Source of the DNA: Eledone cirrhosa
Taxonomy: Eukaryota
DNA: 64,000 nucleotides
Direction of reading: 5' to 3'
Assembly: GCA_964016885.1 (NCBI GenBank)
Contig: OZ024743.1
Coordinates: forward strand, 70,556,001-70,620,000
The notes under the pieces were generated by a model that was not told the DNA's origin, did not search any database, and saw only the letters and a list, made by a program, of their open reading frames with translations. Below are positions 1 through 64,000 of the stretch, one piece after another (positions within the stretch are counted from its first letter, which is position 1; every line of letters begins with the position of its first letter). A program made the translations under genes and the position numbers.

Positions 1-1885
1 AGGCCATGCTTCCATGTTTGGAATTTCTTCTCTAGTTCAGCCATTGATTCAGCTATGAGTGTTAGATCATCTACATATAGGAGTTCCCATGGGCAGCCGG
101 TCTTGAACTCCTCCGTTATAGCCTGAAGGGCAATAATAAATAGTAGGGGGCTAAGGACGGAGCCCTGATGAACACCAACTTTTACGCTAAACTCTTCACT
201 ATATTCGTTGTTAATTCTAACCTTGCTGACTGTTTCTTTATACATGGCTTGTATAGCTCTCACAAGCCATTCCTCAGCACCTAGTTTTCTAAGGGCCCAC
301 CAGATAATCGAGCGGGGTACTCTGTCAAAGGCTTTCTCCAAGTCAACAAAAGCTAAGTATAGGGGTTTACTTTTAGCTAGGTACTTCTCCTGTAGTTGTC
401 GTATAATGAAAAGAGCGTCTGTTGTACTTTTTCCGGACACAAACCCGAACTGCATTTCGTCTAGATCAATTCGCTCTCTGATTAATTGCGCTATTACTTT
501 TTCTGTGACCTTCATGACCTGGTCAATTAATTTAATGCCGCTATAGTTTCCCCTATCTAGGGTATCACATTTACCCTTGTAGCAGTTAATGATGATGCTA
601 CTGCGTCAGTCCTTCAGAACCACCCCATTCTGTATGACTTGGTTTACTATCCGGGTGACCATAGTGTGTCCCACCGTTCCAGATGCTTTCAGGATTTCGG
701 CAACTATTTCCGAAGGCCCGGCCGCCTTGCCCGTCTTCATGTCTTTGATCGCCTTACTTATTATACTACCTTCAACTAGCACTACTGGTCCCTCTATTGG
801 GTCAATGTGGGGGAGACTGTCTTTCTCCCAATTATTCTCCTCATTTAGTAGCCTTTCGTAGTGACACTTCCAAGCTACCTTCTTATCAGCGTCAGTGATG
901 GCAAGTACACCATCATCATTTAGGACACACTTCTCCCCGACAATATCACTGTTTTCCTTGACACATTGCCTAGCAATCCTGAACACCTCACGTTTTTGGT
1001 CCTCGCGTTGTAGAACATGCTTGAACTTTCTTTCCTCTGCTTCCCTTCTTGCGAAGTACACTTGTCTCCTAGCTTCCCTCCTGGTCACTTGATAGTCTTC
1101 TCTACTTCCCCCCATCCCGCCATGCTTTCCAAGCCTGCTTTTTGGCCTTGATTGACCTCTCCACCTTACTGTTCCACTACCAAGTTACTCTCCTCCTGCC
1201 TATAGGCCTGCTCCAACCACAGGTTTCATCTGTCGCCTTCAGCAGGTTAGCTTTCAGGAATTCCCACTGTTCCTCTATAGTGTACGACTCTAATTGCTCT
1301 TCCTTACTATCAAAAGCATCAAGTAATATGCTTTTAAATTTATGACTGGCTGTGGGGTCCTTTAACTTCCATATTTTTCTCCTGAGGATAGTCCTCTTCC
1401 TTTGTCGAATACGTCTCGTCATGACTATGAGGTCGCTAATTATGAGTCTATGTTGAGACGTGCATTCTTCATGGGGGAGGAATTTAGTGTTTACAACAGA
1501 CACTCTGTCACGTCTCCTGGTAAGGATATAGGTGATCAAGTGATTGTCTCGTTTTTTGAAGTTAGTGTTACAGATAGTTAGGTTATTTGCGTCACAGAAT
1601 TCCAGGATTCTGGAGCCTTCCTCATTTCTAGTATCAAACCCATAGCCTCCATGGATTCCGTCATAGTCGTCACAATGTTGTTCAACGTGACCATTTAGGT
1701 CGCCAGCAATAATTATATAGTCACTGTCGGTTATTTTGGGAGGTAGTGAGCATCAGTGTCTCATAGAATCTGTCTTTTATAGTGCCGGGCAGTCTGGATT
1801 GGGGTGCGTACGCAGATATTACTGTCACGGTAGTTCTATTGAGGACAAGTCTTATTTTAATTATTCTGTCGTTCACTCTATTTAC
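1..1885 (-). mobile_element. Decayed RTE-clade LINE (APE endonuclease + reverse transcriptase), frameshifted, runs off the window start
   Basis: Minus-strand translation gives VISAYAPQ, IIAGDLNGHV, SQHRLII (APE) and GKAAGPSEI, FVDLEKAFDRVPR, GVHQGSVLSPLLF, ELLYVDDL (RT), split across frames. Confidence 0.9.
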
Positions 1886-1968
1886 GTCTATTATCTTATC
1901 TGTATTATGTATGTATGTATGTAAAAAGTAAACAGAAATAACAAAGCATACGACACTACATTTATATA

Positions 1969-2033
<65 letters not shown>

Positions 2034-2084
2034 GAGAGAGACGGGGGGAGAGAAAGCGGGAGAGTAGGTAGAGAGGGAGAGTAG

Positions 2085-2137
<53 letters not shown>

Positions 2138-2359
2138 GGGTAGATTTGCTACTTCAAACGAGACAGATAGAACTTATTATACAATATACAGTGTTCTTTA
2201 ACTTTTACGGTCTTTGATCAGGAGACTGTGGCCATGCTGGGGTACCACTTTGAAATCAACCCCAGTAGCCCCCCCCCCCCCTCCTTTATTTTCAAGTCCA
2301 TTAATGATTTTCTCTTTTTGTAGAACCGCTATATAGCGGGACATAAACAAACATGGATA

Positions 2360-3826
2360 TACAATGTGATGAGCCTCTACACACAATGTAATGATCCTCT
2401 GCACACAATGTGATGATCCTCTACACACAATGTGATGATCTTCTACACACAATGTAATGATCCTCTACACACAATGTGAAGATCCACTACACACAATGTG
2501 ATGGTATTCTACAAGCAACGTGATGATCTTCTACACACAATGTGATGATCCTCTACGCACAATGTGATGATCCTCTACACACAATGTGATGATCTTCTAC
2601 ACACAATGTGATGACCCTCTACACACAATGTGATGATCCCCTACATAACATGTGATGATCCTCTACACACAATGTAATGATTCTCTACACACAATGTGAT
2701 GAGCTTCTGCACACAATGTGATGGTCTTCTACACACAATGTGATGAGCTTCTACACACAATGTGATGGTCCTCTACACACAATGTGATGACCCTCTACAC
2801 GCAATGTGATGATCCCCTACACACAATGTGATGATCCTCTACACACAATGTAATGATTTTCTACACACAATGTGATAATTTTCTACACACAATGTGATGA
2901 TTCTCTACACACAATGTGATGAGCTTCTGCACACAATGTGATGATCTTCTACACACAATGTGATGAACTTCTACACACAACGTGATGATCCTCTACACAA
3001 AACGTGATGATTTTCTACACACAATGTGATGATATTCTACACAACATGTGATGATCCTCTACAAACAATGTGATGAGCTTCTACACACTGTCATGAGCTT
3101 CTACACACATTGTGATGACATTCTACACACATTGTGATGATATTCTACACACAATGTAATGAGCCTCTACACACATTGTGATGAGCTTTTACACACTGTG
3201 ATGATCCTCTACACATAATGTGATGATCTTCTACACACATTGTGATGAGCTTCTACACACAATGTTATGATCCTCTACACACAATGTGATGATCTTCTAC
3301 ACACATTGCAATGAGCTTCTACACATATTGTGATGATCTTCTACACACATTGTGATGAGCTTCTACACACAATGTGATGAGCTTCTACAGACAATGTGAT
3401 GAGCCTCTACACACAATGTGATGAGCTTCTACACTTATCGTGTGATCTTCTACACACAATGTAATGAGCCTCTACACAAAATATGATGATCTTCTACACA
3501 CAATGTGATGAACATCTACACACATTGTGATGATCTTCTACACTCAATGTGATGATCTTCTACACACATTGTGATGATCTTCTACACTCAATAGGATGAG
3601 CCTCTACACACAATGTGATGATCTTCTACACACATTGTGATGATCTTCTACACACAATGTGATAAACCTCTACACACAATGTGATGACCCCCTACACACA
3701 ATGTGATGAGCTTCTACACACAATGTGATGAGCTTCTTCACACTGTCATGAGCTTCTACACATATTGTGATGTGCTTCTACACACAATGTGATGAGCCTC
3801 TACACACAATGTGATGAGCTTCTACT
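2360..3826. repeat. Minisatellite, 22-23 bp unit (TGTGATGATCCTCTACACACAA), roughly 60 copies
   Basis: Direct tandem repetition with point variants and no unique spacers. Confidence 0.95.
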
Positions 3827-3839
3827 ATTTTATATATAT

Positions 3840-4004
<165 letters not shown>

Positions 4005-4037
4005 TAATAATAATAAAATGTGAATATATATATATAT

Positions 4038-4177
4038 AGGAAAATGTTATAGACCTCGACGGCAGAGCTCAAGCCGTTTCAACGGCTACTTCTGGACTCT
4101 GCCATCACTCTACCCAAATATCGAGTACTCTGGTGCGTTATGGTCCACTTGGTTCGTTCCTTACCACACTTCCTTCG

Positions 4178-4180
<3 letters not shown>
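4038..4180. mobile_element. Short (TA)n-flanked element, family A (partial hammerhead 3' half; inverted 5' part)
   Basis: Shares AAGCCGTTTCRACGGCT and GAGTACTYTGGTGCGTTATGGTCCAC with copies at 34885-35017, 47730-47921 and 63520-63651. Confidence 0.7.
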
Positions 4181-4242
<62 letters not shown>

Positions 4243-4508
4243 AGAGGCAGAGAGAGAAAACAAACTATGTTGGTTTGGTTGACAAGAATCCCCCCCGGCC
4301 CCATCTTAATTGTGTGTCAATCAATTAAAATGTCATTACTGCCAGAAAGAAAATTGGCAGAAAAAAAGTTATTGACGTTTGTTTATATATGTGTTATCTG
4401 TGGGCTGTATATATACATATATACACAGGCAACGATATATACGTATACACACGCATATATACATACACCGCTCCATACATGTGTAATTTTGCCTCTTGTG
4501 TTTTGTTT

Positions 4509-4643
<135 letters not shown>

Positions 4644-4987
4644 AGGGAGAAAGAGAGACAGAGTGAGAGAGAGAGACAGAGAAAGAGAGAGAGGGGGGAG
4701 AGAGAAAGAGAGAGAGATAGTGTCTGTCTGTGGGTTTATTGACACAAATGGGGAAATACATAAATGCTTATGTGTGTGAAGTGAGATATATGTATGTTTA
4801 AAATGGTGGATGGGGGAGAAATTGATGGTTTACTTACGTAGTTGAAATGTTATAGTTCAATGATAGGGTTAATATATGGCTCTGTATATCTATCTACATA
4901 TCTATCTATCTGTCTATCTATCGATCGATCAATCGATCAGTCTATTTATCTATCTATCTATCTATCGGTCGGTCGATCGTTCGATAG

Positions 4988-5040
<53 letters not shown>

Positions 5041-5042
<2 letters not shown>

Positions 5043-5763
5043 ACAATCACCACAACTACCACTACAAAAACAACCACCACAGCTCAAACCAAAACAAAAC
5101 AATGTCCAACCCATCCCCTCCACTCAAAAAACAAAAACAATTTCCAAAACACCCGTACCGCAAACACAACCCGAAAATATACCCCTCCCCTCCAACGCGG
5201 AAGATGACCCTAGTTCGTCGTCAGACGAGGAGGAGCACTTCCACACAATCAAAAGAAAAAAAAGAAAACACACCTCAGACACACAAATGAAAAAAAACCC
5301 TCCCCAAAACATAAGACTGACACCAACACAAAAGAGCTCACAACAACAGCAAACAAAAAACACCACACAAAAACAAAAACATGCATACACATACATAAAT
5401 ACAAGAAACAAAAAACTGTTAAACATTGTGTACAACAACAATCTAATAAAAACACAAGGGCCTAACTTCACCCAGGCAGGGGATTTCCCCCACCTCAAAA
5501 TGATTAAGGCCCCACAGGACACCTATAAAACTTTAAAAAACAATTTTAAAGAGGACGTGGGTCCCCCCTGCGTCGGGCCCATTAACCGCGTCCTCCTAAA
5601 AAACTATCCCACCCCCTCCCCAAACACCCACACAACTCCAAGCTCCCCAACCACACAACACACTGATGCCCCCACACTTCCACAAACCACCACCCCACCC
5701 AACAACCCATCCCCCACCCTAATGGAAATTGTGCAGCCCGATACCCGGGACGCAGAGAGGTAA
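5041..5763 (+). CDS. LINE ORF1, probably 5'-truncated low-complexity C-terminal part
   Basis: Open frame rich in P/Q/T/K with an acidic SSSSDEEE patch and basic KRKKRK; stops 24 nt before the ORF2 ATG. The end resembles the paralog at 22126-22416 (FKEDVGPP..P..R.LLK.YP; TLMEIVQP vs LTMEVEQP). Confidence 0.65.
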
Positions 5764-5787
5764 GTGCCTTTTCTCTTCACCACCAAC

Positions 5788-8700
5788 ATGGCTATGCTAA
5801 GAGTAGGCTGTTTAAATGCGCGTGGCCTGGGCTCAACTTGGAAGCAAGCAATGCTTCTAAATGACCTCAGGTCACAGCGTATAAATGTGATGGTTATTTG
5901 CGAGGCCCGGATCAGCAACGTGCGACAGCTGGCCCCCACCTTTGATGACTTTGAGATGCACGCATCTCTCTGTCAGCCCGGAGGTGGGGGTGGAGTTGTC
6001 GTTCTGCTGCAAAAACATCTGGGTCTCGCAACACAGATTGTACATTTGGACCCGGAGGGTCGACTAGTGGTTCTGGACCTTGGCAGTGGTAAAGGCGGAG
6101 CGTTTAGGTTGGTAGCCGCCTACGGCCCTTTCGGGTCAATGCGGCCGGACTTCTTCCATCGTCTGGAGACTTTTCTAGGGACGTCCCGCTCCTTGCTATT
6201 AGTGGGGGACTGGAATGGTATCCTAGATGCACGCTGGGACTACGTAGGGGCCTGCCCCGATAGAGAGGGGTGTAATAGCCTCAAAGGGTTAATCGGTCGA
6301 TTTGACCTGGCCGATAGATATCGACTAGATTTTCCGACTGCGCCAACCTGGACTTGGGCAAATCGTAGCGGATCATCTAGGTCGTACCTAGATAGGTTCT
6401 TAGTTAGAATTAAGGATAAGGACTTTTTAAGTTGTCCAAAACTGCGCATGGTTGGCTATTCAGACCACAAATTGGTGACCTGCATGGTCAACCTTGACAG
6501 AACTCATAGACAGGGCCCCGGTTACTGGAAGCTCAACTTGTCCTTGCCGGCAAGTAGAGCCTACAGGAATCGGATTAGTACGTTAGTTAAGGAACGGTTG
6601 ACTGGAGCGATCGTCAACAGCAGGTGGTGGGTATCTCTAAAGAGAGAGATTAGAGTAGTCTCGATAGAATTTAGTAAGGTTCTAGCTGCGGATAGGAATA
6701 GGAAGGAAAGGGAGCTAATAGATAGAGTAGAAGAGGCAATTAGAAGCGGCGACGTGACCAGAGTGCTAGCGTCGAGAACGGCTTTGGGCCAGTTTTTCGA
6801 CGCGAAGCACGAAGGCTGCGTTGTCCGAAGTAAAATACGTGCTCTAGGGAACGAGGGGACCAAAGCTGTTAGCTGGGCCCGCGTGACAGAGGCCAACAGT
6901 GGAACTAAATCCACCATCCGGTCTTTGCGAGACCTGGATGGACGGGCGATTCTTGACTCTAAGCAGATGTGTGAGGCCTTTCAAAGGCACTTTGCCCAAC
7001 TGTTCGGGAGGGGCGGGGAGCCGGTTGGGAACGTGGACTTCGGTCCATACCTCGACGGCCTGCCGCGCCTCTCGGACAGGGAGGCGAAGTCCTGCGAGGA
7101 GCCGATTTCGGCCGCTGAGATAGAGGACGTGCTGAGCCAATGCGGCAAACGCAAATCCCCGGGTCTCGATGGTCTTCCTTACGAATTATATCTAGATATG
7201 CCGGACTTGTTCCCTGATCTCCTCGAGGCGGTCTACTGCAACTGGCAACAGAACGGGAGAATTCCCTGTACTGTGACCAAGGGCGTAGTCACGCTAGTGA
7301 GGAAGGACGAGAACAAGGGGGACGAAATAAGTAACTTCAGGCCCATAACTCTGCTAAATACAGAGTTACAGATTTTGGCCAAGGTGCTAGCAAAGAGGTT
7401 GGCGCTTGTCGTGGGCAACCTGGTGGGAGATGCGCAGACATGCGCTATCCCGTCCAGGTCCATCCATGACAACCTCCACCTCATGCGATACATCATAGAG
7501 AGGGTTGGGAACGAACCCGGCTTTGGTGGGGCTCTGATCAACTTGGATCAATCTAAGGCGTTCGATAGGGTCGACCATGGTTACCTGGATGCGGTGCTAG
7601 CGGCGGCAGACTTCGGACCCGTTTTCAGGGGCTGGATCACTGCTATGCACAGCAGCCGCATCTGCTCTAGGGTCAAGGTGAACGGCTACCTCTCGGAGCC
7701 GTTCAAAATCGCGCGGTCCATCCGACAAGGGTGCCCTCTCTCCTCCCTTCTGTATGTGTTGACTCTCGAGCCACTACTGCGGAAGTTGGAGTTGTTGCAG
7801 GGCATCCCTTTGGAACCGGGATTGAGGAAAGCGGTGTCGGCCTACGCCGATGACGTGACAGTAATGGTGTCGACGGCCTCCGAAATCGAGGCGGTCGGCA
7901 CCTTACTGGAGGAGTACGAAAAGTTCACAGGGGCTAAGCTGAACCGGGACAAGTCGATCGGTTTGCAACTCGGCACGTGGAGGGGCAGACCGATGCCCTC
8001 CGATGGCGTCGTCGGACGCTGGACGGAGGGCCCGGTGAAGTTGCTCGGGGTCTGGTTCGGACCGGACCTCCAGGTGGAGAAAAACTGGGCGGAGGTTACG
8101 AACAGGGTGTTTGCACTGACCCAGAAGTGGGCCAGTTGCAAACTATCCCTGAAAGGTCGGGCGGAGGTGGCGAACACCTACATAGCGTCCGTCATCTACT
8201 ACCGCCTGACCGTAGTGCCCTGCCCAAGGGAAACCCTCACCAATATGGAGCGCGCGCTCTTCCAATTCCTTTGGAAGAGGCGGGCTCCTCTGGTGAGGAG
8301 ATCCATCTGCTGTCAACACCCTTCGAAAGGAGGGCTGGAGATGCCGTGGCTAATGATGCGTAAACACGCATTAAGGCTACGGCACCTCTACGTATTCCTC
8401 ACCGGACAACCGGTGTGGGCCTCGTTTGTGAGACGAACCTTTCCCAGACTCGTCTCACTCACCGAGCTGCAATCCTGTGTCAAGCAAAGACCGAGAAAAC
8501 TGGGCGCCTGGCACACTGAGTGTGCTCAGGCGCTCACCGCCCTCTGGCAGGCGGATCCGGTTATCAGTGGAGACTCCACCGCAACATTCTATAGAGGGCT
8601 GGTACGCAGCAGGTGCGACGACGCCCTCGGAGAAGCCCTAGACATGAAGGAGGACGAACTGGCCAGCCTGTTCGGTAGGACATTCAGCCCGGGACCTATG

Positions 8701-9225
8701 GACAACTTCCAGAAGTCCCTGGCCTGGCAGTGCTACCGAGGAGCTTTACCCGTTCGAGAAAGGCTCTACAGACACGGGCGCCCGGGTAGGGACCCCGCCA
8801 AAAAGATCTGTCCCAGATGCGTGTGCGACGAGGAAACCGTTGCACACGCATTGGTACACTGCTCGGGCGTAGCCGATCTGTGGGGCTATGTCGAACAACT
8901 GCTGTCAAGGGTGGGACCGATCCGGTTGACCACCGAGTCTATTGTAATGATCAAGCCGCCTCCCCCCTTCAAAGATGAAGCAGAGGCGGTGTTTCTGTGC
9001 GTAATAGCCATGGCGAAAGAGGTTGTATGGTGGATGCGTCTGAAAGGACTGAGGTCAGGCACCTTTCTCTCTGGCCAACAACTGGTCCGTTTCTTCCGAT
9101 ATCATTTCGGAAGAAGGATCAGGATGGAGAGAGAGGTGCTGCACCCCAGTCGTTTTTATGAAAGGTGGGTGAAAGTGGCGAGAATGGCCCGTGTGAATGG
9201 GCCTTCTCTTTACATGAGCCTGTAG
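5788..9225 (+). CDS. LINE ORF2: APE endonuclease, reverse transcriptase, CCHC zinc knuckle (intact, 1145 aa from ATG 5788)
   Basis: CLNARGL, LVGDWNG, SYLDRFL, YSDHKLV; KSPGLDGLPYE, NFRPITLLN, LDQSKAFDRVDH, IRQGCPLS, AYADDVT; CPRC..EETVAHALVHC. Kozak-like CCAACATGG. Confidence 0.95.
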   Translation: MAMLRVGCLNARGLGSTWKQAMLLNDLRSQRINVMVICEARISNVRQLAPTFDDFEMHASLCQPGGGGGVVVLLQKHLGLATQIVHLDPEGRLVVLDLGSGKGGAFRLVAAYGPFGSMRPDFFHRLETFLGTSRSLLLVGDWNGILDARWDYVGACPDREGCNSLKGLIGRFDLADRYRLDFPTAPTWTWANRSGSSRSYLDRFLVRIKDKDFLSCPKLRMVGYSDHKLVTCMVNLDRTHRQGPGYWKLNLSLPASRAYRNRISTLVKERLTGAIVNSRWWVSLKREIRVVSIEFSKVLAADRNRKERELIDRVEEAIRSGDVTRVLASRTALGQFFDAKHEGCVVRSKIRALGNEGTKAVSWARVTEANSGTKSTIRSLRDLDGRAILDSKQMCEAFQRHFAQLFGRGGEPVGNVDFGPYLDGLPRLSDREAKSCEEPISAAEIEDVLSQCGKRKSPGLDGLPYELYLDMPDLFPDLLEAVYCNWQQNGRIPCTVTKGVVTLVRKDENKGDEISNFRPITLLNTELQILAKVLAKRLALVVGNLVGDAQTCAIPSRSIHDNLHLMRYIIERVGNEPGFGGALINLDQSKAFDRVDHGYLDAVLAAADFGPVFRGWITAMHSSRICSRVKVNGYLSEPFKIARSIRQGCPLSSLLYVLTLEPLLRKLELLQGIPLEPGLRKAVSAYADDVTVMVSTASEIEAVGTLLEEYEKFTGAKLNRDKSIGLQLGTWRGRPMPSDGVVGRWTEGPVKLLGVWFGPDLQVEKNWAEVTNRVFALTQKWASCKLSLKGRAEVANTYIASVIYYRLTVVPCPRETLTNMERALFQFLWKRRAPLVRRSICCQHPSKGGLEMPWLMMRKHALRLRHLYVFLTGQPVWASFVRRTFPRLVSLTELQSCVKQRPRKLGAWHTECAQALTALWQADPVISGDSTATFYRGLVRSRCDDALGEALDMKEDELASLFGRTFSPGPMDNFQKSLAWQCYRGALPVRERLYRHGRPGRDPAKKICPRCVCDEETVAHALVHCSGVADLWGYVEQLLSRVGPIRLTTESIVMIKPPPPFKDEAEAVFLCVIAMAKEVVWWMRLKGLRSGTFLSGQQLVRFFRYHFGRRIRMEREVLHPSRFYERWVKVARMARVNGPSLYMSL

Positions 9226-9544
9226 GTGGAAAAGAGGAAGGAACGAGGGAGCACCCCCTCTCTGTGCTCCTGAGGAAAAGGGTTGCACACTTTTTTCGGG
9301 GGTGTGTGCGACCCCCCAAGGCGCCTCCTCTCTATTGAGGATTTTGTTATAAATTTTATTTTTTGTTATATTTTATAACAAAATCCTCTATTGAGGATTT
9401 TGTTATAATTCTATTTTTTGTTATATTTTATTTTATTTTTATATATTGTTATTGCCTCCTCCTTATTGAGGACGCCTTGTTTTGTAAACTCCCCCCATTG
9501 TACTTGTCCCACTTTTGATGCCCTTGTGGCAAATAAAAGAAACA

Positions 9545-9600
<56 letters not shown>

Positions 9601-9603
9601 AAT

Positions 9604-10915
9604 CTGGCACCTCGACTGCCGTCAGGCGCTCACAGCCCACTACCAAGCGGAAACAGCAATCAGCGGAGACTCCAATTCAACATTCTATAGGGGATTAGTG
9701 GAGGATAAGTGCGACGACGTTCTCGGAGAAACTCTAGGCATGGAGGAGTACGAACTGGCCAGTCTGTTCAGGAGGACTTTCCGTCCAGGGCCTATGGATA
9801 ACTTCCAGAGGTCTCTAGCCTGGCAGTGCTACCGAAGAGCTCTACCAGTTCGAGACAAAATCTACAGGCATGGAGGCCCTGGTAGGGATCCTGCCAAAAG
9901 AATCTGTCCAAGATGCGAGCAGGACATCGAAACCGTTCTGCACGCAATTGTTCAGTGCCCAGGGGTCACCGACCTGTGGAATTATGTCGAACAGCTACTG
10001 TCACGTGTGGGACGCATCCTGTTGTCAGCCGCATCCATCGTGAGGATCAACCCGCCGCCTTCATTTAAGAATGAAAGAGAGGCGGTTTACCACTGTCGGG
10101 TGGCTATGGTGAAAGAGGTAATAAGGTGAACAAGGTTTAAAGGACTGAGGGCAAACACCTTTCTCTCCGGACAACAACTTATTCCCTTCTTTAAGTACCA
10201 CTTCAGAAGGAAGGTAAGAGTGGCGAGAGAGGTGCTACACGCCAGTAAATTCGCTAAAAGGTGAGTGAATGTGGCGAAAATGGCCCGAGTGAATGGGCCT
10301 TCTCTGTATATAAACCTGTAGGTTGAGGAAGATAAATAGAGGGAAGACGGGAACACCTACAAAACGTGTTCCTGGTGTTGAGGGTTGTTCTATCCACGGG
10401 GTGTAAAACAACCCTGCAGTAACGTTCCCCCTATTGGGGATATCAATTGTTATTTTATTATATACTAGCAGTGGTACCCGGCGTTGCACGGGATATGGTA
10501 TTTTGGAACGCGGGCCACCAACAGACATAATCGCGGAAAAACTGCATGCCAGGACAATATGTAAAGAAAATAAACCGAATACTCTGATCGCTGGATAATC
10601 TTGAAGATTTTCCTCGATGAAGCAGGAAAAATGCAGGTTTTCACCTAATGCGCGCCCTAGGAGATCAAGAAAATAAATTTATTTTATGTGCATAATATGC
10701 TTTGAAATTTCGGGACAATCGGTCTGACTTTACGCATCAAAAACCCATAAAAAGCTTTAAAAACGCATATTTTCACCTAATGCGGCCCCTAGGAGGTCAA
10801 AATGTTGAATTGTATGTGCATAACACTCCCTGAAACATAAGTAATACACATGTAAAGTTTTTAAAAAATCGGTTGGTTACTTCTCGAGTTTTAGGGATTC
10901 AAACTCACAGACACG

Positions 10916-10957
<42 letters not shown>

Positions 10958-11368
10958 TCCTCAGGGAAGTGACGTAATACAGACAGTCAGACATACAGAC
11001 AGATATTATAAGGGCGCGACGTTATATGTATCTATCTAAAAAGAGAAAGACTAAGAATTATAGAGAGAGATCGCTAAATCGCCTAATGCGGCCCCTGGGG
11101 CATTCAAAATTTAAAATTCCTTTTGCTCAGAACACTCCCTGAAACATAAGTATTACATATGTAAAGTTTGAAAACGGTCGGTTGGGTGGTTCGCTAGTTT
11201 TAGGGATACAAACTCACACACACACAGACAGACATCCTCAGTTTTATATATATAGATAGTTTATTGTTATTTATTGATGTTAAAGTTATATAATTTTTAT
11301 GTAAAACCCCCGCCGTCACCTCTTGTAATGTCCCATTTTTGTACGCCTCTGTGGCAAATAAAAAAGAT
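9604..11368 (+). mobile_element. 5'-truncated Tx1-type LINE (ORF2 C-terminus + 3'UTR), stacked in the (TATC)n tail of the upstream copy and interrupted by a Helitron
   Basis: MDNFQRSLAWQCYRRALPVR and CPRCEQDIETVLHAIVQC, with in-frame stops; 3'UTR resumes at 11257 and ends GTGGCAAATAAAAAAGATATCTATCT. Confidence 0.88.
10465..11256 (-). mobile_element. Non-autonomous Helitron
   Basis: Minus strand starts TCTATATATATAAAA and ends with hairpin CCCGTGCAACGCCGGG then CTAG; inserted between A and T with no TSD; internal duplication 10780-10920 / 11080-11220. Confidence 0.85.
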
Positions 11369-11389
11369 ATCTATCTGTCTGTCTGCCTC

Positions 11390-11459
<70 letters not shown>

Positions 11460-11515
11460 ATCTATCTATCCCTCTCCATATTTATATACATTATTTATAC
11501 ATATAAATCCTTAAA

Positions 11516-11740
11516 GGGCGGTGGATTGGCCGTATCAGTAGAGGGTCGGACGGCATGCTTTGACGCAAAGCCTTACGTCCCTTTCCTTTACGATCTGAGT
11601 TCAAGTCCCGCCGAGGTTGACTTTGCCTTTCATCCTTACGGGGTCGATAAAATAAAGTACCTGTAATATACCAGTATATTACAGGTACTTTATTTTATCG
11701 AGCCCGTTTGCTGACCTTGTGCCAAAAGTAGAAACAATTA
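11516..11740 (+). mobile_element. tRNA-derived SINE family 1 (this copy has an internal fold-back at 11645-11700)
   Basis: A-box-like GGATTGGC, B-box GAGTTCAAGTCC, conserved core GCCTTTCATCCTTACGGGGTCGATAAAATAAAGTACC, tail GTGCCAAAAGTAGAAACAATT. Confidence 0.85.
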
Positions 11741-11901
11741 TTTATACATATTACATTTTAAGCAATGAATTTCTGCTTTCACTCAAAGCAGGTGAAACTT
11801 TCAGATGATCTGCAATAATAATATATATATTTACTCTACACGTTTACAAACCTCGTTATCATTGTATTTATTACTCTCTCTCCCTCTCTCTCTCCACACA
11901 C

Positions 11902-11933
<32 letters not shown>

Positions 11934-12199
11934 TCGTGTACAGATATTTTTGCATACACAATAACAAAATATAAACAAACGTATTTATTTCACGAGGCTC
12001 GATAAGAATAAATATATATCATTGTTGCATACACAATAACAACATATAAACATTATTTATTTCGCGATAAAATAAAGTACCAGTAATGTACTGGGTAATT
12101 GCTGGCCTTGTGCCAAAGGTAGAAACAATTATTTATTTCGCGATAAAGTATTGATTTTCTTCGCGCGGAAAAAAACTCTGGTAATCTTTCTGCTAGTAT

Positions 12200-12335
12200 A
12201 TATTAAAATAACATATTAAAGTTTGAGCAAAGAATCGCTGTTTCCACCCTTAACAGGATCTTCTGAAGATCCCATTAAGGGTGAAAGCAGCGATTATTTG
12301 CTTAAACTTGAATATGTTATTTTAATAAATATTTG
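12200..12335. mobile_element. Fold-back short element, family B (hammerhead-like)
   Basis: Inverted arms meet at GATCTTCTGAAGATCC; matches 34820-34885 (-) and 38541-38610 (+). Confidence 0.7.
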
Positions 12336-12477
12336 CTCTTCGGTTTTTGTATATATTTATATATACCAGCAGAAAAACCGCCCTGCGTGCGGTTTTCTAC
12401 TAGCATGTGTAATGTGCATATTGGTATTATACACAAATATATATGCATATAGATATATGTAAATTGAAAAGTAAATT

Positions 12478-12670
12478 GATAATTGTTTCTACTTTAGGCA
12501 CAAGGCCAGCAATTACCAGTGCATTACTGGTACTTTATTTTATCGACTCCGTAAGGATGAAAGGCAAAGTTAACCTCGGCGGGATTTGAACTCAGAATGG
12601 CAAGGGCCGTAACTCTATGCGTCAAAGCATGGCGTCCGACTCTCTACCGATACTGCCAATCCACCGCCTT
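12478..12670 (-). mobile_element. SINE family 1 copy with probable target-site duplication TGAAAAGTAAATTGATAAT
   Basis: Reverse complement of the family-1 consensus; same flank sequence on both sides. Confidence 0.88.
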
Positions 12671-12689
12671 GAAAAGTAAATTGATAATA

Positions 12690-13375
12690 TCTTCTTCTTC
12701 ACCCACTTATTTCTGAGAGGGTCGTGGGGGCAGAGTCCTTCTCAAACACTCCTTCCAGCAAGTCTGTCAGTAGCAAACATCTATAACTGATCCAGCTGGA
12801 TCCCAAAGCGTGATCAGCCAAGCTCATGGATGTTATCCAACTATCTTGCTCAGGGTCTACCTCTGGGTCTCTTGCCGGTTGGTTTTGCCTGTAAAATGTG
12901 TCCAGCCATTCTTTACTGAGACATTCTAACCACATGTTCATAATATCGGAGTTGTGATCTCTCAATTCGGAGAAGTGGCGGCTCTACCAGTTGTGACTCT
13001 CTGGTCTCTGAGTTATGCACTTTATCGAGTAACGTTACTCCAACGACTCTTCGGGGGAATCCCATTTCTGCCACTTTTATTTGCAATTGTATTCTTTTGG
13101 TCATTACTCAAGATTCATGATCCTCGGTAAGAGTTGGCAGGAATACCAGGAATACAGCGAGTTTGGCTTTTACACCTACCCCCATGTATCTGATTGCTGA
13201 ATGCTGAGGCTGGCGCTTTACTGCATCAGCTTTTGCAATTCTTGCATTTAATTCAGCCTCCTGCATTCCATCACTCATGAACACGGCTTCAAGATACTTA
13301 AACTTCTCTAACTGCTTCAGTAGAACTCCATTCACATGTATATAAATTTGAGGGACTTCTGTCCACCCGTCCATC
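12690..13375 (-). mobile_element. RTE-clade LINE 3' fragment with short (GAA)n tail
   Basis: IHVNGVLLKQLEKFKYL..ELNARIAKA; AEMGFPRRVVGVTLLDKV; IERSQLRYYEHVVRM; frameshifted. Confidence 0.8.
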
Positions 13376-13539
13376 ACGCAATGTGTATGTGTTTGTGTGA
13401 ATGTATGTGTGTGTAAAAGGAAGGAAAGGGATACACATATATATGTCTAACTTAAAAACAGTGACACACACACACGTGTCTCTAATTTAAGAACACCGAC
13501 AAATTCACGCACGCGTACATACACACACTGTCCTATTAC

Positions 13540-14187
13540 CACTCAAGAGCTTTGGCCCGGGCAAATATCTCCTCAATTTTGGAACCGTCTGGGTTGTCCT
13601 GAATTGATGGGAAAAGACTTGACGGTCTTTCTCTGTGCTCCTGGTCAAGAGGCAGGTGCCTTACCTGGGACGTCACAGTTAATGACTCTTTTGCTTCTTC
13701 CCGCATACTGGATGCAGCGGTAAGGGCGAAAGCTACAGCATCCGCAGCTGAACGGAACAAAATCCTAAAATACACCGTGTTCGGTATCCAGCCTGTGGCG
13801 TTCGAGACGTTTGGTGGAGTAGGGCTACTGACAGCGAGGTTCTTATCTTCACTGGCGGCTCGCCAAACAGAAGTAACTGGTGATGCTCGTGAGGGCACTT
13901 GGTTGTTCTAGCATCTCAGCCTCGCCACCCGACCAGGTAACGCTGCGAGCGTGCTGGCTTGCCTCAAAAATTATTAGAGAGGTCTCCCAGTGCTCCTCGC
14001 TATATTGCTATATTTTGCTCGTTTTTCCACTCTTTCGTCTGCATATTGTTTTGTGGTCTAAGATGTGTGTATTACCTGCTTATGTATTTGTTCTCTTTCT
14101 TTTCCCCCTTTACCTTCCCTTTGTATATATTATATTTGTTAGTGTTTTCGTTCTGTAACCATTATATTAAATGAGTTTTAAAAAAAG
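13540..14187 (+). mobile_element. CRE-clade non-LTR retrotransposon 3' remnant (restriction-like endonuclease)
   Basis: Own translation of the plus strand: LEPSGLS*IDGKRLDG..WSRGRCLTWDVTV..AERNKILKY..PVAFETFGGVG..GNAASVL; ends ATTAAA plus an A-run. Confidence 0.8.
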
Positions 14188-14279
14188 AGTTAATAAATAA
14201 ATAAAGAGTTAATAAATAAATAAAACGTTATACTTGTTTTACCCTCCCATCTCCAATTAAACCGAACGCTATCATGACT

Positions 14280-14585
14280 GCATGTGTGTGTTTGTGTAAA
14301 TATATATGTGTGACTGTATGTTTGTGTAAATGTATATGTGTGAATGGATGTATGTTTGTGTAAAGGTATATGTGTGAATGTATGTATATTTGTGTGAAAG
14401 TATGTGTGAATGTATGTATATTTGTGTGAAAGTATGTGTGAATGTATGTATGTTTTTGTCAAAGCGTGTGTGAATGTATGTATATTTGTGTGAAAGTATG
14501 TGTGAATGTATGTATGTTTTTGTCAAAGCGTGTGTGAATGTATGTATATTTGTGTGAAAGTATGTGTATTTGTGTGAATTATGTC
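14280..14585. repeat. Minisatellite, ~32 bp unit (GTGTGAATGTATGTATATTTGTGTGAAAGTAT)
   Basis: Visible tandem units. Confidence 0.85.
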
Positions 14586-14891
14586 CGTGAGAGTGTATTT
14601 TTATAGGTTTGTGTTTGCGCGATTATTATACTCATAATAGTTATATACACATACATATAGATGTATGTGCACACTCATATGCGTCAGCGTGTAGAAAGTC
14701 GTAATCTCTCTATCTCTCTCATTACACACTCTTTCTATATATATGGTAATTGAGGTGGTGGTGGTGGCGACGATATACCGGAAGTGCAACTTTGAAAAGA
14801 AGTCAATTTTAAATTATTTAATATTACGAAATTATTTGTTTACGAAATTTAGTAGATAACTTATGTAATATTCATTCATTATTTATGCAAA

Positions 14892-15398
14892 GGGCGGTGG
14901 ATTGGCAGAGGGACGGACGGTATGATTTGCAGCAAAGAGTTACGGCCCTTTATGGTCTGAGTTCAAATCCCGCCAGGGTTAACTTTGCCTCTCATCCTTA
15001 CGGAGTCGAGAAAATAAAGTACCAGTAATGCACTGAGATAATTCCTGGCCTTGTGCCAAAAGTAGAAACAATTATTTTTTCAATGGAATCCAACTTATTT
15101 TACTAACTGAATTAAAAGAAATAAACCGTACGCAGTCCCGCAAAACTTACTTTATTATAGTTTAGATAATCCTTACCGAGCCCTCTTCGGATTTTTCTCT
15201 TCACATTTGCGGTGGGTTGGCAGTATCAGTAGAGGGTTGGACGCCATGCTTTGACGCACAGAGTTACGTCCCTGTACGATCTGAGTTCAAATCCCGCCGA
15301 GGTTAACTTTGCCTTTCATCCTTACGGGGTCGATAAAATAAAGTACCAGTAATGTACTGGGTTAATTGGTGGCCTATTGCCAAAAGTAGAAACAATTA

Positions 15399-15485
<87 letters not shown>

Positions 15486-15727
15486 TTATATATATATATA
15501 TACGTATATATATATACGTATATGTATATATATATACATATAATAATTGTTTCTACTTTAGGGACAAGGCCAGCAATTACCAGTGCATTACTGGTACTTT
15601 ATTTTATCGACCCCGTAAGGATGAAAGGCAAAGTCAACCTCGGCGGGATTTGAACTCAGATCATAAAGGGACGAAACTATGCTGGAAAGCATGGCGTCCG
15701 ACCCTCTACCAATACTGCCAATCCACT
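14892..15727. mobile_element. Cluster of three SINE family 1 copies (14892-15075 +, 15208-15400 +, 15541-15727 -)
   Basis: Match to the family-1 consensus; the last two lie tail-to-tail around a (TA)n tract. Confidence 0.88.
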
Positions 15728-15879
15728 AATAATAAGGGTTGACGGACCCACCATATTTATCAATGCCAGTACCAGTTGTATGTCAGCGTACTCAATGAGC
15801 AATGTAAGATACATTACCAGAGTATACACATAGTTATATACCTCAACACAACACACGTAAAACGGGTGCCTATAAGGTT

Positions 15880-15989
15880 CCCGGACTCGAGTTTCTGCAG
15901 CACTAATGCAGCAGTAAGATGTACTGCACCATCTCTCTGCATATAATATGCAACAATGCACAATCGGGTTATGCTGCTTCATCAGCGGG
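15880..15989 (-). ncRNA. Type I hammerhead ribozyme with long stem II insertion, in a short element (15735-16020)
   Basis: CCCG CUGAUGA A GCAGCA...UGCUGC A GAAA CUCGAG UC CGGG; a degenerate copy lies at 25849-25961 (+). Confidence 0.8.
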
Positions 15990-16019
15990 TATCGCCTAAT
16001 CAATAACCAATCGATCGAC

Positions 16020-16070
<51 letters not shown>

Positions 16071-16131
16071 TATATATATGTCGTTTGCTTTGTTATTTCT
16101 GTTTGCCTTTTGCACACACACACACGCACAA

Positions 16132-16162
<31 letters not shown>

Positions 16163-16309
16163 TTTATGTGTGTGTGTGTGTGTGTGCAAAAGGCAAACAG
16201 AAATAACAAAGCAAACGACACAATGTGTGTATGTGAGTGTGTGTGTGTGTGTGTGTTTCTGTGTGTGTATTTGCATATGTAAATACAACTATATAACAAT
16301 ATATCTATA

Positions 16310-16417
<108 letters not shown>

Positions 16418-16483
16418 CATATATATACATATACATACATATACATGTACATATATACATATACATATACATATATATATCTA

Positions 16484-16586
<103 letters not shown>

Positions 16587-16830
16587 ATATATATATATAG
16601 CACACATGAATATTATGTACAGTAGGGAATTTTTCAACAAACTTTCAACATCAAAAGAGTATATCGAATTTTTGGTGAATTTGAAACAAGAATGTTTTAA
16701 ATCACCAGCGACAGACGTCAGCCATTTCACCGGAAGTACTGAATTAAGTAATTACATAGGCTATAATAGAAGACGTCAGACTGTGTGTCTGTGTGTGTGT
16801 GTGTGTGTGCATATATGTATGCATATAAAT

Positions 16831-17068
<238 letters not shown>

Positions 17069-17069
17069 T

Positions 17070-17100
<31 letters not shown>

Positions 17101-17649
17101 TACACACACATATATGTTAGTTAAGTGTGTAATATATGTTTCTACATACGCTGCAAAACTGATTTCGGCTCTTATAAATATGTTTATACATGTAACAAAT
17201 ATACCCATTTATACATACATACATTTATACATACATACATTACACATATACACATATGCACACACATACATGACACACATACACATCAGCATACGTACAT
17301 GCATCATACGTACGTAATACATACATACGTCATACATACATACATATATACATACATTCATACATACATACATTCATACATACATACATACATACATAAT
17401 ACATACATACATAATACATACATAATACATACATACATTCTAACATACATACATACGTACACAATACATACATACATCATACATACATGCATATATACAA
17501 ACATTCTCACATACATACATACATCTTACATACATACATGCATACATGCATACATGCATACAAGCATACATACATACATACAAGCATACATACATACATA
17601 CATACACACATACATACATACATACATACATACATTAACAAAATTAACA

Positions 17650-18155
17650 ACAGACGAGGAAGAATTTTTGAGACAGATGGCACTAAGGAATACTGGTGGA
17701 ACCTGAAAATAAAATCTACCACCAAATTAAAGCACAACCCGCCTGATATTGTTGTTTGGGACCACACATTGAAAACGTGTTCTGTTGTGGAGATCAGCTG
17801 CCCACTTGATGTAAACGTTGTCAGAAAAATACAGGAGAAGGAGGACATCTACGGACCATTGATGAGGAGTTTACAAATCCAGTATCCAAGATACACCTTT
17901 AGCTTCATACCCATCATTATTGGGGCTACGGGTTATATACCAACCCGCTTGGACCAAAGTATGACTGAACTTGGATTTGCGGACAAAAAGCGCAGCTCCC
18001 TAATTCATAGTCTACAAATGGCTGCGATAGCTGGCACCTTCAAAATTTGCAAAACATTCTTGCGATTCAAGGGATGACAATTTCTTTTATTTTAAAACTT
18101 TGCCACCAGGAAGGTGGCCGGTCAAAAAAAATATACTCGAAATTAAGAGAGAGAG
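17650..18155 (+). mobile_element. R4/Dong-like non-LTR retrotransposon 3' remnant (restriction-like endonuclease), embedded in (CATA)n
   Basis: YWWN..LKHNPPDIVVWD..VVEISCPLD.NV..K..EK..IY..IPIIIGATG; stop at 18077. Confidence 0.8.
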
Positions 18156-18254
18156 ATAACACATACATACATACATACATACATGATGGCTGCCCCCTCG
18201 TTGTCGAGTATGGCCATTGTCCGGAAAAAAAAACATAATAACGACACTAATAAT

Positions 18255-18447
18255 AATAATTGTTTCTACTTTTGGCACAAGACCAGCAATACCCAGTGTA
18301 TTACTGGTACTTTATTTTATCGACGCCGTAAGGAAGAAAGGCAAAGTTAACCTTGGCGGGATTTGAACTCAGAATGGCAAGGGCCGTAACTCTATGCGTC
18401 AAAGCATGACGTCCGACCCTCTACCAATACTGCCAATCCACCGCCCT
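18255..18447 (-). mobile_element. SINE family 1 copy
   Basis: Reverse complement of consensus with (ATT)n tail. Confidence 0.88.
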
Positions 18448-18466
18448 TAATAATAATAATAATAAT

Positions 18467-21400
18467 GATTTCATTTATTGGCCACAATGGCCGACATATA
18501 GGGGACAATACAAAAGACTGGGACAGTGGGGTTTTACAGAAAAATCGAGTAAACAATATGAATAAACAAAGTAACAATAAAGTAACAAGAAAATTACAAC
18601 AAGAAAACATTCCCCAATAGGGGGGATGACCACCTAGGGTTCGCTCAGGTACCCCACCAGTCCTGAACGACCCGACGCTTCGAGAGAACCCTGGAAGGGC
18701 ACCCCTCTCCTCTTCAAATTTACCTACCTACAGCCGCATGACCAGAGTAGGTCCACTCACACGGGCCATTCTCGCCACATTCACCCACCTTTCAGCAAAT
18801 GTACTGGGGGGCAGCACTTCTCTCTCCACCCTCACCTTCCTTTCCAAGTGAAACTTGAAAAAGTTGATGAGGGATTGGCCGAAGAGAAAAGTGTCTGTCT
18901 TCACTCCTTTCAACCTCGTCCATCATACAACCTCTTTCGCTACTGCCACCAGACAGAGGGAAATTACCTGCCCTTCCTGGCCAAAAGAAGGCGGCGGGTC
19001 GATCTTCACTATGGACTCGGCCGATAGCCGGATCCGTTCTACACGCGACAACAGCTGTTCAACATAACTCCACAAGTCAGTAATGCACGGACACTGGACG
19101 AGTGCGTGCAGAACGGTTTCGTCGCTCTGCGCGCATCTCGGGCAGGTCCGTCTGACAGCACTTCCTTCCATGTAGAATTTATCTCGAACCGGTAGTGCCC
19201 CCCGGTAGCACTGCCAAGCGAGGGATTTTTGGAAATTATCCATCGTCCCCGGCTCGAAAGTCCTCCGGTACAGACTGGTTAGTTCGACTTCGTTGACTCC
19301 CAGAGCCTCTCCGAGTGCGTCGTCGCACTTGCCCACCACTAATCCTCTATAGAACTCGAGAGTGGAAGTTCCACTGACCGCATTGCCCGCCTGGTAGAGG
19401 GCAGTGAGTGCCTGGCAACATTCCAGATGCCAGTCACCCAGTCTCGGTCTCTTCTTGACCCAGGACTGCAACTCAGTCAAAGAAACGAGCTGCGGAAAGG
19501 CCCGTCTGACAAACGGCGACCACACCTGTTCACCGTTTAGGCCGAATATCTGGAGATGCCGCAGGCTCAGCGCGTGCCTGCGCATCATTAGCCACGGCAT
19601 GCCCAGCCCTCCACGTAGAGGGTGCTGGCAGCAGATGGACCGCCTCACCAGCGGAACCTGACCCCTCCACAAGAATTTGAAGAGGAGCCGCTCCAAGATG
19701 GCGAGGCGCGAACGGGGGCAAGGGACGACAGTCAGACGGTAGTAGATGGCGGACGCGATGTACGCGTTCGCCACCTCCGCCCGACCTTTCAGTGATAGCT
19801 TCATCCCAGCCCATTTCTGGGTGAGACTGACTACCCTGCCCGTCACCTCGTCCAAATTCTTATCCACCTGGAGGTCTGACCCGAACCAAACCCCTAGCAA
19901 CTTTACCGGTCCGTCCGTCCAGCGCCTAACGACGCTGTTGGACGGCATGGACTTTCCTCTCCAGGTGCCGAGTTGCAAGCCTACTGACTTTTCCGGGTTA
20001 AGTTTTGCTCCTGTCAACCTTTCATATTCCTCCAATAAGTTGCCGACCACCTCGATTTCTGAGGTGTCCGACACCATCACGGTGTCCGCATAAGCCTACA
20101 CAGCCTTTCCGCGTCCCGGTTCGAGCGGGATGCCCTGCAACATCTCCAGCTTCCGCAGTAAAGGCTCGAGAGTCAATACGTACAGAAGGGAGGAGAGAGG
20201 GCACCCTTGACGGACCGATCGGGAGATCTGAAACGGTTCCGAGAGGTGGCCATTACTTTTTACCATCGAGCAGGTGCCGCTGTGCATTACAGCGATCCAG
20301 CTTCTGAAGACGGGGCCGAAGCCAGCCGCCTTGAGGACAGCCTCCAGGTACCGATGGTCGACCCTATCGAATGCTTTCGATTGATCTAAATTGATCAGAG
20401 CCCCACCGAAGCCAGGTTTACACCCTACCCTCTCTATCATGTATCGCATTAGGTGGAGGTTGTCGTGTATGGACCTGGTTGGGGTTGCGCAAGTTTGCGC
20501 CTCCCCAACCAAATCCCCGACGACAAGCGCCAACCTCTTTGCTAACACCCTGGCCAAAATCTTAAACTCTGTGTTGAGCAGAGTTATGGGCCTGAAATTG
20601 TCTAATGTGTCCCTCTTGTTCTCGTCTTTCCTTATCAGCGTCACTACGCCCCGGCTCACAGAACTGGGAATACTCCCGTTTTGCTGCCAGTTGCAGTAGA
20701 GCGCTTCGAGGAGATTGGAGAACAAGTCTGGCATATTTACGTAAAGCTCGTAGGGAAGACCATCCAAACCGGGTGACTTGCGCCTCATGCAGCCTACAAG
20801 GGCATCCTGAATCTCGGCTGAAGTAATTGGCCTTTCGCAGCGCCCAGCGTCAGCCGTCGAGAGTTGCGGCAAGCCTTCGAGGTAGGGACTGAAGTCCGCC
20901 ACCATCTCTGACCCGCCACTTCCCCCGAACAACCGAGCAAAATGTTGGCGAAAGGCCTCACACATCCTCTTAGAATCGCTCAGCTCGAGCCCGTCTCGGT
21001 CCGTCAAAGACCGAATCGTGGTTTTATTACCACGCTGCGCCTCTGCCACGCGGGCCCATCGAACAGCTTTGGTTCCTTCGTTTCTCAGAGCACGCGCCTT
21101 AGCTCTGACAATGCAACCTTCGTGTTTCGCATTGAAAAAATGGTCTAATGTCATTCTCGCCGCTAGCACATCAGTTGCAATGCCACTACCAATAGCCTCG
21201 TCTAACTTATCTACCAACTCTCCCTCCTTTCTATTTTTCTCTAATGCTACTTCTTTGCTAAACTCTATCGACATTACTCTAATCTCTCTTTTGAGAGCCC
21301 CCCACCATCTATTGTTGACGACTCACCTGTCAACTTTTTCTTAACTAAATTGTTGACCTGGTCCCTGTAAGCCTTACGTGCCGGAAATGACATGTTTAGC

Positions 21401-22683
21401 TTCCGTTAACCAGGTCCTAACCTACGCGTCTTATCTAGGTCGACCATACAGATCACAAACTTGTGATCTGAATAGGCGACCGTTTCAAAACCTGGACAGC
21501 TTACACTATTTCTGTCTATTTTCCTAATGAATATCCTGTCTATATACCATCTAGATGACCCTATGCGGTTAGCCCTGGTCCACACTGGCGCATTAGGGAA
21601 ATCTAGTCGGCACCCCCGCTCCTATCGGATACTCCCACACAGTCCCAGCGTGCGTCTAAGATGCCGTTCCAGTCCCCCGCTAACAGTAAATGGCGAGACG
21701 TACCCAGAAAGGCTTCCTGGCGTCTAAAGAAGTCCGGCCGTCCTGCCCCAGTAGGAGCATAGACGGCCACCAGTCTAAAGGCACCACCTTCATTATTGTT
21801 CACGTCCAGGACCACCAACTTCCCGTCCGGGTCCCGGAAGATCGACCTTACCTCGAGATCCAGGCCTTTCCTAAACAGCACTGCCACCCCGCCTCCCATC
21901 CCCGGCTGGCTAACAGATGCAAAGATCTGATAGTGGTCGAAAATGGGGGCTAGAGCGCGCGTGTCAGAAATCCTTGTCTCGCTGACTGCAATTACATCCA
22001 TTTCTATAGACCTGAGGTCGTTGAGCAGGTGACCCTGCTTCCAGGACGATCCCAGGCCTCGAACATTTAAACATCCTACTCTTAATACGGCCATGTTGGC
22101 AGGTTAAACAGAGAGAGAGGAAGGTTTACTTACCTTCCGGGCTCTTGTGAAGGCCGGGTTGTTCGACCTCCATAGTTAGTGGGGTTTCTTTTGGGAACCC
22201 CTTTAAAAGTCTTGTAGTGGGTTTTACGTTCGGGGTTCCCACGTCCTGAGGAAAGCTGTCTCGTATTTCTTTGAATATGTCGAGCGACATTCGCACCAGA
22301 ACCAAATCTTCCGGCACGCGAAATGTGCTCGATTTAAACATTTCCCCCTCTTTTTGTATATTTTCGCTTCGTGCTACGAGGGCCATCAGTTCCTTGTTGG
22401 CCCTCCTGACGAGCACGAGGTTTTGTATGTTTTGTTGGTGTGATTTTATTTGTTTGCTTGGCTGTGGTGGTGATGGTTTTGGTGGTGTTGTTTCGGTTGT
22501 ATCTGTGTTTGTTGTGAGTGCGATGTCTGTGGTTTCAGATGTTTGTGTGTATATTTGTTCTTGCGTCTGTTTCGGTTATTCCACTGACCACGCTCTCCAA
22601 TACGCCTTAAGTTTCTTTTCCCGGCTCACCGGTCCACCTTTTTACATTAATCCAGCCAGGGTAGATAATCCATGCACCAGCTA
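18467..22683 (-). mobile_element. Tx1-type LINE, near full length but disrupted; (ATT)n at the 3' end
   Basis: ORF1 end 22126-22416; ORF2 pieces 21603-22094, 20096-21274, 18923-20080 and 18728-18913 are homologous to 5788-9225; stop and deletion at the YADD motif (AV*AYAD-T); 3' end GTGGCCAATAAATGAAATC(ATT)n. Confidence 0.92.
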
Positions 22684-22687
22684 TCTA

Positions 22688-22880
22688 ATAATAACTGTTT
22701 CTACGTTTGGCACAAGGCCAGCAATTACCCAGTGCATTACTGGTACTTTATTTTATCGACCCCGTAAGGATGAGAGGCAAAGTTAACCTCGGCGAGATTT
22801 GAACTCAGAATGGCAAGGGCCGTAACTCTATACGTCAAAGCATGGCGTCCGACCCTCTACCGATACTGCCAATCTACCAT
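22688..22880 (-). mobile_element. SINE family 1 copy (older diverged relatives at 22920-23020 and 23330-23462)
   Basis: Reverse complement of consensus. Confidence 0.85.
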
Positions 22881-23778
22881 TGTGTACAGTGCTCCGGTGC
22901 ACTACAACTCATCCATCAAAGTCAAAGTTGACCGAGGTTGGGTTTGAATTCAGACCATAGAAATTAATAACTAAATGCCAGAAAGCATTTAGTCAGATGC
23001 TCTACCAATTCTGCCAATCCATCACGTATGTATAGACCCGCAATAAATGATGGAGTTGTAGCTGCCCCGTGGAGATATACAGCGTCGGGGGTATTTTAAA
23101 CCTGGCAGGGCCCATCGTATCCCTCGAGATCTGAACACAACCGATGTTTTCCTTTTCCAGAGAAAGAAGACGGAGTGAGAGTCTGGGAGCACAGAAGAAG
23201 AAGACGGCGACGGCGACGACGGCGACGAAGAAGGACGACAACAACAACAGCAGCAGCAGCAGCAGGGAAAGGAGGAGGAGGTGAGAAAGAAATATAGAGG
23301 AAGAATCGTTCCAAATGCTAGATTGGTTCTATATTTATCGATTTCGAAAGGTTGAAAAACAAATTTGACCTGGGCCGGATTTGAACCCGGAGTGGTGAGA
23401 GTCTGAACAAACGCCGTAAATCATTCTATCAGACGTTCTAACGTGTCCGCCACTTCGCCGCCTCTATTATATACGGCCGTTACTTTAATCAAAATAACAA
23501 ATCTATAATAATGAGTGTGTGTGAGTGCGTTTATATATGTGTGTGTGTGAGAGTGTATATGTATTTCAGTAAGTGTGTACGTCTGTGTATATGGGTATGC
23601 TTGAGCGTCAGTGGGTCTATCATAATATACGTGTGTGTGTGTGTCTGTGTGTGTGTGTGAGTGTGGGTTGGTGAGTGTGTGTGGGTGTATGTCTGTGAGA
23701 GTGTATATGTGTTTCAGTAAGTGTGTGTACGTCTGTATATATGGGTATGCTTGAGCGTCAGTGTGTCTGTCATATTAT

Positions 23779-23817
<39 letters not shown>

Positions 23818-23993
23818 AATAAAAGATTTTCTTTCTGTGAGTGTGTCTGTATAATCTGTATATGTGAGTATTTGCATGTGTGTGTGTATATATGTACACA
23901 TACACACACATAATCACACACATAAACAAACACACACACACACATACACACACACACACATACACACACAGACACACACAGACACACACATAC

Positions 23994-24064
<71 letters not shown>

Positions 24065-24995
24065 AATATATATACATTTGCATGTGGGGAAGTTGCTTGT
24101 ATATACGAGTTTGTGTATATGTGTATAGGATTCTGTATACATGTGTGTATATGACTGTATGTGTATGCATGTTTGTGTATGCATGTATGTGTATGCATGC
24201 ATGCATCTATGTATATGAATATGTGTATTACATGCGTGTATATATATGAGTATATGTATGTATGAGTATATAAGCATGCGTGTATATGCCTATGTGTGTT
24301 TTCATGTGTATATATGGATGTGTGTATATAGATGCACATATATGCATGTATACGTGAATACTTATGTGTGAATATGTATATATGCATGTATATATATATA
24401 TATGCATACGTGTATATACATATGTATATGTGCACATGTATGTATATAAATGTGTGTATATGCACATGTGTGTATATGCACATGTGTGTACTTACATGTG
24501 TATATACGGACATGTGTGAATATACATGTGTATATACGCACATGTGTGAATATACATGTGTATATACGTACACGTGTGCACATACATGTGTGTTTGAATG
24601 TGGTAATTGTAGTTTTATAATTTATAGTCGATAGTTTATATGTTTCAGGAGAGAAATATTTTGACATTTTAATTCCAGATATCTTTTTATTGTGAGACAG
24701 CCACAAGAGGGCGGTGTTGCATATTAACAATTGCCTCGTTTTGCATTTAACATTCGTTTATAGAATTTATTATACACAAACTCAAACACAAACACACATT
24801 GATGCATATATACACCAATTTTCATGCATCTACACATACATATAAATAGACCATACACACATATGCATACATATACTAATATAAACATAAACTCATGCAT
24901 TTATGCATACATTTATTTATAACCTACACACGCATATGCACATGTATACACATATATATTCATGCGTCTACATACGCACATAAAACACACTCATG

Positions 24996-25078
<83 letters not shown>

Positions 25079-26104
25079 CGTGTGTATTTTTTATTACACA
25101 CGTTAATGCCATTATTGGCTACTACAAATATACAATAGAGAACACATACACGTACATACGGTTGAACACATACAGCAGGGAAAAGCTGACGTAAAATGAT
25201 GATGATGATGATGATGATACGACCATATTAATCATAGAGTTAACTAAGATGAAGACAGGGTGTCCCGACACACTATTACATACACCCTAGAGCACCAATA
25301 ATATTTTTTTTTATTGTGGTTTGTTTAATATACACCCCAATACCTGTTCTATCTTTCTCTCTCACTCACCTATTGAATCGTACAAGTTGTGAAATCGTCG
25401 GTTTCCGCACGTGGTTGGTCGAAATATCCCGAACTCGAATTCTAACCAGCGCACGAATTCTATATCGCTGTCTAATTGCCTGTTGGCATTTAATGTCCGG
25501 AAAGATTTTAGACAGTACCATTGTTACTGTCGCACCGTTTTCTCCATGGTACCATTTTATTGTACAACGATTCGAGACAGATTTTCTTTAATTTTTTCAC
25601 TCACTTTTCAAATTGTATTTGAAATGAGATATGTTGGTGAGTCCTTATGGAGGGGTCGAAGCATAGAATCCCGGCTCTTAGCCATCACGTAAATTTCTGA
25701 ACCAGTGGCCAATCGGTTGACTGTATTTTGATGACGCTTAGGGATTTTGGTTACTAATGTACTACCGTGTCGCCTGTCGAACTTATTGCTATAGGCAGCA
25801 CGGTCTGGAATCGAATACTGTCGATCGATTGGTTATTGATTAGGCGAGACCCGCCGATGAAGCCACATGTGCCGATTATGCATTATTTCATAATAAATGC
25901 AGACAGTAGATACTGTACGCTCTCTTTGTGCATTAAGTGGGGCCAAAACTCGAGTACGGGTATAGAATTATGGTACACATTTATTTGTGTTGTATTGAGG
26001 CAAATAACTTTCTGTCTACTCTGGTAATTTTATATAACCTTACCTATTGAGTCTGCTGAGACGCTACCGGTACTAGCAAGGAAACTTATGTTAGTCCCAA
26101 CAAG

Positions 26105-26286
26105 TTGGCAGTAGCAGTAGAAGGTCGGACGCCATGCTTGCATCATAGAGTTACGCCCCTTTAGTCTGCGTTCAAATACCGCCGAGGTTCACTTTGCCTT
26201 TCATCCTTACGGGGTCGATAAAATAAAGTACCAGTAATGTACTGGGATAATTGCTGTTCTTGTGCCAAAAGTAGAAAAAACAATTA
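26105..26286 (+). mobile_element. SINE family 1 copy
   Basis: Matches consensus. Confidence 0.85.
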
Positions 26287-26818
26287 TATATATATATATA
26301 CACAGAGGTATCCACTGTAAGTTGTGGGGTCTATTCTGTATGAAGAACTTTATATTATATATTCAAAATCTGAGCAGGTGTGACATGGAAAGATATAGGA
26401 CAAACACGAACACGAACATGAGCTATTTGCTGAAGATCACAGTTGTTTCGGTTCTTGAGAAACAGTATCATTCTTCCCATTGCACCAGTGATAGCAACAC
26501 AAGAGGTGACTGCAACATGGAAAAATACAATATAACGAGGTTTTTTCAGATAAACATTATAGAACGTATACGTATAAAACAGAATGCTTCACAATGAAAC
26601 AGAAGGGTGTGACAACGTGTTAGGGTGGGAATTTACCCAACAGGAAATTGAGAGCACAATACATGAATAAGTGATTTCGTACGTTAGTCTAGTGAAGTGG
26701 ATACTTGTTGTCTGCTGGCATACCAGGAAAGAGTGAGCAACCGAAACTGCACCAATGTGTATACAAATATGCACATTCTTAATATGTAGGTATATAAGCT
26801 TGTATATATATATATATA

Positions 26819-27410
26819 TGGTGCTACTGGCAACATGTATCCCAGTACAACCTATCATGGTCGGGTCGTTGGCGACTAAACTGGCAACCTAACCAAGGTT
26901 TCGAGGTGAGGAGGGTGACTTTGGACCTCCTGCAGGACTAAAAAGAAAACCTGTCAAAGGGCAAAGGAGCTCTTAAGAGTCAATGGCCATCCAAAATCAC
27001 CGGGAGAGATGACCCCTTAGCCTTTGTCAAGGCAGAATTCTAGGAGAAGGAAAACTCTGATATAGCACCTGCAACCCTGATGGTATCCAATGATGTTGAC
27101 TTGTTCTTCTTTTTGGTAAATATCACCTTGGTTAAGAGAGTGGGACTGGCTTTGTGCAGTGCCTTTGCTCACTATAAAAGCTTCACGGCACAGGCATTGC
27201 TTATAACTGGAGATCTCTCTGCACTTGTCATCACAGGTTACAATGGGCCCAGCACTATGTGTCAATAATTGTCACAAGTGTAGTGTTTGTACCAGAGTTT
27301 TCAAGTGGCTGGCTGGACTAAAAAGTTACACTCGTTCAGCGCTTCGGTAGGGGTTCTCCTACATGGATATAAAGTAGTGGCCGTACTCGAAAACGAGTTG
27401 GCAGCCACCA
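26819..27410 (+). mobile_element. ~600 bp non-coding RTE-derived retroposon (second copy at 56620-57230)
   Basis: Near-identical to the reverse complement of 56620-57230; contains TAGGAGAAGGAAAACTCT; 3' end resembles the RTE tail at 54670-54712. Confidence 0.75.
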
Positions 27411-27428
27411 AATATATATATATATATA

Positions 27429-27567
<139 letters not shown>

Positions 27568-27579
27568 GTATATATAGAC

Positions 27580-28959
<1,380 letters not shown>

Positions 28960-28961
28960 TT

Positions 28962-29686
28962 AAATATTCTCATATTTATGTTTGTATTGTAAATGACCAA
29001 GTTAGCTAGATAGGCAAACTGTAATATTATTATTAGTATATTTCTATCTAGCTAACTTGGTCATTTACAATACAAACATAAATATGAGAATATTTGTGTT
29101 TATCAAATATATTGATTTGTGTTAACCTATATTACACGGCTCAGAAATACTCTTTCTTTCTTCGAGCTATTTCATTGTAAATGATCGCCTGAGATTTGAA
29201 CTCATTATTATTGATTTTTCACTGCTCCTTCGTTGAGCTGATTTTAGCCCCATACAAACGGCTGTTATTTGTAGCAGCACGAGTATGAGGCTAGCTAGAC
29301 ACTGGATAACCGCATGAGGTTACCTCGTGTGCTAAACAGTCTTCCTAAATATTTTGAAGTGGAACATACCAATTTTTATAGTGCTTGCTGAGGAGATCAA
29401 AATGCGGTATTTTCTTCCACTTTTTCATTATTCGAAACATATTTGGATTTTAAGGTTTAAACCTGTCTACGGAACAGGTTTGATTTTGAAATTTAAATTT
29501 GTCCAAGCACTACGGCCATTGCCAGTACAATTTGTTTTTGTTGATTTATGATGTATTATCTTAAGTCATGATAGGCAAACTGTAATATTATTACTAGTAT
29601 ATTTCTATCTAGCTAACTTGGTCATTTACAATACAAACATAAATATGAGAATATTTGTGTTTATCAAATATATTGATTTGTGTTAA

Positions 29687-29690
<4 letters not shown>
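28962..29690. mobile_element. Short non-coding element with ~120 bp terminal direct repeats and an inverted 5' tail (Penelope-like architecture)
   Basis: 29008-29132 is repeated at 29569-29690; 28962-29012 is the reverse complement of 29043-29094; ends in (TA)n. Confidence 0.65.
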
Positions 29691-29735
<45 letters not shown>

Positions 29736-30145
29736 GAAAACGCTTGGCGCCGGGATCTGGATTTTACATATTTCGCTCTACATATACATATCTAATATAT
29801 TTATGTTCATTTACTGAAGAAAACCGCTACCTAGGGTTTCAATGCTCAATATTGACCATATCAGCAGATTGTAAGAGGGATCAAAACTAAGACATAATTT
29901 TCCGGCAGTTATACTAGTTTATAAAATACCATCAAAATGAATGCCTCATAGAACGCTAGTTTACAAAATAAAACGTGTTATAACAAAGGGAAATAACTCC
30001 AAGACGTAAATGTTTAATTGCGAAATTGTACGCGTTAGTATTCGTGTTGTTCTGTCCGCTGGCGCTGTGGGGAGGCCACCAATATGATTGACTAGTGCTC
30101 ATTTTATCAGTCAGATGTTCTAATGATGCTATATATATGTATACG

Positions 30146-30947
<802 letters not shown>

Positions 30948-31424
30948 GTATGTATATAGCACTAAACTCCAAAGTTAACATCACACAATTGTTTAAAACC
31001 TCCAGTGTAGAAATTAGGAATGCAATTCCGTATTTGGAACTTTGACATGAGAGGAACGTTTTGTTGCGTTAAATAATGTCAGCACAGAGATTCTACATAT
31101 ATAGTAATTCCCTGGAGCTATTATTCACTCTTGAAATGTTTGGTTTCAAGTCAATTACACCAACAATATCTTTTAACATCGGTATTAAATTCCTATTCAC
31201 AGTTTGTATTTCAATATTAACTACGGTATGTTTTTTCTATTCTTTTACTTGTTCCTATCATTATACTGCGACCACGCTAGAGCAGCATCCTGAAGGGATT
31301 TAGTCGATCATATCAACTTCTTCCTTTATCCTCCCCGCGTAAAATTGGTAATTAATTTATCGATCTGTTATTGATAAAATGCTGTGTTACGGGGCATAAA
31401 CTGTAAAATTAAACACACACACAA

Positions 31425-31490
<66 letters not shown>

Positions 31491-32018
31491 CGTATATATA
31501 TATATATATATGGGGGGGTCTGGAACTAGCTGTTGAAGCGGCAAGAACTCAGCCGTCAGGCCACGACACTTTCTAATATATAAATATATACATATATAGT
31601 AATTTATAAAATCCGAAGGAGGGCGCACTGAGTTTCAGATTGCACCAGCGTGCACCTACAAGCACACATGCACTCACATGCACTCACGCACACATACATA
31701 CATACATACATATAGTCTTCACCACCGATGATACTTAGGACTAATTTTAGTAATATAAATAGGTTTACTTGTCGAAGCGTGATCTACCGGGAGTTGCGAA
31801 CTTAATCTTGTATTTATCATTTGTTGCGAACATACATAATTCTGTTTGTCGTTTATTTCAAAGATAATTCCGTGTTTGTCGGTTATTTCGTAATTTGAAT
31901 TATTATTATTATTTTTTTTTTTCGTCTTTAATATTTTCGTTCACTGGTTTCAGACATTAGACAGTGGGCATGCTGGAGCACTGCATTAAAAAAAGGGAAA
32001 GAAAAAAAGATATAAAAA

Positions 32019-32145
32019 GGTACACAGAGTCTAAGTTTCCCTAGTGTGATTATCTCTCACTATTTTAGTACTTACAAGGCTCGACGCCACTTAACTTCGA
32101 TGATCGGCCGAGTACTGTTGCTTTCAACGTGATATAGCCTTAAAC
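32019..32145 (-). pseudogene. Degenerate 5S rRNA-derived sequence
   Basis: Minus strand GTTTAAGGCTATATCACGTTGAAAGCA..CTCGGCCGATCATCGAAGTTAAG..CGTCGAGCC..AGTACT..GGGAAAC..CTGTGTACC then a T-run parallels metazoan 5S rRNA, with many substitutions and an insertion. Confidence 0.75.
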
Positions 32146-32425
32146 AGTATTTCCGAACATAATTATATGTTTGCCGGCATTTGCCAACATCACTCTATGT
32201 ATGTTGATAGTTGCGAACATAATTCTATTTAGGCCTTTGACACAACAAGAGGAACATTTTCTGGAGCAATTAAGCGATGTTATCTCTAGGATTCTTCAAC
32301 ACATGAAGCATCTCGAGTCATTTTACTCTATAGAGATCTTTGCTAAGTCAATTACCTCTGCAATATCTTTTCATTTCCATAGATAGTGTGTATGAAAGCA
32401 TATGTATGTATATATATATATGTAT

Positions 32426-32472
<47 letters not shown>

Positions 32473-32617
32473 CACACACATATACATACACTCATATATA
32501 TATATATATACATACATATACACACACACAGGCGTATATATGTATATTTATGTATACATAATATATGTATATATATCCATTCGCGCTCATATTTATATAT
32601 ATATATATACATATACA

Positions 32618-32651
<34 letters not shown>

Positions 32652-32733
32652 CGGACATGTAATGGTATATGAGAGAGATAGAGGGAGAGAAAGAGTGAGG
32701 GAGGAGGGAGAAATAAATCGATAAGGAAATTAT

Positions 32734-32889
<156 letters not shown>

Positions 32890-33182
32890 AGTGTGTGTGT
32901 GTGTGAGTGTGTTTGTGTAGAGGAGAGAGAGAGTGACAGAGAGATATAGGGAGAGAGAGAGGGAGAAAGTGAGAGAGAGAAAAGATATAAATTTAGAGAG
33001 AGAGAGTGAAATAGAGAAAAAGCGAGAGAAACGTAGTGAGAGAGGTAGAGAGATGAGGAGAGAGATAAGGAGAGAGTGAGTGTGTGACAGAGAGACGATG
33101 TGAGAGCGGGTTGAGAGAGAGAGAGATTGAGAGAAATGGTTGAGAGAGAGAGTGACAGAGTGAGAGAAAGAGTGAGATTGAC

Positions 33183-33215
<33 letters not shown>

Positions 33216-33461
33216 TAAAACTCGAGGGAGAATTGGTAGAGCCGTTATTGATGGTACTTTCGTATGTTATATTTACCGAAGTAATTTTATATTGAAATAT
33301 ATTTGAAATAAAACCATAATTCAACTAAAATAAAAACACTGTTCTACCACTGATATATTTATATAGTAATTGGAAGAACTCAGCTCAAGCAAGCTGTTAA
33401 AACAGTAAAATGCCATGAAAAGATAGAAATTAGTGGTCAGAAATATATATATATATATATA

Positions 33462-33633
33462 CAGTGAAATTTTGTTATAATGAAATTCACTGGGTATAAA
33501 AAGATTCGTTGTAACGAAAAATTCTTTATAACAAGATCGACCTGACACATCAAGCGTGTGGTCAGAGATTGAAAAAATTTCGTTATACTGAAAAATTCGT
33601 TATAATGGTATTCGTTATAACGGAATTTTGCCT
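33462..33633. mobile_element. pogo/Tigger-like MITE
   Basis: TA flanks; imperfect TIR CAGTGAAATTTTGTTATAATGAA / TTCGTTATAACGGAATTTTGCCTG. Confidence 0.75.
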
Positions 33634-33719
33634 GTATATGTATATTCTCAGAATGCTAACAAAATGTATATTTGTAATGGAGCGGTTGCAGGTAGAAGTG
33701 TCCCGAACTCATGTATATA

Positions 33720-34262
33720 TATCATCATCATCATCATCATCAGGTCGAGCTTGCTCGGCTTTCTACGACACATTTCCTCCATCCATCTCTGTCTCTCATA
33801 GCGTTTGCCAGTTCTTCCGCAGTGCATCCAGTATCGTCCTCAAGTTTCTTGCTCCATAGATGGACTCCATAACAACACATCACCTGCTATTTCTTCCTTG
33901 CTGCGCCAACAGTGGCCACCAAATCTGAGTCTCTGTCCACGTATTGACCTGCTGATAGGTGGTATATTGCCATAGAGATCCTTATTTGTTGGGTGTTCCC
34001 TCCAAGACACGTTTAAAGCGAAAGTGTAGACGCCATGCAGCTCAGAATATCACCGATGTTGACTATGCGGATGATTTAGCGGTCCTCGCTGACTACCTTA
34101 AGGATGCAATATCACTACTTCACAGCATCGAATCAGTTGCAAAGGAAATCGGACTCTACGTCAACGCAGGCAAAACAGAATATATTTGCCTGAACCAAGA
34201 CTCCTCAGTTGGTATGCGAAGTCTAAACGGCGATATAATCAAGCAAGTTGACGACTTCAAAT
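33720..34262. mobile_element. RTE-clade fragment with 5' inversion
   Basis: 33720-33960 (-) is a C-terminus (QRLRFGGHCWRS) with (GAT)n tail; 33990-34262 (+) is RT core ITDVDYADDLAVL..GLYVNAGKTEY..QVDDFKY. Confidence 0.75.
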
Positions 34263-34309
34263 ATATATATATATATATAATTGTATCTATCAATCTCTCT
34301 CTCTCCCTG

Positions 34310-34373
<64 letters not shown>

Positions 34374-34389
34374 ATATATATATATGAGT

Positions 34390-34761
34390 AGAAGTGGTAT
34401 TTAATTTGTTGGAAGTCCGACAAACATAAATGTTTATAACTGATTTAGAGCACTCAACAGTTTACTGGAGTAAATATTCAATGATATTAAATAAATGGTA
34501 ACTATATTTATAAAACCATATTTATTTTATTATATATATTTCAAGGGTAACCAAGACAACATTGGTACGCTACCCTGAAAATCATACCTTATCGGTTGGA
34601 AGAATTTCCAACCGATAAGGTATGATTTTCATGGGTATGTTTATAAAACAAACTTTGTATTTTATCTGATGAAAGCGTACCAATCTTGTCTTCGTTACCC
34701 TTGAAATATATATAATAAAATTAATATGGTTTGATAAATATAGTTTCCATTTATTTAATAT

Positions 34762-34768
<7 letters not shown>
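34390..34768. mobile_element. Fold-back short element, family E, hammerhead at 34662-34718 (+)
   Basis: UUAU CUGAUGA AAG...CUU GAAA UAUAUA UA AUAA; inverted arm 34478-34575; relative at 41165-41897. Confidence 0.75.
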
Positions 34769-34821
<53 letters not shown>

Positions 34822-35014
34822 TAAAATAACAGATTAAAGTTTAAGCAAAGAATCGCTGCTGTCACCCTTAACGGGATCTTCTGAAAAGGAACCAGGTGGA
34901 CCATAACGCACCAAAGTACTCAATACTCAGGGTAGTAGAGACGGCTAATTCTGGACTAAGTCCAGAATTAGCCGTCGAAACGGCTTGAGCTCAGCCGTCG
35001 GGGTCCTACTCGTT

Positions 35015-35122
<108 letters not shown>

Positions 35123-35330
35123 CAAATGAATATGGAGAAGTGAAAAATAAAATGAAGATTCAAATAAAGTAGGATAAAGTGTGTGTGTGTGCTATAACCA
35201 ATCTCAAGGTCAGAAATATGTTGGATAGATTGGTTTGAGGACAAGATGTTTAAATAAGATAATCAAACAAAATGTGTTTGTGTTATAATCAATCTCAACT
35301 TAAAAATAAATATAAGGTGATACAGGACCG

Positions 35331-36321
35331 ACGACCCAAACCGCAGGACACGTAGGGGAAACGACCACCCCACAGATTCGGACCGTGAAGATAACAAAAA
35401 GCATAGCGCCCAAAGGGGAAGCAACAGTGCTGGAACCACCAGCAACCCAACAAATCTCCAACAAATCACGACGCCCCCGACCCACACATATAGTAGGAGA
35501 TACCGAAAAATCACGTGGTACAACCCACCCTACTCAGCGGCCCTAAAGAACAGCTTGGCCCGATCATTCTTTGGAGTACTTGATAAATGCTTACCGAGGG
35601 ACAATAGATACCACAGGATCTTCAACAGACACACTGTGCAGCTCTCGTATTCCACCACGAGAAATCTGGCCCAACACATAGCTAGCATCAACAGGAGTAG
35701 GCTTAAAAACCACACACAACCAGAAGATGGCAATACAAGCACTCAGCAGAACCATGTGAAAGGTGGGAAGGGGGGACCCAGAGCCCACCCAAGAAACCCA
35801 AACAGACCAGGGGACCCCCACCGTGCCTGGGGGAAGACCACCATGTAACACATAACGGGAACCCTAATCTAGGCACGCAGAGGTCGACCACCCTCAGCAA
35901 CTGCAGAAACCCCGAATCATGCCCCCTTGGTAATGAATGCCTTAAGAAGAACCTAGTATACGGTTGTAGGGTTAACACCCCCAACTCCGAACACCTCTAC
36001 ATAGGAGCCACATCAACGAGCTTTAAAGACCGTTGGTACAACCATCGCCGTTCATTCAAGAAGGAGGCCAAAAGGAAAAGCACGGCTCTCTCCGACCTGA
36101 TCTGGAAGCTTAAGCTGGACAGGACCCCATACTCTCTGGCCTGGTACATAATCAGGAAAGTACCACCCGATAAAGGGGGATCTTGCATATGCAAACTATG
36201 CCTGAACGAGACCCTCGAGATACTAAGAGGTGGAAGCGGCCTGATAAACCTCAGAACCGACTTCTTCGGGACATGCAGACACCTTAGAGCCGGGACCTTC
36301 CTCAAGATATATGGACAGTAG
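35331..36321 (+). pseudogene. Penelope-type GIY-YIG endonuclease C-terminal region (one frameshift near 35850)
   Basis: ITWYNPPYS..LDKCLP..IFNRHTVQLSYS; NCRNPESCPLGNECLKKNLVY..LYIGATSTSFKDRWYNHRRSF..STALS..IW.LK..CKLCLNE..LINLRTDFFGTCRH. Confidence 0.88.
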
Positions 36322-37504
36322 CAACACAAGAAGATGTGAACTCCCCTCAAGCTATAGGGACTTCTACAGAACATGTAGACACCTCTCGGCCAGACCTCCC
36401 TCAAGCTATATGGGCAGTAACAACACCCTAGGTTGTGAACTCCCCTCAAGCCATAGGGAACAACCCAGGCTGAGCAGACACCATGATAGCCTAGAGATTG
36501 AATCGGACACAGCCATTATAATTTGGCCAACATCTATATAACACAAACACATTTTAATTTACTTGATTTCTGATTTTCAAGTTCCAATTTTAAATCTTGA
36601 TTTCTCTTTATTAATTTGTTATTTGTTTTCTGTTCTCTTCACTGTATCACCTTATATTTATTTTTAAGTTGAGATTGATTATAACACAAACACATTTTGT
36701 TTGATTATCTTATTTAAACATCTTGTACCGCAAACCAATCTATCCAACATATTTCTGACCTTGAGATTGGTAATAGCACACACACACGTTATCCTACTTT
36801 ATTTGAATCTTCATTTTATTTTTCACTTCTCCATATTCATTTTCATTACTTTTTCACCAATTTTTCATTTATTCTTTATTCTTTATTCTCTATTTATTAT
36901 TTATTTTCTGTTTTCTTCATGTATTGCCTTATATTTCTTCATATACATGGAAGAACCCCCCAACTCCACCACCACCACCACCACCACTATGAGAGATGGT
37001 GGCAGGAGGGATGAAGAAAAAACACACAGAGATACTTCTAAATTGTCAGCAGCAGTAAGACATAAGCTGACCACAACACCACAACACTACCGAAATAATG
37101 GTAGAGGTCAAATGTACTTAACAATAGCAAACACAAACACTACAGGGAGCCTCACCCCAGAAAGAATTCTATAGACTTCTGACTGAGGAATGCTCTCAAA
37201 ACTGACCAATGGGAAGTTTGACACTTTTTTGTTATTTTGTTCCTTTACCACCTTGTTCCTTCTACCACTTTATCAATTTTTAAAGCTAACTCCAACAATA
37301 ACAACACTTAGAATGAGGAATGTTCTAACAACTGACCAATGAGAGGAGAAGAGGCCCTTTGACACTGAAATTCGTTTGTTTGAATTCATATGATTCCAGT
37401 TCCTCAGTGAAATAACAACCCAACCAAGAACTGGGCATATCAGAGTATTGACATAATTATTAGCCTCAACAACATATGTACTTGTCTATACCACACTAAT
37501 TCGG

Positions 37505-37559
37505 ACTGCCTGAAGAGGTCACAGCCAAAGATGGCTGTCACTGAAATATATATAGCAGT
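37505..37559 (+). ncRNA. Minimal type I hammerhead ribozyme at the Penelope 3' end
   Basis: ACUGC CUGAAGA G GUCACAGCC AAAGAU GGCUGUCAC U GAAA UAUAUA UA GCAGU, followed immediately by AAUAAA. Confidence 0.85.
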
Positions 37560-37625
37560 AATAAACGAAGCTAAATTTTAAACATTTGACTTTTTATTTC
37601 ACTTTATTATATATATATATATATA

Positions 37626-37836
37626 GTTTTAATATAGATGAGATTCTACAGGACTAGAACTGTTTCATTCTTTAGAAATCATCAGGAATCACTGATTCAA
37701 GGGATGCCTGATGATTTCTAAAGAATGAAACATTCTAGTCCTGTAGAATCTCATCTATATTAAAACTTTTATACTCTGCTATGTATTGAGTACCTTACTT
37801 ACTGTGGTTTCCTCCGATTCAACCCGGAATAACGTA

Positions 37837-37838
<2 letters not shown>
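37626..37838. mobile_element. Fold-back short element, family F, two inverted hammerheads
   Basis: GAUUC CUGAUGA U UUC UAAA GAA U GAAA CAG UUCUAGUC CUG UA GAAUC (37642-37690 -; copy 37703-37750 +). Family copies at 39508-39700, 44770-44875, 54480-54618 and 62695-62830. Confidence 0.82.
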
Positions 37839-37875
<37 letters not shown>

Positions 37876-38540
37876 ATAATAATAAATTTGAAGACTAAAA
37901 TCCAAAGAGGGCTCGATAAGGATAAATATATATCAAATATATAAGAACCGTAGAGCAAATATTTATATACATTTATATAATTATTTATTTATTTGTATAC
38001 ACGCATACACACACACACATATTTATATGTGCGTGGTTTTGTATACCGATGGTAAGTGTTCTGCGTATGCTTGTGTATGTACTATTTGTTTGCGTGTATG
38101 TATTTATTTATTTCTATTACTTCTGTATTGTATTTATTTACTTTATTCTTAACTCTGAAGCGGAGATTCATTCGGTCTCCTAGTTAGAATTTTAGTCTAC
38201 GACTTCTGCTATACCATTTACGTGGTTTTGTCTTTGCGTGCTATTGTTCTCCACGCTCCACATATGACGTATTATCTTCGTTTTTTTCGTTCATTGCCAG
38301 AGAACGTCTCTATGAACCACCTAAGAGAACATTAGTCTACGACCTCTTTTATACCATAAACGTGGTTCTGTCTTTGCGCGTAATTGTTTTTCACCGCTCC
38401 TATTAATGACGTATTATATTCGTTTTTTCCCGTTCTTAACCAGCAAACGTTTCCACGAACCAAAGTATCTTCTTCCTGTCTTCCTCCGGTTGCAACGTTT
38501 TTTGAAATATCCACTTCTGCGTTTACAGATTGACTTTGTT

Positions 38541-38591
38541 AGTTTCAGAAGATCCCGTTAAGGGTGAAAGCAGCGATTCTTTGCTTAAACT
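38541..38591 (+). ncRNA. Hammerhead-like motif with variant core CAGAAGA (family B)
   Basis: AGUUU CAGAAGA U CCC GUUAA GGG U GAAA GCA..UGC UU AAACU. Confidence 0.6.
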
Positions 38592-38616
38592 TTAATCTGT
38601 TATTTTAATAAATATA

Positions 38617-39296
<680 letters not shown>

Positions 39297-39320
39297 ATAT
39301 ATATATATATTTACACCTAC

Positions 39321-39352
<32 letters not shown>

Positions 39353-39709
39353 TTCTACCTTGAGCTGCGACCGATAGATGGTATTAACAATTGGAAAGAC
39401 CAACGGAAACATTGTTCCCTCGTTCCGATTTGACGAAACGTGATCGATCCTTTATATATATATGTAAATACACACACACATACACATGTATATGTATACA
39501 TATATATATTTAATATAGAAAGGCTTCTACAGGACTAGAACTGTTTCATTCGGTAGAAATCACCAGGAAGCCTGATGATTTCTACCGAATGAAACAGTTC
39601 TGGTCCTGTAGAAGCCTTTCTATATTAAATATTTATACTCTGCTATGTATTGAGTACCTTACTAACTGTGGTTACCCCGGATTGAACCCGGGATAAACTT
39701 ATATATATA

Positions 39710-40553
39710 CTAGCATTAAAGCCCGGCGTTGCTCGGGGTCAGTAAGTTACCAAAGTTAGGTTGCACCACCCATTTTATGGCAGCACTATTTTGTCTGCCA
39801 TGCACTGGGTGAATGAATTGCAGACCTGGAAGCATGAGCTGCGCCAGCAGTGACAATTGTAATTTCGCTCATGGATATTATCTCTGTGCAAAGAAGTGTT
39901 GAAATGTATTGTTTCACAGTACTTGCGCAACATGCGCGTAGACGATGCCAGCCGAACAACAGAGCTGCGATTGAGTTGTTCTGCATGGTTGTCTAATGTG
40001 TGTTTTCTAAATTTAAGACAGTGGGGAGTGGTTTGATATGACCTAATAGAGGATATTATTGTGTATAGTAAATAAACTGATACTTCTTTCTTCCACATTC
40101 GTTGAGAGGTGTTTTAAAAAAGATTTATCCCTATTTTTTTGTTGTTGAATAAATTTATCTGTTGCTTTTGAATAATTGTTGTTTCGTATGAAATGTAATA
40201 AGTTCTCTTCGTTGTCTTCTCTCTTCTTTCTTCGGCGTTCCTAAAGGAAGTTTGTAAGTTTAAGCGTATATAAGAGAAAGTTGCAGCATGTATGTAGTTT
40301 TATCAAATTTTAAGGGGCGTAGAGGAATTCACATTGTATTAGAGGGGTAAAGCGTCATGTATTTAGTTTTATCGATTATTTCCGTAATTGTGGGTGAGTT
40401 TGAAAGAAAGAAATAGTCGTTGACCCAAATTAGCCCATTTACAACATTCTTACAGACTTTGAGTCGAATCGGTTTGAAATTGGGCAAATGTATAAACATG
40501 GAACATTCACACACACACACACAAAACAACAATCTGCCTTTTATAGATAATGA
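39710..40553 (-). mobile_element. Non-autonomous Helitron, possibly retaining a decayed RepHel N-terminal fragment
   Basis: Minus strand starts TCATTATCTATAAAA and ends with hairpin CCCGAGCAACGCCGGG then CTAG; internal NCHC..CF..QCMADKIVLP resembles the Cys-rich C..C...CC..GKV.LP motif of RepHel proteins. Confidence 0.8.
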
Positions 40554-40579
40554 TATATATATATATATATATATTTTTT

Positions 40580-41143
<564 letters not shown>

Positions 41144-41164
41144 TATATATATATATATATATGC

Positions 41165-41893
41165 AAAGTTTTATTTAAATTGTTGGGTTACAACGAGTAA
41201 ATATTTATAACTGATATAAAAGCACTCAACAAGTATTTGGAGTATATTTACGATATAAATAAATGGAAACTATATTTATAAAACCATATTTATTTCATTA
41301 TATATATTTCAGGGATATCATATTGAAAATATGGTATGCCTTCTTCAGACAAAATACAATATAAACAGTCTTATAAATAAATAGATTTGACATACCTTAC
41401 AACTTCAACTTCCATTTAAAAAGTTGATTTGGTAGTGAAAAATGTTAGGGACAGTTATAAAAAGAAAGAAAGAAAGCGAAGAAAAAGAAGAAATGCATGC
41501 AACGAAAAACAGAGAGAGATAGATATAGAGAGATAGATAGAGAGAAGAAATTCATGTAAAGAAACAGAGAGGGATAGATAGAGAGAGAAAAAAACACAGA
41601 GAGAGATAGATAGAGAGAGAGAGAGAAGAGAGAGAGAGAAAAAAATAGAGAGAGATAGATATAGATAGAGATAGAGAGAAAGAAAATAGGTAGTTGGGCA
41701 CCAGTTGAAAGACGTATCAATGATATATTTATTTATTTATTTATTTATTTATTTAGTTCTAGTATTATTTATAAGACTGTTTATATTGTATTTTGTCTGA
41801 AGAAGGCATACCATATTTTTAATATGATATCCCTGAAATATATATAATGAAATAAATATGGTTTTATAAATATAGTTTCCATTTATTTATATC

Positions 41894-41897
<4 letters not shown>
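41165..41897. mobile_element. Fold-back element, family E variant; hammerheads at 41793-41850 (+) and ~41296-41353 (-)
   Basis: UUGU CUGAAGA AGG...CCU GAAA UAUAUA UA AUGA; arms separated by a GA-rich spacer. Confidence 0.75.
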
Positions 41898-41943
<46 letters not shown>

Positions 41944-41948
<5 letters not shown>

Positions 41949-42340
41949 TAGTCCTTCATCAGTGATCTTCCAACCATCATTGGTATTTCATCGCTTTAAA
42001 GACCATATACCTCCGGTTGGTGCGACCCACGGCTAAAAAAGGTCGTTGGGACACGTAAATAAAGGGGACAAGAGTGTAAACAAACAAAAATGGTGAAGCA
42101 ACGAAATAGAAATTTGCGACTTGACTCCTTCTTCCTCACCTTTCGTTGCTTCACCATTTTTGTTTGTTTACACTCTTGTCCCCTTTATTTACGTGTCCCA
42201 ACGACTTTTTTTAGCCGTTGCTCGCACCAACCGGAGGTATATGGTCTTTAAAGCGATGAAATACCAATGATGGTTGGAAGATCACTGATGAAGGACTAAC
42301 TTTATTCATATGTAACCCATTAGCAACCCCGCAGCACGTT

Positions 42341-42347
<7 letters not shown>
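41944..42347 (+). mobile_element. Fold-back element, family H, carrying a rearranged hammerhead
   Basis: 41944-42103 is the reverse complement of 42141-42304; flanked by (TA)n. Confidence 0.85.
42195..42296 (+). ncRNA. Putative non-circularly-permuted hammerhead ribozyme (copy 1)
   Basis: GGUA-UA^-UGGUCUU (42236-42248) ... U-GAAA-UACC (42257-42265) ... AAGAUCA-CUGAUGA-A-GGAC (42278-42296); helices covary with copies 2 and 3. Confidence 0.75.
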
Positions 42348-42372
<25 letters not shown>

Positions 42373-42449
42373 CTATCTATCTAAGGCGGGTAAAATTCCC
42401 GAGATCCATGGACGAGTTCTCCCCAGCGGTCTCTGTCCCTCATTATCGC

Positions 42450-42564
42450 TGCCATGTCCTTTGGGAGCCCCTACATGGACACACTGGAAGAGGAAGACCA
42501 AGGTTAACATATGTTGATGCCCTAAGGACAGACACTGGTCTGTTGGAGACGCAGGACATGGCAG

Positions 42565-42568
<4 letters not shown>
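42450..42568 (+). mobile_element. Small RTE C-terminal fragment
   Basis: VLWEPLHGHTGRGRPRLTYVDALRTDTGL. Confidence 0.65.
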
Positions 42569-42602
<34 letters not shown>

Positions 42603-42818
42603 GGGTCCGGGTATATTTTCAATACCCGAATTACTTGATCGTTTTTTTGCTATGCGAATGATTGTTTAACCATCGTCTCAGTGTGTTTGGCCTTTAACGT
42701 TTGTTATAGCTCTGGTTCATCTTAATCATTGAGCACTTGCCGCACATCTCGGAGGTTGTTTTTTGTTATTTCGTGGGCCGAAATGCGAATCTCGATAATT
42801 TATGTTTATATATATACT

Positions 42819-42871
<53 letters not shown>

Positions 42872-42982
42872 AAATATAAAGGTTTCTAGGATTAATAATA
42901 TAAATATCTAGCTGTGTATTGTTTGTATTTATATAAGGTAACTAGGATTAGGTACATAGATAACTAGCTCTCTCTCTCTCTT

Positions 42983-43042
<60 letters not shown>

Positions 43043-43379
43043 TATATTATATATGTAAGTGTGTGTGTCTGTGTTTGTGTGTCTGTGTATTTATATATAT
43101 ATACCTATGAGTGAAGTTCCACACATACACACATATTCATACGTGTGTGTATGTGTATGTGTACATGTGCGTGTGTGTCTAAGTGTGTGTAATGCCATAC
43201 ATAAACAACCGACAAGAAGATATTATCAAGTATATCAAGTATGAAGCCATTCAACAGGTTCAGGTCCTTCATATAGAAACCTGCTAATGGATTTACTATA
43301 GCGACATAACTACCACTAATATCACCTTACCACTATGACCTATACTACTTTCATATCTACTACCAACTATCGACTGACA

Positions 43380-43780
43380 CAAAACTACCACCACTACCAC
43401 TAGTATATCAACCAGGACTACCAACACCACCTAACCACTACTACCACTACCACTAGTATATCAACGAGGACTACCAACACCACCTAACCACTACTCTATC
43501 GGCCACGACTACCACCACCACCTTGCTACAGAGATCACATCACCACCACCACTACCACCACTACCTTGCTGCAGACATCACATCACCACCACCACTACCT
43601 TGCTGCAGACATCACATCACCACCACCAACACCACCTTGCTATAGACATCACATCACCACCACCACCATCAACTTGCTACAGACATCACATCACCACCAA
43701 CACCACCTTGCTACAGACATCACATCACCACCACCACCACCACCACCACCACCTTGCTTACTACAGACACATCATATCAC
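43380..43780. repeat. CAC-rich minisatellite (unit CACCTTGCTACAGACATCACATCACCACCAC...)
   Basis: About 7 tandem variants plus a 57-bp duplication at 43385-43495. Confidence 0.85.
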
Positions 43781-43955
43781 TACCTTACCATTGGTACACA
43801 ACCACAACCAGTTTGACTGTGCCCCAGTTTGTATACACTCTATTTAGCTACACGTTAGTAATCTCTCCGTGGACAGCTAAAATAGATGATGATTCCTTGA
43901 CGATGAATTAAGAAGACTAGGTGCTAGTCTTAATCGTCTTAGTGCTATCTAAGTA

Positions 43956-44520
43956 CCGGGAAGCTGAAAGTTCCTGGCTTAAAGGTATCGCGAAAGGTGG
44001 AGCTGTTACATTTACATGGAAGGTAGGAGCACTCGCCGGCGGCTCGCACGTCATTTTTTTTTCTCTCGTTTTCCGTCGGAAACAAAAACGGTGGGCTCGG
44101 AAGGCAAGCAGATGCAGTAAACGGCGTTCGATCACTTTTTGCGACGTTCGGTGCGTAGTGGACGCGAACAACACGGCTCCACGCCCGGGCCACCGTGGAG
44201 CGACATGGCTTCGGGCTTGTTGGTGCGTCGGTAGCTTCCTTCTTCTCCTCCTCTCCGAGGACGAGGGAGGTCACCGTGACGCGCGGCAGGCGTTCGGCCG
44301 GTGGCCAACGGTCAACTGGGAAGTGGTACGGACCGGGGTTATCCGACTGTCTAATTAAAACAGAGCATCGCGTAGCCGGCCGAGCCGCCTAGGCGCGATG
44401 TGATTTCTGCCCACTGTAACAACTGTGAATCTGAGAGGGGAATATGTTGAATAAAATCATAATTAACTGATCCACTTGTATTTTCTTTTGCCCACAGCCA
44501 GGAACTTTTCAGCTGCCCGG
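43956..44520. mobile_element. mariner-type MITE with CpG-rich interior
   Basis: TA|CCGGGAAGCTGAAAGTTCCTGGCT ... AGCCAGGAACTTTTCAGCTGCCCGG|TA: terminal inverted repeats and TA duplication. Confidence 0.8.
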
Positions 44521-44891
44521 TACACGCAGATAAAACATATGGTATAACCCACTCTTTCACAGGGATATATGGGTTTTGTATTGTTAAATATATGAAGTTT
44601 GTATCGCAACGAGTTTATTCTGTGTTCAGTCCCATTGTGTGGCTTGTGTGGTACCTTGGGCAAGGGTTTTTATTATAATCAAGGGTTGACTCATGCTTTG
44701 TAAGTGGAATTTGGTAGACTACACACAGATATACACACACACACACGTGTGTGTGTGTGTGTGTGTTTAATATAGATATGGCTTCTATAGGACCAGAACT
44801 ATTTCATTCGTATAGAATATTGATGTTTACTCTCTACTAATGTATTGTGGTTATCCTCAATTTAACTCGGTATCTAAACACACACACACAA

Positions 44892-44933
<42 letters not shown>

Positions 44934-45169
44934 TTCGTTTCTGAATTTGTTTAGCAAGATTCTTTATCTGAAAACGTGTGTTGAAACCGATATTGTTATA
45001 CTTTGGGAGGGTCATGTTGCCAATAAGAAACACATGCACCAGTTGCTTTCACTTCAATTTATTATAATAAATTTATAAATTTAGGAATTTATAAATTTAT
45101 TATAATAATTTGAAGTGAATGCAACTGGTGCGTGTGTTTCTTATTGGGAACATGACCCTCCCAAAGTAT

Positions 45170-45270
<101 letters not shown>

Positions 45271-45647
45271 TAAAAGGAATTCCAACTGTGTCTGATTTAC
45301 TCGTTTTATTTACAATCCTTTAAAATTATAATGATATTATAATGAAATAGTATGGTAGAATATTAAATGTTAAGTGCTAATTGAACAACTACTCTAATGC
45401 TTTCGCAAACTTCAGGTTCATATTCTGTGGTGACAGCCAAGTTTGCAATTTTCAACCATCACCCTTAAGCGTGCATTAAGATATATCAAAGCAAAGCTAG
45501 AAACAATCTGCCTTGAATGTAAGATAGTAAGATAACATAATTCGTACTGTATCTTATTGAAATTAATTTTGAAAAAATGTTTAATTTTGTCTCATTCATG
45601 ACACCCTTTACTTTGAATATAATATAATAATATATGTGTGTGTGTGC

Positions 45648-45786
<139 letters not shown>

Positions 45787-46401
45787 ACTATGTGCTTACA
45801 TTTGTATCTTACTGCGTTTATGTTTCATAACTTAGTGGTTAGTTAAGATCAGAGCGATAGAATAAGTACCCTACTTGAAAATATAATTATTTGGTGCGAT
45901 ATAATTTCGTATATGAATGTGGTATCCCAGCATGGCCGCAGTCTACTGACTGAAACATGTAAAATAATTTAAAAATTGAGTTATATTTCAAATGATCCCC
46001 CAAAGGAAAAAAACTATGTAATTGAAAGGTCTTGTTAGGATGTCACAACAAAACTTGATGAGAGCTACGTTAAGAGTACACGTGTTAGTGGACTGTTCAG
46101 TAAAGTACGTGAATTTCGCGAGCAGGTTGTTGCATTATTTAAAGAACTGGAACACTCATCGTCGTAACAGACAGAGGTTCAACACACAGACGCACACAGA
46201 CACATACGCACACATATATATAGACACACATATATATATACCACATATATATACGCACATATATATATATACACACACATGCGCACACATACATATACAC
46301 GCACACACACACTTACGCTCAACGCCAACTCACCCACATACTAATACATACAAACACACAATAGAGAAAAGTATAAAAGATTATGTTTTATTTCCCAATC
46401 A

Positions 46402-46720
46402 AGGTGGTGGTGGTGGTGGTGGTGGTGGTGGTGGTGGTGGTAACTGTGATGAGGTGGTGGTAGTGGTGGGGATGATGGTGATTGTGATGAAGTGGTGTTG
46501 GTGGTAGTGGTGGTGGTACTTGTGATGATGTCGAGGTGGTGGTGGTGGTGTTGGTGGTGGTGGTTGTGATGGTGCTGGTGGTGGTGCTGGTGGTAACTGT
46601 GATGAGGTCGTGTTGGTGGTGGTAGGGATGGTGGGAATTGTACTGAGGTGGTGGTGGTGGTGTTGGTGGTGGTGGTGTGGTGGTAACTGATGATGTGATG
46701 GTGGTGACGGTGGTGGTAAT
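46402..46720. repeat. (GGT)n-based cryptic repeat
   Basis: Triplet repeat with recurring GGTAACTGTGATGAGGT. Confidence 0.9.
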
Positions 46721-46878
46721 GTATGCAAGGTGGAAGGAAAACAACGTAAATCCGAAAGACAAACATGTCAGCTGTCTAAGACTTCTGCTTCTAAGGCAAC
46801 AGTTGCTATGGTAATACGGCTTTCTTAAAGCGGACTACGCTCCCGAGGGTAGGGATATGGGGCAACGGGGATTAGCAG

Positions 46879-46939
<61 letters not shown>

Positions 46940-47278
46940 AACACACACTCACACTCATGTATTAATACAGTGTGCAAACAACCAAAGGTAGTGAATTGGC
47001 AGAGTTGTTAGGACATAGACATTGGATAGAATACTTTGCTGTATCTGAGTTCGAATCCCACCGATGTCTACTTTGTTTTTCATTCTTTTGAGATCGATAA
47101 CTAAAATATCAATCGAACACTTGCGACCTTTATTCATTAGCCTTTCTTTCTGATTTTATCTCTTTTGCTCGCTGAATCTATCTGAATCTGTTCATATTAC
47201 CCACTCTATTACCCCCAAGTACCGAGTACTCTGGTGGGTTATGGTCCACCTGGTATTTTACCACACCCTATCTGATAG

Positions 47279-47309
<31 letters not shown>

Positions 47310-47919
47310 CAAAGTACAAAACAAAAATAATAAGAAGAGCAGTTACGAACAGAGTTGGTATTAGGTTCACGCTTGAGAGTGGGGGTGGGGGACGACGTTC
47401 GGTCATGAGCTCTTCATCAGGAGGAAGATGGGAAGAAAAAGAGTTCCGAGAGGGTGTGAAGGGAAAGTGGTGGAAAGACATTAAAATAAAGGGAGAAAAA
47501 AAATAGATATAAAGGATTGTGCCCAAGCGCAGAAATGCTATAAAGATATGTTATAAAATTGGGTGAAGACTCTCAAAAGACGGAAAATATTTTGCAAACG
47601 ACCACTATGAGGAATTGAATCCCGTATCTTCCAAATAACTTGTAGCCGCTATATGGAAAATATGGGGTTCAATTTCTTATTGGCCAACACTTTTTCCGTC
47701 TTTTAACGGTTTATATATATATATATACAGGAACGAGTAGGACCCCGGCGGCTGAGCTCAAGCCGTTTCGACGGCTAATTTGAGTCCAGAATTAGCCGTT
47801 GAAACGGCTTGAGCTGAGCCGTCGGGGTCCTACTCGTTCCTATTACCCACTCTACGACCCTAAGTATTGAGTACTTTGGTGCGTTATGGTCCACCTGGTT
47901 CCTTACCACATTTCCTTCG

Positions 47920-47973
<54 letters not shown>

Positions 47974-48230
47974 TCGATTTCATGTAAAAGTCAACTCTAG
48001 TATGGTTAATTGTTTTATTTGTTATTTTCTTAATTTTTTATTGTTTCTCTAAGACTTCTGATATTTTCTTTGAAACTAAAGTTTTTACATTGGCTCCTAA
48101 AGTACTACTGTGAGCCACTGAGGGGCCCACATGCCATGTGGCAGGCTGATTGCCTGGTCAATCTGCCACTGTATATAAGCACACATATATACGCAATATC
48201 TTTTTGTTTGTATGTATATGTGTGTTTGTT

Positions 48231-48329
<99 letters not shown>

Positions 48330-48375
48330 CTTAAAATGAGTGAGAATAAGAAGAAAGCAAGAACGGGGGGCGGGA

Positions 48376-48481
48376 GTTTTCCTCATCAGTTGTCTACTGG
48401 GCGTCTCGGATATTTCCACGCTTTAAAGACAAGATATCTACCCCTAAAGCGTTTAATAGCTGGGTAAGTTATTGGGAAAAC
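48376..48481 (-). ncRNA. Putative non-circularly-permuted hammerhead ribozyme (copy 3, most divergent), within a (TA)n-flanked element 48329-48535
   Basis: GUUUUCC..ACGCUUU..GAUA-UC^-UUGUCU..AAAGCGU-G-GAAA-UAUC..AGACAA-CUGAUGA-GGAAAAC. Confidence 0.7.
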
Positions 48482-48531
48482 GGAAGAGGGAAGGAGGGGA
48501 AATAGAAGGGAAAAGAGAATAAAAAAATATT

Positions 48532-48680
<149 letters not shown>

Positions 48681-48781
48681 AGGGCGACTGGCCGAGGTGA
48701 AGACGGCTAGTTGGTCAGTCGTCCTCTCTGTCTCTGATTTTTCGGACCCATGGTTTTTACATATTCTTTGTTATATTTCAA

Positions 48782-48839
48782 ATACCTGATGATATCACCC
48801 GATTCATATGGAACCCGGTCATTGAAATGATCATAGTAT
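48782..48839 (+). ncRNA. Minimal type I hammerhead (family I; element 48680-48890, second copy 63062-63220 -)
   Basis: AUAC CUGAUGA ... GAAA UGAUCA UA GUAU AAUAAA; palindromic stem III. Confidence 0.8.
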
Positions 48840-48878
48840 AATAAACCTTTCAAGGATTTACACCAGTCCAGCTCCCGT

Positions 48879-48967
<89 letters not shown>

Positions 48968-49512
48968 CGAGAGAGAGAGAGAGTTGTCTAATGTTTCCAT
49001 TGTTGTTGATGTTTATTATGTGGCTATTTGATTTGCATAGTTTCGAAGCTAGTCTCTCCATAATTTAACTAACAAACGGCTATTTTGGAATCACATTTTC
49101 AATACAGAACTGTCTTGAAATGATGCTACAGTAATCACTTAACCTCCCCACATACAAATTAAACACTTCACAGCCTAAGAAAATCATTGATTTTATTTTT
49201 TGTTTGTATTATTTGACACTCTCACCTACACACATATATACAGATATATAACAGTCTACATATTACGAAGGCTGCAGTCTGATGACCTCCGTTGTCCCCC
49301 ATACCATTCATATCAACAGATTGATGGCATATCCTTTTGAAGGATGTGTTCAAATTTAATTTATGGCTGATGCTAGATGGATTTGTTGGTAGGGCTGATT
49401 GTAGAATAATGGTTTGAGCTTATTTGAGTTCGTGGATAGAATGAGTTTAGCTTAAATTTGTTTACACCCTAGTTAATTCGTATATGGGCTTGCACACACA
49501 CATATATGTATG

Positions 49513-49604
<92 letters not shown>

Positions 49605-49640
49605 GACATTAGAATACAATAGGTGGGAAAATAATAGTAC

Positions 49641-49678
49641 CACTGATGATGTTGCAGATGTGCAACGAAAGAACTTTG
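49641..49678 (+). ncRNA. Minimal hammerhead, family C-related
   Basis: CA CUGAUGA U GUUGCA GAUG UGCAAC GAAA GAAC UU UG. Confidence 0.65.
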
Positions 49679-49871
49679 ATAGACTATATATATATATATT
49701 TATATCTGTATTTTTAAGCGTTGATCAATCAATGATAAACATTGATTACCAAATAAATTAACTATAGAGATATAAAAGATACAGAAGCGAGAACTAATCA
49801 AACAGTGAGTGTGTTCTGTTATTATTTCTGGCAATATTATTACAACAATATGACCCTCCCCAAGTAGAACA

Positions 49872-49902
<31 letters not shown>

Positions 49903-49934
49903 CATATTGCAAACTTGACTGTCACCACACAATG

Positions 49935-49973
49935 TGAACCTGAAGATTGCGAAAGCATGCAAGTACTTGTTCA
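49935..49973 (+). ncRNA. Decayed minimal hammerhead (family J; second copy ~45270-45450 -)
   Basis: UGAAC CUGAAGA U UGC GAAA GCA U GCAA GUAC UU GUUCA (core GAAA changed to GCAA). Confidence 0.55.
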
Positions 49974-50067
49974 ATTAACACTTAACATTTAATATTCTAC
50001 CATACTATTTTATTCTAATACCATTATAAATAAAACGAGTAAATCAGACAAAGTTGGAATTCCTTTT

Positions 50068-50250
50068 GGTGGATTGGCAGTATCAGTAGAGGGTCGGACG
50101 CCATACTTTCCAGCATAGTTACGTCCTTTTACGATCTGAGTTCAAATCCCGCCGAGGTTGACTTTGCCTTTCATCCTTATGGGGTCGATAAAATAAAGTA
50201 CCAGTAATGCACTGGTTAATTGCTGGCCTTGTGCCTAAAGTAGAAACAAT
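50068..50250 (+). mobile_element. SINE family 1 copy (diverged relatives at 46995-47110 and 53638-53800)
   Basis: Matches consensus. Confidence 0.87.
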
Positions 50251-50270
50251 TAATATAACACACCCGTGTA

Positions 50271-50350
<80 letters not shown>

Positions 50351-50351
<1 letters not shown>

Positions 50352-50985
50352 AATGCGATGAAATACCAATGATCGTTGGCAAATCACTGATGAGGGACTC
50401 GTTTTATAACATGTAATCCATGTGCAACCATGCAGTATTCTTCTCCCCATATTTTTCATATATTTACCTAAACTGCGTTTCTATGTTTCTCGCTTTCTCT
50501 CTTACTGCTCCCTCGTTCTCTCTGTTTCTCTTACTTTCTTTCGTCCCCTCTGTCATGTCAGTTAACACTTTCTCTCTACTGACCTCTTCCTCGCACTTCC
50601 ACTCACTCACTTTCTGTTTCTCCCCTTCTTACTTCCTCCCGTTCGCTACGAATCCGATTTTCCTTCTTTCTCACATCGGATTCACTAGCGAAAAGTCTGT
50701 TTCTTACACGCTCATGTATTCACCCAGTTTATGCTAACAGAATAACCATGTTGCTTGTTTTTCTTTCCATCTTCGGTTAGCTTTCCCCTGTGTTGTTTAC
50801 TTGTCTCACTCGCTTTACGCGTTTCAATTGTCCCAATAACTTATTTTAGTTATTGTCGCACCAACGTGAGGTATATGATTTTTAATGCGATTAAATACCA
50901 ATGATCGTTGGCAAATCATTGATGAGGGACTCATTTTATAACATGTAATCCATGTGCAACCATGCAGTATTCTTCTCCCCATATT

Positions 50986-50992
<7 letters not shown>
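50351..50992 (+). mobile_element. ~530 bp-unit element with ~110 bp terminal direct repeats and a rearranged hammerhead (copy 2, 50830-50930)
   Basis: 50351-50460 is repeated at 50883-50992; the upstream repeat has intact GAAA and CUGAUGA, the downstream one has UAAA and UUGAUGA; pyrimidine-rich body; (TA)n flanks. Confidence 0.82.
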
Positions 50993-51025
<33 letters not shown>

Positions 51026-51188
51026 CGTATCGAACTGTTAGGCGCATTTCGCGGTGGAATAGCTCAAGGTCACCATAGGAGTTCTGGACCCGACTCCAGT
51101 ATCGATCTGCTCCTCAGACTAGTGATGCGACGTCGATAGGCAGTAAATATTTTTCATATGTAAGCGTAACTTCCTTATGTTTTTCTAT

Positions 51189-51234
<46 letters not shown>

Positions 51235-51443
51235 TATTTCGTTTCTGAATTTGTTTAGCAAGATTCTTTATCTGAAATCGTGTGTTGAAACCGATATTGT
51301 TATACTTTGGGAGGGTCATGTTGCCAATAAGAAACACACGCACCAGTTGCTTTCACTTCAATTTATTATATATTTATAATAAATTGAAGTGAAAGCAACT
51401 GGTGCGTGTGTTTCTTATTGGCAACATGACCCTCCCAAAGTAT

Positions 51444-51482
<39 letters not shown>

Positions 51483-52132
51483 CTTTCGTCAAATCGGACC
51501 GAGGAAACAATATTTCCATTGGTCTTTCCAATTGCTAATACTATCTATCGGTCGCAACTCCAGGTAGAAAGAGCAATGTGAAATAAAGTATCTTGCTCAA
51601 TGACATAACGCATCGCCGGTCCGGGAATCGAACTCACAACCTCACGATTGTGAATCCAATTCTCTAACCACTCAGCCACGCGCCTCCACTGAGCAAGATA
51701 CATATATATATATACATACATATATACATACATACATACATACATACATACATACATACATACATACATGATGGCTGCCCCCTCGATATCGAGTATGGCC
51801 ATTGCACGATATAACATTAATAATTATTAATTAATGCTATCGTGCAATGCGTGTGCGTTAAGATTTTTTTTAAAGTGAGGAAAGACTGTGTACTGAGCCA
51901 ATCCCATTCTCTGAGCAACTGTAGTTATAACCCGAAAAGAAGAAAAGATCAACATCGCCTGTAACTACTGAGCCGCAGATTTTATGTCGGAGTTATCGCA
52001 GTTTCCTGAGTTGCCTTCTCCTAGAAGAATGCCCAGACAACGGCTAGGGGTACTTCACTCCCAGTCGTTTAACCGCGCGATCGGGTATCCAGCCCGATTA
52101 ATTCTATGTCCCCGCGCATATTCATACACATT

Positions 52133-52237
<105 letters not shown>

Positions 52238-52563
52238 ATGCATACATGTATATACATATTTACACATTTTGGGATGCCGTTGGCTCTTATGAGTTCTTCC
52301 ACCTTTTGTCAGGTTTTGTTTTTGTCCTGCAAACACCGGGGCTGATGCCCCGATGAAGGCCAGTCAAGCCTGAAATGCATAGACGGTTGTCCCCCTTGTT
52401 TCTGTTGAACACCACCAGAGGGCATTAGCCCCGGTGTTTGCATAGCTACGGCTTCCTAAGTGTTTCCTGTAAACATACCGTGTTTCTTTAGAAATACAAA
52501 ATTTCTATATATATTTCTATAAAGCCATGCTTGAAGCGAAATCCTATTTCTCCCCCCCCCCCC

Positions 52564-52619
<56 letters not shown>

Positions 52620-54278
52620 TTAGAGTATGTGTTAACTAATCACCGACAATTCAGTATGCAAGGTAAAGCACTCGATGAAGTACACAAGTTGGCCTGTTTA
52701 CCCAGGAGTATATTTATATACAGGAAGTACAAGTCGACAGTTTATAATTCACTTCATTTCGTTGATAAGTGCTGTAATATATATTCATGTGATAACCGTT
52801 ATGCAACAGTTATGACCTCATCAGACAGCTAGATGTTGAACAGAAAAACATAAATATGTAATAAAGCTTATGTTTGTTGTTTTGATTCATTGATATTCTC
52901 CAGACTGGTATTTGGTGTTGGTCTTTTAAAATCATATGGTATCGGTTCATAGAATACTTGATTTGGTAATTCACTGAATCACCTTTACTATCGACAGTTG
53001 ATCGACTTTCAACAAATCGGACCAAGGAAATAATGTTTACATTGCTCTTTCTAATTGCTAATGCTATCTATCGGTCGCAACTCCAGGTAGAAGGAATAAC
53101 GTGAAATAATGTATATTGTCCAAGGACATAACGTCTCACCCGGTACGGGAATTGAACTCATCACCTCACGATTGCGAATCCAATTCTCTAACCACTTGAA
53201 GGCGTACGGCTCACGATCATGATTTCGATTCCCAGTAGAACGTTATTCCCCGTTGCTCTATCGTTAACTCAGCTGGAAAAATTGGTTGTGTCAGTAATTT
53301 TAAAGGTAGTATTGTTACGGAATACGTCATGCTGAATCTCCCTGAAAATTTCGTTAAGTGTACAGGTATCTGTGGAGTAGTCATCCACTCACATGCTAAT
53401 TTCATGAGCAGGCTGTTCTATAGTTCGAACAACAATTGAAACACTCCCGGTTAGAACAGACGGAGATCCAGCATATATAAATTTTAAGCTGTAACTGACT
53501 TTTATGACCTTCGGCCTTTATAAGAAATTTATCTGATTATGTTGAGAAGTTTAGCAAATCTTGACGCGATATTCGTGCTAAATAGATTCCATATAGAAAC
53601 TAACGTGTTTATTCATATCACTATTAATTAGAGGCATGGCGGTGGATTGGCAGTATCAGTAGAACATCGGACAACATACTTTGTGGCATATAGTTACGAC
53701 CTTTTACGTCCTGAGTTCAAATACCGCCGAGGTTAGCTTTGCCTTTCATCTTTAAGAGGTCGATAACATAAATCACCAGTAACATACTGAGGTCGATTTA
53801 ATCGCCTCCCCCCCCCCTCCCAATGGGTGGGAGGCGGAAAGCCAAATATAACGACACAGTAGTTGACAGACAGATATTTCATTTTATCGACTCGAACCCC
53901 GTAAGATAAAGTAGCAGTCATGTAGTGGGGGCCATATTGGAGTAAACATAACCAGCCTCCAAATTGTTGACCTTTCCACCTACTTTAGAAACCACATATT
54001 TTATGACGTTTTTTTTTTTACACATTTCTATGTTAAGGCCCCTTCAGCTTTTCCTTTAACATTGATTAAGTTTCATGAAGAACATACTAGAATATTTCAC
54101 AATGTATTGCTAGTGAGAGGTGTCAAACGGCGTCCTCTTCACGATGGCCATTGTGATAATAAGGAAGATATAAAATACATAAGACAAATAAGTGTTGTAG
54201 GTTGTACAACATATAAAGTTCTTGTGGACTTTCTCACAAATATAATATATTTGAAAATATATATATCTGCATACATAA

Positions 54279-54382
<104 letters not shown>

Positions 54383-54669
54383 TGAGAGAGAGTGAGAGAG
54401 AGAGAGAGAGTGAGAGAGAGAGAGAGAGAGTGGAAAACGAAAAATCAGTGATGCATCGGAACTCAATTTATTGTGTGTTACAATTGTTTATCCCGGGTTC
54501 AATCAGGGGTAACCACAGTATGTAAGGTAATCAATACAAAGCAGAGTATAAATATTTAATAGAGAAAGGCTTCTACAGGACTAGAACTATTTCATTCGGT
54601 AGAAATCATCAGGAAGCCATATAAATATATATATATATATATATGTATACATACATACATACATACATA

Positions 54670-54767
54670 CATGATGGCTGCCCCCTCGTTATCGAGTATG
54701 GCCATTGCACGAGGAGAAAAAAAATAATAATAAATAAATAAAAGAGAAAATAAAAATAAAAAAAAAG

Positions 54768-54802
<35 letters not shown>

Positions 54803-56550
54803 CATACACACATACATACACATATAGACACACACACACACATATACACACACACATACATTAATAACAATAATAATAATAATAATAATAACGACAACAA
54901 CAATAATAATATACATATACATATATATATACACACACGCACACACATAAGCATATCTATACACACACACGATAGCAACTAACAGCGCTGCGATCGAATG
55001 TGGCTTTTTAGCCCAGCCAATGATCTAAAATGTCTTGCACAGAGTCGGCAACCAAAACATTCACTGGGAATAGTCGGCTGTGGTTGGAGTTCGTGTACTT
55101 TTGCATGTCGCTTGAGCCCTCCTGCTAATTTACATTCTCTACCACATGTTTGGCAAGCATGATGAGTAGCATCTCCAACAGCAGCCTGGTAGTCAACCAC
55201 TGGTCTTACTTTATGACTGCGAAGATGACTTTCGAGTCCAGTTTGCTTAGGCGGAGTCTCGCACAGACGCTGCATGTCAGCACCATAGGAGGACCCTCGC
55301 CGTCTGGAAGTGCAACAGCAATGCCCTTCCTCACATCCCGCTTTACTTTCTCGTATGCGATTCGAGATGCCTCAAAGGCAACTTTTCCCTCATATACAGT
55401 CTTTCTCCATTTATTACGATCAGCAGCAATATTTTCCCATGTATCAGCAGAGATGTTAGCGTCTTTCAGAGAGGCTTTCAAGGAATCCTTATACCTCTTT
55501 TTTGGTTTATGTGGCGGTCATTTTCCTTTAACCAACTCTCCATAAAAGAGTTGTTTTGGTATTCTAGAATCCTTCATCCTGGCAAGGTGACCACTCCAAC
55601 GGAGTCGTTGCTTAAGCACAAGAGCTTCTATACTGTCACACAGAGCTTTCCAAAATCTCGACATCACTGATGTGGTCCCTCCAGTGAACGCCATGGATCC
55701 GTCTGAGACACATCTGATGGAAACGCTCCAATTGCTTAAGGTGGTGTCGATATGTGACCCAGGTCTCGCAGGCATAAAGAAGACAAGAGAGCACACATGC
55801 CCTGTACACCTTTACCTTTGTCCTCCTGCATATGTCTCGCCGACCCCAGAGTCGCCTTTCTAGCTTTCCGAAAGCATCACTTGCTTTCCTAATCCTAAGT
55901 GAGATTTCACTGTCAAGGTTGCTGTTTCGATTGACAGTGCTTCCCAGGTAGACAAACTGATCAACCACTCCAAGTCGTTTGCCATACACATAGATGTTTG
56001 GTTCAGTGTACTGCTTACCAGGAGCAGGTTGGTACATGACGACGGTTTTCTTGAGACTGACAGTCAATCCTAGGGCAGTGCAAGCGTCAGAAAATGCATT
56101 CAAAATGTGCTGCATATCACTCTCTGTGTGCGCTACAAGATCGCAATCATCTGCATACAAGAGGTCTCTTATGATTGATGTAAATACTTTTGTCTTCGCA
56201 GCAAAGCGCCTGATGTTAAATATGCTGCCTGAGGTTCGATATCGGATGTAAACACCATGCTCGCAATTCCTGAATGCAATACAGAAAACCATTGCAAAGT
56301 ATATAGCAAACAGGGTCGGTGCTGGAATATCCCCCTGTTTCTCTCCATTTTTTACTGACATAGGCTCCGACATGTTACCTCCGACATTAACCCAAGCCTT
56401 CATGTCGTCATGGAAAGACCTAACTAAAGCAAGGAACTTATCAGGGCAACCAAGTTTCTGGAGAACCTTCCATAATGCATCTCTGTTAACAGTATCGAAA
56501 GCTTTTGTCAGATCGACAAAAACCTGATACAGATCCAAGCCTTGTTCCAT
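54670..56550 (-). mobile_element. 5'-truncated RTE (BovB-like) LINE with C-terminal C2H2 zinc fingers and (GTAT)n tail
   Basis: [57 protein letters not shown]; CQTCGREC..GLKRHAKVH and CRLCARHFRSLAGLKSH; 3'UTR split by microsatellites at 54713-54965. Confidence 0.9.
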
Positions 56551-56619
56551 GCATACATACATACATACATACATACATACATACATACATACATACATAC
56601 ATACATACATACATACATA

Positions 56620-57230
56620 CATGGTGGCTGCCAACTCGTTTTCGAGTACGGCCACTGCTTTATATCCATGTAGGAGAACCCCTACCGATGCGCTGAACGA
56701 GTGTGACTTTTTAGTCCAGCCAGTGACTTGAAAACTCTGGTACAAACACTACACTTGTGACAATTATTGACACATAGTGCTGGGCCCATGGTACCATGTG
56801 ATGACAAGTGCAGAGAGATCTCCAGATATTAAGCAATGCCTGTGCCGTGAAGCTTTTATAGTGAGCAAAGGCACTGCACAAAGCCAGTCCCACTCTCTTA
56901 ACCAAGATGATATTTACCAAAAGGAAGAACAAGTCAACATCATTGGATACCATCAGGATTGCAGGTGGTATATCAAAGTTTTCCTTCTCCTAGAATTCTG
57001 CCTTGACAAAGGCTAATGGGTCACCTCTCCCGGTGATTTTGGATGGCCATTGACTCTTAAGAGCTCCTTTGCCCTTTGACAGGTTTTGTTTTTAGTCCTG
57101 CAGGATGTCCAAAGTTACCCTCCTCACCAAGAAACCTTGGTGGGGTTGCCAGTTTAGTCGCCAACGACCCGACCATGGAACAGATTGTACTGGAATACAT
57201 GTTACCAGTAGCACCAACTGGTGACCTGAC
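56620..57230 (-). mobile_element. ~600 bp non-coding RTE-derived retroposon, with (GTAT)n on both sides
   Basis: Copy of 26819-27410; 3' end CTCGAAAACGAGTTGGCAGCCACCAT(GTAT)n parallels the LINE tail CTCGATAACGAGGGGGCAGCCATCAT(GTAT)n. Confidence 0.78.
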
Positions 57231-57715
57231 ATACATACATACATGCATACATACATACGTACGTACATACATATTCCAATTATTTTAGCTATTTACTATT
57301 AATTGTAGAGTGACTCAGTGACAGAGATAGAGAAAGAATGAGAGAAAGATGGATAAAGAGATAGAGAGAAAGAGGAGTGAGATTCAACGACAATTGTCTC
57401 AACGAAGGCCGCTACAGATTAACAAGTCGTTTAACATCCTTATTAGTTATTCCAGTTATATACCTTCTTAATATATAGTAATTCTTTTGTTTGTTTGTTT
57501 CTATCTTTCTTTTACTGGATCCATTCACTAAAGTACAGTCATGCTGGGTCACCATCTCGCAAGGATTTTAATAGCTGATATTGACGCCAGTACTTTTTCC
57601 ACAATTTTGCTGATGATTATATATATATATATATGTTTTAGGTAATTCCAAAGGAAAAACAAAGGAAAAAAGAGTGCTCTATGTATAGAACAGGGCTATT
57701 TAATTAGAATAACAT

Positions 57716-57783
57716 CTCTGTCTGACGAACGAACCAGACGTATATTATTATCGTCTGTGATCCAGAAACCTTTGGTAATGGAG
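57716..57783 (+). ncRNA. Type I hammerhead in a (TA)n-flanked element (57635-57808)
   Basis: CUCUGU CUGACGA ..CAGACG/CGUCUG.. GAAA CC UUU GG UA AUGGAG. Confidence 0.7.
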
Positions 57784-57802
57784 TAGTTATATTTTGTGTT
57801 GT

Positions 57803-57864
<62 letters not shown>

Positions 57865-58049
57865 AGCAAACTATAAACGTAAACATGTAAGTATGTTTTT
57901 GAAACGGTGCGCGAGTTTGAAATTAGAAATTAGAAATAATAAGCTCTCACCGTATTTTAGACTAAAGATATTTCTAGCCTGATAGTGGGGTTTATAACCC
58001 TCGGAGAAATGGAAAAAGATGAGTGTTGCCGTACATATATATATATACG

Positions 58050-58134
<85 letters not shown>

Positions 58135-58736
58135 TTTATAAACAACAATCAAAGAGTGTTTTAGAACATTTAATCACTAATGATCGTTTCATCCAACCAC
58201 AAGGCCGGAATTATATCAAAGGTTAAAACACAAATGAACTTGTGAAAGAACATTTTGAGGATACACAATATGGGAAGTAAGCATAAGTATTAACATTCAT
58301 ATAAGAGAAGATAGCAAATGTAGAAGAGGCATATGAAATGTATGAGCATATAAATGCATAAAATGAAATCAGGAGAAGCTAAACGCATTAAAAATCTTAA
58401 AAACATGCTGCTATAGAGAAATATGGTGCTATAAACAAGTTAAGTATGCAAGGCATATATCATAATTATATATCATAAGCATTACAAAAGTTTATAAAAG
58501 CATGGACATAGATCCAATATAAATTTAAGAATATGAAAATACATCACCAAAATATACTTTAATAAAAAGTTCGACTACGTCTTTCAGTCATAAATATATA
58601 GATAAGATATTATTTTTCAAAGGTAATAATATCGGTTGAGTACTGTCAGCAGCAAAATAAACATCAAATATAGGTTAAAGTGTTATTATTATTAATCAAA
58701 CCATTCAAAGGAATTAATGTTGAGTAAATATAATCA

Positions 58737-58855
<119 letters not shown>

Positions 58856-59415
58856 ATTAGTGTATCTACCTGCATATGTTGGTAGATATACTAATTCTCT
58901 ATATTTATCTCCAAATTATTTGTTGAGCAAAACCTGCCGAAATTTACTGCTATGGTTCATGGTAGTAGTTAGGCTCTTGTCTTATCACCACTCCACTCCT
59001 CACTGATTAACCTCAGTGTCACGTGATTGATTCTTTTGAATTTGCCACTGACCAAGTAGGCAGTGAATTTTTTCCAGTGCCCTGGAATCTAGTCCCTGCT
59101 TGCTTTTTTCCATCCACCGAATTATTATTTTTATATGGGTTCCTAGTGTCCGCGCATTGCCTGGGAACTTGGCTGAGAATAGACTCCCGATTGACGTAAG
59201 GATTTCTCTATAGAAACTAATTAGTTGGAATGAAAATTTTAGTAAGTTAATTTAAAAATTTTCTTACTTTACGTCTTTCATATTAAAGGAACGATCGACT
59301 TTCGTCAAATCGGACCGAGGGAACAATGTTTCCGTTGGTCTTTCCAATTGCTAATACTATCTATCGGTCGCAACTTCAGGTAGAAGGAGCAACGTGAAAT
59401 AAAGTGTCTTGCTCA

Positions 59416-59492
<77 letters not shown>

Positions 59493-59495
<3 letters not shown>

Positions 59496-60088
59496 ATCAG
59501 GCCCCGGTATTCATCCTAACAATTTTACTATAGTTGCTTCCGTCGCAAATAATGGCCTGGTGGGGGGTGTAATTCAGGCACGGATTAAATCTCATAAATC
59601 TCATTAAATCCCAACGCAAAGAACCGACTTATTTATTCGAAAACTAAATCTCCCATTAGGTGTATTGACATATAAAAATAAGAAGCAAGTTGATGCAAAT
59701 ATTTTGCGTGTAGGTTGCATTAGAGCAACTTAAAAGTAACGGACATGTTTCGATCTAGGTAGAACTCTTTATCGAAGTATATATATATATATATATATAT
59801 ATACTTCGATAAAGAGCTCTACCTAGATCGAAACATGTCCGTTACTTTTAAGTTGCTCTAATGCAACCTACACGCAAAATATTTGCATCAACTTGCTTCT
59901 TATTTTTATATGTCAATACACCTAATGGGAGATTTAGTTTTCGAATAAATAAGTCGGTTCTTTGCGTTGGGATTTAATGAGATTTATGAGATTTAATCCG
60001 TGCCTGAATTACACCCCCCACCAGGCCATTATTTGCGACGGAAGCAACTATAGTAAAATTGTTAGGATGAATACCGGGGCCTGATCAA
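59493..60088. repeat. Near-perfect ~600 bp palindrome centred on (TA)n
   Basis: Arms 59493-59778 and 59803-60088 are reverse complements (one mismatch seen). Confidence 0.92.
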
Positions 60089-60689
60089 CCGCTTCCTCTT
60101 TGAATTTGTTTCCGTCATGACTTCTGGCTTCCTTGGTCCTTGCACAGATTTCTTCTGGATATCTTCTGTAAAGTCAGAAAGACGGCGGCTCGTTTGAGAA
60201 GGATGCCCCGTAGTGTGAGGTGAAATGGGAGTGACGGGTGCAGCGAGTGTCTCTGGCTATTCTCTACAGTAACACTTTTGCGTTTTCTCCGCGTGACGCT
60301 GTTGAGGAACCGCTCTGACTGGGTTGTACTGACTACCCGTCACCCTCTTTCTTTATTTCGTTGATTCATTTTCTTTTCTTTCTCCTTTGTTGTTTATTTC
60401 TTAGATACTGCTCAATACCAACTTACGTCTCGCTTGTCGTGTGGTAAATAAATATATATTAGGTCTGAACATAATGGAATCAAATTCCCATTGCCACTGC
60501 CTCCATCTCTCTCGCTCTCCCCATCTCTCACTAATATAAGCAAACGAAGGCCCACGCACTGGCCGTCCTGCGGCCTCGGGGGACAGAATATGTACTTTAT
60601 ATTGATTAATCAATAGATTAGAAATAAAAAGAAAACTTGAGATTAAAAGAAACATAGTTAAAGCGCCCTTAACTTTTCTTAGAGTCGTA

Positions 60690-61835
60690 GGAGCAATAGC
60701 AGCAATAATAACAATAACAATAGCAACATCAGCACCTACACCTACCACATCAAAATACAACACCAACATCAATAACAACAATAAATTCAATAGCAACAAC
60801 ACTGAAACCACCAACATATCAACACCATCAGCACCACCACCACCACCACCTCAAATGTCAACACCAACACCCCCACCAACATCATCAACAACAATAATAC
60901 CATCAAGATTAGCACCAGCAACAATACCGTCACCACCAACACATGCATCACCACCAGCAACAATACCGTCACCACCACCAACACAAGCATCACCACCAGC
61001 AACAATACCGTCACCACCACCAGCACAAGCATCACCAGCATCAACAACACAACCAACAACAACACCAGCACCACCAGCACTACCAGCACCATCACCACCA
61101 ACAACAACAACACCATCACTATCAGCAACACCATCACCGCCAGCACCACCGCCACCACCACCACCAGCACCAACATCAACACCATCAGAATCAGCACCAC
61201 CACCATCAACACCATCACCATCAGCACCACCACCATCAACACCATCACCACCAAAACAACAACACCACCACCAACACCATCACTACCATCACCACCAGCA
61301 GAACCATCACCACCACCAACAACAACAACACCATCACTACCATCAGCACCACCAGCACCACCAACAACAACAACAACAACACCACCAACAACAACAACAA
61401 CAACACCATCACTACCATCAGCACCACCAACAACACCAACACCATCACTACCATCACCACCATCACCACCAACACCACCATCAACACTATCACCACCAAC
61501 ACCACCACCAGCACAACCATCACCACCACCAACAACAACAACAACACCACCACCAACAACAACACCATCACTACCATCACCACCATCACCACCAACAACA
61601 ACAACACCATCACTACCATCACTACCATCACTACCATCACCACCAACACCACCAACAACACTATCACCACCAACACCACCACCAGCACAACCATCACCAC
61701 CACCAACAACAACACCACCACCAACAACACCAGCACCACCAGCACTATCAGCACCATCACCACCAACAACAACAACACCATCACTACCATCACTACCATC
61801 ACCACCATCACCACTATCAACAACAACAACAAAAA
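60690..61835. repeat. (CAC/CAA/CAT/CAG)n cryptic triplet repeat
   Basis: CAN-periodic low complexity, open in several frames on both strands. Confidence 0.9.
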
Positions 61836-62867
61836 CCTAGCTAGAAGTGAAACCAGCCATTGGACAATGCTAACAATTTACAATATTACATTTTAATAGC
61901 AGTAAAGTATGAGATAGAGAGAGGTAGAGTGAGAGAGGGAGGGAGAGAGAGAGGGGGGATACAGAGGTCAGATAGACAATGACAGAGAGAGAGAGGGAGA
62001 GAAAGATACAGAGCCAGATAGACAATGACAGAGAGAGTGAGAGAGAGAGAGAAGGGAGAAAGGGAGTGGGGGACTACTGTCTTTATCCGGTGATAAATTT
62101 AACAGTGATCTTTAGTAGAGATAACATATCAGGGTGAGGAGAGAAAAGAGAGAGAAAGAGACAGACAAACAAGCAGAGTGAGAGAGAGAGGGAGAGAGAG
62201 AGAGAGAGAAAAAGAGAGAGGCAATTGTATTTATCCGGTGTTAAATCTTGCTATGATCTTTGTTAAAAGATATCATATCATTAATGTATGTTAATAACAA
62301 GGAAATAATGTGGATGACAAATTACTTCTTATGTGGCTGCATGATTATCTGATTTTGTCTACACATACACACACACTCACTCCCTCACACACACACACAC
62401 AGACACACACACACACACACACACACATACACAAGCACACACACACTCTTTTACTTACATATACACACACATATCCTCTTAGCTTCGTACGGACGTATAA
62501 TAACACACACACACAAATATACACACACACGCACACAAACGCATTCGCATAAATATAGTTCTTTATAAAAGACGTTTTTTTTTCCATTTCAGGTAGACGC
62601 GCTCCATCATCCATTTTTCTAAAAAATAAATCATACGCAAATATATACACATATATATATATATATATGCACGTTACATGTATGTATGTATCATGTTTAA
62701 TATAGAAATGGATTTTACAGCGTAGAACAGTTTCTTTCAAAAGAAATCTTTTGATATCTTTTCCTTTCTATAATAAAAATGTAGTTAGTAACTTATGAAC
62801 TGTGTTTACCCCCCGATTGAATCCGTGACTCAATAATATATATGTATAAATAATTAGTTATTATATA

Positions 62868-62904
<37 letters not shown>

Positions 62905-63218
62905 GTATATATATATTTATTTAGGTTTGTTGGTTCACCACTGGATAGAACTGGTCATTCCATCTGGTCAACCTCGATGTAATATTATGGAGAGCACTCG
63001 ACGTAATGCAACTCACCCGTCTTCGTTTGTGTAGTTGGTCGTGCGAGTACGGAGTTAATTATTATAAAATAACAGGAGGCTGGACTGGTGTAATTCCTTA
63101 AAAGATTTATTATACTGTGATAATTTCAATGAACGGGTTCAGTATGAATCCGGTGACATCATCAGGTATTCTAAATATAACAGAGGAATATAACAGACAA
63201 AATCCATGGGGCTGAAAA

Positions 63219-63275
<57 letters not shown>

Positions 63276-63324
63276 GAGAAAATGCGAAGTAGTTTCAGAT
63301 GTTAAAGTTCTGTATTGGTAATGT

Positions 63325-63395
63325 TGTGATATATATTTCAATGACGCCTGTGTCCACACGATTCTGTGTAACCAGTGCAGTGACATCATCAGACA
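63325..63395 (-). ncRNA. Minimal type I hammerhead (relative with GAA-only core at 52771-52829 -)
   Basis: UGU CUGAUGA UGUCAC...GUCAUU GAAA UAUAUA UC ACA. Confidence 0.7.
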
Positions 63396-63444
63396 GCTTC
63401 TTATATAATAAGGTTACCTACCCTAGAGTTTATCTCTCTCTCTC

Positions 63445-63500
<56 letters not shown>

Positions 63501-63649
63501 GAGAGAGAGATAAACACTCGGTTGGCCGTCGAAACGGCTTGAGCTCAGCCGTCGGGGTCTTACTGGTTCCTATTACCCACTCTACTACCCTAAGTATTGA
63601 GTACTTTGGTGCGTTATGGTCCACCAGGTTCCTTACCACATTTCCTTCG

Positions 63650-63769
<120 letters not shown>

Positions 63770-64000
63770 TCTAGCCACTAGCATAATACCCGTGGAAAAC
63801 GACGGGGTGTATTGAACAGAACCATAAAATGACGAGAGACTGTTCATATGAGCTTTAATATACATATGTGTGCGTGTGCGAGGTTTCACATTGCGGACTT
63901 CATTGATTACGACCGTTTCACAGATAGGTGGCTCATCAGACTTGCTAACTAAGCTAAGACAAAATGTCATCTCATTTTGGATTTGGTTGATTAAGAAATC

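Follow-up and report, generated by a model that had tools for sequence, protein, structure and literature searches.

The window, i.e. the whole stretch of 64,000 nucleotides that was analysed, contains copies of a hammerhead-type RNA in which, to judge from the letters, six helices surround an invariant catalytic core and a contiguous stem II is missing. This RNA is probably a hammerhead of the block order S-G-C with a chain that starts and ends within the core, at the step from A9 to position 10.1, and it is carried by units that may derive from Naiad Penelope-like elements (PLEs). A wider reading, for which the chances are about even, is that it represents an active wiring beyond the six block permutations, with a multi-helix junction for the link between A9 and 10.1, and that much of the Naiad clade (cnidarians, molluscs, crustaceans and nematodes) has in it and in type CSG the ribozyme that seemed to be missing. 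An earlier reading of the DNA, made from the sequence only, had proposed a pseudoknotted, non-circularly permuted hammerhead-type RNA, and the order S-G-C with two pseudoknots bears this out.

Wiring of the RNA and its copies in the window

Twelve strands pair into six helices in the order IIa-5', hairpin P, IIb-5', X-5', III-5', U-H, I-5', a linker of 2-5 nt, IIb-3', GAAA, III-3', X-3', I-3', CUGAnGA and IIa-3'. In copy 1 (42195..42296, plus strand), which belongs to family W1, has an intact core and scores 112 bits with a window-type covariance model (R1), the 5' strand of the tether helix IIa (42195..42198) pairs with 42293-42296, right after CUGAUGA-A (85% paired, a value for the alignment of 12 families described below, as are the percentages that follow). 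Hairpin P (42199..42220; 42199-42203/42216-42220, 93% paired) lies between this tether strand and the displaced 5' strand of stem II (IIb; 42222..42225), whose partner at 42253-42256 precedes U-GAAA (87.5% paired). The 5' strand of helix X (42227..42232) pairs with 42272-42277 (94% paired, with double changes in five of the six pairs). Block S (42236..42247) consists of a stem III strand, the triplet AUA and a stem I strand, block G (42253..42265) of the 3' strand of stem II, GAAA and the 3' strand of stem III, and the split block C (42279..42296) of the 3' strand of stem I, CUGAUGA and the 3' strand of IIa, all on the plus strand. Stem III is formed by 42236-42240/42261-42265 and stem I by 42242-42247/42279-42284; CUGAUGA occupies 42285-42291, and H17, after which the cut is predicted, is A42241.

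Copy 4, a full motif at 41951-42052 (minus strand), is the inverted partner of copy 1. Copy 3 (48376..48481, minus strand; family W3) has an intact core and mismatches in hairpin P and helix X, and its predicted cut lies after C48433 (H17 on the minus strand). Copy 2 (50830..50930, plus strand; family W2) has a perfectly paired junction; G12>U and C3>U turn its core words into UAAA and UUGAUGA, and it is predicted to be inactive, the majority of family W2 being intact. Of the three copies claimed from the sequence alone (copies 1 to 3), all keep the layout and the one at 50830..50930 loses its core, while copy 4 and a partial, 5'-truncated fifth copy at about 50350-50403 are additional. The motifs and helices described at that time were all recovered in place; two more covarying helices, hairpin P and helix X, had been missed. 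A weak match to model R1 at 26406-26510 (minus strand; 13.7 bits, E 0.3) is possibly a decayed copy.

CUGAnGA and GAAA, the A15.1-U16.1 pair and an H17 other than G are all present, copy 2 of the window failing individually. In all 14 parsed sequences (nine family consensi and five metagenome Naiad copies) the NUH triplet is found, and stems I and III pair in the standard register, as chosen by the parser, in 70/70 and 42/42 cells; on an alignment made from sequence only they are 94% and 92% paired. Stem III is 4-8 bp long.

The strand before GAAA finds its stem II partner at the 5' end of the RNA and not after CUGAUGA. An additional helix and a hairpin connect this 5' strand to A9, so that the opening of the chain falls within the core. 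In a structural scan, a contiguous stem II of at least 3 bp occurred in 0/90 distinct core matches in loci of the window's own genome, 67 of which parsed as the junction, the remainder being truncated or mutated. Pairing of the strand after A9 with the strand before G12 was at chance level (18/56 cells over four positions). Next to G12, family Y and each of the five metagenome Naiad copies have a G-C pair. This is the canonical identity G10.1-C11.1, and because of it the helix before GAAA, IIb, would be the real stem II, its partner having moved to the 5' end. Both the 10.1 and the 11.1 position hold C in family Y and three of the Naiad copies (L240, L242 and L244), each C being paired to a G of the 5' segment, and the IIa/P/IIb junction is without any unpaired base.

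The sequence-only reading had drawn a stem II of one base pair, a single A-U, which would make the RNA an ordinary type SGC hammerhead with the 5' helices as a peripheral scaffold. In the copy-1 clade such a pair is found: the base after A9 and the base before GAAA covary (A-U in 61/79 W1 copies and G-C in 9/11 W1c copies), and natural hammerheads with a 1-bp stem II exist, as stated in the available text of PMC3088659. Beyond this clade the pair does not hold, since it is C/C in family Y, L240, L242 and L244 and U/C in L248, with each base pairing with the 5' segment, and since over all 14 families and elements the direct 10.1/11.1 pair occurs in six, which is chance level (9033/20000 permutations). 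An ordinary type SGC hammerhead is therefore quite unlikely. In the opened chain, to go by the same counts, the base after A9 can pair with 11.1 in place of the 5' strand within the copy-1 clade. Two features speak against this chain: W1, W1b, W1c and F25 have a mismatch at the 5' base facing 11.1, and family W3 often has G or A at 11.1.

Helix X lies directly 3' of the 5' strand of IIb and directly 5' of the 3' strand of stem I, which is the site of the stem I-stem II helix in type SGC. By analogy it may be the clamp between stem I and stem II, joining the distal ends of the two stems.

Covariation, controls and copy number

Covariation, which had been claimed across three element families, extends to 12. 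In an alignment of 12 window-type representatives, made by MAFFT from sequence only, 91.3% of the cells are paired against 76.2% after shuffling (0/500 shuffles reached the native value), double changes are found in 24/34 pairs, and every helix has compensatory changes; slid-partner controls are 30-47% paired. A measure of further pair types on the same alignment was not significant (66/500). When five distant sequences are added, partly misaligned, the 17 sequences are 81.5% paired with double changes in 31/34 pairs, counts that do not equal independent events, the families being related. Stem III changes stepwise across subfamilies, from U-A to U-G to C-G (W1, W1c, W1b), and the core words CUGAnGA and GAAA are conserved in an alignment of 64% mean column identity. 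The junction parser picks the pairing registers, and it was tested on control 5' segments: shuffled segments matched the native score in 3/420 trials, and swapped segments reached it in 15/182, every one from sister families sharing strands. MFE folding cannot represent pseudoknots and is uninformative here; in single-strand folds stems I and II never appear together, and the z-scores are modest (-1.4 to -2.6).

In the 3.0-Gb genome of the window, TAAWGCG-NN-GAAA-N20-28-CTGANGA is matched exactly 16,999 times (8,549 + 8,450), a lower bound, as the pattern leaves out family Y among others, and its reversed control has 0 matches genome-wide. The structural scan gave three core matches in the window, against two across 30 shuffled windows. 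For chance hammerhead words amplified passively in a high-copy repeat it can be said that copy number alone is no proof, and that the loose parser accepted both of the chance cores from shuffled windows as well. Against passive amplification stand the compensatory changes in every helix, the recurrence of the motif in a matching position in Naiads from unrelated animals, and 30 chance pattern matches in viral contigs, 0 of which had the structure. The covariation largely refutes this explanation, which is hardly credible. Older families of unrelated sequence in the same genome have the same core-opened wiring (L135-L162 and L168-L197, family Y, with its fully paired junction; and L134/L140/L145).

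A search of the window with Rfam at the gathering threshold found no hammerhead, and the published SGC descriptors, in the available text of PMC10085705, require uninterrupted blocks; the earlier expectation that standard descriptors would miss the motif was thus correct. The sole Rfam match in the window is 5S rRNA-like (32019-32145, minus strand; 40 bits, just above the cut-off), a pseudogene or a 5S-derived repeat.

Carrier elements, Naiads and a possible mode of mobility

In the copies examined, the motif sits near the 3' end of non-coding, pyrimidine-rich units of about 490-710 bp. The longest ATG frames in window-type units are 32-107 aa, and an ORF with an N-terminal GIY-YIG and a C-terminal RT is absent from them. 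Copies on the same strand are spaced by 630-636 bp in W1 (14/16), 530-534 bp in W2 (6/7), 560 bp in W3, 706 bp in W4 and 487-493 bp in Y, and both orientations are present in 9/38 W1 loci. The 3' ends lie in (TA)n at about +50 (W1) or about +60 (W2) past the motif, with 11/58 W1 copies ending at +12, 38 nt earlier than the other W1 3' end, and the 5' ends are scattered among copies. W1 and W2 are young (98-99% identity among best matches); W3 and Y are older.

In the window, copy 1 stands in a 5'-truncated W1 element (42106..42346, plus strand; 98% to the 635-bp tandem unit) that ends in (TA)n about 50 nt past the motif. Copy 4 stands in the inverted partner of this element (41946..42106, minus strand), which is without the tail of about 38 nt and has an altered hairpin P. 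Copy 2 and the partial fifth copy belong to a W2 element of one 530-bp unit (50350..50990, plus strand), with (TA)n on its flanks, which starts some 7 nt past the cut predicted upstream; copy 3 belongs to a 5'-truncated W3 element (48327..48524, minus strand; 90% to the 560-bp unit) between (TA)n runs. All the insertion hallmarks of PLEs are present, namely tandem and inverted copies, 5' truncation, a fixed 3' end with an optional tail, and a microsatellite target. An optional tail of 30-40 bp has been described for Penelope-like insertions (PMC8557442, in its available text; PMC11167929). The tandem and inverted units, the (TA)n targets and the Penelope-type tail support the spread by Penelope-type mobile elements that had been suggested for the motif, and the 490-710 bp units may be non-autonomous, retrozyme-like derivatives.

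Neighbouring PLE ORFs (L131, L132, L164 and L166) were rejected as the source, as they had inserted separately into the same (TA)n arrays. Those of Neptune-like type (L131 and L132) carry their own type I hammerhead in their 3' UTRs, and two canonical type I-like cores in the window, at 49643 (plus strand) and 30433 (minus strand), match these 3' UTRs. An abundant intact 775-aa PLE family with a C-terminal endonuclease showed no SGC motif in 3/3 3' UTRs examined. This family (L281-L283), whose endonuclease is a GIY-YIG, has a type I-like hammerhead about 1.1 kb past the stop codon; the first core segment of that hammerhead is altered, and its helix III is palindromic. A further short element inserted in (TA)n (L026, L027, L132 and L160), in which a GAAA core is followed by a palindromic helix, resembles the dimer-type type I hammerhead. 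Apart from PLEs, the window holds at 5764-9225 (plus strand) a 1153-aa frame with APE-type endonuclease, RT and zf-RVT, apparently the intact ORF2 of an L1/Tx1-type LINE, and broken relatives of it at 18923-21322, 27978-29051 and 55636-56748.

Naiads have been reported to be without a canonical hammerhead, although 10 'HHR_core' and 8 'HHR_half_core' cases were flagged (PMC8557442, in its available text). Read by eye, the core-opened wiring is clear in at least nine of the 54 published Naiad consensi, i.e. three from Acropora, one from a hydrozoan and two from box jellyfish (entries named by file order), Naiad_EuTe from a clam shrimp, and two from Octopus; it is uncertain in those of Beroe and Euprymna. 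At least six other consensi, including three from Nippostrongylus, read by eye as type CSG with stem II intact. Neither wiring was seen in the inspected passages of the bivalve and hemichordate consensi, which cover them incompletely, so that not all Naiads would carry the motif. Inspection covered 50/62 places of CTGATGA and, for three other cores, the first 10 of 23, 43 and 25, and line breaks in the consensus file may hide further core words. The Octopus motifs agree by eye with family W2 letter for letter in the unpaired loop of hairpin P and in the internal loop between III and X, which suggests common descent and would also point to a cephalopod as the source of the window.

Sixteen metagenome loci were drawn by the Naiad RT motif, and three of them show the N-terminal GIY-YIG that defines Naiads. 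The core-opened form is found in the 3' UTRs of five (L240, L242, L243, L244 and L248), two of which (L242 and L243) have the ORF with N-terminal GIY-YIG and C-terminal RT, and type CSG in the 3' UTRs of three (L237, L246 and L247). There was no motif in the 3' UTRs of L239, L241 and L249; L238 is degenerate, L250 is ambiguous, and three loci are without a 3' UTR. In the CSG motifs of L237, L246 and L247, CUGAnGA and the cut site are 30-42 nt apart, more than the descriptor allows as given in the available text of PMC10085705. Among the five core-opened Naiad motifs, model R1 finds only L243 (E 0.022) and misses four; it also finds two distant copies in the window's own genome, and L148 is among its matches (E 0.006). 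Naiads and the window families thus appear to share the wiring with weak sequence similarity, and it is chiefly the Octopus consensi, as read by eye, that speak for kinship in sequence.

The Naiad coding copies found in the window's genome are all decayed, the best matches having stops or short frames; no frame among the 152 listed matches exceeds 298 aa. No recognisable motif was found behind 12 decayed Naiad RT remnants of this genome, two DNA patterns for the Naiad RT motif had 0 matches in it, and a pattern for the Octopus Naiad ribozyme had seven degenerate matches, none with a linked ORF. Protein searches with a local GIY-YIG domain gave only PLEs with C-terminal endonuclease. By its place in the metagenome and published Naiads, the motif would be the 3'-UTR ribozyme of one branch of Naiad PLEs, and the core-opened and CSG forms probably explain the puzzling 'HHR half core' cases in Craig et al. 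2021 (PMC8557442, available text). This would offer an answer to why Naiads seemed to be without the hammerhead of PLEs.

Hammerheads cleave by a Mg2+-assisted attack by the 2'-OH of H17, with G12 as general base and the 2'-OH of G8 as acid; the products end in a 2',3'-cyclic phosphate and a 5'-OH. The RNA would be a member of the non-circular (SGC/CSG/GCS) class, opened between A9 and position 10.1 and arranged as tether strand, hairpin P, stem II strand and X strand, followed by S and G and then by X', I', CUGAnGA and tether strand'; the tether helix and the hairpin would form an insertion where type-SGC ribozymes tolerate one extra U. In copy 1 the attacking group would be the 2'-OH of A42241 as H17, with the standard chemistry. 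By analogy, self-cleavage after H17 is probable for the forms with a perfect junction, and somewhat less so for W1. More tentatively, tandem transcripts may be cut once per unit and might circularise as in type I retrozymes (PMC7229834, available text). A PLE protein acting in trans would then copy uncut multimers or circles into (TA)n, with reverse transcription beginning at a fixed internal site some 110 nt beyond the cut. Insertions have their 3' ends at about this distance (110 nt) from the cut and extend more than 600 nt upstream of it, so the template must be an uncut multimer or a circle. A result that speaks against cleavage is that 16/147 copies run through an upstream intact ribozyme. 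If the wiring is as proposed, four helices (tether, stem II, X and stem III; about 20 bp) would hold the two ends of a cut monomer together, in place of stem I alone, so that re-ligation should be favoured. The form could then favour self-ligation into circles, the templates for tandem insertions, and circles could let the elements outlive their autonomous parent.

It is also conceivable, if rather unlikely, that a conserved fold does not cleave autonomously, and needs a PLE protein or a second RNA, or serves mainly as a binding signal for the PLE protein. Metazoan PLE hammerheads cleave poorly in vitro, according to the available text of PMC4209133, and in the lizard PLE PAc the hammerhead cleaves with the help of the protein, while insertion in vitro does not require this cleavage (PMC11167929). 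The families with 10.1/11.1 mismatches are young and abundant, and 5' ends show no accumulation where the cut is predicted, with three within 8 nt of the upstream site against 2.9 expected and 0 at the own site. On the other hand, the catalytic letters and the NUH triplet are conserved across families and phyla, while the helices vary freely, and a stem III of 4-8 bp makes a dimer unnecessary, unlike the minimal type I forms; both speak for a ribozyme cleaving by itself. Two other figures on the 5' ends were discarded: a very small P for ends near the cut was an artefact of a reference beginning at the cut site, and 7/73 5' ends falling within 20 nt past the upstream site (P ~0.014) are not evidence, the periodic reference double-counting and the bin being post hoc.

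Comparison with known hammerheads and retrozymes

The order that the sequence-only reading had called C-B-A is indeed non-circular and no permutation of types I, II and III, whose cyclic order is C-G-S against S-G-C here, but it is not new, being that of the published type SGC (Eckert et al. 2023; PMC10085705). According to the available text of that paper, the published layouts are six block orders, type SGC comprises 583 examples from metatranscriptomes and none from the genome of a known organism, type CSG two unique sequences from soil metagenomes, and types SGC and CSG cleave in vitro. The authors assume there that blocks cannot be interrupted, and their descriptors require it.

To the extent that this text describes them, the window form shares with type SGC (HRIMA-1 and its variants) the block order, two pseudoknots, the full core, the short stem I-stem II linker (here 2-5 nt) and a helix joining the distal ends (X). 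In type SGC, however, the stem II strand directly follows CUGAUGA(U), whereas here it has its place at the 5' end, with the gap taken up by the tether helix and the hairpin: two helices are inserted where HRIMA-1 has one extra U (descriptor CUGAUGAUG), and the uninterrupted block C of type SGC (I'-CUGAnGA-stem II strand, with at most 1-2 inserted nt) is absent. Type SGC is metatranscriptomic, whereas the window form is genomic, animal and borne by a retroelement. With type CSG, as portrayed in the same text, it shares a stem II strand upstream of block S and a contiguous S-linker-G; in type CSG, I'-CUGAnGA precedes the stem II strand, whereas it stands at the 3' end of the window form, which in its apparent pairing is type CSG circularly permuted at the A9/10.1 junction.

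What is new here is the split block C, the opening of the chain at A9/10.1 and the host context, i.e. animal Naiad-type elements; the scrambled order was already known. In the literature covered, outside of which most subscription journals lie, there was no rearranged hammerhead in animals or Naiads, no hammerhead opened at A9/10.1 and no tested precedent for inserting two helices at this point. As far as their available text goes, Perreault et al. 2011 (PMC3088659) describe 1-bp and mismatched stem II starts and core insertions of 1-2 nt, not inserted helices, and Forgia et al. 2023 and PMC13725137 have nothing on a core-opened form; PMC13725137 mentions 'HHR variants containing additional helices' via its ref. 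13, which may bear on novelty. A split block C that covaries and is present in high copy would extend the list of six orders, which is built on unsplit blocks, and A9/10.1 would accept whole helices, possibly as an insertion site for engineered switches. Non-circular hammerheads, known only from host-less environmental sequence, would now be tied to a named clade of animal retroelements.

The carriers share with Naiad PLEs the (TA)n targeting, the tandem and inverted structures and the tail of 30-40 bp, and the same RNA is found at the 3' end of several Naiad consensi, those labelled HHR_core or HHR_half_core included; in contrast to Naiads, the window elements are without an ORF, and the Naiad paper assigns no structure to the RNA in its available text (PMC8557442). 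Non-LTR retrozymes likewise consist of tandem units that are non-coding, measure a few hundred bp and hold one hammerhead each, and those of animals derive from terminal repeats of PLEs, but their hammerheads are of type I and were found by type I descriptors (PMC7229834; 10.64898/2026.07.22.740005, both in their available text). The 2026 preprint on retrozymes uses type I models only in the text available (Li, Clavereau, Pollet; 10.64898/2026.07.22.740005), and with about 17,000 exact-pattern copies in one genome, surveys of retrozymes by type I descriptors would miss whole families. The window units differ from retrozymes in their rearranged form, their length of 490-710 bp and their link to Naiads. 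As with the type I hammerheads of PLE pseudo-LTRs, the motif lies near the 3' end of the element; the available text of PMC4209133 describes those as dimer-dependent three-way junctions with a weak helix III, whereas the window form has a pseudoknotted topology and a stable stem III.

Follow-up and report, generated by a model that had tools for sequence, protein, structure and literature searches.

In the 3.0-Gb genome of Eledone cirrhosa, a small, mobile, non-coding repeat is predicted from its sequence to carry, in about 20,000 copies, a hammerhead ribozyme whose conserved blocks stand in a scrambled order. The copy under study (copy 1) lies in AT-rich, microsatellite-rich DNA within the window, the whole stretch of 64,000 nucleotides that was analysed. 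There the cleavage site, GAAA and CUGAUGA follow one another on the + strand at 42195-42296 (order S-G-C), and we predict that the region is a self-cleaving hammerhead of the non-circularly permuted type SGC. In the reading that we consider likely, a kink in stem III serves as a structural hinge by which the knotted RNA can close intramolecularly, and the predicted S-G-C hammerhead lies at the tail of a non-coding repeat probably derived from Naiad retroelements.

The S, G and C blocks of copy 1 occupy 42236-48, 42253-65 and 42278-96 in 5′ to 3′ order (all coordinates of copy 1 are on the + strand). The whole predicted ribozyme (42195..42296), delimited by sequence, covariation and folding, is closed by helix B (GUCC 42195-98 / GGAC 42293-96). 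Hairpin H (42199..42220; covariation, folding) forms the fourth arm of a four-way junction and is separated by a single unpaired C (42221) from helix A (UCGC 42222-25 / GCGA 42253-56), which covaries and which we infer to stand in for stem II. The stem III arm (42227..42277) has a distal helix (CCAACC 42227-32 / GGUUGG 42272-77) and a proximal helix (42236-40 / 42261-65, including GGUA 42236-39 / UACC 42262-65), both with covariation; between them lie the GGA of the kink-turn n strand (G3n, G2n, A1n; 42233..42235), the AAU bulge (L1-L3; 42266-68) and the GAU of the b strand (G1b, A2b, U3b; 42269-71). U16.1-A17 spans 42240..42242, and the cut is predicted between 42241 and 42242 by analogy with the hammerhead core (PMC10085705). 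Stem I (42242-48 / 42278-84; covariation) is joined to helix A by a 4-nt linker (42249-52). U11.1 (42257) and the GAAA of block G fill 42257..42261, and the CUGAUGA of block C with A10.1 fills 42285..42292, so that A10.1 (42292) faces U11.1. The core (CUGAnGA, GAAA, U16.1-A15.1 and H17) is intact both in copy 1 and in its inverted twin.

When copy 1 is folded without constraints, B, H and the distal and proximal helices of stem III reappear; the energy of its nested minimum-energy fold is unremarkable against shuffles (z −1.5). The Rfam hammerhead covariance models gave no match at gathering score in the whole window, and none in 41900-42400 even at E up to 10. Sub-threshold Rfam miRNA matches near copy 1 were attributed to the inverted repeat, and a canonical stem II was ruled out for copy 1, which has no GAAA 3′ of CUGAUGA.

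The layout cannot be put down to chance, because GAAA-N7-GA-N14-CTGATGA matches the genome 20,880 times against 54 for the reversed control pattern, and an upstream pattern that ignores the kink matches 11,082 times against 0 in its control. Lengthening the spacing by one base (+1 variant) leaves 1,148 matches (control, 34). The GAAAGGCCGG family, which inflates a count of 28,105 matches, was rejected, as it has a canonical stem II downstream. For the covariation analysis, 117 sites were screened for fit to stem I and proximal stem III, 82 passed, and the alignment holds 69 distinct copies after removal of duplicates and visibly truncated copies. The tree holds 104 copies drawn from 198 distinct sites, of which 118 have a cleavage block and 104 the distal helix as well. 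Copies were sampled mostly from one chromosome, by patterns that fix the 23-nt spacing.

Copy 1 is carried by a 5′-truncated, non-coding, Penelope-like repeat unit of ~630 nt (42106..42346, +), which is 97% identical by BLAST to the unit of locus L002 and ends in (TA)n. It abuts an inverted 5′ twin of the same element (41942..42106, −), whose ribozyme (41951-42052, −) keeps the kink intact and differs in hairpin H by two changes. Directly upstream of the copy 1 region, a 138-nt inverted repeat (41243-41380 and 41765-41902) belongs to a different element with CUGAAGA. Repeat units are about two-thirds pyrimidine, have tandem spacings of 445-705 nt and are non-coding (longest ATG frames of 32, 143 and 66 codons in three doubled units). 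Copies continue 11-110 nt past the ribozyme, with 3′ ends clustered 14-16, 54-56 and 64 nt past CUGAUGA, and a (TA)4 run is reached within 120 nt in 114 of 140 copies; the 5′ ends are ragged and often inverted. Penelope-like insertions are described as having (TA)n, 5′ truncation or inversion and partial tandems (PMC8557442), and the context here is Penelope-like in its inverted 5′ twin, (TA)n targets and tandem units. Five-prime ends fall at the predicted cut site in 47 matches (26 of 30 inspected are truncated) and two bases downstream of it in 40 (18 of 30 flagged, some as small deletions). Their enrichment at the cut is about twofold at most, and in several cases the junction shows short homology to the inverted strand. 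The element is present in DNA-type contigs of 4 runs (three organisms, three studies). Another short repeat (loci L031-L042, ~20,000 matches) likewise lies in (TA)n and often has its 5′ part inverted.

Every helix, those of the junction included, covaries. Over the 69 copies, 85.2% of cells pair, compared with 72.2% in shuffles (0/500 as high) and 32-47% in slid controls; related copies can exceed shuffles without structure, and it is the slid controls and the double-sided changes, found at 30 of 35 pairs, that carry the weight. All pairs change on both sides in helix A (4/4; 91.7% of cells paired), in distal stem III (6/6; 91.1%) and in stem I (7/7, in rows selected for stem I), and pairing reaches 78.6% in helix B and 80-88% in hairpin H. 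Since fit to stem I and proximal stem III had decided which rows were kept, independent evidence comes only from distal stem III, A, B and the hairpin. Median identity between lineages is ~57%. One lineage, in which the linker from stem I to helix A is 2 nt, is handled poorly by the software: MAFFT shifts its cleavage block, which lowers the pairing counts of the alignment, and the automatic helix B finder misplaces B, which we read there by eye. Its hairpin H has the same position and an unrelated sequence. The pairings quoted for copies 1 and 2 in the first-pass annotation are present in the sequence, including the reversal of the 4b:4n pair in copy 2.

In ordinary hammerheads the 10.1/11.1 position is conserved. 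Here the strand before GAAA is paired to one upstream segment (helix A) and the strand after CUGAUGA to a second (helix B), and H separates these two segments. The strands that would make a regular stem II, after CUGAnGA and before GAAA, share at most one pair, and stems I and II have no helix 'I' between their free sides: the segment on the 5′ side of stem I′ belongs to distal stem III, and a three-way junction makes the connection. Of 92 scorable copies, 75 allow a 10.1-11.1 pair, and in 36 of these the two positions could pair with the bridging strand as well; in 9 of the 92 they pair only with the bridging strand and in 8 with nothing. The 10.1-11.1 pair is present in 49 of 69 alignment rows. 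In the 2-nt-linker lineage, read by eye, A10.1 is taken up into helix B and C11.1 into helix A, so that stem II has no pair at all. A single branch-migration step separates the two pairing states of the junction. The four-way junction proposed earlier (B, H, A and the core) is supported by covariation in all its helices, and the accompanying claim that stem II is a single pair describes the 75 copies and fails for the other 17. As read from the sequences, stem II is zero or one pair within a four-way junction, depending on lineage.

A kink-turn in stem III, also proposed beforehand, is supported by the covariation of the flanking helices and by the position-specific constancy of the kink bases. 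The G.A positions had been expected to be conserved across genomic copies, and in a set of 99 copies selected blind to the kink G1b is kept in 96/99 and A2b in 97/99; the same set shows A 54, U 34, C 8 and G 3 at L1, U 74, G 11, C 10 and A 4 at L3, and U 62, C 22 and A 15 at 3b. On the tree of 104 copies, internal branches carry few changes at G1b (0), A2b (1), G−1n (0), C−1b (1) and A1n (2), compared with L1 (7), L2 (3), L3 (6), 3b (5) and 3n (6), with 4 at 2n; the constancy of G1b and A2b on the tree is partly imposed by the search patterns, an effect from which the kink-blind set is free. The −1b:−1n pair is C:G in 64 of 77 copies, and C:G at this place favours ion folding of k-turns (PMC5689011). 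At the level of sequence, constant kink bases with C:G before the bulge are the signature of a k-turn.

The identity of 3b.3n sets the Mg2+ folding class of kink-turns (PMC4382518). Among the 104 copies, 68 have standard kinks (39 of the ion-folding class, 22 with box C/D-like U.U and 7 other), 18 have U at 2n and 18 are neither; strict box C and box D words (U.U with G:C at 4b:4n) occur in 12/104. The standard pattern of a duplex, a 3-nt bulge, G1b.A1n and A2b.G2n is found in copies 1 and 2. Copy 1 has U.G at 3b.3n and C:G at −1b:−1n, and by analogy its kink is predicted to fold in Mg2+ alone (PMC4382518, PMC5689011), with G:C at 4b:4n expected to lower folding somewhat. The suggestion that the kink is of box C/D type survives for copy 2, which has U.U but with C:G at 4b:4n, and falls for copy 1 with its U.G and C:G. 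With standard kink-turns (Kt-7, SAM-I, U4, box C/D, Kt-23) these kinks share a C helix ending in C:G, the 3-nt bulge, G1b.A1n and A2b.G2n; the U.G of copy 1 is typical of bacterial Kt-7, and the U.U of copy 2 is that of the box C/D kink-turn. They differ from known kink-turns in lying inside a catalytic helix of a natural hammerhead and in a 3b.3n pair and bulge that vary by lineage. The kink is not universal, since the 2-nt-linker lineage (mean identity 0.90; at most 720 pattern matches) has ordinary pairs in place of the G.A pairs, GAU being paired to AUC beside a plain 3-nt bulge in 8/8 copies; its sister group has a larger internal loop at that place.

Two other lineages are represented in the window. 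Copy 2 (50830..50930, +), of a second lineage with the box C/D-like U.U kink, has UAAA instead of GAAA (G12) and UUGAUGA instead of CUGAUGA (C3), and because of these two mutations it is predicted to be inactive. A partial copy with intact core words and no cleavage block (50351..50398, +) precedes it by one unit (532 nt). Competing folds are predicted for copies 2 and 3; that of copy 2 is a hairpin in which the helix A strand and the kink b strand pair inside stem I, and it could represent an off state. Copy 3 (48377..48480, −), of a diverged third lineage, had been described as having a degraded kink and no clear 10.1-11.1 pair. The second point stands, G lying opposite G at 10.1/11.1, with G10.1 able to pair in helix B. 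The first does not: A2b/U2n (with C-G at 3b-3n) is, judging from the sequences, an inherited lineage variant and not decay, because it is common to 18/104 copies in several lineages. Its U2n resembles that of T. thermophilus Kt-23, which however needs U.G at 3b.3n (PMC2790904) where copy 3 has C-G, a poor-folding pair, and by this analogy folding of the copy 3 kink is doubtful.

Several further features were noted in the window. Hammerhead motifs in canonical order, within other repeats and some in inverted pairs, lie at 30427-30680, 37675-37730 and 39556-39600. A 5S rRNA-like match at 32019-32145 (−; 40 bits, cut-off 38) is possibly a pseudogene or a 5S-derived repeat, and a 22-nt unit is arrayed in 67 copies at 2361-3825. 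A fragment at ~35900-36100 (+) resembles a Penelope-like GIY-YIG endonuclease.

Naiads have been reported to be without canonical hammerheads, eight of them being labelled 'HHR_half_core' with no fold given (Craig et al. 2021, PMC8557442). From that source we read, by eye, the 3′-terminal 300-400 nt of 44 consensus sequences of Naiads. Eight of the 44 3′ ends show the SGC order, helix A and a long interrupted stem III: those from Beroe (a weak match with a 2-bp stem I), three from Acropora, and those from Morbakka-2, Euprymna, Octopus bimaculoides and O. vulgaris; the fold was not seen in this portion of the other 36. Among these eight, the kink is confined to the two from octopus (Naiad_Obim and Naiad_Ovul), which also have a 23-nt spacing and a hairpin loop identical to those of copy 2; their kinks (U.U, with U:A) are predicted by analogy to fold poorly without help. 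The six remaining ends have other bulges or insertions at the place of the kink, which in the coral and Morbakka ends is a 5-7-nt bulge, with C11.1 pairing in helix A. In RNase P, k-turns and pk-turns are likewise exchanged (PMC5061560). The repeat shares with Naiad Penelope-like elements the (TA)n targets, inverted 5′ copy, partial tandems and tail, and differs in that Naiads encode an N-terminal GIY-YIG and a C-terminal RT whereas the copies here encode no protein. By comparison with these published consensus ends, read by eye, we infer that the repeat descended from Naiads.

Two pattern searches of this genome directed at the Naiad ORF gave 0 matches. Penelope-like ORFs beside loci L010 and L022 were rejected as parents (no Pfam match above cut-off) and appear to be mere neighbours, and what lies upstream in L010 is part of a different repeat. 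The GIY-YIG fragment of L096 was dropped as a Naiad lead: it led to 13 proteins, and 3/3 of those inspected have the endonuclease C-terminal and so are not Naiads. Other arrangements were seen among the Naiad ends. Two clam ends resemble twister ribozymes. The ends of the records before Naiad_Hpol and Naiad_Lpol, probably nematode by record order, read by eye as hammerheads with C-S-G order, a GUC site and a regular stem II; this is type CSG, represented by only two sequences in Eckert et al. (PMC10085705). Several bivalve and hemichordate ends share a conserved 3′ motif unlike a hammerhead (PMC8557442).

The arms are tied closely: helix A to distal stem III by 1 nt (41 of 42 examples, the exception being a copy with a deletion), distal stem III to stem I by 0 nt, and stem I to helix A by 4 nt (2 nt in one lineage). 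Through these 1-, 0- and 4-nt ties the catalytic junction is linked by three arms (stem I, helix A and stem III) to another three-way junction, which makes a cage; as all three arms share the same two junctions, stem III would have to fold back. We used a crude axis model with assumed values (2.8 Å per pair, stems II and III coaxial, stem I tilted by 0-60°) and a published k-turn angle of 50° (PMC5061560). In this model the gap between arm ends is 56-60 Å with stem III straight, 37-48 Å with a 60° bend and 11-20 Å with the 50° kink, set against a bridgeable gap that we put at ~25 Å by our own estimate. The earlier proposal that the bend closes the scrambled topology is therefore in keeping with rough geometry. 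Helix A, which is continuous with G12 and takes the short stem I linker as stem II does in published SGC forms, would for these reasons be the stem II stand-in and stack on the catalytic core, helix B would stack on hairpin H, and stem III would point away from the core and then turn back at the kink. The top three-way junction would take the place of the contact that ordinary hammerheads make between loops I and II. The kink would be folded by Mg2+ together with the cage, with Snu13/15.5K as an optional helper. The cut after 42241 would turn tandem transcripts into unit-length RNA, which might then be retrotransposed in trans. Several observations count against this reading: the kink-free 2-nt-linker lineage was still amplified, 8/92 copies have no possible 10.1/11.1 pair, the two Naiad-directed searches of this genome gave 0 matches, 5′ ends show little enrichment at the predicted cut, and the folds of copies 1 to 3 are unremarkable in energy (copy 1) or have competitors (copies 2 and 3). 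On the axis model the kink-free lineage is predicted to cut poorly in cis, and this is the weakest point of the hinge model. A homogeneous lineage with an extra U in distal stem III (loci L005, L008 and L113-L118; ~533-nt tandems) offers a natural test of the length tolerance of the cage.

It had also been suggested that cleavage could depend on a host protein. The kink would then be a switch, the cage closing and cutting efficiently only with Snu13/15.5K (L7Ae family) bound, at least in the U.U lineages and the autonomous octopus Naiads. This agrees with the 22 U.U pairs among 68 standard kinks, the 12/104 copies with strict box C and box D words, the U at L3 in 74/99, and, by eye, the combination in Naiad_Obim and Naiad_Ovul of U.U with U:A at −1b:−1n, predicted poor ion folders; a helper protein for slow SGC ribozymes was raised by Eckert et al. 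(PMC10085705). We nevertheless regard the switch as unlikely. Copy 1 and the lineages with C at 3b are predicted to fold in ions alone, internal branches carry 6 changes at L3, the kink is absent from one lineage, the six other Naiad ends have plain bulges or insertions, and tertiary context alone can fold a k-turn (PMC3651934). The non-U L3 in 25/99 copies and the 39/68 kinks of the ion-folding class argue against a strict protein site. In its fullest form, a hammerhead without true stem II, caged by the kink-turn, would cut only with Snu13/15.5K in box C/D-like lineages, would time the processing of retrotransposon RNA and would be the missing Naiad ribozyme; we give this version, too, little credence.

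Less probable again is a domain-swapped dimer, in which the helices form between two units or molecules, there is no cage to close and the kink is a flexible hinge or a relic. Tandem repeat units, the kink-free lineage and the description of minimal Penelope hammerheads as cleaving as dimers would all be accommodated. Arm lengths and kink position are, however, fixed across the divergent lineages (~57% median identity), the +1 variant is scarce (1,148 matches vs 20,880), Naiad_Ovul and Naiad_Esco are listed without a pLTR (PMC8557442), and published SGC ribozymes cut during transcription (PMC10085705). Least probable is that the fold is real but no longer catalytic here and persists because a Penelope-like reverse transcriptase recognizes it at the 3′ end. 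The amplified lineages without kink or 10.1-11.1 pair, the lack of a clear 5′-end excess at the predicted cut and the 11-110 nt by which copies run past the ribozyme might suggest this. Against it, U16.1 is kept in 100/104 copies, and H17 is non-G in 102/104 yet varies between A, C and U, as the cleavage rule of hammerheads allows; both are weak points, being part of the selection score. The same core can also be made out in animals ranging from comb jellies to squid.

The intramolecular, kink-hinged ribozyme that we favour is close to the type-SGC HRIMA-1 and SGC variant ribozymes, with which it has in common the S-G-C order, CUGAnGA, GAAA, a UH site and stems I and III that cross; in both, a short linker leads from stem I into the strand preceding GAAA, of 4 nt in our copies and typically of 3 nt in the published forms (PMC10085705). 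Published SGC ribozymes have a regular stem II of ~5 bp and a separate helix that ties stems I and II (PMC10085705), whereas here stem II, of 0-1 pair, opens into a four-way junction, and the kinked stem III leads to a three-way junction that serves as the tie. On sequence grounds it is predicted to work like an SGC hammerhead, yet it falls outside the two published alignments, lacking two defining features. The SGC rows seen from Eckert et al. are all environmental 'Ga' contigs, and word searches of that paper's text and supplement returned no 'kink', 'Octopus', 'Metazoa' or 'Eukaryota' (PMC10085705). Animal non-LTR retrozymes likewise consist of tandem non-coding units with one hammerhead each, and derive from Penelope-like pseudo-LTRs; theirs are type I hammerheads, sought with type I models, in contrast to the SGC form here (bioRxiv 10.64898/2026.07.22.740005). 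The text of that preprint contains neither kink, octopus nor cephalopod, and 'permut' only in a reference title. Within the reach of our literature search, which left most subscription journals outside, we found no kink-turn reported in a natural hammerhead, no SGC form beyond the 2023 paper and no four-way junction at stem II.

How the topology of non-circularly permuted hammerheads closes was left open by Eckert et al. (PMC10085705), and we propose as an answer for SGC that a kink-turn, or a bulge in other Naiads, folds stem III back. The junction suggests that the hammerhead core can work with a four-way junction replacing stem II. The natural lineages, which vary in junction register and in kink class (ion-folding, box C/D-like, U2n, none), form a ready series for comparing cleavage rates and protein dependence. 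If true, the finding would move the SGC form from environmental RNA to tens of thousands of animal loci and would explain the 'half cores' of Naiad retroelements.

Follow-up and report, generated by a model that had tools for sequence, protein, structure and literature searches.

A likely self-cleaving hammerhead with a split core in a decayed non-coding retroelement copy of Eledone cirrhosa, and its shared fold with Naiad 3′ ends

In a 64,000-nt stretch (hereafter the window) of the TA-rich, 3.0-Gb genome of Eledone cirrhosa, we identified a rewired hammerhead motif with an intact core in a non-circular order, at positions 48481-48376 of the minus strand. Our preferred reading, to which we assign a probability of roughly 0.78, is that this is a decayed, 5′-truncated copy of a non-coding, tandem retroelement, carrying a likely self-cleaving, non-circular hammerhead with a predicted four-way junction, and that its fold is the one found at the 3′ ends of Naiads, a clade of Penelope-like elements (PLEs).

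All components of a hammerhead core, specifically CUGANGA, GAAA, and a UH cleavage site, were present in the window copy, and its sequence suggests that the motif is likely a self-cleaving hammerhead ribozyme. An earlier note had proposed a rearranged hammerhead of a third family here, without giving the strand; this held, in that the core was ordered on the minus strand as cleavage site (U48434, C48433), GAAA (48416), and CUGAUGA (48389), and both stems adjoining it, stem I (6 of 6 pairs) and stem III (5 of 5 pairs), were intact. These two stems cross, forming a pseudoknot as in the non-circular type SGC. The four motifs held to be shared with two other copies in the window were all found on this strand (CCCAAYRAC near 48476, UUUAAAGCG at 48427, GAAAUA at 48416, and CUGAUGA at 48389), but the second was common only to this copy and copy 1, with copy 2 differing by one base. 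The UC cleavage site was likewise present in the window copy, where position 17 (48433) is C, but was no hallmark of the family, since the cleavage nucleotide across 37 family-3 copies was C in 25, A in 11, and a gap in 1. By analogy with other hammerheads, the cut would fall between 48433 and 48432.

Comparison of families gave the strand order 5′-a-x-II-y-III′-H-I-linker-II′-GAAA-III-y′-I′-CUGAUGA-a′-3′, with the cut predicted after H and a linker of four bases between stem I and the 3′ strand of stem II. On the minus strand of the window, block S (48427..48438) comprised the stem III 3′ strand (48438-48434), C17 (48433), and a stem I strand (48432-48427), while block G (48409..48422) comprised the stem II 3′ strand (48422-48417), G12-A13-A14-A15.1 (48416-48413), and a stem III strand (48413-48409). 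Following these were y′ (48401-48397), the stem I partner (48395-48390), CUGAUGA (48389-48383), and a′ (48382-48377), together spanning 48377..48401. The strand a′ pairs not with stem II but with helix a at the 5′ end of the motif (48475..48480, partner 48377-48382), at 6 of 6 positions in the window copy. Between helix a and block S, also on the minus strand, were hairpin x, with 7 bp and a 7-nt loop (48454..48474; two pairs broken in the window copy), the stem II 5′ strand (48448..48453, partner 48417-48422), which places position 10.1 at 48453, upstream of the cleavage site, and the 5′ strand of helix y (48443..48447, partner 48397-48401; one pair broken). Helices a and x are interposed between A9 and position 10.1, and the link from A9 to stem II is broken by this two-helix domain.

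Eight sequence clusters among the fetched loci passed a parse for all six helices. Families L159, L008, and L081, whose helix sequences are unrelated, left zero unpaired bases at the junction, and the other clusters had one to two; stem II of family L159 closes with the canonical G10.1-C11.1. We propose that helices a and x stack coaxially, end to end, which would generate a four-way junction that holds A9 and position 10.1 side by side even though they are unlinked in the chain. Stem II would then lie stacked beneath the A9·G12 pair, the arrangement of hammerheads in general, and helix y, which is likely the equivalent of the stem I-II interaction helix, would take the place of the contact between stems I and II.

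The window copy itself has decayed. It differed from the commonest letter of 36 relatives at five positions inside the motif, three of which break pairs kept in 33-34 of the 36 relatives (48474:48454, 48469:48459, and 48445:48399). Stem II was paired at 5 of 6 positions, its closing pair (48453:48417) being A·G here and A-U in 16 of 36 relatives, and the junction-side pairs of helix a were kept in 32-35 of 36 and the distal ones in 23-27. The window copy probably cleaves poorly or not at all, and it is doubtful that it retains useful activity. Among the first 100 of the 533 family-3 matches listed, the base before GAAA (position 11.1) was A about 63 times, T 26 times, and G 11 times, so that most family-3 copies do not have a Watson-Crick closing pair of stem II; this common mismatch would be a point against fast cleavage. 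The minimum-free-energy fold of the window copy, computed by a method that cannot form pseudoknots, differed from our model (z -1.77) and was set aside as uninformative for an RNA of this kind. A long helix extending stem II in the window copy was rejected as private, with its first extra pair found in 1 of 36 relatives. We also noted a possible seventh short helix (48462-48465 with 48439-48442, minus strand) joining the loop of x to the linker that precedes stem III, which may alternatively be a competing fold. It was retained by 33-36 of 36 family-3 relatives and, by eye, recurred as 3-4 bp with different letters in the L003, L064, L049, and L159 types.

No Rfam hammerhead model matched positions 48330-48530 at E ≤ 10, and none reached the gathering score in six loci, which sets the motif apart from hammerhead types I, II, and III, the circular permutations of the three-way junction. 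Across the whole window, the Rfam matches listed (150 of 356) included microsatellite miRNA artefacts, which were set aside. The closest counterparts are the non-circular types described by Eckert et al. (2023; PMC10085705). According to the passages on type SGC (HRIMA-1 and variants), it resembles our fold in its block order S-G-C with a full core, in pseudoknotted stems I and III, in a short linker between stems I and II, and in having these two stems tied by a helix, which here is y and connects their far sides. In type SGC, however, the strand after CUGAUGA forms stem II, whereas here it forms helix a, and the stem II 5′ strand lies upstream behind hairpin x. Published SGC descriptors would miss this fold because, as laid out in that paper, they require direct stem II pairing. 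Type CSG, represented there by two metagenome sequences, has the same cyclic strand order as our fold, which amounts to CSG with its chain opened between A9 and 10.1 and held together there by helices a and x, such that block C (CUGAnGA with its flanking stems), intact in CSG, is split here. The corresponding passages treat block C as uninterruptible, report that non-circular SGC and CSG hammerheads cleave in vitro, and place SGC in metatranscriptomes rather than in genomes of known organisms; here the fold is in an animal genome. Our literature search returned no description of split or permuted hammerheads in Naiads or animal genomes, and the literature examined held no precedent for a break between A9 and 10.1 in a natural hammerhead, although a precedent for extra helices near the core is possible. 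The pertinent sections of PMC13725137, PMC10162972, PMC3088659, PMC6765202, and PMC6155905 contain no such fold, and the first of these cites Weinberg et al. (2015; PMC4509812) as one of the works on hammerhead variants that have additional helices or are permuted in other ways.

The family-3 fragment that carries the motif is 5′-truncated and about 195 nt long (48329..48524, minus strand), and lies between two (TA)n tracts, both insertion targets, at 48233..48328 on its 3′ side and at about 48536-48678 on its 5′ side. Its 3′ end is one of two that recur in the family at TA, 49-57 nt past the core in 12 of 27 copies and 84-103 nt past it in 11 of 27. Family 3 had 2346 first-look candidates in the genome, and the best relatives of the window copy were 88-90% identical, with BLAST matches starting at query position 7. 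An exact intact-core pattern matched 533 times versus 0 in the control, the core was intact in 26 of 37 copies, and tandem offsets of 533 and 560 give a unit of 533-560 nt in dimers.

Two sister families were also in the window. Family 1 (957 first-look candidates; unit 631-638 nt) was represented by a copy with intact core (42192..42300, plus strand) and its inverted twin (41947..42055, minus strand), a Penelope-type inverted arrangement. Family 2 (2859 first-look candidates; tandem unit 530-534 nt) was represented by a partial copy with blocks G and C only (50351..50398, plus strand), one unit (532 nt) upstream of a full copy (copy 2; 50830..50930, plus strand), in which G12 and C3 are changed and which is predicted to be inactive. 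Both families are young, at 98-99% identity across chromosomes, with tandems in 9 of 30 family-1 and 12 of 29 family-2 loci, and the family-2 3′ end was exactly 65 nt past CUGAUGA, at TA, in 20 of 28 copies. With these candidate numbers and the eight clusters, the notion of an abundant class with several families was upheld. The elements lie in TA targets, end at fixed 3′ positions with TA microhomology, are truncated to varying extents at the 5′ end, and occur as partial tandems and inverted copies, traits that are common to Naiads and other PLE clades. Element units contained no reverse transcriptase (RT) or endonuclease frame, and are non-coding. Additionally, head-to-head duplications that break inside the ribozyme have given palindromes of blocks G and C (L154/L155, L161/L162, and L178-L180).

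The same split fold was recognized by eye near the 3′ end of 10 of 44 Naiad consensus sequences examined in the supplement to Craig et al. (2021; PMC8557442), namely Bfor (with a weak stem I), 3_Chem, Amil, Aacu, Anas, 2_Movir, Plae, EuTe, Obim, and Ovul. Most of these ends have G10.1-C11.1, and Naiad consensus ends carry a single local copy of the fold. Seven nematode consensuses (three Nbra, Hcon, Hpol, Asuum, and one Pristionchus) instead had, again by eye, an intact type CSG. Coverage of the supplement comprised matches 1-56 of 62 for CUGAUGA, all for CUGACGA and CUGAGGA, and 10 of 43 for CUGAAGA, together with the entry ends from Bfor to Ovul, and motifs broken at line ends were missed. 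The occurrence of the fold in Naiads of five phyla argues for the age of the class, which the earlier note had surmised. The relevant passages of that study report Naiads as being without canonical hammerheads and mark eight 'half core' cases; the 'HHR_half_core' label covers Naiad_Ovul, Hpol, and 3_Nbra, and the passages on half cores assign them no fold. They also describe Penelope-like insertion traits like those of the window families, and cephalopod Naiads as old remnants. Naiads and the window element are alike in their TA-microsatellite targets, partial tandems, inverted 5′ copies, and 3′ fold, and unlike in that the window element is without the frame of an autonomous Naiad, with its N-terminal GIY-YIG and C-terminal RT. 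Ostracod and spider Naiad entries in the supplement contain candidate cores. At the ends of bivalve Naiads (CGi, Sglo, Olur, Tgra, and Pmar) no CUGANGA core was seen by eye; their termini share another conserved motif, in which several crossing helices could form and which may be another ribozyme class.

A link between the fold and a Naiad protein came from metagenome contigs, which we scanned with a short pattern from coral Naiads, recovering 120 loci, 98 of which had full context. All six helices were found in 23 of these 98, and a direct stem II of the SGC type in 0 of 98; the latter pairing was rejected for the window copies as well, in which it would have at most one direct pair. Among the 43 loci with at least 600 nt upstream, two Naiad peptide motifs were found in none, and a Naiad frame was found in only one, L265, where a same-strand reading frame ends 386 nt upstream of the fold; along its length, this frame shares 65% identity with the C-terminus of P0029 (E 3.7e-22). 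This 953-aa protein has an N-terminal GIY-YIG (Pfam E 7e-4, below the curated cut-off) and C-terminal RT motifs, and had no match in viral contigs.

The suggestion that the motif is linked to a PLE therefore stands insofar as the Naiad clade is concerned, by way of the L265 frame and the consensus ends, but no intact partner Naiad was found in this genome among the part of the candidates scored. A DKA-motif pattern hit six places, all degenerate and none an intact Naiad. Two comparisons with proteins, in which 150 of 237 and 81 of 5552 candidates were scored, gave 148 and 79 matches, of which the Naiad-like ones mostly had stops; in the second, made with a full Naiad RT, the best matches reached 27-38% identity and mostly contained stops. 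A Naiad remnant fragment had no relatives in one protein search and none in metagenome contigs, with 72 weak matches among representatives. Downstream of the Naiad remnants in this genome there was no intact split core, except for one TA-bounded copy 2.9 kb downstream in L219. In L218 (plus strand, about 4450-4510), a degenerate GAAA and then a CUGAUGA with one base changed shortly follow the end of a Naiad remnant frame, and are too decayed to parse.

The small elements of this genome might, then, fold as described but be moved by another PLE clade, of Neptune or Penelope type, rather than by Naiads, an explanation that we hold to be possible though less probable than not, and one compatible with our main reading except for the partner. 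It would fit with the youth of families 1 and 2 in a genome whose Naiads are old remnants, as the cephalopod passages of PMC8557442 also report, and with a PLE family with C-terminal endonuclease that had 1789 motif matches, some with long open frames. This family came to light through a CxxC-GIY pattern aimed at young Naiads, which returned these elements instead. Nevertheless, the fold was seen on Naiad ends, and 30 loci of the C-terminal-endonuclease family yielded nothing but one loose, unconvincing match; moreover, with part of the candidates scored, a young Naiad may have been missed. The young families may be moved by such a missed Naiad or by cross-mobilization.

Metazoan non-LTR retrozymes offer a model for how such elements could multiply. 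As portrayed in the relevant parts of two studies (PMC7229834; Li et al. 2026, 10.64898/2026.07.22.740005), they too consist of non-coding units in tandem, each with a single hammerhead, and PLEs probably move them. Their hammerheads are of type I and their units of about 170-400 nt (PMC7229834) or 51-972 nt (Li et al. 2026), whereas the elements here have units of 530-640 nt and a non-circular split ribozyme, with no type I hammerhead. By extension from the cycle outlined for retrozymes (PMC7229834), we infer that tandem transcripts would be cut to unit length and ligated to circles, which a Penelope-like enzyme would reverse-transcribe into TA tracts. Such a cycle of cutting, circularization, and reverse transcription would produce 3′ ends that are fixed and 5′ ends that vary, along with the partial tandems and the inverted copies.

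Whether the fold cuts at all bears on a second alternative, which we consider improbable, that it is a non-catalytic, hammerhead-derived recognition structure for a Penelope-like RT, kept for its shape or for protein binding. Its location, 50-100 nt from a fixed 3′ end, is where reverse transcription would start, most family-3 copies have the 10.1:11.1 mismatch, and genomic copies span an uncut site. Circles or uncut multimers would also yield site-spanning copies, however, and although the helix sequences turn over between unrelated families and phyla, the catalytic nucleotides are conserved. Position 17, moreover, is A, C, or U in the eight clusters and never G.

Slightly less probable again is that the ribozyme works only in a dimer or circle, with a′ of one unit pairing with a of the next in the manner of CSG, and with the remainder of the unit forming a loop in the connection between A9 and stem II. 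Tandem units are common, the nematode Naiads carry an intact CSG that is the same fold opened elsewhere, and animal type I hammerheads are known to cleave as dimers, as related in a portion of PMC6155905. Against this, all six helices can form within one 110-nt stretch, and the Naiad consensus ends have only the single local copy.

Support for the pairing itself came from a MAFFT alignment, not fitted to the structure, in which 16 copies chosen by hand represented about six related families. The 33 named pairs were standard in 93.4% of cells versus 80.2 ± 1.0 when shuffled, and slid registers paired in 28-48% of cells. Across families, 18 of the 33 pairs had changed on both sides, a number reached in 0 of 500 shuffles. 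Because the aligned copies are relatives and also served to derive the structure, these counts are not probabilities. Every one of the six helices had at least one two-sided change, including 3 of 7 pairs in hairpin x and 5 of 6 in helix y. A measure of further pair types was not above shuffles (439/500), and helix a had the lowest score (76.6%), owing to a one-base register shift of family 3 in this alignment. Restoration of each helix by compensatory changes, as claimed in the earlier note, is thereby seen at the level of the family, but not in the window copy, with its three broken pairs and A·G closing of stem II.

A tight six-helix descriptor, on which the window copy scores 25 of 28, matched twice in 600 kb of unselected genome and once in 20.9 Mb of dinucleotide-shuffled sequence, the comparison that had been suggested for this motif; it also matched 108 times in 182 mostly selected, partly overlapping sources. 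Extrapolated from the unselected genome, intact copies would number on the order of 10,000, with wide uncertainty. A core pattern independent of family matched 725 times in the genome versus 30 in the reversed control, and its loci led to several additional families that share the fold. An origin of the pairing by chance, in a genome rich in repeats, is thus refuted by the tight descriptor, the covariation, and the core pattern, even though a looser descriptor gave junk, with 3 real split matches, one of them spurious, against 3 in ten shuffles of the 600 kb.

It is more probable than not, if less secure than our main reading, that Naiads are not ribozyme-free, and would instead carry active non-circular hammerheads. 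Nematodes would have the intact CSG, whereas ctenophores, cnidarians, acanthocephalans, crustaceans, and cephalopods would have the previously undescribed form with a split core and four-way junction, and each genome would contain non-autonomous circular-RNA parasites by the thousand. If true, the split form would be the first natural hammerhead with a broken backbone from A9 to stem II, and these the first non-circular permutations widespread in animal genomes. The stated exception in PLE biology, of Naiads without canonical hammerheads (as worded in passages of PMC8557442), would be removed, and the assumption that CUGAnGA and its flanking stems are uninterruptible (per the passages of PMC10085705) would be overturned. 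Non-circular permutations, described from environmental sequences, would gain a place as high-copy components of animal genomes, and a single retroelement clade would offer a plausible path between the CSG form and SGC-like ones. Surveys undercount the motif because standard descriptors and Rfam miss it.

Finally, several other features of the window and genome were noted. Ordinary type I hammerhead-like motifs occurred in other small elements, some as inverted pairs, at 37685 (minus), 39572 (plus), 54612 (minus), 30433 (minus)/30645 (plus), 48786 (plus), and 63165 (minus), and the 600 kb of unselected genome had about 20 type I matches versus the 2 of the split form. A 5S rRNA-like sequence at 32019-32145 (minus strand; 40 bits versus an Rfam gathering score of 38) is probably a pseudogene or the head of a SINE, and the segment at 44277-44420, beside an element end, resembles a segment of 28S rRNA. 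LINE-type retrotransposons were present at 5764-9222 (plus) and 18926-22103 (minus), with a 1153-aa open frame that has an endonuclease-like start and YxDD, alongside broken relatives.

Follow-up and report, generated by a model that had tools for sequence, protein, structure and literature searches.

A high-copy repeat of Eledone cirrhosa with a predicted S-G-C hammerhead ribozyme and a likely relationship to Naiad retroelements

A 64,000-nucleotide stretch of the Eledone cirrhosa genome (hereafter the window; positions 70556001-70620000 of contig OZ024743.1, within a 3.0-Gb genome) contains an insertion between (TA)n repeats that runs slightly more than once through a repeat unit and starts a few nucleotides past the predicted cleavage site of a rearranged hammerhead ribozyme. 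The question raised by this locus is which kind of RNA served as its template. A preliminary description proposed an RNA whose 5' end was made by self-cleavage, or a circular RNA copied slightly more than once around, as in retrozymes, with the caution that a single junction may be a chance truncation. As a whole, the reading that we consider probable is that the insertion is a 5'-truncated copy of a high-copy, Naiad-related element that has no long open reading frame and whose RNA would cut itself by an S-G-C ribozyme and be copied into (TA)n.

The structure of the insertion agrees with the unit of about 530 bp and the redundancy of about 110 bp first reported, the lengths being 532 and 108 nt, or 113 nt for the redundancy if the TA overlap is counted (Table 1). 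The three mismatches between its two passes are at 50360/50892, 50387/50919 and 50401/50933. The start, described as about 7 nt past the scissile bond, is also as reported: the predicted bond is A50875^T50876, position 50351 corresponds to 50883, and the 5' end lacks the sequence upstream of the bond together with the first 7 nt downstream of it. The 5' junction is blurred by TA microhomology and, since the flank TATATG (50343-50348) is also identical to 50872-50877, it may alternatively have formed at the cut and then lost a short segment by deletion. Priming likely takes place at the CATATAT of the 3' end, which could base-pair with (TA)n once the target is nicked. In the downstream ribozyme copy, GAAA has become TAAA at 50892 and CTGATGA has become TTGATGA at 50919, both of which differ from the family majority; the variant letters were confirmed in contigs X1-X3 (one sample). 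Because of these two core changes, and because the upstream copy is without the cleavage-site strand, the ribozyme of the window's own copy is predicted to be inactive.

Table 1. Features of the insertion and its flanks, in positions of the window
Feature	Position	Strand	Remarks
Whole insertion, 5'-truncated partial tandem, 1.2 units	50351..50990	+	GC 39.7%; longest overlapping ORF 105 aa
Single 532-nt unit, candidate monomer/circle length	50351..50882	+	Locus L013 contains 3 whole units plus parts
Terminal redundancy, pseudo-LTR-like, 108 nt	50883..50990	+	3 mismatches to 50351-50458
Upstream ribozyme half (G and C blocks, without S block)	50351..50406	+	
Upstream G block		+	GAAA 50360-50363; stem III strand 50364-50367
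Upstream C block		+	Stem I strand 50381-50386; CTGATGA 50387-50393
8-bp hairpin 5' of S block	50834..50855	+	Look-alike at same place in Octopus Naiad consensus ends (by eye)
S block	50861..50881	+	Stem III extension 50861-50866; kink-turn strand TGA 50867-50869; stem III strand 50870-50873; UA 50874-50875; predicted cut; stem I strand 50876-50881
Downstream G block (GAAA to TAAA) with stem III strand	50892..50911	+	3-nt bulge 50900-50902; predicted kink-turn GA 50903-50904; extension strand 50906-50911
Downstream C block, stem I strand and core (CTGATGA to TTGATGA)	50913..50925	+	
CATATAT at fixed 3' end	50989..50995	+	Second occurrence 50457-50463
(TA)n flank, 5' junction	50276..50347	.	
(TA)n flank, 3' junction	50990..51025	.	

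The conserved blocks of the predicted ribozyme follow each other in the order S-G-C, that is, the cleavage site, then GAAA, then CUGAUGA, which by sequence makes it a non-circularly permuted hammerhead of type SGC (Eckert et al., 2023, PMC10085705). The core of this type (CUGAnGA, GAAA and UH) is intact in the family majority and mutated in the window's 3' copy, and the cleavage base (H17) is A, C or U, i.e. not G, in 137 of 140 instances. In an ungapped alignment of 14 hand-picked representatives, 95.4% of the 238 cells of stem I, stem III and the stem III extension form pairs, against 26-48% in slid controls, and both sides change in 14 of the 17 pairs (5 of 6 in stem I and 3 of 5 in stem III). 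A shuffle test gave 0 of 500, a figure that is not a probability, the aligned sequences being related. The covarying stems argue for selection on the fold. Energy folding, which cannot represent the pseudoknotted stem I, recovered stem III with its extension in three of five sequences and partly in a fourth.

The weak point of the ribozyme model is stem II, which is irregular: three Watson-Crick pairs are found in only one sister family (that of L282-L311), and in the window's family it would consist of a G-U pair and tandem G-A pairs. Inspection by eye did not identify a helix joining stems I and II, which the published SGC ribozymes have. Rfam returned 48 weak matches, with no hammerhead family or other real match over the element among them, and a metagenome scan with the motif of one family gave 0 matches. 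According to the available part of the article on HRIMA-1 and its variants, RNAs of this type have been validated and come from environmental sequence, almost all of it metatranscriptomes; none of them was reported there from the genome of a known organism, apart from one weak bacterial GCS case (PMC10085705). The motif described here resembles those RNAs in the S-G-C order, the CUGAnGA and GAAA core, the covarying stems I and III and the direct link between a stem I strand and a stem II strand. It differs in belonging to an animal retroelement with more than 10,000 matches and in being predicted from sequence alone, in its irregular stem II, with no stem I-II helix identified, and in a long stem III that carries a kink-turn consensus, the word "kink" being absent from the main text of the article (PMC10085705).

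Further hammerhead-like motifs are present in the window. At 41941-42369, a sister family forms a head-to-head pair with an intact S-G-C ribozyme in each arm and different 3' ends, the predicted cuts being at 42006 on the minus strand and 42241 on the plus strand, and at 48383-48451 (minus strand) there is a copy of a third S-G-C family, more diverged, whose cleavage site is UC and which shows compensatory changes. Ordinary type I-like cores belong to several other repeat families (30404-30433, 34666-34707, 37662-37731, 39572-39595, 41306-41348, 41797-41839, 52350-52376 and 54589-54612); they adjoin (TA)n, and some form inverted pairs.

How the blocks could come together within one RNA depends on stem III, which is 11-15 bp long and whose far end joins stem I via only 0-3 nt. 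Because the extension enters stem I through so short a link, folding in a single molecule needs a sharp bend. Stem III and its extension are separated by a 3-nt bulge, after which come G-A pairs, and these positions fit the kink-turn consensus (PMC5061560; consulted in part), which includes a known variant with U at 2n: a 3-nt bulge, G1b-A1n, A2b-G2n (or U) and two helices. Over 140 instances, G1b is kept in 139, A2b in 135 and A1n in 129, and 2n carries G in 108 instances and U in the other 32; among the search patterns used, GA was required only by the one with 268 matches, and not by the 45-nt, 5,131-match or 10,357-match patterns, and A1n by none. We infer that a kink-turn would supply the bend for the S-G-C fold in one molecule. 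Weak Rfam matches to C/D snoRNAs at 50869-50948 probably reflect this kink-turn-like sequence. If formed, the kink-turn would be both a structural solution for the pseudoknotted fold and a candidate handle for control by a protein.

The long stem III with its short link to stem I, hard to accommodate without a sharp bend, is also what a domain-swapped dimer would account for, in which the C block comes from a neighbouring unit, so that only multimers are cut and monomer circles are spared. One family (L265) has Watson-Crick pairs at the kink-turn positions instead, and dimer folding has been proposed for Penelope hammerheads (PMC4209133, seen in part). Against it, the 3-nt bulge and G-A pairs that would give the needed bend are kept in most families and in the Octopus Naiads, and the spacer from GAAA to the core is almost always 22-24 nt. 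We judge a fold by dimers only to be unlikely.

Copies of the element are numerous. A DNA search of the genome yielded 5,213 candidates, 40 of which were scored, and all 28 distinct loci among the 30 fetched share the 3' end CATATAT beside (TA)n and have variable 5' ends; one of these loci carries more than three units. An exact 45-nt pattern of the 3' end has 273 matches in the genome against 0 in the control. Looser ribozyme patterns have 5,131 matches, 10,357 matches against 3 in the control, and 268 against 7, and the matches fall into at least seven sequence families. The two passes within a copy differ by 2.0% (32 copies with overlap), and different copies diverge by 3.8% (unit positions 1-100). 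L273 is a nine-unit array of about 740 nt per unit with an intact ribozyme in each, and is a candidate source locus. Two sets of traits meet in these repeats: non-coding tandem units with one hammerhead each and low GC (including the L273 array), as in retrozymes, and 5' truncation, partial tandems, inverted 5' copies and (TA)n targets, as in Naiad and Penelope-like elements.

The preliminary description tied its self-cleavage idea to the distribution of 5' ends over all copies, and at the level of the family these ends do gather at the predicted cut, which lies 115 nt from the 3' end. The sample consists of the first 100 of the 273 matches (from C1-C3), chosen by their 3' end and unselected at the 5' end. 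A likelihood caller with a microsatellite-aware flank model gave 98 junctions; L113, placed at about 1,218 nt from its alignment, was added, and L100 was omitted. Twenty of the 99 ends lie 96-120 nt from the 3' end, where 3.7 would be expected from the 121-532 nt background and 4.7 with weighting for TA microhomology (P about 1e-7), and in 20,000 simulations no 25-nt window reached 20 ends. The next 33 nt (121-153 nt) contain none of the 99, against 4.3-4.9 expected (P about 0.01). At 36-95 nt there are only 2 ends, with 10-11 expected, for which we offer no explanation. The commonest ends of the short class lie 7-9 nt past the cut (10 of the 20), like the junction in the window. Formation of the short class as solo remnants of copies of the second round was ruled out by the empty stretch at 121-153 nt, and a single short master by the presence of all three subfamilies in the class.

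Junctions of other kinds were also inspected. Six arms among 40 head-to-head junctions begin on the first base after the cut, and in L250 both arms do so with 14 unrelated bases between them; 10 of the 40 fold at a TTTAAA palindrome 5 nt past the cut and are less informative. The list of TA-flanked junctions on C1, read by eye, comes to 29 once one internal deletion is set aside; 23 of them fall between -2 and +9, and the other 6 between -7 and -16. Reverse-strand totals are 369 for the interval +11 to -19 and 209 for -8 to -38, counted from different anchors. In a separate sample that excluded most downstream ends there is no clear pile-up at the cut.

The self-cleavage idea therefore stands in part. 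The excess at the cut and the six arms that start exactly there support it, and the remaining 79 of the 99 ends lie elsewhere; for the sister families, no more than 6 of the 100 ribozyme copies listed have their end 0-12 nt past the cut (by eye, not significant), and about 7-8 of 100 end 14-33 nt before it (the 33 nt before the cut). The earlier caution about a single junction was justified: the window's copy (640 nt) ends in the second round, where many ends lie close to the cut on either side, and its junction alone proves nothing. It is compatible with a self-cleaved template and does not show it. In this second round, 4 ends lie just past the cut and 7 lie 7-25 nt before it (L055, L059, L097, L105, L110, L115 and L122); the latter have no counterpart in the first round and perhaps mark a transcript start.

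The same map can be read without cleavage if uncut linear read-through RNAs were the templates, the ribozyme were vestigial or slow, and the breakpoints came from TA microhomology and later recombination of the redundant ends. A TA run indeed terminates 65 of 98 5' flanks, the modal ends sit on TAAT, the excess in the sister families is weak, and recombination could shorten long copies and so steepen the tail of copy lengths. This reading would also agree with in vitro results on a Poseidon element of Anolis, in which, according to the parts of the report at hand, uncut RNA was the main substrate (Frangieh et al., 2024, PMC11167929); in that work, cleavage was also unnecessary for insertion and priming took place without homology, both of which count against the favoured mechanism. 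However, the excess persists after weighting for microhomology, and TATAT across the cut, which is the best TA match, is used by one copy only. Collapsed copies of the second round would fill 121-140 nt, yet none of the ends lies in this range, some junctions that lack TA begin exactly at the cut, and the covarying stems speak for a selected fold. Templates that were all uncut appear quite improbable to us. The breakpoint map is a genomic record consistent with both cut RNA and circles as templates, of which in vitro work on another clade saw none.

For the circular template, the proposal likewise holds in part. A circle predicts a rise in termination after one round, since the enzyme must then displace its own cDNA. 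Termination per base is 0.0017 at 121-532 nt and 0.0079 at 533-820 nt, a rise of about 4.7-fold, and the change is best placed at 554 nt (likelihood ratio 41.5, with support from 510 to 574). The two passes of a copy also share subfamily variants: in the 32 copies with overlap, from the 98 called, 215 of 233 polymorphic sites are concordant and 18 discordant, and 135 concordant sites would be expected if the passes were independent. As the two passes would diverge in lineages that had only linear masters as templates, this concordance favours the circle. One discordant site recurs in four copies, the passes of L074 are about 7% apart, and indels at the cut are found in 3 of the 98 copies (L122, L128 and L099), which points to end-to-end template jumps or mixed or linear templates in some copies.

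Such jumps are central to another account, in which the RNA is cut and never circularised, and the reverse transcriptase either falls off at the cut 5' end or switches to a monomer 3' end, that of its own template or of another, a switch that would mimic a circle. As this would predict, 18 of the 97 at risk in the first round, and 4 of about 20 in the second, end 0-19 nt past the cut, and the cut-site indels and the copies with two unlike passes also fit it. It leaves the sustained high termination across 533-820 nt unexplained, and most crossings of the cut are seamless, for which reasons we do not expect it to be correct, although we give it some weight. Copies of 1.0-1.5 units, like that in the window, are proposed to come from a circle copied past one round.

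A candidate source of the copying enzyme is suggested by the target site and the 3' end. Naiad Penelope-like elements prefer (TA)n, occur as partial tandems and inverted 5' copies and, in the accessible text, are described as being without canonical hammerheads; eight of them, including Naiad_Ovul and Naiad_Esco, are tagged "HHR_half_core" (Craig et al., 2021, PMC8557442). Naiad_Obim, Naiad_Ovul and Naiad_Esco all target (TA)n, and cephalopod Naiads are called long inactive or remnants in the same source. The last 330-400 nt of 38 consensus sequences in its supplement were inspected by eye. The 3' ends of Naiad_Obim and Naiad_Ovul have the full S-G-C motif with stems I and III, the bulge, the G-A pairs, the extension and the upstream hairpin, and that of Naiad_Esco has the S-G-C order and both stems in a less regular form; by eye, no motif was recognised in the stretch displayed for Naiad_Omin and Naiad_Adux, and several nematode Naiads end in the ordinary C-then-G order. 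In Naiad_Smim and Naiad-4_Dst, GAAA also lies upstream of CUGACGA (by eye).

In the Eledone cirrhosa genome, the Obim motif gave a chance-level match only, and no intact Naiad was found: there are three motif matches, one of which is a decayed endonuclease remnant. None of eight rare S-G-C copies has a Naiad frame upstream, and other Penelope-like frames exist in the genome, none of them linked in sense to an S-G-C motif. Such a frame is present at L152 and L154 (1-1249, minus strand), an internally deleted, frameshifted Penelope-like element in which a hammerhead is fused to a reverse transcriptase YIDD motif and a GIY-YIG end; it was ruled out as the partner, being antisense to the motif and having its own type I hammerhead. 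This hammerhead shares 14 nt (the core plus 7) with one S-G-C family, which is possibly a trace of common origin. L321 carries, at about 780-1300, a decayed Naiad-like endonuclease remnant with stops and frameshifts. On the shared sequence features, the element is likely a non-autonomous relative of the Naiad Penelope-like retroelements. With Naiads, as far as that article could be consulted, it has in common the (TA)n targets, 5' truncation, partial tandems, inverted 5' copies and, judged by eye in the Octopus consensus sequences, what looks like the same ribozyme with its upstream hairpin at the 3' end; unlike them, it has no long reading frame and its copies are young, the passes being 2% apart (PMC8557442).

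The element also resembles the non-LTR retrozymes, which, in the available text of two reports (Cervera and de la Pena, 2020, PMC7229834; Li et al., 2026, 10.64898/2026.07.22.740005), are non-coding, low in GC and built of tandem or partial-tandem units with one hammerhead each, and for which a circular RNA intermediate and a Penelope-like origin are proposed. Those elements are defined by a type I hammerhead and were detected with descriptors for it, which would miss the S-G-C order, and their units are about 300 nt (PMC7229834) or 51-972 nt (10.64898/2026.07.22.740005) long, compared with 532 nt here. The best reading is that the element works like a non-LTR retrozyme without being a member of that class as defined, its hammerhead not being of type I. 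In the Poseidon element, reverse transcription starts internally, downstream of the hammerhead (PMC11167929, accessible parts); shared with it are the internal priming proposed here, the AT-rich targets and two start sites that give a "tail", one sister family here ending at two TA-like sites about 40 nt apart. Unlike in Poseidon, every 3' end seen here coincides with an AU run matching the target, and the 5' ends cluster at the cut.

The sequences themselves show the structure of the copies, the conservation, the covariation and the breakpoint statistics, from which cleavage, kinking, circles and the partner enzyme are inferred. Put together, the favoured mechanism would proceed as follows. 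In the RNA, a predicted kink-turn would bend the long stem III back until its far end reaches stem I, so that the scrambled order could fold in one molecule. Read-through transcripts of tandem copies would be cut into 532-nt monomers, most of them then closed into circles. A Penelope-like endonuclease would nick (TA)n, and a reverse transcriptase, likely borrowed, would start internally, on the AU run that lies 115 nt past the cut. On linear cut RNA it would run off at the cut, and trimming back to the closest TA match would leave the class of up to about 115 nt; with a circle as template, the enzyme would continue round and, once displacing its own cDNA past 532 nt, drop off faster, which would give copies of 1.0-1.5 units.

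A bolder extension, to which we give slightly less than an even chance, is that cephalopod Naiads and thousands of their non-coding parasites share an active, kink-turn-dependent S-G-C hammerhead, with stem III bent and possibly clamped by a host protein of the L7Ae family, with circles as the transposition template, and with copy lengths that record both the cut (115 nt) and the circle (532 nt). If true, this would make it the first ribozyme of its kind known from a cellular mobile element, and the apparent absence of hammerheads in Naiads would have an explanation. Searches of the open literature turned up no permuted hammerhead in retroelements or cephalopods, and subscription papers and supplements may hold cases. 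Now that an animal genome has yielded over 10,000 matches, and the motif is also seen at the 3' ends of published cephalopod Naiads, the puzzle of why Naiads seem to be without hammerheads becomes testable, and so does the role of hammerheads in the life cycle of Penelope-like elements.

Other repeats surround the insertion. A near-perfect 130-nt hairpin of inverted short repeats lies at 51307-51437 of the window, with Rfam microRNA matches below threshold and related copies near 45000-45205. Another short interspersed repeat is present at 50115-50250, just upstream of the element, and again at 47024-47123 and 53690-53789.
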